23,981 nt of DNA from NCBI GenBank assembly GCA_964619725.1, contig CAZUFC010000101.1:6847-30827 (forward strand), written 5' to 3'. This DNA comes from an uncultured bacterium. GTDB taxonomy: Bacteria > CSSED10-310 > CAZUFC01. Position numbers and translations under genes: made by a program. Numbering within the stretch: position 1 is the first letter of the stretch; the number at the start of each line of letters is the position of its first letter. Shown here piece after piece: positions 1-23,981 of this stretch. The notes beneath the pieces are model-generated. The model was not told the origin of the DNA and did not search any database. It saw nothing but the letters and a program-made list of their open reading frames with translations.

Positions 1-55
1 CGGCATCCTGCCTGGTTCATTTACATCCGGAAAGGGGTCAGAGCCCGGCGCAAAC
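1..55 (+). repeat. Direct repeat copy 1 (55 bp visible, may extend left of the window), identical to 430-484
   Basis: cggcatcctgcctggttcatttacatccggaaaggggtcagagcccggcgcaaac occurs at 1-55 and at 430-484. Confidence 0.95.
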
Positions 56-190
56 CCTTTTTTTTCGGGCATCAGGGTCGGGGCTGGGGTCGGCATCGGC
101 ATCGGCATCGGGATCGGGGTTGGGATCAGTGTCTGTATCGTAATCGGGATCGCAATCGGAATACACAATTACGTGGAGATATGCTTTGTC
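56..190. repeat. Intergenic repeat family member (ATCGNN hexamer tract module)
   Basis: Run of atcggc/atcggg/atcgta/atcgca hexamers ending in aattacgtggagatatgctttgtc, which matches aattacggggagatatgtgttgtc at about 21658-21681. Confidence 0.75.
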
Positions 191-349
191 TTTCTCAATT
201 ATTCAAGGCTGTGAAAATTATAATCTCAAAAGGCGCTTTTTTGATCTTTGCCTTAAAAGAATCAGCCTTATGCGTGTGGGTCTTCATTCGACGTGTTAAA
301 AAGATGAGTTGCGCCGTCACAGTTCAGGGACCCGCAGAAACGCCACGGA

Positions 350-372
350 AAGCGGCAGGATGCCGCTTCTAC
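350..372 (-). repeat. GTAG-type REP-like palindrome
   Basis: Minus strand reads GTAG-AAGCGGCA-TCC-TGCCGCTT (GTAG plus an 8-bp stem). Degenerate copies at about 423-441 and 1-12. On + it is followed by a T-run, so it could also act as a terminator. Confidence 0.65.
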
Positions 373-429
373 TTTTTTTTCTTCTATTGTTGGATTCCCG
401 GGAAAAAATCGTTTCTTTAAAAGCAGTCG

Positions 430-484
430 CGGCATCCTGCCTGGTTCATTTACATCCGGAAAGGGGTCAGAGCCCGGCGCAAAC
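430..484 (+). repeat. Direct repeat copy 2
   Basis: Identical to 1-55. Confidence 0.95.
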
Positions 485-517
485 TATTGAATTACTGATG
501 CGTTAAATTGAATTTCC

Positions 518-548
518 TTGACAGAGCGACGCTGTATAAATATATAAT
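518..548 (+). promoter_or_regulatory. Putative sigma70 promoter of the kaiC-like/HK operon
   Basis: TTGACA at 518-523; TATATA at 541 (17-bp spacer) or TATAAT at 543-548 (19-bp spacer); AT-rich context. Confidence 0.5.
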
Positions 549-604
549 TAACAATAATTAACGCAGTCCTTTGACGGATTGTGCCGTCCTTTAGGAGAAT
601 TCGA

Positions 605-2080
605 ATGAAAAACGCAAAAAATAACAAGATCAAAACGGGAATGCCGGGACTCGATCATGTGTTGGCGGGCGGTTTTCCTGCCGACCATATCTATCTTTTA
701 ACGGGACCCAGCGGTTCGGGCAAGACCACTTTCGGATTGCAGTTTTTAATTGAAGGCGCGCGCCGGGGCGACAAATCTCTTTATATCGGGACGTCGGAAT
801 TTCCCGAAGAGATCAGGGAGATAGGGAGGTCTCACGGCTGGAATTTAAGCGGAATAGAGCTTCGTTATCATGGAGGACTTGAAGCGCTGACGGGGAAGCC
901 GAAGCAGACGATGTTTCAACCGGTCGAGGTTGAGCTTCCCCGGACGATGGAGGCGCTGATGGCCATAGTGAATGAGGTCAATCCTGATCGTCTGGTTATA
1001 GATTCTTTGACGGAGATCAGGTTATTGTCCGGCAGGGAAAGCTGGTATCGTGACCAGTTGAAGGTCCTTCAGCGGCACTTTTCAGACAAGCCTTGCACGG
1101 TGTTGTTGACTGATCTTAACATAAATGAGCAGCCTGTAGTCAGAAGCATAGTGCACGGAGTGATAGAACTGGGGCAGACTTCGCCCGTTTACGGACCTGA
1201 CCGCCGTCGTTTGCGAGTCGCCAAGTTGCGGGGGACGTCTTATTGCACGGGTTATCATGATTTCACGATATGTAAGGGCGGACTGCGTATTTTCCCCAGG
1301 CTGATTGCGGCGGAACATCGACAACGCTTTAAACCGGAAATGGTAAGCAGCGGACTGCCTGAACTCGACAAGCTTCTGGGAGGGGGATTGGACCGGGGAA
1401 CGAGCACCCTGTTTGTGGGTCCGACCGGCACCGGCAAATCCACAATATTGACCCAATATGTGACGGCGGCAGCGCGTCGCGGCGAAAAATGCGCCATGTA
1501 TATCTTCGATGAAAGAATTCAGACTCTTTTTCAGCGTTCAGCCGGCTTGGGTATGGAGCTTGAAGAACATGTGAATTCAGGAACGGTAACGGTGTTGCAG
1601 GTCGATCCCGCTGAAATGACGCCGGGTGAATTCAGCACAAGGGTGATGAATGACGTGGAAAAGGGTGTGCAAATAATCGCCATCGACAGCTTGAACGGCT
1701 ACGCCTATGCCATGCCCGAGGAGCGAATGCTGGACGTTCATCTTCATGAGTTGCTGAGTTACCTCAACCGACAGGCCGTTACCTCACTCCAGGTCATGAC
1801 GCAGCATGGAATTTTTTCCTCCGCATCTGCCGCTTTTGACGTCAGTTATATTTCGGATACGGTTATTCTGATGCGGATGTTTGAATACAGGGGCGCCGTA
1901 CACAGGTCCATATCGGTTCATAAACGTCGAGCCGGCGACCATGAGAACACTATACGGGAATTCACGTTCAAAGAAGGATCAATACAGATCGGAAAACCTT
2001 TGACTCAATTTACAGGCGTAATTTCCGGAAATCCCCAGTTTCTGGGAGAAGAGCTGGAAGAGGCCGGAGGAAATAGTTGA
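605..2080 (+). CDS. kaiC: KaiC-like double-domain RecA-superfamily ATPase (KaiC/GvpD/RAD55 family)
   Basis: Two P-loops (GPSGSGKT, GPTGTGKS), two Walker B motifs (LVIDS, IAIDS), KLRG and KRR fingers. Start moved to ATG 605 because AGGAG lies just upstream. The symbol means kaiC-like, not a clock ortholog. Confidence 0.9.
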   Translation: MKNAKNNKIKTGMPGLDHVLAGGFPADHIYLLTGPSGSGKTTFGLQFLIEGARRGDKSLYIGTSEFPEEIREIGRSHGWNLSGIELRYHGGLEALTGKPKQTMFQPVEVELPRTMEALMAIVNEVNPDRLVIDSLTEIRLLSGRESWYRDQLKVLQRHFSDKPCTVLLTDLNINEQPVVRSIVHGVIELGQTSPVYGPDRRRLRVAKLRGTSYCTGYHDFTICKGGLRIFPRLIAAEHRQRFKPEMVSSGLPELDKLLGGGLDRGTSTLFVGPTGTGKSTILTQYVTAAARRGEKCAMYIFDERIQTLFQRSAGLGMELEEHVNSGTVTVLQVDPAEMTPGEFSTRVMNDVEKGVQIIAIDSLNGYAYAMPEERMLDVHLHELLSYLNRQAVTSLQVMTQHGIFSSASAAFDVSYISDTVILMRMFEYRGAVHRSISVHKRRAGDHENTIREFTFKEGSIQIGKPLTQFTGVISGNPQFLGEELEEAGGNS

Positions 2081-5031
2081 AAACGGACTCAACATCAGAA
2101 GATGCTCTTCAGGCGCTTATCCTGGCTTCCACTGAGGGCGATGCTGAAGCGCTGATCGATACGCTTTCTCAGGCAGGATTACCCGGCGAATCGTGTTCAT
2201 CAATGACTGACTTATGCAGGCGCATCGATGCGGGTTCCGGCCTGGCGATCATTGCCGGCGAAGAGCTTGATGACGATGGTCGAAGAAAACTCGAAGCAGC
2301 GCTGAATCGTCAACCCGATTGGGCTGATTTTCCCGTCATTCTCATGGTTGCGCGGGGCGGCGATCTCGGCGCCGGATGGTCTTTTCTGCAAAAAAGTGAT
2401 GCGGCGGCTCATACCCTCATCCTGGAGCGGCCGGTATTCAGGGCCGCTTTATTGAGCGCCGTTCGTTCGGCTCTCAGATCGCGACGAAGACAATATCAAG
2501 TGCGGGATGAATTGACGGAACGATGTCGAGTCGAACAGGCGCTTCGGGAAAGTGAAGAACGGTTGCGCCTGGCGGCTGAAGCAGCGGAATTCGGCGCTTA
2601 CGATGCCGATTACAGGTCAAATACGCTTTACTGGTCTCCTGAAACCAGAAGAATTCTCCATTATCCTCCTGACGTTCCGGCGCCTGCTCCGGGAAAAATC
2701 CCGGATTGCGTGCATCCGGATGATGTTAATGCAGTCAAAGACGTTTTCCGGCGTGCTTTTAATCCTGAAGGCGACGGTCAGGTGGATAACGAACATCGAA
2801 TAATCACGCCTGACGGAAAGGTTCGATGGCTTCACTTAAAAGGACGGGTTCTATTTGCAGGAGAAGGCAATAAACGCCGCCATGTCCGTTCCACAGGAAT
2901 AATAGTGGATATTACCGACCGAAAAGAGAAGGAACAGGTCATTCGAAATGCACAACGCTTCAGTGAAGCTCTGAATAGCGTTAATGCAACCCTCCATTCA
3001 AGCCTCGACGTCAATGAAATTATGCATCGCCTGATTCATGAAGGCAGCGCCGTGCTTGGTTCCGAAAGCGCTGCAGTTTCTCTGCAGAAATACGGCAAGT
3101 GGTTCGTCGAATATGTCAAAGGATTACCTGCCGAAGATTACATCGGCGCCGAATTGGTTGAGGAAGCCGAAAAGCACGCCTTTGCTGCAATAAAAACGAA
3201 ACAGCCGGTCGTCGTTTCCGATGCTTTTAACGACGAAAGATTCAACCCCGAACATTTGCGTAATCACAATATTAAATCCGTATTGGTAATGCCATTAATA
3301 CGAAGAAATGAAACCTTCGGCGTAATATTTTTCAACTACCATGCCGACAAGCATGAATTCAACGAAGCGGAAGTCCAATTCGCCCGGCAATTGGCTTCCA
3401 CGGCTTCAATTGCCTTTGAAAACAGCAGGCTTTTCGCTGAGCTCCAAGAAACCGGTAGAAAGCTCCAGAGGGCGCATGACGAACTCGAAGAAAAAGTAAA
3501 AGAACGCACCGCTGAACTGGCAGAAAGCGAAGAACGCTTCAGAGCGGCCCTGTCCAATGAAAATATTATTGTAACGCATGTCGATAAGGAACTCAGATAT
3601 ACCTGGGTGCATAACAGCCATCCCGATTTCCCTCCGGACAAGCTCATCGGAAAGAGGGACGATGAAGCGCTGGGCGAAAAAGAGGCTGCAGAGATAATGG
3701 AACTGAAACGGCGTGCGCTGGAAACTCAGAGGAATGTCAGAGGAGAGCTTTTATTTCAATTGTCGGACAGCGAAAAATGGTACGATTTTACGGCTGCGCC
3801 CCGTATGAATGCGGAGGGCGAACCTGCAGGCTTGACGACTGCGGCGATAGATATTACCGACCGCAAAAGACTGGAAACGCAACTGCTTGAAGCTCAAAAG
3901 CTGGAAGCCGTCGGACGCCTGGCGGGAGGCATCGCCCATGATTTCAATAATCGTACGCAGGTCATATTAACGTGCGCTCAAAAAATGCTTCGTAAAGACG
4001 ACCTTGACGAAATGCTGCAGAACAATCTGAAAATGATCGTCGAAGCGGGCGAAAAAGCTGCGGAACTGACCAACCAGCTTCTGGCATTCAGCCGTAAACA
4101 GGTCATGAGGATAGAAACGATCAATATCACCAACGCCGTCAAAGATATGCTGCCTATGATCGGGCGACTCCTCAGCGAAGAAATTAAAATAAAACTGTAT
4201 GCTCCCGGTAATCCCCTATACGTTCGAGCCGACCGGAGCAAACTCGAACAGGTATTAATGAACCTGGCCGTCAATGCCAGGGACGCAATGCCCAGAGGCG
4301 GCCGACTTACTATAACCATACGCGAATCAGGTCCGAAAAGGCTGACGAAACAGACAATTCCGCAGAATTGTGTTCTCCTGGAAGTTTCAGACACTGGATG
4401 CGGAATGGATGCGGAAATCGCTTCGCACGTATTCGAACCCTTCTTTACGACGAAACCGGAAGGAGAAGGAACAGGACTGGGACTGGCGACGACTTACGGA
4501 ATCATAAAACAGTCCGGCGGCGAAATAACCGTCGACAGCGAACCGGGATGCGGAACCCACTTCCGTATCTTCCTGCCGCTCATCGAACGGGAAGAAGCGA
4601 TTAAAACGATTGAAAGAGAAGAAGAAGAAGAAGAAGAAGAAGAAGAAATTCGACTGTCGACGCTCCGGATTCTTCTGGTAGAAGATGATGCCATGATAAG
4701 GTATGGTCTGGCGCTTGAGCTGGAAAACCAGGGAATGAAAATCATTCAGGCCGGAAATTACAGGGAAGCGATAGAAGCGGCCGAAAAACAGGATGAACCG
4801 ATAAACCTGCTTATCACAGACATGGTCCTCACGGATAAAGACGGTTCGGAAACAGCCAAAGGAGTCCTCGAACGGCACCCCAATGCCAGAATACTCTATA
4901 TCTCAGGCTACTCTGAATCACACATAGAAAAACGCTCCTTCAACTCATCCGCCGGCTTCCTCCAAAAACCTTTTTCCGTCGAAACCCTGACCGCCAAAAT
5001 AAAGGAAATGCTGACGAAAAGGGGAAACTGA
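2077..5031 (+). CDS. Cytoplasmic hybrid sensor histidine kinase (degenerate REC-like N-terminus, PAS, GAF, coiled coil, PAS, HisKA, HATPase, REC)
   Basis: HPDD and DITDRK PAS/PAC motifs; GAF region (SVLVMPLI); H-box AHDFNN; N-box NLAVNARDAM; G boxes DTGCGM and GTGLGL; REC motifs LLVEDD, LITD, KPF. The TTG start overlaps the kaiC stop. Confidence 0.93.
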   Translation: MKTDSTSEDALQALILASTEGDAEALIDTLSQAGLPGESCSSMTDLCRRIDAGSGLAIIAGEELDDDGRRKLEAALNRQPDWADFPVILMVARGGDLGAGWSFLQKSDAAAHTLILERPVFRAALLSAVRSALRSRRRQYQVRDELTERCRVEQALRESEERLRLAAEAAEFGAYDADYRSNTLYWSPETRRILHYPPDVPAPAPGKIPDCVHPDDVNAVKDVFRRAFNPEGDGQVDNEHRIITPDGKVRWLHLKGRVLFAGEGNKRRHVRSTGIIVDITDRKEKEQVIRNAQRFSEALNSVNATLHSSLDVNEIMHRLIHEGSAVLGSESAAVSLQKYGKWFVEYVKGLPAEDYIGAELVEEAEKHAFAAIKTKQPVVVSDAFNDERFNPEHLRNHNIKSVLVMPLIRRNETFGVIFFNYHADKHEFNEAEVQFARQLASTASIAFENSRLFAELQETGRKLQRAHDELEEKVKERTAELAESEERFRAALSNENIIVTHVDKELRYTWVHNSHPDFPPDKLIGKRDDEALGEKEAAEIMELKRRALETQRNVRGELLFQLSDSEKWYDFTAAPRMNAEGEPAGLTTAAIDITDRKRLETQLLEAQKLEAVGRLAGGIAHDFNNRTQVILTCAQKMLRKDDLDEMLQNNLKMIVEAGEKAAELTNQLLAFSRKQVMRIETINITNAVKDMLPMIGRLLSEEIKIKLYAPGNPLYVRADRSKLEQVLMNLAVNARDAMPRGGRLTITIRESGPKRLTKQTIPQNCVLLEVSDTGCGMDAEIASHVFEPFFTTKPEGEGTGLGLATTYGIIKQSGGEITVDSEPGCGTHFRIFLPLIEREEAIKTIEREEEEEEEEEEIRLSTLRILLVEDDAMIRYGLALELENQGMKIIQAGNYREAIEAAEKQDEPINLLITDMVLTDKDGSETAKGVLERHPNARILYISGYSESHIEKRSFNSSAGFLQKPFSVETLTAKIKEMLTKRGN
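4618..4647 (+). repeat. (GAA)10 trinucleotide repeat encoding a poly-Glu linker
   Basis: Ten consecutive gaa codons between the HATPase and REC domains. Confidence 0.95.
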
Positions 5032-5280
5032 TCAAACCGGGGTTACGCTTCTTTCAAAACTTTTGACAGTTGGTTTCAGTAATCAGGGGCGGTATCGGAA
5101 TCGGTATCGAAAATTGAAGCATAGAAATACTCGCCATGCGGTTGAACAAATGATCAAAAGAAAAATGGGCATTGATCAAAAATACCTCTCTTGAGGTTAC
5201 AATTCTTCCGAATATCCCATCATTTTGTTTCGATTATTACGATTGCGATAACGATCCCGATACCGATTACGGCCCCTCAA
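5028..5280. repeat. Intergenic repeat family member: 5' half-unit on + (5028 to about 5112) and an inverted part-unit (5168-5278)
   Basis: ctgatcaaaccggggttac...cagtaatcaggggcggtatcgg matches the reverse complement of about 11390-11459; 5168-5270 matches about 11292-11400. Confidence 0.9.
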
Positions 5281-5354
5281 TCAGGGCATATCCTCCTTCC
5301 AGTAATGCGCTCAAAGGCTTCGGAACGTTCGATTTCCATTAATCTGCCCCCTTC

Positions 5355-7751
5355 TCAAGCGGAATCGCCGGATTGCTCTTCTTCCGCCACACGTTTTATA
5401 ACTTCGACCACGCTGTCAGGATTCAATGAAATCGAATCAATGCCGGCCCGGACCAGAAAACGGGCGAAATCCGGATGATCGCTCGGCGCCTGACCGCATA
5501 ATCCCACTTTCGTATCCTTCTTGTGCGCCTTCTCGATCAGCTCCCGAATCATGGACTTGACCGCTTCATTCCTCTCGTCGAAAAGGTCTGAAAGGTCCTC
5601 TGAATTGCGGTCTATACCCAGGATGAGCTGGGTCAGATCATTCGTACCGATGGAAAAGCCGTCGAATCGTTCGGCGAACTGCTCAGCCAGAACGACATTG
5701 GACGGTATCTCGATCATCACGTATACCTGCAATTTTGATTCGCCCCTGCTCAATCCGTTTTCAGCCATAACCTTCATAACGCTGTCCGCTTCTTCGAGCG
5801 TTCTGCAGAAAGGTATCATGACGACTACATTATCCAGTCCTATTTCCTCCCTGACCTTTCTTATTGCACGGCATTCCAGCGCGAAGCCTTCCCGGTAACG
5901 GTCGCTGTAATAACGGGATGCCCCTCTGAATCCCAGCATGGGATTAGCTTCTTTCGGCTCGAATTGTTCTCCGCCGATGAGATTGGCGTATTCGTCCGTC
6001 TTGAAATCGCTCATCCTGACTACGACAGGATGGGGATACTGTGAAGCGGCTATTCTGGCGATGCCCCGCGCCAGATGGTCCACAAAATATTCTTCTTTAT
6101 TTTCATAATCAGCCGTTAACTTCTGAATTCGTTTCTTCGCTTTTTTGTCTTCCAGATTCTCGAATCGAACCAGCGCCATAGGATGAATCTTGATGACGTT
6201 GTTGATGATAAATTCCATCCGCGCCAACCCTATGCCCCGTGCCGGCAGGCGCCACCATCGAAAAGCCGCTGCAGGACTCGCAATGTTCATCATGATCTGA
6301 GTCTTCGTTTCCGGGATGCTCTCTAAATCAAGCTCCTTTTCTTCATATTCAGATTTGCCTTCATAAACGTATCCCCGGTCTCCCTCCGCACAGGAAATAG
6401 TGATTTCCATACCGTCCATGAGTTCAGCAGTGGCTTCGCCGGTCCCTACGACAGCCGGTATGCCGAGTTCGCGGCTGACTATGGCGGCGTGCGAGGTTCT
6501 TCCGCCGTGATCGGTTATTATGCCGGACGCTTTTTTCATGATAGGCACCCAATCCGGGTCCGTCATGCCGGTTACCAGAACCGAATCTTTCTCAAACTGA
6601 TCAATATCGTCGGCATGTTTAATGATCTGGGCTTTTCCCGAAGCTATAGCCTGTCCTATGGCCAGCCCTTCCAGAAGTTCTTTCCCTTTTTCCTTCAACT
6701 TGTAGGTTTTCATCTCAGCAGCCTCTTTCTGCGACTGTACCGTTTCAGGTCGAGCCTGAACCACGAAAAGCTCTCCTGAATACCCGTCCTTGGCCCATTC
6801 CATGTCCATCGGCTTCCCGTAATGCTTCTCGATCTTTACCGCCCAACGTCCCAGTTTCAATATCTCATCGTCGGTCAATACGAATGAAGTTCTCTCCTCT
6901 TTTGAAGTATTTACGTTCCTGGTCGTCTCGCTTCCTCCACGGGCATATACCATTTTCTTCTCTTTCTCCCCCAATTCCTTCTCTATGACAGGCCGCTTGT
7001 CCGATTGTCCTAGAAGCGGCTTGAATACTATATATTCGTCAGGATTCACCGAACCCTGGACCACATTCTCACCCAAACCCCACGCCGCATTGATCACCAC
7101 TACGTCCTTAAATCCCGTTTCCGTATCCAGTGAAAACATCACGCCCGAACCCGCCTTGTCCGAACGAACCATTTTCTGCACACCAGCGGATAACGCTACT
7201 TTAAGATGATCGAAGCCCTTCTCTTGACGGTAAGCTATCGCACGGTCCGTAAAAAGAGATGCGTAACACTTCCGGCAAGCCTCCAGAAGCTCTTCCCTCC
7301 CCGTCACATTAAGATAGGTCTCCTGCTGGCCCGCAAAACTCGCCTCAGGAAGGTCCTCAGCCGTGGCGCTGCTCCTTACCGCTACATCAACCTCCTTCTC
7401 CTCATAACGCTCGCATAGCGTATCGTAAGCTCTACCTATCTCCTCCTTCAGCTCATCGGAAAATCCGGATTTCACAAATAACCGCCTTACAGATTTTCCA
7501 ACCTCCGCCAAACTCTTTTTATTCTCTTCCAATTCGCCGATCAGCGTTCTGATCTTTTCATTTATTCCATTAAAATCAAGAAATTCCCTGTAAGCCGCCG
7601 CCGTCGTCGCAAATCCTCCAGGAACACTTACTCCCTCTCCTTTCAATTCTTTCAGCATCTCGCCTAAAGATGCATTCTTGCCCCCTACTGAACCCACATC
7701 ATCGGAATTCAAATCCTCAAACCATCGAATGTACTTCGATCTCTCACTCAT
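5355..7751 (-). CDS. ppsA: Phosphoenolpyruvate synthase (pyruvate, water dikinase)
   Basis: VGGKNASLGEM, VAVRSSATAED, SFAGQQETY, phospho-His motif GGRTSHAAIVSRELG, NPMLGFRG, FSIGTNDLTQ, GLCGQAPSD; AAGGAG RBS. Confidence 0.97.
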   Translation of the reverse strand: MSERSKYIRWFEDLNSDDVGSVGGKNASLGEMLKELKGEGVSVPGGFATTAAAYREFLDFNGINEKIRTLIGELEENKKSLAEVGKSVRRLFVKSGFSDELKEEIGRAYDTLCERYEEKEVDVAVRSSATAEDLPEASFAGQQETYLNVTGREELLEACRKCYASLFTDRAIAYRQEKGFDHLKVALSAGVQKMVRSDKAGSGVMFSLDTETGFKDVVVINAAWGLGENVVQGSVNPDEYIVFKPLLGQSDKRPVIEKELGEKEKKMVYARGGSETTRNVNTSKEERTSFVLTDDEILKLGRWAVKIEKHYGKPMDMEWAKDGYSGELFVVQARPETVQSQKEAAEMKTYKLKEKGKELLEGLAIGQAIASGKAQIIKHADDIDQFEKDSVLVTGMTDPDWVPIMKKASGIITDHGGRTSHAAIVSRELGIPAVVGTGEATAELMDGMEITISCAEGDRGYVYEGKSEYEEKELDLESIPETKTQIMMNIASPAAAFRWWRLPARGIGLARMEFIINNVIKIHPMALVRFENLEDKKAKKRIQKLTADYENKEEYFVDHLARGIARIAASQYPHPVVVRMSDFKTDEYANLIGGEQFEPKEANPMLGFRGASRYYSDRYREGFALECRAIRKVREEIGLDNVVVMIPFCRTLEEADSVMKVMAENGLSRGESKLQVYVMIEIPSNVVLAEQFAERFDGFSIGTNDLTQLILGIDRNSEDLSDLFDERNEAVKSMIRELIEKAHKKDTKVGLCGQAPSDHPDFARFLVRAGIDSISLNPDSVVEVIKRVAEEEQSGDSA

Positions 7752-8009
7752 TCGCCTGCTCCTTTCTGAAATCTTTCATCACTTGACGAAAATCGCAAAA
7801 TGTGTGCCTGTGTTCCGGGGCAGTTCATAACAGAATCACTCTTTTTAACCTGCGCAGGAGCTTGGACGAACGGATTCCTGAACTCTCTTACCGAATGATC
7901 CTTTCTTCTGCATACTTAATATTCATCCTTTTTCAATTCCCACATTCGTAATATTTCGAAATTTCTTTTGAAGTTTTTCTAATTTTTTACCTTTTTATGC
8001 CTCAACGCT

Positions 8010-8163
8010 GCTTTTTTCATCATGCACCGTTTGTCTCGGCATCGAGGCCGGTATCGCTATCGCAATCGGACATTAAACATGAACAACGATCGGGACTGAG
8101 CAAACCGGGGTTACACTTCTTTCAAAACTTATGAAAGGAAATGTAATCCCCGTTTGATCAGTC
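8010..8163. repeat. Intergenic repeat family member with a 70-bp inverted-repeat mini-element at 8094-8163
   Basis: gactgagcaaaccggggttaca (8094-8115) and tgtaatccccgtttgatcagtc (8142-8163) are imperfect inverted repeats, preceded by an ATCGNN tract. Confidence 0.88.
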
Positions 8164-8342
8164 GCTGCCGATTTGATGCCGGCATAAATATTGCCCTGTT
8201 AGCATAGACTGGAATGAATCCAAGTGAGATGAACATCGGGGAATTCGGGTTGCAGTAATGATCATAAAGGGCCTCCCCTGTTTTCGGCGCTTAAATTGCC
8301 CTCAGTCATGATTCAAAAGCTCAACTTAAAAAAGGAGTCAAT

Positions 8343-9617
8343 ATGAATGGAGAATTTTTTAAATCGTCTGCAATATCAGGCCGGTCTGTAATCGACGTCC
8401 GGTCTGTCGCCGCATTCAATGGATGGAAGATGAATGAGCAGCAAAGAGGAGGTCATCTTCCCGGGGCCGTTTCTTTCCCTCTGAAATGGACAGATTTTGA
8501 CGGCTGGAAGAAAGTTTTGCAGGATAAAAACATAACGCCGAATGATGCGGTTATGCTGTATGGATATAATGATGGAGAGATGGAAACATTCAGCGAAAAA
8601 CTGATGGCAGCGGGTTACAGCGACATAGGTATACTCACAGGTTTCGGGGATTGGACTGAAAACAAAAGCATGCCTCTGGTCAGACTCGCAAAATATCAAC
8701 AACTCGTTTACCCGGAGTGGCTGCATGAGCTCATTGAAGGTCGATCTCCTCCAGGCTATGAAAACGATCATTATGTAATCGGACATGCCACGTATGGTTA
8801 TCGTGAAGACTACGAAGCGGGACATATTCCTGGAGCGGTTCATATCGACACGATAAGCCTGGAGGACCCGGAAACCTGGAATAGAAGGACTCCGGAGGAA
8901 CTGACGAAAGCGCTCCTGGACTGCGGGATAACTTCAGACACGACCGTCATAATGTATGGGAGGTTTTCCCATCCCAATAATCAGGACCCTTATCCCGGAA
9001 GGAAGGCGGGTCATCTGGCGGCAATGCGGTGCGCCGTCATCATGCTGTATGCCGGGGTAAAAGACGTCCGCATATTAAACGGAGGGCTGGCCGCCTGGAA
9101 AGAGGCCGGTTATGAGTTGTCCACGGAAGAGCCGGAAATTCGAAAATCCGACGATTTCGGCATTCAAATACCGGCTCATCCCGAATATATAATCGATACG
9201 CCCGAAGCGAAACGAATACTGGCATCGGACGACGGCGAACTCGTCAGCGTCAGAAGCTGGGACGAATACATCGGTAAAGTAAGCGGATACAACTACATCG
9301 AAAAACGGGGCCGCATACCCGGTTCGGTTTTCGGCAACTGCGGCAGCGATGCCTATCACATGGAAAACTACCGCAATATAGACCATACCATGAGACAGCA
9401 TGAAGAAGTCGCCCGGAACTGGGCCGAAAACGGCGTGATACCCGAAAAACGCATTGCCTTCTACTGCGGCACCGGATGGCGAGCCTCCGAAGCTTTTCTC
9501 AATGCCTATCTCATGGGCTGGCCGAATATTTCGATTTATGACGGAGGTTGGATGGAATGGAGCGGCAAATACAATAATGCTGTCGAAACAGGCATACCTG
9601 AATCTCAAACAAAGTAA
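8343..9617 (+). CDS. eanB: Triple-rhodanese sulfurtransferase, EanB-type anaerobic ergothioneine synthase (YnjE-like fold)
   Basis: Active-site loop FYCGTGWR; E-x7-YNY, then C, YH and the catalytic C at offsets +17, +22/+23 and +59 from the first Y, the spacing I recall for Chlorobium limicola EanB (E345/Y353/C370/Y375/H376/C412); YDGGWMEW; adjacent to a histidine methyltransferase; AAGGAG RBS. Confidence 0.88.
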   Translation: MNGEFFKSSAISGRSVIDVRSVAAFNGWKMNEQQRGGHLPGAVSFPLKWTDFDGWKKVLQDKNITPNDAVMLYGYNDGEMETFSEKLMAAGYSDIGILTGFGDWTENKSMPLVRLAKYQQLVYPEWLHELIEGRSPPGYENDHYVIGHATYGYREDYEAGHIPGAVHIDTISLEDPETWNRRTPEELTKALLDCGITSDTTVIMYGRFSHPNNQDPYPGRKAGHLAAMRCAVIMLYAGVKDVRILNGGLAAWKEAGYELSTEEPEIRKSDDFGIQIPAHPEYIIDTPEAKRILASDDGELVSVRSWDEYIGKVSGYNYIEKRGRIPGSVFGNCGSDAYHMENYRNIDHTMRQHEEVARNWAENGVIPEKRIAFYCGTGWRASEAFLNAYLMGWPNISIYDGGWMEWSGKYNNAVETGIPESQTK

Positions 9618-9629
9618 GGAGGATCCCAC

Positions 9630-10937
9630 ATGCCTGTCGTTATAGACAAACGTCTCGATTCAAATGAAGCGACCCGCCTGTTATATGAATTTAAAAATGA
9701 CGTCAAAAAAGGACTCGCAGCCGAACAAAAATGTATTCCCTCCAGATACCTGTACGACGATGAAGGCTCCAAACTCTTCCAGAAAATAATGGACCTGCCG
9801 GAATATTACCTCTTCAACGCTGAAAAGGAAATCATCGAAACATATTCCTCATTTCTGGCAGCAATGATGGGCACAGAAGCATTCAACCTCGCGGAACTGG
9901 GAGCAGGCGACGGAAGAAAAACGAAAATTCTCCTCGAATCTTTCGCTCAACATAACCTCGATTTCACTTTCACCGTCATCGACATATCCCGTAAAGCGCT
10001 GCAGGAATTCATGCTGAAAACAAATCAATGGAATAAAAATTGCCCCTTCAAATGCGTTAATGCCGATTACGCACACGGTCTGCAGCAGATACACAAACAA
10101 AGCGGCAGAAAAACAATGATACTTTTTCTCGGTTCAAGCATTGGAAATTTCTCCGCCCAGGAAGAAATATGTTTCCTCCGGGAATTAAGGACCAACATGG
10201 ATGAAAAGGACTACTTACTGATAGGTTTCGACGTCGCTTCCGATCCCCGGAAGATTATGGCCGCCTACGATGATGAAGCCGGCGTCACGGGAGAATTCAA
10301 CCTTAACCTGCTGAAGAGGATAAACCGTGAATTGAAGGCCAATTTTGATTTGAAAAGTTTCAGACATGCGCCCGTATATATTCCTGAAGGGCATTTCATG
10401 GAAAGTTACCTGGAAAGCATGACGGAACAGGAAGTTCACATAGATGAAATAGATATGACGGTTCATTTTTCTGCCGGCGAAAGCATCAAAACGGAAATAT
10501 CACGGAAATACACGCAACGAACCATCGGCAACCTCGCAGCCGGAACCGGTTTTAAAACAGAAGCCGATTTTTATGACCGTAAACGCAACTTTGTATTGAG
10601 TTTATGGCGGCCGGACGGTTGCCGTCAGGAAAATTTAAGGGAGGTGAAAAAAATGCAAGCTGTATGGCAAGATATAGTGTTGGCCGGGAGCGATGAAACT
10701 GAAGTAGTGGAGGGAAATCACTATTTTCCCCCGGAATCTGTTGACATGATAAACTTGCGGAAATCCGGAAATACTTACACATGTCCCTGGAAGGGCAAAG
10801 CGCATTATTACGATATAGTTGTGGACGGCGAAGTCAAAAAGGACGGCGCCTGGATCATTCCCGAACCCAAGGAGGCAGCAAAGAATATACAAGGATTTGT
10901 AGCTTTCTCGAAGGGCGTTGAGGTAACGAGCAACTGA
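9630..10937 (+). CDS. egtD: L-histidine N-alpha-trimethyltransferase (EgtD/EanA family) fused in frame to a C-terminal DUF427 domain
   Basis: KCIPSRYLYDDEGSKLFQKIMDLPEYY, ELGAGDGRKT, GSSIGNF, AAYDDEAGVT, FNLNLL, TEISRKY; then MQAVW...VVEGNHYFPPES...CPWKGKAHYY...AW from residue 342. Confidence 0.9.
   Translation: MPVVIDKRLDSNEATRLLYEFKNDVKKGLAAEQKCIPSRYLYDDEGSKLFQKIMDLPEYYLFNAEKEIIETYSSFLAAMMGTEAFNLAELGAGDGRKTKILLESFAQHNLDFTFTVIDISRKALQEFMLKTNQWNKNCPFKCVNADYAHGLQQIHKQSGRKTMILFLGSSIGNFSAQEEICFLRELRTNMDEKDYLLIGFDVASDPRKIMAAYDDEAGVTGEFNLNLLKRINRELKANFDLKSFRHAPVYIPEGHFMESYLESMTEQEVHIDEIDMTVHFSAGESIKTEISRKYTQRTIGNLAAGTGFKTEADFYDRKRNFVLSLWRPDGCRQENLREVKKMQAVWQDIVLAGSDETEVVEGNHYFPPESVDMINLRKSGNTYTCPWKGKAHYYDIVVDGEVKKDGAWIIPEPKEAAKNIQGFVAFSKGVEVTSN
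10638..10655 (+). promoter_or_regulatory. Internal ribosome-binding site and ATG for the DUF427 domain
   Basis: agggaggtg-aaaaaa-ATG(10653), in frame with the egtD ORF and at the natural DUF427 N-terminus. Confidence 0.75.
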
Positions 10938-10948
10938 AATCATCCGTA

Positions 10949-11291
10949 ATGCTCCGGCTAAACATTCTGTCATTATCCGAAAATACTGACCTTTGCACTT
11001 CTTATATTCTTGAGACTCACGACATAAAAAAGCATTTCGATGCCTGCGCGACAAGCGCCGAAGTCGACGAAGGCAAACCCGATCCCGGATTGATAACACG
11101 AGCCATGAACAAAATAAAAGCAAGCGCTGAGGAGACGATCGTCATAGGAGATACAGAGGAGGATATCAAGGCGGGAAGAACCGCTGGATGCATTACTGTA
11201 GGAATTGGGATTGATGGGGACTACAGAGCTGAAGCGTTGTGCGATATTCCCCAAATAGTCGAAATCATTGAAAAAAAGAGTATCAATTATC
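10949..11291 (+). pseudogene. HAD-superfamily hydrolase, C-terminal fragment
   Basis: Has motif III KPDP and motif IV IGDTEEDIKAGRTAG but no N-terminal DxDxT motif I; the frame has no stop of its own and reads on into the repeat element to 11455. Confidence 0.75.
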
Positions 11292-11490
11292 GGCATTGGC
11301 CAAAAAGGGGTCTTTTGAGGTTACGATTCTGCGGAATATCCATCATTTTGTTTCGATTTCGATTTCGATTTGGATTGCGATTGCAAACCCGATACCGACC
11401 CCGATTACTGAAACGAACTGTCGAAAGTTTTGCAGGAAATATAACCCCGGTTTGATCAGCCCCGAAAAAGTGTAATCCCCTGTTTAATCA
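11292..11490 (-). repeat. Most complete (about 170 bp) unit of the intergenic repeat family, plus a second core copy at 11471-11490
   Basis: Minus strand: ctgatcaaaccggggttat...cagtaatcggggtcggtatcggg...aatcgaaatcgaaatcgaaacaaaatgatggatattc...gtaacctcaa...tttttggccaatgcc. Confidence 0.9.
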
Positions 11491-11531
11491 TGCCATTATG
11501 AACTTTCAGATTCTCAACCAAAGGAAACATC

Positions 11532-12851
11532 ATGTTAAAAGCAATCATCCAAATTATCCTGTTCGCCTGTCTGGTCATTTTACCGGTATTACTGGCGACG
11601 TTTTTCAACCCGGAATCGGAAAATTTGCTCCATGAACTGGGGAGAAACTGCGCCTTAATGGGGTTCGTCCTCCTAATGCTGCAGGTCGTCCTGGCGGCCA
11701 GAATCAAGTGGATTGAACGACCCTTCGGATTTGACATATTAATCCGTTACCACAAGCATATGGGAATATTTGCGGGATTCCTGCTTTTAGTTCACCCTTT
11801 GCTGCTGGCTGCAGGAAGCGGAAGTCTGCATCTCCTGACGGGACTGGACCTGCCCTGGTATATATGGGCAGGCCGGGCCGCTCTTTTGATCGTGCTTATT
11901 AATATAGGACTCAGCTATTACCAGGAGACTCTCAAGCTGAAATTTGAAAAGTGGCGCTTCACTCATGACGTTCTGGGCCCTCTGATTCTTGCAACGGTTT
12001 TCGTTCATAGCTGGATCACGGGGGATGACCTGGTTATGTCAAGCATGCGTATTCTATGGATACTGGCATTGGCTGCAGCAACGCTTATCTTCGCCGGTCA
12101 CAGATTTCTCCGGCCTTATATTCTGAAGCGCAACTCATACCGGGTAACAGAAGTCAAACCTGAAGCGGATGACGTCTGGACCGTAAAGTTGACTCCTCCC
12201 GAAGGAAAAGCGATCTATGAATATTTGCCCGGACAATTTCAATTCATAACTTTTTTCCGTAATAGAAACCTGCCGGTCGAGGAACATCACTGGACCATTT
12301 CCTCCAGCCCCGCGGAAACGGGCTATGTTAGCTCAACAATAAAAGCCCTCGGAGATTTCACTTCTACAATCGGCCAGACGCAGATCGGCGACAGGGCAGC
12401 GGTTCATGCACCCTTCGGGAGATTCTCATATGCGCTGCACCAGGACGAAAAGGAATTGGTTTTTCTGGCCGGCGGCATAGGCATAACGCCGTTGATGAGC
12501 ATGCTGCGGCATATGCGCGACGTGGAAGACGGCCGGACGGTCATACTTGTCTACGCCAACAAAAAGGAGAATCAGATCGTATTCAGGCAGGAATTGTCCG
12601 ACATAGAAAACGGGAAGCATCCGCAACTCAAAATCATCCACGTGCTCAGCGATCCTGATGATGATTGGGAAGGGGAAACCGGCCTGATCGACCGGGAGAA
12701 AATCGAAAGACTGACGGGAGAACTACCGGGTAAAAAAGTGTTCTATGTCTGTGGACCGCCCCCGATGCTCAACGCTGTAATTTCAACTTTAAAAGATTTA
12801 CGCGTCCCTGACGCCGGAATCAGGGCCGAAATCTTTTCTTTTCTGGATTAA
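11532..12851 (+). CDS. Ferric-reductase-like transmembrane domain plus FAD/NAD(P)H-binding (FNR-type) oxidoreductase
   Basis: About six hydrophobic segments with heme-ligand His pairs (YHKH...VHP, THD...VHSW); PGQF, EHHWTISS, GGIGITP, YVCGPPPM, terminal EIF. Confidence 0.9.
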   Translation: MLKAIIQIILFACLVILPVLLATFFNPESENLLHELGRNCALMGFVLLMLQVVLAARIKWIERPFGFDILIRYHKHMGIFAGFLLLVHPLLLAAGSGSLHLLTGLDLPWYIWAGRAALLIVLINIGLSYYQETLKLKFEKWRFTHDVLGPLILATVFVHSWITGDDLVMSSMRILWILALAAATLIFAGHRFLRPYILKRNSYRVTEVKPEADDVWTVKLTPPEGKAIYEYLPGQFQFITFFRNRNLPVEEHHWTISSSPAETGYVSSTIKALGDFTSTIGQTQIGDRAAVHAPFGRFSYALHQDEKELVFLAGGIGITPLMSMLRHMRDVEDGRTVILVYANKKENQIVFRQELSDIENGKHPQLKIIHVLSDPDDDWEGETGLIDREKIERLTGELPGKKVFYVCGPPPMLNAVISTLKDLRVPDAGIRAEIFSFLD

Positions 12852-12865
12852 CAGGAGGAATTATC

Positions 12866-13234
12866 ATGAGAAAAACCAGGCTGAAATGGACTTCGACGAC
12901 CATGATTATCGTATTGACCGCTCTCGCAGCAATTTTCGCCTTGTTGCGATCACAAACGGCCCCGCAGGCAGAGTCCGAGACGGTTACCGGTTCTGAACTG
13001 TTCGAAAACAAAGGCTGCTCCCAGTGTCACTATACCGACAGTGAACAATCGCTTGTAGGACCCGGACTGAAAGGGATACTTGAACAGGACGAGCTGCCGG
13101 TAAGCGGATGGAAAGCAACAGAAAAAAATATTGCCGAACAACTGAAAAACCCCTATAAAAATATGCCTTCTTACGCCGATCGTCTGACTGAAAATCAGAT
13201 CGATAAACTGATCGATTATCTTAAAAATTTATGA
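12866..13234 (+). CDS. Monoheme class I cytochrome c, exported or membrane-anchored
   Basis: N-terminal hydrophobic leader; G-x-ELF...CSQCH; GPGLKG; distal Met MPSY; ending LIDYLKNL; AGGAGG RBS. Confidence 0.9.
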   Translation: MRKTRLKWTSTTMIIVLTALAAIFALLRSQTAPQAESETVTGSELFENKGCSQCHYTDSEQSLVGPGLKGILEQDELPVSGWKATEKNIAEQLKNPYKNMPSYADRLTENQIDKLIDYLKNL

Positions 13235-13298
13235 TGGATAAGTGGAATTCTACTTTTCATTGCCGGACCTGTCCGCGTATTCCTACAGGACAAAACGG

Positions 13299-13409
13299 TG
13301 ATCAGTCCCTCCATCTTGTGAAGCAGGACTGTTATGCAAAAAGCAGCTCTTTCGGTATTGGGGTCGCTATCGCAATCGAACATTCATTACGAAAAATGAT
13401 CCCGACTGA
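13299..13409. repeat. Degenerate intergenic repeat family member
   Basis: tgatcagtccc at 13299 is also at 21930; tcgctatcgcaatcgaacatt...gatcccgactga parallels tcgctatcgcaatcggacatt...gatcgggactga at about 8054-8099. Confidence 0.7.
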
Positions 13410-13690
13410 ATGCTTGCGCCAGGGGTATATTAAAGTGAGACAGGAAGAAGAGGAAAACACGCTTATCTCGATGCGAATCGCTTCTTTTCTTATCTTTGAT
13501 AATCAGCGCTATCCGCAATTGCGGAATCTTTGCAATGGTATCCAAAAATCCGGGTATTTTGATCGTAGCATCTTTATTAAATTTCCCGACCTTTTTCGAA
13601 TTCCGATCAGCATAAATTGCAAAATTGAAATGTGCTTTTATGTTCTTCTCGATTTTAATCTGATAAATTTTTTTCAAAACGGAGAAAGGA

Positions 13691-14314
13691 ATGAAAAAAA
13701 CAAAAGACAGCCATATTAAATTGAACGGACAGAGAGTAATAGTAACGGGAGCGTCATCGGGCATCGGGAGCGGCATTGCGACGGGTTTCGGAAAAGCGGG
13801 CGCAGACGTGGTCATAAACTATTTAAACAAACGAGACAGCGCCGAAAAACTGGCAAAGAAAATAAGGGAATATGGCGTAAGGGCTTTTGCTCATCAGGCT
13901 GACGTCAGTCAAGAAGACGAAGTGAAGGCGATGTTTGAAAGGACGGTAGATGAATGGGGCAGCGTTGACGTACTTGTTAATAATGCAGGAATTCAAAAAG
14001 ATGCATCCTTTGTGGATATGACTCTGGAGGAATGGGACCTGGTTCTGTCCGTCAACCTGACCGGCAGTTTCCTTTGTGCCAGGGAAGCTGCCCGGGAATT
14101 CAAACGCCGCGGACCGACGGATTTGTCTGAAGCGCTCGGAAAAATTATTTTTATAAGTTCCGTTCACGAAAACATACCCTGGGCAGGTCATGCGAATTAC
14201 GCCGCGACCAAGGGCGGGATCATGCTCTTGATGCTAGCAGTCTTCTCATCCCTCTTCTGGGCTTCCTGCCTTTTGACGACCCCCGAATCAAATCCACCGT
14301 TGATGCCATTATGA
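13691..14314 (+). pseudogene. SDR glucose 1-dehydrogenase-like, 3'-truncated at about 14233
   Basis: TGASSGIG, NNAGIQ, ISSVHE, YAATKGG are present; homology stops after GGIMLLM, with no IRVNxIxPG segment; the last 26 aa are GH15 sequence read out of frame. Confidence 0.85.
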
Positions 14315-15513
14315 GTGAATTAGGACATGACGGCTTTCTGTATAGGTACCGGGGTGACGACGGGCTTTCAGGAAACGAAGGCGCCTTCCTGCTCTGCTCA
14401 TTCTGGGCGATACAATGCCTTGTGAAAATGGATCGTGTTTCTCAGGCTGAGGGACTATTGCGCCGGTTGGAAAACGAGTCCAATCATCTGGGTCTGTTCT
14501 CTGAGGAATACGACGTTAAATGGAAACAGGCGCTCGGCAACTTCCCGCAGGCATTCACACACATAGGCTACGTCAACGCAGTCATGGCCCTGATTGAATC
14601 TGAACAGGCACGGCACAGCAAACACAAGAATGAAACACTTTCAACCGTCGATTCCATTAAGCAAAAAATCACAAAAAAAGCCCTCTCCTCAGAAATTATA
14701 CTTAATGAAGGAGAATCCGATTATGTCATTCCTCCTGAAGAATTGACCCACACTCTTAAATCAATCATGAATCTGCTGAGAGGCGCCTTTTTCGACACAA
14801 AGAAAGGTCGAGTCGCCTATGAAAGGATGAAAAGTTCAGACCTTTACCAGGAATACGTCATGGCGACAAGAAGTTTACGAGAATTCGATCCTGAAATTTT
14901 AAAATCCAGAGAAGAAAAAATTGCCTTCTGGGTCAATCTGTATAACGTCATCGTCATTCACGGGGTCGTTGAACTGGATATCAGGGATTCGGTTAAAGAA
15001 GTCCGGCGGTTCTTCCGTCGAATCAGCTATATAATCGGCGAGCATCAATATACTCCGGATGATATCGAGCACGGCATATTAAGGAGCAACAGAAAACCGC
15101 CCGACTCCCTTTTCCGCGTCTTTGGAAAAAATGATGCCAGACTAAAATTCTCCCTGGATAAAGAAGACCCCCGCATACACTTCGCCCTCGTCTGCGCCTC
15201 ATCATCGTGCCCGCCCATCGACCTCTACACAGCGGAAAACCTCGACCAGGAACTGGACCTGGCCGGCAAAACATTCCTCAACAGCGCAGGACTCGTCCTG
15301 GACAAAGAGAAAAAAACAGTCCGGCTATCCAGAATATTCAAATGGTACGGCGAGGATTTCGGCAAAAATGAAGCAGACATTCTGACGAAACTGTCCGACA
15401 TGATTTACGATCAAGATGCCGGTAATTACATAAAACAAAACGCTGCAGAATTGACGGTCGAATTCCAGAAATACGACTGGCGTCTCAACAGGGGCGATCC
15501 CGAATCCGCATAA
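14227..15513 (+). pseudogene. 5'-truncated GH15 (glucoamylase/trehalase-like) C-terminus fused to a DUF547 domain; residual ORF 14311-15513
   Basis: The frame from 14227 reads LDASSLLIPLLGFLPFDDPRIKSTVDAI-M..., then EGAFLLCSFW, LGLFSEEYD, LGNFPQAFTH (GH15), then AFWVNLYN, IEHGILR, DPRIHFALVCASSSCP, SRIFKWYGEDF, YDWRLN (DUF547). Confidence 0.85.
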
Positions 15514-15629
15514 ACTCAATAATTACAGCAACCGGATTCGGCTTTATATTCTATCGAAAATTCATATTGATGCAAAGCCTGCATGAGGGTCAGAGCCCGC
15601 CGTAATCTCTTGTAATCGGCCGTTTTTGA

Positions 15630-16163
15630 CTCCTTTTCCTTCTTTTGTTACTTTTTTTTCCTTCCCGTCGACAACCGAAGGATTCTCCTTTTCCAAGCCA
15701 GTCGCCGGCTCAGACAGACACGCCCACAGCGACGCCAAGGCCTTCGAACACACCCACAAGCCTACCCCCTGCAACATCAACTCCAACCTATACATCTACG
15801 GCGACGCACACGCCGGCAATAACCCTGACGCCGACTGCCACGCTCATCCCTACAAACACTCCGGCCTGTGTTCACGACGGAGACGTGAATGATGACGGAG
15901 TCCTTACGCCCCAAGATGCGCAACTCGCGATTTGGATCATATTAGGAATTTATGTTCCAGCGTTCCATGAAAATTGCGCTGCAGATTGCAACGGCTGCGG
16001 CGAAGTGACGGCAGACGATGCACAATGCGTTTTCGCTGCCTACCTGGATACGGGATGCTCCTGTGTTGACGCGGTTAACTCACCGACGACTGCACATGAT
16101 CCGGCCCGGACGCCGAAGCGCGCCCCCGCAACGGCTACACAGGACCAAAGCCCTTCGGATTAA
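15630..16163 (+). pseudogene. Pro/Thr-linker plus Cys-flanked dockerin-like (double EF-hand) protein, apparently lacking an intact N-terminus
   Basis: TPT-rich linker; GDVNDDGVLTPQDAQ and ADCNGCGEVTADDAQ repeats; hydrophobic LLFLLLLLFF directly after an in-frame TGA at 15627; no clear RBS or start. Confidence 0.6.
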
Positions 16164-16611
16164 CCTGATTTTTCTTTTCTTTTTTTCAGTTCCTGGAGTA
16201 TCCTCAGGTCTTCTTTGTCTTTGGTTCTGCCGGCGGCTTTTTTCATTTTTATGAGATCATCCAGGCCGGCAAACCACGTTTCTACGCCGCAGAATTTATC
16301 TTTAATCCTGTTTTTCCATACTTCATTAAAAGTACATCCTGCAACGAAGGGATACATATCGGTTTCCAAAGCGTACTGTCTGATCAGGATTTTTTTTGTA
16401 AGAAGGTCCTGACGGAAACGTCGGTCATATCGTATCCGAATTCAGTCAGGACTTTAATCGCCTTTTTTGCGTTGGCTTCTGTAGGTTCGATGAAAATATC
16501 CACGTCAAGCGTGGCACGAGCATATCCATGAACAGGAAATGCCGTCGCCCCAATCACAATATATTTCACATCATGATCGTTTAATAATTTCAAAAGGCTT
16601 TCTGTATCCAC
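16160..16611 (-). pseudogene. Nucleotidyltransferase (MNT/DUF6036-like), split by one frameshift at about 16390-16411
   Basis: N-part YIVIGATAFPVHGYARATLDVDIFI; C-part LDDLIKMKKAAGRTKDKEDL; a -1 shift gives a continuous DLLTKKILIRQYALETDMYPF. Confidence 0.85.
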
Positions 16612-16762
16612 GTCTTATAAGCTCCGATGCCATTTCAATCGACTTTTTCAGCATCATTTCAAATCTCTGCTCAGTAGTAAGAGATGCCTGATAATCCAAT
16701 TCAATCTGCAATTCACGCATTTCATCCTGTTCGTCCTCAGGAATTCTAATAACAGGCGACAC
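16571..16762 (-). CDS. Small acidic protein upstream of and overlapping the nucleotidyltransferase (putative antitoxin-like partner)
   Basis: AAGGAGGTG RBS then GTG at 16762; LTTEQRFEMM segment; 41-bp overlap with the NTase start. Confidence 0.7.
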   Translation of the reverse strand: MSPVIRIPEDEQDEMRELQIELDYQASLTTEQRFEMMLKKSIEMASELIRRGYRKPFEIIKRS

Positions 16763-16820
16763 AGCGAGCAACACCTCCTTCATTAAAGTAAGCGTTTTTA
16801 TTTATTTTTTCAATAATCAG

Positions 16821-16906
16821 CCTGTTTTTTCATCAAGGGCCGTTTGTTTCGGCGTCGGTATCGGGATCGTAATCGAAATCAAAATGACGGGAAATTACGA
16901 AATATG
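16821..16906. repeat. Intergenic repeat family member
   Basis: cctgttttttcatcaagggccgtttgtttcgg (16821-16852) equals 21605-21637 except for one T; followed by gtcggtatcgggatcgtaatcgaaatc. Confidence 0.88.
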
Positions 16907-17018
16907 CCGGTTTTGACGACCATTTCCGACAGATGGGATTAATAAGCGTAATTAATCGAAAAAATGCAAACGGCGGTTAGCAACCAGAGTTGCCATGAAT
17001 ACCCATATCAATCCAGCA

Positions 17019-17819
17019 TCAGGAATCGTAACCGAAAGTAACGGAATCGACGTTTCCAAGCAGATTGACTGACCCCGCTTCAAGCAGTCCGGCCCAGAAT
17101 TTCAGATTCGAGGCGCTTCCTGCGCCTGCAGGCCATTGGAAAGCCAGAATTACGTCATTAAAGTCCATATCCAGCATCAAAGTCTGAAAATCCAGAGCCT
17201 GGGTCCATCCGGGATAAAACCAGTATTCACCGTAAACGTCAAGGATAACATACAATTCTACAGAGATGGATACTCCGCTGTACTCGATTGATATGATCAG
17301 CTCAAATGGATCGTTCGCTCCGAAATCCGTTTGATTCAGCATCAGGTCCAGAACCGGTTCGTCCGCCCGAGGAGTCTCCGTAGGCGCCGGCGTGGTAGCA
17401 GGATCGGTAGGAACCGGAGTCGGCGTATCAGTCGCCGCAAATGTGGGCGTCGCTGTCGGCGCAGGCGTCACGGTCGCTTCCGGCGGATGACTCTCCGGAT
17501 CACCGGGATTCGTCACATCAGCCGGATTCCCCGGATCAGGCTGACCCTCCTGCCACGTTCCTTCCGCATCTAGCAACTCTTCCCCGTTCGTCCAGTCATC
17601 CTGGTCTGAATCCTGGTTCGCCAGCGCCGTCGTCCAGGTATTCCCCGCCGCTAAAAAATCATTAAAAAAATTGTTGCCCATTCCATGACATGTGTCGCAT
17701 GAAAATACTTCGCCGTTGGGTATCCTTGAATTGAACTCAGAATATCCCCACACGCCGGTTGGCGCAAATAGCGCCATAATCATTAGTGTCATCAATTTTC
17801 GTAGTTTTTTGCCTGACAT
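17019..17819 (-). CDS. Secreted protein: signal peptide, temptin-like domain with CxxCH, Pro/Thr linker, conserved C-terminal domain
   Basis: Signal peptide MSGKKLRKL...GVWG; SRIPNG...CDTCH...FLAAGNTWTTALANQDSDQDDWTNGEEL...W..G...NPGDPESHP; TPT linker; GAGGAG RBS. Confidence 0.85.
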   Translation of the reverse strand: MSGKKLRKLMTLMIMALFAPTGVWGYSEFNSRIPNGEVFSCDTCHGMGNNFFNDFLAAGNTWTTALANQDSDQDDWTNGEELLDAEGTWQEGQPDPGNPADVTNPGDPESHPPEATVTPAPTATPTFAATDTPTPVPTDPATTPAPTETPRADEPVLDLMLNQTDFGANDPFELIISIEYSGVSISVELYVILDVYGEYWFYPGWTQALDFQTLMLDMDFNDVILAFQWPAGAGSASNLKFWAGLLEAGSVNLLGNVDSVTFGYDS

Positions 17820-18152
17820 CGTTTCTCCTCTGTGTTTTCAGGTTTTCATCCATTTGAAAACCTGATTATAAGTTTTCCTGATTGATAAACAATTGCGGTT
17901 ACTCCTTTTCCGCTGAAATAAATTAAAATTCGCCGCAATAGCACACAACCTTTTCTTTTGATTCATAATCTCTTTCGTAAGATTCATATTGTTTCGACTT
18001 GAGAACCTCAAGTCGTCGCCAATCTCTGAAAGGACGAAGAAAACATAAACCACTAATTGTTAAGCAAAAAGTATGCCGTCATCAGAATGCGGCTTTTTTC
18101 GCATAACTTCTATTGGAATGGGGATCAGGACCCTTCGGAAACCTGGGATAGC

Positions 18153-18187
18153 TCAAACCGGGATTACACTTTTTTCAAAACGTCTGA
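18153..18187 (+). repeat. Degenerate core copy of the intergenic repeat family
   Basis: tcaaaccgggattacacttttttcaaaacgtctgac versus tcaaaccggggttacgcttctttcaaaacttttgac at 5032. Confidence 0.8.
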
Positions 18188-18393
18188 CTGAGTGAATCAA
18201 TTAAAAAATCGGCATATAAAATTCCCCTTTAGCAAGGGATGTCGATTTAATCGAAAAAAAGATGTTCGGCACGCAACATAGTGTGGACTTCATGATTGAT
18301 ACCGCTGCATGCTTTGACGGCATTGCGCCATTTTCGATTAAATCGACAGGCTTAGCAAAGGCGGGGACGCGATCTTATTTTCTAAAAGACTCT

Positions 18394-18428
18394 TTGACAA
18401 TCGAACTTTATATGGTACCATATAAAGT
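18394..18428 (+). promoter_or_regulatory. TA promoter with a perfect 24-bp palindromic operator
   Basis: TTGACA 18394-18399; TACCAT 18416-18421; palindrome ACTTTATATGGT/ACCATATAAAGT 18405-18428; GGGAGG RBS follows. Confidence 0.85.
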
Positions 18429-18443
18429 CGGGAGGATTGGATT

Positions 18444-18719
18444 ATGAGCATCGAAAACGATATACGCCCCATCACATATCTTAAAACAAGGACGGCTGAA
18501 TTACTCAGGCAGATTAACGAAACCCGTCGACCGGTAATAATCACACAGAACGGAGAACCCCGGGCCGTTCTTCAAGACCCTCAAAGCTACGAGAGCATGA
18601 AAAACGCTCTTGGGCTTTTAAAGTTGATTTCCCAGGGCGAAGAGGATATACGTAAAGGGAAAGTCAAGCCGCAGGCAGAAGTGTTCAAAAAAATCGAAGA
18701 GGTATTCGGCGAAAAATGA
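18444..18719 (+). CDS. Phd/YefM family antitoxin
   Basis: IRPITYLK...LLRQINETRRPVIITQNGEPRAVL. Confidence 0.92.
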   Translation: MSIENDIRPITYLKTRTAELLRQINETRRPVIITQNGEPRAVLQDPQSYESMKNALGLLKLISQGEEDIRKGKVKPQAEVFKKIEEVFGEK

Positions 18720-19057
18720 AAGCTGAATTCGACGTTCTTTGGACTGCAGCAGCAGAGGATGATCTTCACAGAATCATTGAATTTATTTCCGTTGAACAAC
18801 CAGAAGCGGCAATGGAAATTCTGAAGAGGATCAAGGAAGCGGCAGGGGAACTGGACCAATTTCCCGGAACAGGGCTTATCGTTTCAGCATTGTTGATGCA
18901 AGGTATTTCAAGATATCGAGAAATGGTAATCAAACCCTGGAGGCTGATTTACAGAATCCAGGATAGAAAAGTGTATGTCGTTACGTTAATCGACGGGCGT
19001 CGAAACGTTGAAGACATATTGCTGTCCCGCCTTTTGAATAATGCCGAAATCGCTTGA
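18716..19057 (+). CDS. RelE/ParE family toxin
   Basis: VLWTAAAEDDLHRIIEFI...LDQFPGTG...YREMVIKPWRLIYRI...IDGRRN; ATGA overlap with the antitoxin. Confidence 0.9.
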   Translation: MKAEFDVLWTAAAEDDLHRIIEFISVEQPEAAMEILKRIKEAAGELDQFPGTGLIVSALLMQGISRYREMVIKPWRLIYRIQDRKVYVVTLIDGRRNVEDILLSRLLNNAEIA

Positions 19058-19100
19058 AACATTTCACAATTTTGTATCAGTCGATGTCAGGAGATGTGAA

Positions 19101-19117
19101 TTTCGGGGCTGATCAAA
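19101..19117 (+). repeat. Partial core copy of the intergenic repeat family
   Basis: tttcggggctgatcaaa is the exact reverse complement of 11451-11467. Confidence 0.7.
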
Positions 19118-19326
19118 ACGCCCATCTTTGGGAATCCTGCGGCATCCACTGATTCGCAAAAATTGCAACCTGCAGTTGTCGGCCCCAGATTTTTTTCAAT
19201 GATACATTTGCTTTCTGAGCTTTCAATGCATATTCTGAAAAACATGCTGGGGTGAGTAATTCATCTCGGGTGTATATATTTGATTTTTTTGGGAGCTTAA
19301 AATTATATACGGGGAGGACAAGAAAA

Positions 19327-20958
19327 TTGAAAAGGTGTTCATGGTTGTTTGCTGCAATAATGATTTTTCCGGTCGTATGTCAAGCTGTTCCTTCATCCAT
19401 TAATTATCAGGGGAAAATAGAGAGCGGCGGAGTAGAATTCAATGGTACGGGTTATTTCAAATTCGCCATTGTTGATGATCCTGCATCGCCGGTGCAGACT
19501 TTTTGGTCGAACGACGGAGCGTCGATTGCGGGGTCGGAGCCTGTCGCCTCTGTCCAGGTGGAAGTAAACGAAGGACTGTACAATGTGATTCTGGGTCAGA
19601 GTCCCCAGGAACCCATTGAAGCATCGGTCTTTTCAAACGAACCGCTTTATCTTCGGGTATGGTTCGACGACGGATCGACGGGTTTTGAGCATCTGTCTCC
19701 CGACCGGCAGATAGTATCGTTTGGATACGCAATGAGGGCAGCGAATGCGGATAACGCCGACACGTTAGACGATTTAGACTCAGAAAATTTCGCGCCTTTC
19801 ACACACGATCATGATGCGGAATATTATACACAGGCCTACATCGATGCACTGGAAGATCGCATAGAGAATCTTGAATTGCAGGCAGCGGACCATGAATCTC
19901 GTCTGGCTTATCTGGAATCTCTTCATGCCTGCGAAGACGGCGTGATGAACGGCGACGAAACGGACGTGGACTGCGGCGGCCCCGTATGCGAGCCGTGCGG
20001 ACCGGGAGCTGATTGCATCAACAACAGCGACTGTCAGAGCGGCAGTTGCATCGCGGGAACATGCGGCGAGCCCTCATGCGACGACGGTATTCTGAACGGT
20101 GACGAAACGGACGTGGACTGCGGAGGAGAAGATTGCGAGCCCTGTCAGGACGGAGCCGGGTGCGAATATGGCGGCGACTGCCAGAGCGGCGTATGCGAAG
20201 AGGGAACCTGCATAGCTGCTTCTTGCGACGATGGTGTTCAGAATGGCGATGAGACGGATGTGGACTGCGGCGGCGAGGATTGCGAACCCTGCCAGGAGGG
20301 CGCCGGCTGCGAGTATGGCGGGGACTGCCAGAGCGGCGTTTGCATCGATGATATATGCCAGGCTCCCTCATGCACGGACGAGGTGATAAACGGCGATGAA
20401 ACCGATGTAGACTGCGGAGGACAGGATTGCCCGCCATGCCAGACCGGCGCCGGTTGTATGATCGACAGCGACTGCCAGAGCGGCGTGTGCATCGGCGGAG
20501 TTTGCCAGGCCCCCTCATGCACAGACGCCGTGCAGAACGGCGATGAAACGGATGTGGATTGCGGAGGCGAAGACTGCCAACCCTGCCAGGACGGCGCCGG
20601 TTGCATGATCGACAGCGACTGCCAGAGCGAAGTCTGTATGGGAGGAGTCTGCCAGGAGCCCTCATGCACAGACGGAGTCCAGAACGGCGATGAAACGGAC
20701 GTCGACTGCGGAGGACAGGATTGCCCGCCATGCCAGACCGGCGAACATTGCGAAGAAGGCGGAGACTGCGTATCCGGCATATGTTCGGAAGGGTATTGCG
20801 TCACAGCCGCTTGCGTTGACGACGTCATGAACGGCGATGAAACGGACGTGGACTGCGGAGGTTCCGAGTGTCCGCCGTGCCAGGACGGACAAAGCTGCAT
20901 CGAAGATGATGACTGCCAGAGCGGAATATGCATCGATAACGTCTGTCAACCGTTATAA
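19327..20958 (+). CDS. Secreted or surface protein: signal peptide, VPxxINYQG N-terminal domain, coiled coil, seven 49-aa Cys-rich repeats
   Basis: GGGGAGG RBS then TTG 19327 gives MKRCSWLFAAIMIFPVVCQA, a signal peptide; heptads YIDALEDRIENLELQAADHESRLAYLE; NGDETDVDCGG repeats. Confidence 0.88.
   Translation: MKRCSWLFAAIMIFPVVCQAVPSSINYQGKIESGGVEFNGTGYFKFAIVDDPASPVQTFWSNDGASIAGSEPVASVQVEVNEGLYNVILGQSPQEPIEASVFSNEPLYLRVWFDDGSTGFEHLSPDRQIVSFGYAMRAANADNADTLDDLDSENFAPFTHDHDAEYYTQAYIDALEDRIENLELQAADHESRLAYLESLHACEDGVMNGDETDVDCGGPVCEPCGPGADCINNSDCQSGSCIAGTCGEPSCDDGILNGDETDVDCGGEDCEPCQDGAGCEYGGDCQSGVCEEGTCIAASCDDGVQNGDETDVDCGGEDCEPCQEGAGCEYGGDCQSGVCIDDICQAPSCTDEVINGDETDVDCGGQDCPPCQTGAGCMIDSDCQSGVCIGGVCQAPSCTDAVQNGDETDVDCGGEDCQPCQDGAGCMIDSDCQSEVCMGGVCQEPSCTDGVQNGDETDVDCGGQDCPPCQTGEHCEEGGDCVSGICSEGYCVTAACVDDVMNGDETDVDCGGSECPPCQDGQSCIEDDDCQSGICIDNVCQPL
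19930..20955 (+). repeat. Seven coding tandem repeats of 147 bp (49 aa, 8 Cys each)
   Basis: C-x-D-x3-NGDETDVDCGG-x2-C-x-PC-x2-G-x2-C-x4-DC-x-S-x2-C-x4-C occurs seven times. Confidence 0.97.
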
Positions 20959-21071
20959 AATTGTAACTGCCCAAGGACCCCGGTTCATTTTGATTTGACG
21001 CCCTTCATCGGTCCCTGAAAACAGTAAGCATTACAGAGGGAATAAGCCCGCCTGGACCTTTCCGACGACCC

Positions 21072-21196
21072 CTCTTTTTCGCGTGAATTCGTGAAATTTC
21101 GCGTATCAAAAAAAATCCAACCAGGCATCGGCAAATGATTCAACCATTTCTGAAGAATTTTTATCCGCGAAATCACGAGAATTTACGCAAAAAGAG
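21072..21196. repeat. Imperfect inverted repeat (about 31-bp arms)
   Basis: ctctttttcgcgtgaattcgtgaaatttcgcg (21072-21103) versus cgcgaaatcacgagaatttacgcaaaaagag (21166-21196). Confidence 0.65.
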
Positions 21197-21551
21197 AAGA
21201 GCATAATGATTAAATTGTAAGTTTGGCGGCGTCGTTACGGGCAAAGGGTTCAATCTCACCTTATTGAAACTTCTTTTTTCCGGAAAGCTCCTGGTAATTA
21301 CTGAATTGAAGACACTGCGATTTGGATACAATGCAATCTTCGATACCCCCAGTGAAAATGCAAAAATGAATCACAGCGAAACAGCGAATCGCACGAATCT
21401 CACGAATGAGAGGATCGATATTGGCGTAAATCGCACATATTCCGGGTTTTCTGCAGAACGAATATCCGGGAAAAATTTCACCTGGGGTGAGGAAGCCGGA
21501 ACGGACCCGGAAACCACAACATATGTCATGAGCGACAGATAATTTATGGCG

Positions 21552-21936
21552 CTGATCAAACCGGGGTTATACTATTTCATAAAACACTTGAATAATTGAA
21601 ATCCCCTGTTTTTTTCATCAAGGGCCGTTTGTTTCGGGATCGGGGTCGCAACAAAATAATTACGGGGAGATATGTGTTGTCCAGATCATATTTTGGCGTT
21701 GATCAAAAATGGCCATATCAGGGTTACAATTTCTCAGTTTGAATCCTTCGTGCTCGTGCTCAGTGCAGCGGTAATCGTAATCCAAACATAGGTCTGATCT
21801 GTAAAGTCGTTTGAAAGGAAAGGAGGGCAATCTTTTGAATCGATCGATTACGATTACGAGCACGAGCGCCGTTCCGCTGAGTACGAAAGTTCTTTTTGAG
21901 TATCGAGATCACAATTTGTAACCCCTGTTTGATCAG
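21552..21936. mobile_element. MITE-like composite element of the intergenic repeat family (about 385 bp with terminal inverted repeats)
   Basis: Left ctgatcaaaccggggttat (21552-21570), right gtaacccctgtttgatcag (21918-21936); internal modules shared with 16821, 167 and 5168; no coding capacity; no target-site duplication seen. Confidence 0.6.
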
Positions 21937-22226
21937 TCCCCATATTTTCAAAAATTCTTAGTGCATGTCCACAAACTTGAATCTAGATTCAAAATTTAAT
22001 GCTGGACAGCCGCTGATTAGAACTATTGCTAAATTTTTTAGAATTTTTCTGAACTACATCATCTCACCACAGGACACCAATATTCTTCATTAAGACTTAT
22101 TAAATAATTATTTATACTACCTTTTGATCATTATCCTGCCGTGGATGGCATAATACTCGCACCAAAAAGGATGAAATATCCTGGACCGTTTGAACCGGTT
22201 CATACAAGCCCAGAAGGGAGCAATCG

Positions 22227-23264
22227 ATGAAAAATTTATTGAGCCTTAGCTTAGGATTGATTCTGCTCGTGAGCATTTCCACGATCGGCAATGCTGAGGA
22301 GTATAAGGTTTATTCGAAGGATGGCTGGTCGGCGACATTGCCGGCGCCGGAAAAGGTTCCGGAAACGAATAGAGCGCCTTCCAACGGATACTGGACGCCT
22401 GTTTTTCAGGACGGATTCGAATTGTATTGGCCGTATGACTGGTATATTTATACGGAATCGGGCGCCGCCGACTGCTATTGGGGCACCGTCAGTTGTCGCT
22501 CATGGGACGGCTCCTGGAGCGCACACTGTGCGAATGACGGTTCGGCGGCCCCGGTGACTGCTTGCGACGGCTACGTCGACGACATGGCGGCCTGGATGGA
22601 GTTTGGACCGTTCGATATCTCCAACGCCACGGCGGGTTACATAACATTCTACACCTGGCGCATGCTGGAAGATCAACACGACAAATTCTTTTACTCCGTT
22701 TCGATCGACGGTGTAGACTTTTACGGCACGGAAGTCAGCTCAGACACATCGGGATGGGAAAACGTAAGTCAGCCTTTCTCCTCAGTACCAATACTGGGTA
22801 ACGTCCTCGGCTCAAACGCGGTATGGATCGCATTCGGGTTCTCCAGCGACGGGACCATCGTGGACGGCGAAGGCGCTTACCTCGACAATGTCGAGGTCTG
22901 GATCGAATCGAACACACCTGGTAGGGTCCGTCTTGTCATGCCTGACACTTACTTCACACCCGGCGACTTTGTGTGGCTGGACGCCTGGTACGCAGAAGCG
23001 ACCAATCCTTCTCAATTGCCCCTGTTCGTCATTCTTGAAGCATACGGGTCTTATTATATGGGACCCTCCTTTTCAACCGGAATGGATTATTATTCGGTCA
23101 ATCCTTCGCAGAACTTCGACCTCATCTCCCCGATATCCAACTTTTACTGGCCCAGCGGCGCCGGCATCGGCTACGGCATAAAATGGTACGCGGCATTGAC
23201 CGATACCGCCGTCACCACCGTCCGAAGCAACATAGCAACCTGGGAATTCGATTTCGGCAACTAG
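22227..23264 (+). CDS. Secreted protein: signal peptide, MAM/InhA-like beta-sandwich domain, conserved C-terminal domain
   Basis: Signal peptide ending GNA; FQDGFE...W...GPFDIS...SIDG...VWIAFGFSSD...GAYLDNV pattern; C-terminal domain homologous to that of 17019-17819; GGGAG RBS. Confidence 0.85.
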   Translation: MKNLLSLSLGLILLVSISTIGNAEEYKVYSKDGWSATLPAPEKVPETNRAPSNGYWTPVFQDGFELYWPYDWYIYTESGAADCYWGTVSCRSWDGSWSAHCANDGSAAPVTACDGYVDDMAAWMEFGPFDISNATAGYITFYTWRMLEDQHDKFFYSVSIDGVDFYGTEVSSDTSGWENVSQPFSSVPILGNVLGSNAVWIAFGFSSDGTIVDGEGAYLDNVEVWIESNTPGRVRLVMPDTYFTPGDFVWLDAWYAEATNPSQLPLFVILEAYGSYYMGPSFSTGMDYYSVNPSQNFDLISPISNFYWPSGAGIGYGIKWYAALTDTAVTTVRSNIATWEFDFGN

Positions 23265-23589
23265 CGCCGAGTAATGCAAAATCTTAATAGCGATGCAGAA
23301 GCTTTATGACACGCAGGAATTCCCGCTTCTCCTCAACAAGGCAGCTCAACTGTCAGCACCGAACCGGTTAGGGAACTGACGGCGTAATCAGAATCAGCAG
23401 GAAGCAGTTTACTCCGTGGACAGATACGGAGGATAGGAGCTGACGGATAACAGCGATAGTATTACTCGTAAATTCACCAGCCTTGCGTTCAAGAGAAACG
23501 GGTTCTATTTTGAGGTTCCTGAAAAAAAAGAATAAGCCGCACGGTCAACCTTCGGTGCAGTTGCCGAATGCTCCTGAATTGAAGATACT

Positions 23590-23835
23590 TTGAAATTGAG
23601 TCTTAACCTCGGCGACCGCTGGTTCAGTTATAATATGGCTTATCTCGTAGGCAGAGGCGCTGATATTCTATGGCAAATGACGACCGAACAATTGAAGGAA
23701 GCGCTGAAAACGGAAACCCGACTGGCGGTTCATTATGCGCGTATCGTTACATATTATCATGAACAAAAATTTAAAGAATTAGCGAACGCAGGCTGCGGTT
23801 CGGGACATAAAAGTTTCAAGATGGACCCGGCCTGA
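23590..23835 (+). other. Possible remnant of a decayed gene (hypothetical)
   Basis: 81-aa protein-like ORF with a TTG start and no RBS; the same frame looks protein-like upstream through in-frame stops; no family recognised. Confidence 0.25.
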
Positions 23836-23981
23836 ATTGTCCGCTCCTGTGTCGTGATGAATGCGAAGCATCTTCTTTATGGAAATTCGCTGGATAATTC
23901 CATTTCTGAATTGTTCAATAATGAAATTCTGAACTCCTGACAAGAATGTCACAACCTATTGAAAAAGTGTGATTTTCTTGC

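Follow-up and report, generated by a model that had tools for sequence, protein, structure and literature searches.

Two putative secreted proteins and their common C-terminal domain

The window, i.e., the whole stretch of 23,981 nucleotides that was analyzed, carries the genes of two putative secreted proteins, P0001 and P0002. The P0001 gene (17019..17819, minus strand) encodes a protein of 266 aa, in which a signal-peptide-like N-terminus (residues ~1-25; 17745..17819, minus strand), recognized from the sequence and by a heuristic rule, is followed by a cargo part (residues 24-106; 17502..17750, minus strand) matching Temptin_C (PF24784, E 1.1e-13, 51.9 bits) and containing a CxxCH motif, by a Pro/Thr-rich linker, as read from the sequence (residues ~107-152; 17364..17501, minus strand), and by the terminal domain (residues 156-265; 17025..17354, minus strand), after which a single residue is left before the stop. 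The P0002 gene (22227..23264, plus strand) encodes a protein of 345 aa with a signal-peptide-like N-terminus recognized in the same way (residues ~1-23; 22227..22295, plus strand) and a terminal domain (residues 233-344; 22923..23258, plus strand), which also leaves one residue before the stop and is attached to its cargo without a Pro/Thr linker. The cargo of P0002 could not be assigned to a known family, as it gave no significant Pfam match, the sub-threshold one being to an InhA-like MAM domain (E 0.044).

According to the original prediction, these two ORFs encode signal-peptide proteins with unrelated cargoes and alignable C-termini, and our analysis, in which both ORFs were recovered with the lengths given above, reproduced this description. 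The basic and hydrophobic N-termini of both proteins passed a crude signal-peptide rule, while BLASTP revealed no similarity outside the C-termini, the cargoes being Temptin_C in one case and a region lacking a significant Pfam match in the other. The C-termini themselves were aligned by BLASTP with an E-value of 2e-9 (28% identity over 78 residues) and by MAFFT over ~112 columns, within which all four previously proposed blocks fall (the last of them being TFGYDS / EFDFGN). The Pro/Thr linker, claimed for one protein of the pair, belongs to P0001, and a terminal transmembrane helix or basic tail is absent from both proteins. The shared C-terminal domain of P0001 and P0002 is, therefore, a confirmed observation. 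Moreover, when a profile made of these two sequences was searched against their own genome, the best 150 of 263 candidates displayed E-values from 1.6e-62 to 1.6e-12; since so many own-genome matches were retrieved with two sequences, the resemblance between P0001 and P0002 is well above chance.

Family size, cargo and predicted fold

In the 9.2-Mb source genome, the profile search over 17,798 six-frame ORFs revealed 218 copies of the terminal domain in 217 ORFs, i.e., ~3% of genes (217 of roughly 6,300 by a crude gene count) end in it; these counts are approximate, because the ORFs are six-frame calls and the draft genome is 91% complete and 6.5% contaminated. The C-terminus lies within 5 residues of the domain end in 203 of the 218 copies, the tail comprising 0-4 residues, and the same placement was found in 196 of 204 public proteins. 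A signal-peptide-like start was recognized by the crude rule in 178 of 208 family ORFs vs 1242 of 3254 background ORFs, and a stretch with at least 50% Pro/Thr/Ser precedes the domain in 104 of 201 copies. Two copies in the source genome directly follow the signal peptide, and one protein possesses an internal copy together with the C-terminal one. The apparent three-copy protein P0061 was rejected as such, being composed of two half-domains and one full copy in a chimeric-looking gene call. The numerous paralogs anticipated in the original prediction were thus found, and non-terminal copies among them are rare; the expectation that the domain is always C-terminal and always resides on signal-peptide proteins holds for most of the family, with the few N-terminal and internal copies as exceptions.

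The cargo was surveyed with Pfam in 60 proteins (55 random ones and 5 with odd placement of the domain), 24 of which had no Pfam match. Among the peptidases, C25 with propeptide was encountered three times and M14 twice, along with S8, C1, C13, M28, M6 and S15; further cargoes were a PAD-type deiminase (PAD_porph), GH18, alpha-amylase, nucleotidases, and FG-GAP and beta-helix adhesins. The domain is acidic (pI 4.05), as is the extracellular cargo (~4.1), the value for background ORFs being 6.3.

The structure was predicted for the terminal domain of P0002 (residues 233-344), resulting in a confident 8-strand Ig-like beta-sandwich of ~112 residues, the last element of which is a beta strand. 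Scans of 34 aligned members from CSSED10-310 against Pfam and NCBIfam gave no family match, the PDB search by sequence gave no match (the best one being colicin M, E 1.6), and the ESM Atlas feature look-up returned nothing but 'hypothetical protein' clusters with the best score of 0.93. The domain represents an uncatalogued family lacking a Pfam or NCBIfam model. The top 50 matches of the fold searches were generic Ig-like neighbors, such as CARDB, PKD, MG, dextranase Ig-like domains and RbmA (TM 0.65), the best of them being MG domains, with Z 7.7-8.4, and 3idu (Foldseek E 7.5e-4, TM 0.54; VIA Z 8.1). Although CARDB and MG Ig-like domains are the closest in fold, no match to them reached the Pfam threshold: the CARDB model (PF07705) had no hit in the 34 members, and the score of 3idu falls within the generic Ig-like range. 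High-copy terminal tags are not known among CARDB or MG domains. Being generic, the fold neighbors do not point to any particular ligand, nor do they amount to a confident match with a characterized domain such as a CBM or an Ig-like binding module. The most strongly conserved columns are N24, L38, P48, W50, F74, W76 and P77, of which P48, W50, F74, W76 and P77 are located at strand ends or in loops of the predicted secondary structure and possibly form a binding site.

Distribution and comparison with known C-terminal signals

Of 13 genomes from the same phylum, 10 contain the domain, with 57 to >113 matches in each; the phylum name, candidate division CSSED10-310, was taken from NCBI names on public hits. 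Public data contain 2,459 cluster representatives of the domain. The broad genome sample comprised 251 genomes, relatives of the control genome G040. Weaker, divergent relatives of the domain were detected in Ca. Coatesbacteria and in one further lineage, thus the claim of lineage specificity is too strict. Among the copies scanned from the genomes G053, G222 and G057, CARDB hints with E 0.11-0.12 were seen in 2 of 13, and, over the Coatesbacteria-type copies in general, Pfam hints below the threshold point to CARDB, MG2 and A2M_BRD (E 0.03-0.12). In the Coatesbacteria-type genomes together with G057, 184-434 aa follow the domain in 4 of 24 loci; the upstream region was read for three loci, L162, L174 and L169, and in the former two the domain stands right after a signal-peptide-like stretch. 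Among the papers listed for CSSED10-310, for Coatesbacteria, and for C-terminal sorting domains or T9SS in candidate phyla, no description of the domain was found, and the whole text of the CSSED10-310 paper PMC8248873 does not mention it.

The T9SS type A CTD (Por_Secre_tail), known from Bacteroidota and allied phyla, is a close counterpart in placement: both modules are extreme C-terminal beta-sandwiches, found in each genome on tens to hundreds of proteins with signal peptides, and both are borne by similar cargo (C25 with propeptide, PAD, M14, S8, adhesins). In contrast to this CTD, which is basic in the control genomes (pI 9.4) and spans 75 model positions, our domain is acidic and longer, often sits on a Pro/Thr stalk and is sometimes N-terminal or internal. 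Matches to Por_Secre_tail (PF18962) were absent from G000 and 11 of the 13 phylum genomes, whereas the controls (G015, G017, G024, G029, G040 and G047) yielded 62 to at least 77; P0001, P0002 and the 34 aligned members displayed no hit to PF18962 or TIGR04183 at E<=1. Alignment of the 34-member family with 30 CTDs from G017, G029 and G040 by hhalign gave a probability of 1.2% over 8 aligned columns. SprA (TIGR04189) was not found in G000, G003 and G007, in comparison with 357.6 and 592.7 bits in the controls G017 and G040, and PorV (NF033710) was not found in G003 and G007, a single match with E 0.0086 being present in G000 vs 9 and 25 in the controls. The type B signal CHU_C (PF13585) was not detected in G003 and G007, as compared with 52 and 42 matches in the controls; in G000, three weak matches lie within open frames of 3012-4489 aa outside the domain family. 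The GldM model was insensitive, giving no match even in the control genomes, and is hence uninformative. The top 50 of both fold searches contained other Ig-like domains and no recognizable T9SS CTD, an absence which does not exclude the fold. Considering the lack of the tail, SprA, PorV and profile similarity along with positive controls, membership in T9SS was rejected; together with the Pfam and NCBIfam scans, this bears out the statement that the domain matches none of T9SS CTD, PEP-CTERM and SLH.

PEP-CTERM and IPTL-CTERM signals consist of a short motif, a transmembrane helix and a basic tail and are processed by an exosortase-family enzyme. Like our domain, such exosortase-type signals are C-terminal on many secreted proteins and follow a Pro/Thr-rich stretch; unlike them, the domain is a folded soluble module of 112 residues with neither helix nor basic tail. 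At the C-terminus of approximately 203 other ORFs in the source genome, the motif P-[IV]-P-[AST]..G precedes a transmembrane helix with a basic tail behind it; there is zero overlap between these ORFs and the domain family. Paralogous cargoes with 55-68% identity over 830-1056 aa diverge only past the Pro/Thr linker, where they bear either the domain or the anchor tag, and nine mixed clusters include 78 of the 199 cargoes with the domain and 60 of the 172 with the anchor. In G001, a genome of the same phylum lacking the domain, a transmembrane-anchor signal terminates 4 of 5 C25 peptidases with readable C-termini, one of which was assigned to IPTL-CTERM with 24.4 bits vs the cut-off of 20.5. 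An exosortase-family enzyme is encoded in all 14 of 14 phylum genomes.

Clustering of 871 neighbors of the family genes revealed no dedicated-looking cluster and only generic large families, the recurrent ones being beta-helix, collagen-like and TPR proteins, sigma-54 activators, radical SAM enzymes, sulfatases, ABC transporters, TonB receptors, GT2, FGE-sulfatase and a PilT/GspE-type ATPase. GspD secretins exceeded the cut-off in G000, G003, G007 and G006, as well as in the domain-free G001. Of 54 ORFs of at least 2000 aa, the membrane-anchor signal is present in most of the largest, and the domain in just one; five giant proteins of the anchor class contained FG-GAP, beta-helix, CARDB and CarboxypepD_reg, and no receptor-like repeat of an unlisted family was found in them. 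Dockerins, SLH and other non-covalent anchor modules resemble the domain in being terminal, linker-joined, attached to many enzymes and located at either end, yet the domain is not related to them in sequence or fold: the 34 members had no Pfam hit to dockerin type I (PF00404), the domain model being all-beta, and PPC and SLH domains were absent from their Pfam hits at E<=1.

Possible function of the domain

The general interpretation made earlier, that of a secretion or surface-attachment tag, is supported, as the domain tags more than 200 proteins, most of them with signal peptides; of its two branches, our candidate choice leans toward an anchor or address, because copies occur at mature N-termini and because the domain swaps with the exosortase-type anchor on paralogous cargo. 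We give roughly an even chance to the domain being a swappable surface-address or anchor module, which would hold secreted proteins non-covalently at the cell surface. The domain-bearing proteins would cross the inner membrane via Sec and pass the outer membrane along a general pathway, for which the type II secretins are present, their use by these proteins being our assumption. The domain may then keep the proteins at the cell surface or in the envelope matrix through a single shared ligand (a glycan of the envelope or a surface protein) and would serve as a non-covalent counterpart of the covalent or membrane anchor provided by the exosortase-type signal. Its modular behavior (linkers, position after the signal peptide, internal copies) is of a kind that requires no free C-terminus. 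Against the anchor, the scans of gene neighborhoods and giant proteins gave no ligand or partner, the fold neighbors are generic, and the very strict placement at the end (within 5 residues of the C-terminus in 93-96%) along with gingipain, PAD and M14 cargo would be the expected marks of a T9SS-like export signal.

This latter possibility, i.e., that the domain is read by an undescribed outer-membrane translocon, as T9SS reads its CTD, and is then perhaps removed or exchanged for an anchor, seems to us rather improbable. The C25 peptidase with propeptide, PAD_porph and M14 are typical T9SS cargo; the numbers of copies (57 to >200 per genome) are in the range of Por_Secre_tail in the controls, and the T9SS tails are missing where the domain abounds. 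An export signal is, however, difficult to reconcile with mature-N-terminal and internal copies, with the long Pro/Thr stalk in front of half of the copies and with the exchange for a membrane-anchor signal on paralogs of the cargo; the SprA and PorV searches, run with positive controls, brought up no candidate for a translocon, and type II secretins are present anyway. With a similarly low probability, we consider the broader proposal that the domain is the tag of an undescribed outer-membrane export-and-attachment system, a T9SS substitute for gingipain-like peptidases and hundreds of surface proteins in CSSED10-310, with a divergent form in Ca. Coatesbacteria and with a translocon or receptor bearing no detectable relation to SprA or PorV.

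It is unlikely that the module, in the manner of CBMs, binds a substrate or particle and steers diverse hydrolases not to the cell but to a single polymer or mineral surface abundant in the habitat. CBMs are typically beta-sandwiches joined by a Pro/Thr linker at the protein end, as is our domain; conserved aromatics are present (W50, F74, W76 and F88), and among the fold neighbors there are a CBM that binds porphyran (8wae, E 2.4e-3), the carbohydrate-binding domain of Wzt (Z 7.6) and dextranase Ig-like domains (Z 9.2). These matches are, however, at the level of any Ig-like sandwich, the domain is exchanged for a cell-anchor signal, and its presence on peptidases, nucleotidases, amylase, chitinase, deiminase and adhesins alike fits a common address better than a common substrate. 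Still less probable is a dockerin-like assembly, in which enzymes bearing the domain would plug into a receptor on giant scaffold proteins held by the exosortase-type anchor: the split by size described above and the occurrence of the domain on enzymes agree with it, whereas the absence of a repeated receptor-like module from the five giants and the all-beta fold, dissimilar to dockerin, do not. We likewise regard as very doubtful a C-terminal pro-domain or intramolecular chaperone, similar to the pre-peptidase C-terminal domain, which would assist in folding or hold enzymes in an inactive state before cleavage; the C-terminal location on many secreted peptidases is in line with it, while the domain is also carried by adhesins, nucleotidases, glycosidases and small non-enzymes such as P0001, is separated from its cargo by a flexible linker and lacks a PPC match in Pfam.

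With ~3% of genes ending in it, the domain is the chief mark of secreted and surface proteins in a phylum that has no cultured representative. Provided that it is indeed a surface address or anchor, a model of the domain would let annotators recognize the exoproteome of these lineages, and its alternation with the exosortase-type anchor on near-identical cargo would be a natural experiment on the role of each tag. Should a dedicated partner exist, diderm bacteria without T9SS would prove to have a new system of surface sorting or attachment.

The tagged proteins and their family in the source genome

The genes of P0001 (17019-17819, minus strand, 266 aa) and P0002 (22227-23264, plus strand, 345 aa), to which the original prediction had ascribed signal peptides, unrelated cargo and a shared C-terminal domain, are both present in the window. 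The signal peptides are supported as far as a crude rule can tell (start codon, basic residue and 11 uncharged residues with a mean hydropathy of at least 2.0), each N-terminus being basic and hydrophobic. Residues 24-106 of P0001 are Temptin_C-like (PF24784, E 1.1e-13, Pfam), with a CxxCH motif inside and a Pro/Thr-rich stretch thereafter; P0002 gave no significant Pfam match, the top one being an InhA-like MAM domain (E 0.044). BLASTP similarity between the two proteins was confined to their C-termini (E 2e-9, 28% identity across 78 residues), and all four previously aligned blocks fell inside the approximately 112 MAFFT columns of this region. As predicted, both proteins lack a terminal hydrophobic helix as well as a basic tail.

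The source genome is a 9.17-Mb draft of 344 contigs (91% complete, 6.5% contaminated), the window lying on contig C101. A profile of the two sequences gave at least 150 scored matches there among 263 candidates, and three iterations of hmmsearch over 17,798 six-frame ORFs of at least 80 aa led to a stable set of 217 ORFs with 218 domains; the expected abundance of paralogues was thus borne out. Host proteins are 90-2016 aa long (median 708). The domain ends within 5 residues of the C-terminus in 203 of the 218 copies (with a tail of 0-4 residues), at 6-15 residues in seven, at 16-40 in three and beyond 40 in five. Its position is therefore not strictly C-terminal, contrary to the expectation of an invariably terminal module: in a 910-aa and an 867-aa protein it directly follows the signal peptide (residues 29-150 and 29-137, respectively), one protein has two copies, an internal one with a Pro/Thr linker behind it and a C-terminal one, and two further copies are internal. 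A signal-peptide-like start, which had also been expected of the hosts, was found in 178 of 208 family ORFs versus 1242 of 3254 other ORFs of at least 300 aa, a contrast that is weightier than the absolute counts, as the rule also picks up membrane proteins. The 40 residues preceding the domain consist of at least 50% Pro/Thr/Ser in 104 of 201 members, the whole-protein average being 21.6%.

The cargo, judged by Pfam analysis of 60 members (55 random and five with an odd domain position), is a set of secreted hydrolases and adhesins. Peptidases were represented by C25 with propeptide (three), M14 (two), S8, C1, C13, M28, M6, S15, neprosin and C39-like proteins, and other enzymes by a Porphyromonas-type peptidylarginine deiminase, GH18, alpha-amylase, GHL10 with amidase, calcineurin-type and 5'-nucleotidase domains, an endonuclease/exonuclease/phosphatase-family protein and FGE-sulfatase proteins. 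Adhesin-like cargo comprised FG-GAP (three), beta-helix/PMP-type (five) and one lamin-tail-domain protein, and 24 of the 60 had no Pfam match at all. The same kinds of cargo occur in public relatives of the family.

Several family loci have features of their own. In FGE-sulfatase (SUMF1-type) proteins the domain may be N-terminal or lie between two FGE-type regions (C153:3826-6558, minus strand; C179:651-2945, plus strand; loci L032 and L035), and untagged FGE-sulfatase and sulfatase genes recurrently adjoin family genes in the source genome. A 131-aa ORF on contig C23 (14674-15069, minus strand; locus L003/L037) shows 60% identity to the P0002 domain and shares a few pre-domain residues with P0002; it has neither signal peptide nor cargo and is probably a truncated paralogue.

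Between the two tagged genes the window encodes a Phd/YefM antitoxin and ParE toxin pair (18444-19057, plus strand) and a 568-aa signal-peptide protein without a Pfam match (19252-20958, plus strand), the C-terminal two thirds of which consist of some eight Cys-rich tandem repeats (~48 residues each); G+C in the window peaks in the latter region (0.60). An ORF at 15645-16163 (plus strand), possibly the terminal part of a longer gene, encodes a dockerin type I-like segment (PF00404, E 7.5e-5, 23.3 bits; cut-off 22.9) behind a Pro/Thr-rich stretch. Elsewhere, a KaiC-like double ATPase precedes a PAS-GAF-PAS hybrid histidine kinase with a receiver domain (581-5031, plus strand), with a stop/start overlap, and a triple-rhodanese protein adjoins a fusion of Methyltransf_33 (histidine-specific methyltransferase) and DUF427 (8343-10937, plus strand), which presumably resembles an ergothioneine-type EgtD gene and is followed by genes of a ferric-reductase-like flavoprotein and a cytochrome c.

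Fold, composition and distribution

The AlphaFold2 model of the domain, built from an alignment of 34 copies, comprises eight strands and no helices (mean pLDDT 96.7, pTM 0.87). Its top Foldseek match in PDB was the CARDB domain 3idu (E 7.5e-4, TM 0.54), other matches being RbmA (TM 0.65), a porphyran-binding CBM, RhoGDI, Der p 2 and MG domains; a Foldseek-independent search was headed by dextranase Ig-like domains (Z 9.2 and 8.6), PKD (Z 8.5), complement MG domains and CARDB (Z 8.1). Since such Z values are, according to the tool's own notes, attained by any Ig-like sandwich, we read the predicted fold as a generic one of this kind. Pfam and NCBIfam gave no meaningful match to domain members at E<=1, and a profile search of PDB sequences reached only E 1.6, so the search for a characterized domain returned no family, only generic Ig-like neighbours. 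The most conserved columns among the 218 copies are N24, L38, P48, W50, F74, W76, P77, F88 and F109.

The domain is strongly acidic (median pI 4.05, net charge -13). The cargo is equally so (pI about 4.1; median of other ORFs in the source genome, 6.3), and the domain thus shares the composition of the extracellular protein parts of this organism. For all tagged proteins of the genome, taken as the predicted exoproteome, the median pI was about 4.1, with a net negative charge of 9-10 per 100 aa; such an exoproteome would fit a saline or alkaline habitat combined with a normal cytoplasm.

The domain was found in 10 of 13 same-phylum genomes, with 57 to >113 matches each, and was absent from the remaining three (G001, G002 and G004; 87-96% complete), while at E<=1e-5 no match was obtained in 27 genomes from other phyla. 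A search of 1.84 billion cluster representatives yielded 2,459 matches with E<=1e-3, of which 2,106 had E<=1e-10; the NCBI names on public matches read 'candidate division CSSED10-310'. Of 204 fetched proteins, the window's two included, 196 end within 5 residues past the domain. Among 251 genomes related to G040, a control genome, matches (E<=1e-3) were confined to two CSSED10-310 genomes and three others. The claim of lineage specificity is qualified by the latter three, which carry weaker copies (E<=0.01): G053 (23), G222 (23) and G057 (4). Full-length relatives of a G222 protein bear record titles with 'Candidatus Coatesbacteria', and matches from other phyla are limited to the cargo of this protein. 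At 24 loci with divergent copies, 17 matches were followed by at most 11 residues, three were partial matches near the end and four were followed by 184-434 residues; at loci L162 and L174 the domain lies directly behind a signal-peptide-like stretch. The divergent copies matched no Pfam family, with sub-threshold similarity to CARDB, MG2 and A2M_BRD (E 0.03-0.12).

Comparison with known terminal signals

The domain was rejected as a type IX secretion (T9SS) tail. Por_Secre_tail (PF18962), which gave 62-77+ matches in each of six control genomes of other phyla, had none in the source genome and 11 of its 13 relatives, and hhalign of the domain alignment against 30 control C-terminal domains returned a probability of 1.2%. 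SprA was not found in the source genome, G003 or G007 (controls G017 and G040, 357.6 and 592.7 bits); PorV gave nothing in G003 and G007 and a single match in the source genome (E 0.0086; controls, 9 and 25 matches). CHU_C had three weak internal matches in the source genome, in open frames of 3012-4489 aa (controls, 52 and 42), and the GldM model was silent even in the controls. Among the relatives, G012 had one weak Por_Secre_tail match, and clear ones occurred only in G013 (69% complete, 3% contamination; 11 matches, best E 9.7e-10), together with 91 domain copies; this is either bin contamination or a genuine dual-tag genome.

GspD-type secretins above the curated cut-off (two each in the source genome, G003, G007 and domain-free G001, one in G006) and TonB-dependent receptors show that an outer membrane, and likewise a general route for folded proteins, exist irrespective of the domain. 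Gene neighbourhoods of family members contained generic families only and no dedicated partner, and no receptor-like repeat was seen in five giant proteins scanned in the source genome.

A second class of terminal signals was evident. An exosortase-family gene is present in all 14 phylum genomes, and about 203 ORFs of the source genome end in P-[IV]-P-[AST]..G, a transmembrane helix and a Lys/Arg tail (e.g., C140:910-6060 and C92:16848-21464, both minus strand), 113 of them with a Pro/Thr/Ser-rich stretch before the signal; Pro/Thr stalks are often long. These tails matched NCBIfam below threshold only (midcut_by_XrtH), and none of the ORFs belongs to the domain family. The class includes proteins of 4,000-8,470 aa and most of the largest of the 54 ORFs of at least 2000 aa, only one of which bears the domain. 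In domain-free G001, four of five C25 peptidases with readable C-termini end in a short motif, hydrophobic helix and basic tail, one scoring as IPTL-CTERM (24.4 bits; cut-off 20.5).

All-against-all BLAST of the cargo of both classes, with the tags removed, yielded nine mixed clusters, into which 78 of 199 domain cargoes and 60 of 172 anchor cargoes fell; identity in the closest pairs between the two classes was 55-68% across 830-1056 residues. In the three pairs examined, among them one of S8 peptidases, the similarity reaches the Pro/Thr linker and ends there; past it, one paralogue terminates in the domain, its partner in a helix-type anchor on a longer Pro/Thr stalk. The domain is thus interchangeable with an exosortase-type anchor on paralogous cargo. 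The choice of C-terminal anchor within one cargo family is a known pattern among bacterial surface proteins.

Significance of the domain

The main rival to an anchoring role is a T9SS-like export signal read by a hypothetical translocon: the strict end position of the domain and its cargo set speak for this reading, whereas the N-terminal copies, the Pro/Thr stalks and the swap with a membrane anchor speak against it, and we regard it as rather improbable. A substrate-binding module appears unlikelier still, and a dockerin-like module or a pro-domain would each be very surprising.

We found no entry covering the domain in Pfam, NCBIfam or PDB, and no published account of it among the papers listed by searches on CSSED10-310, Coatesbacteria C-termini and C-terminal sorting domains/T9SS; a genome paper on CSSED10-310 does not mention it (PMC8248873). 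A terminal tag common to a secreted proteome is already known as a kind; new are the domain family and its lineage. It is a high-copy, lineage-restricted terminal module of an uncatalogued family, carried by signal-peptide hydrolases and adhesins. There is about an even chance, in our estimation, that it serves as a module for addressing or anchoring, which would retain its host proteins at the cell surface or in the envelope matrix through attachment to a shared ligand.
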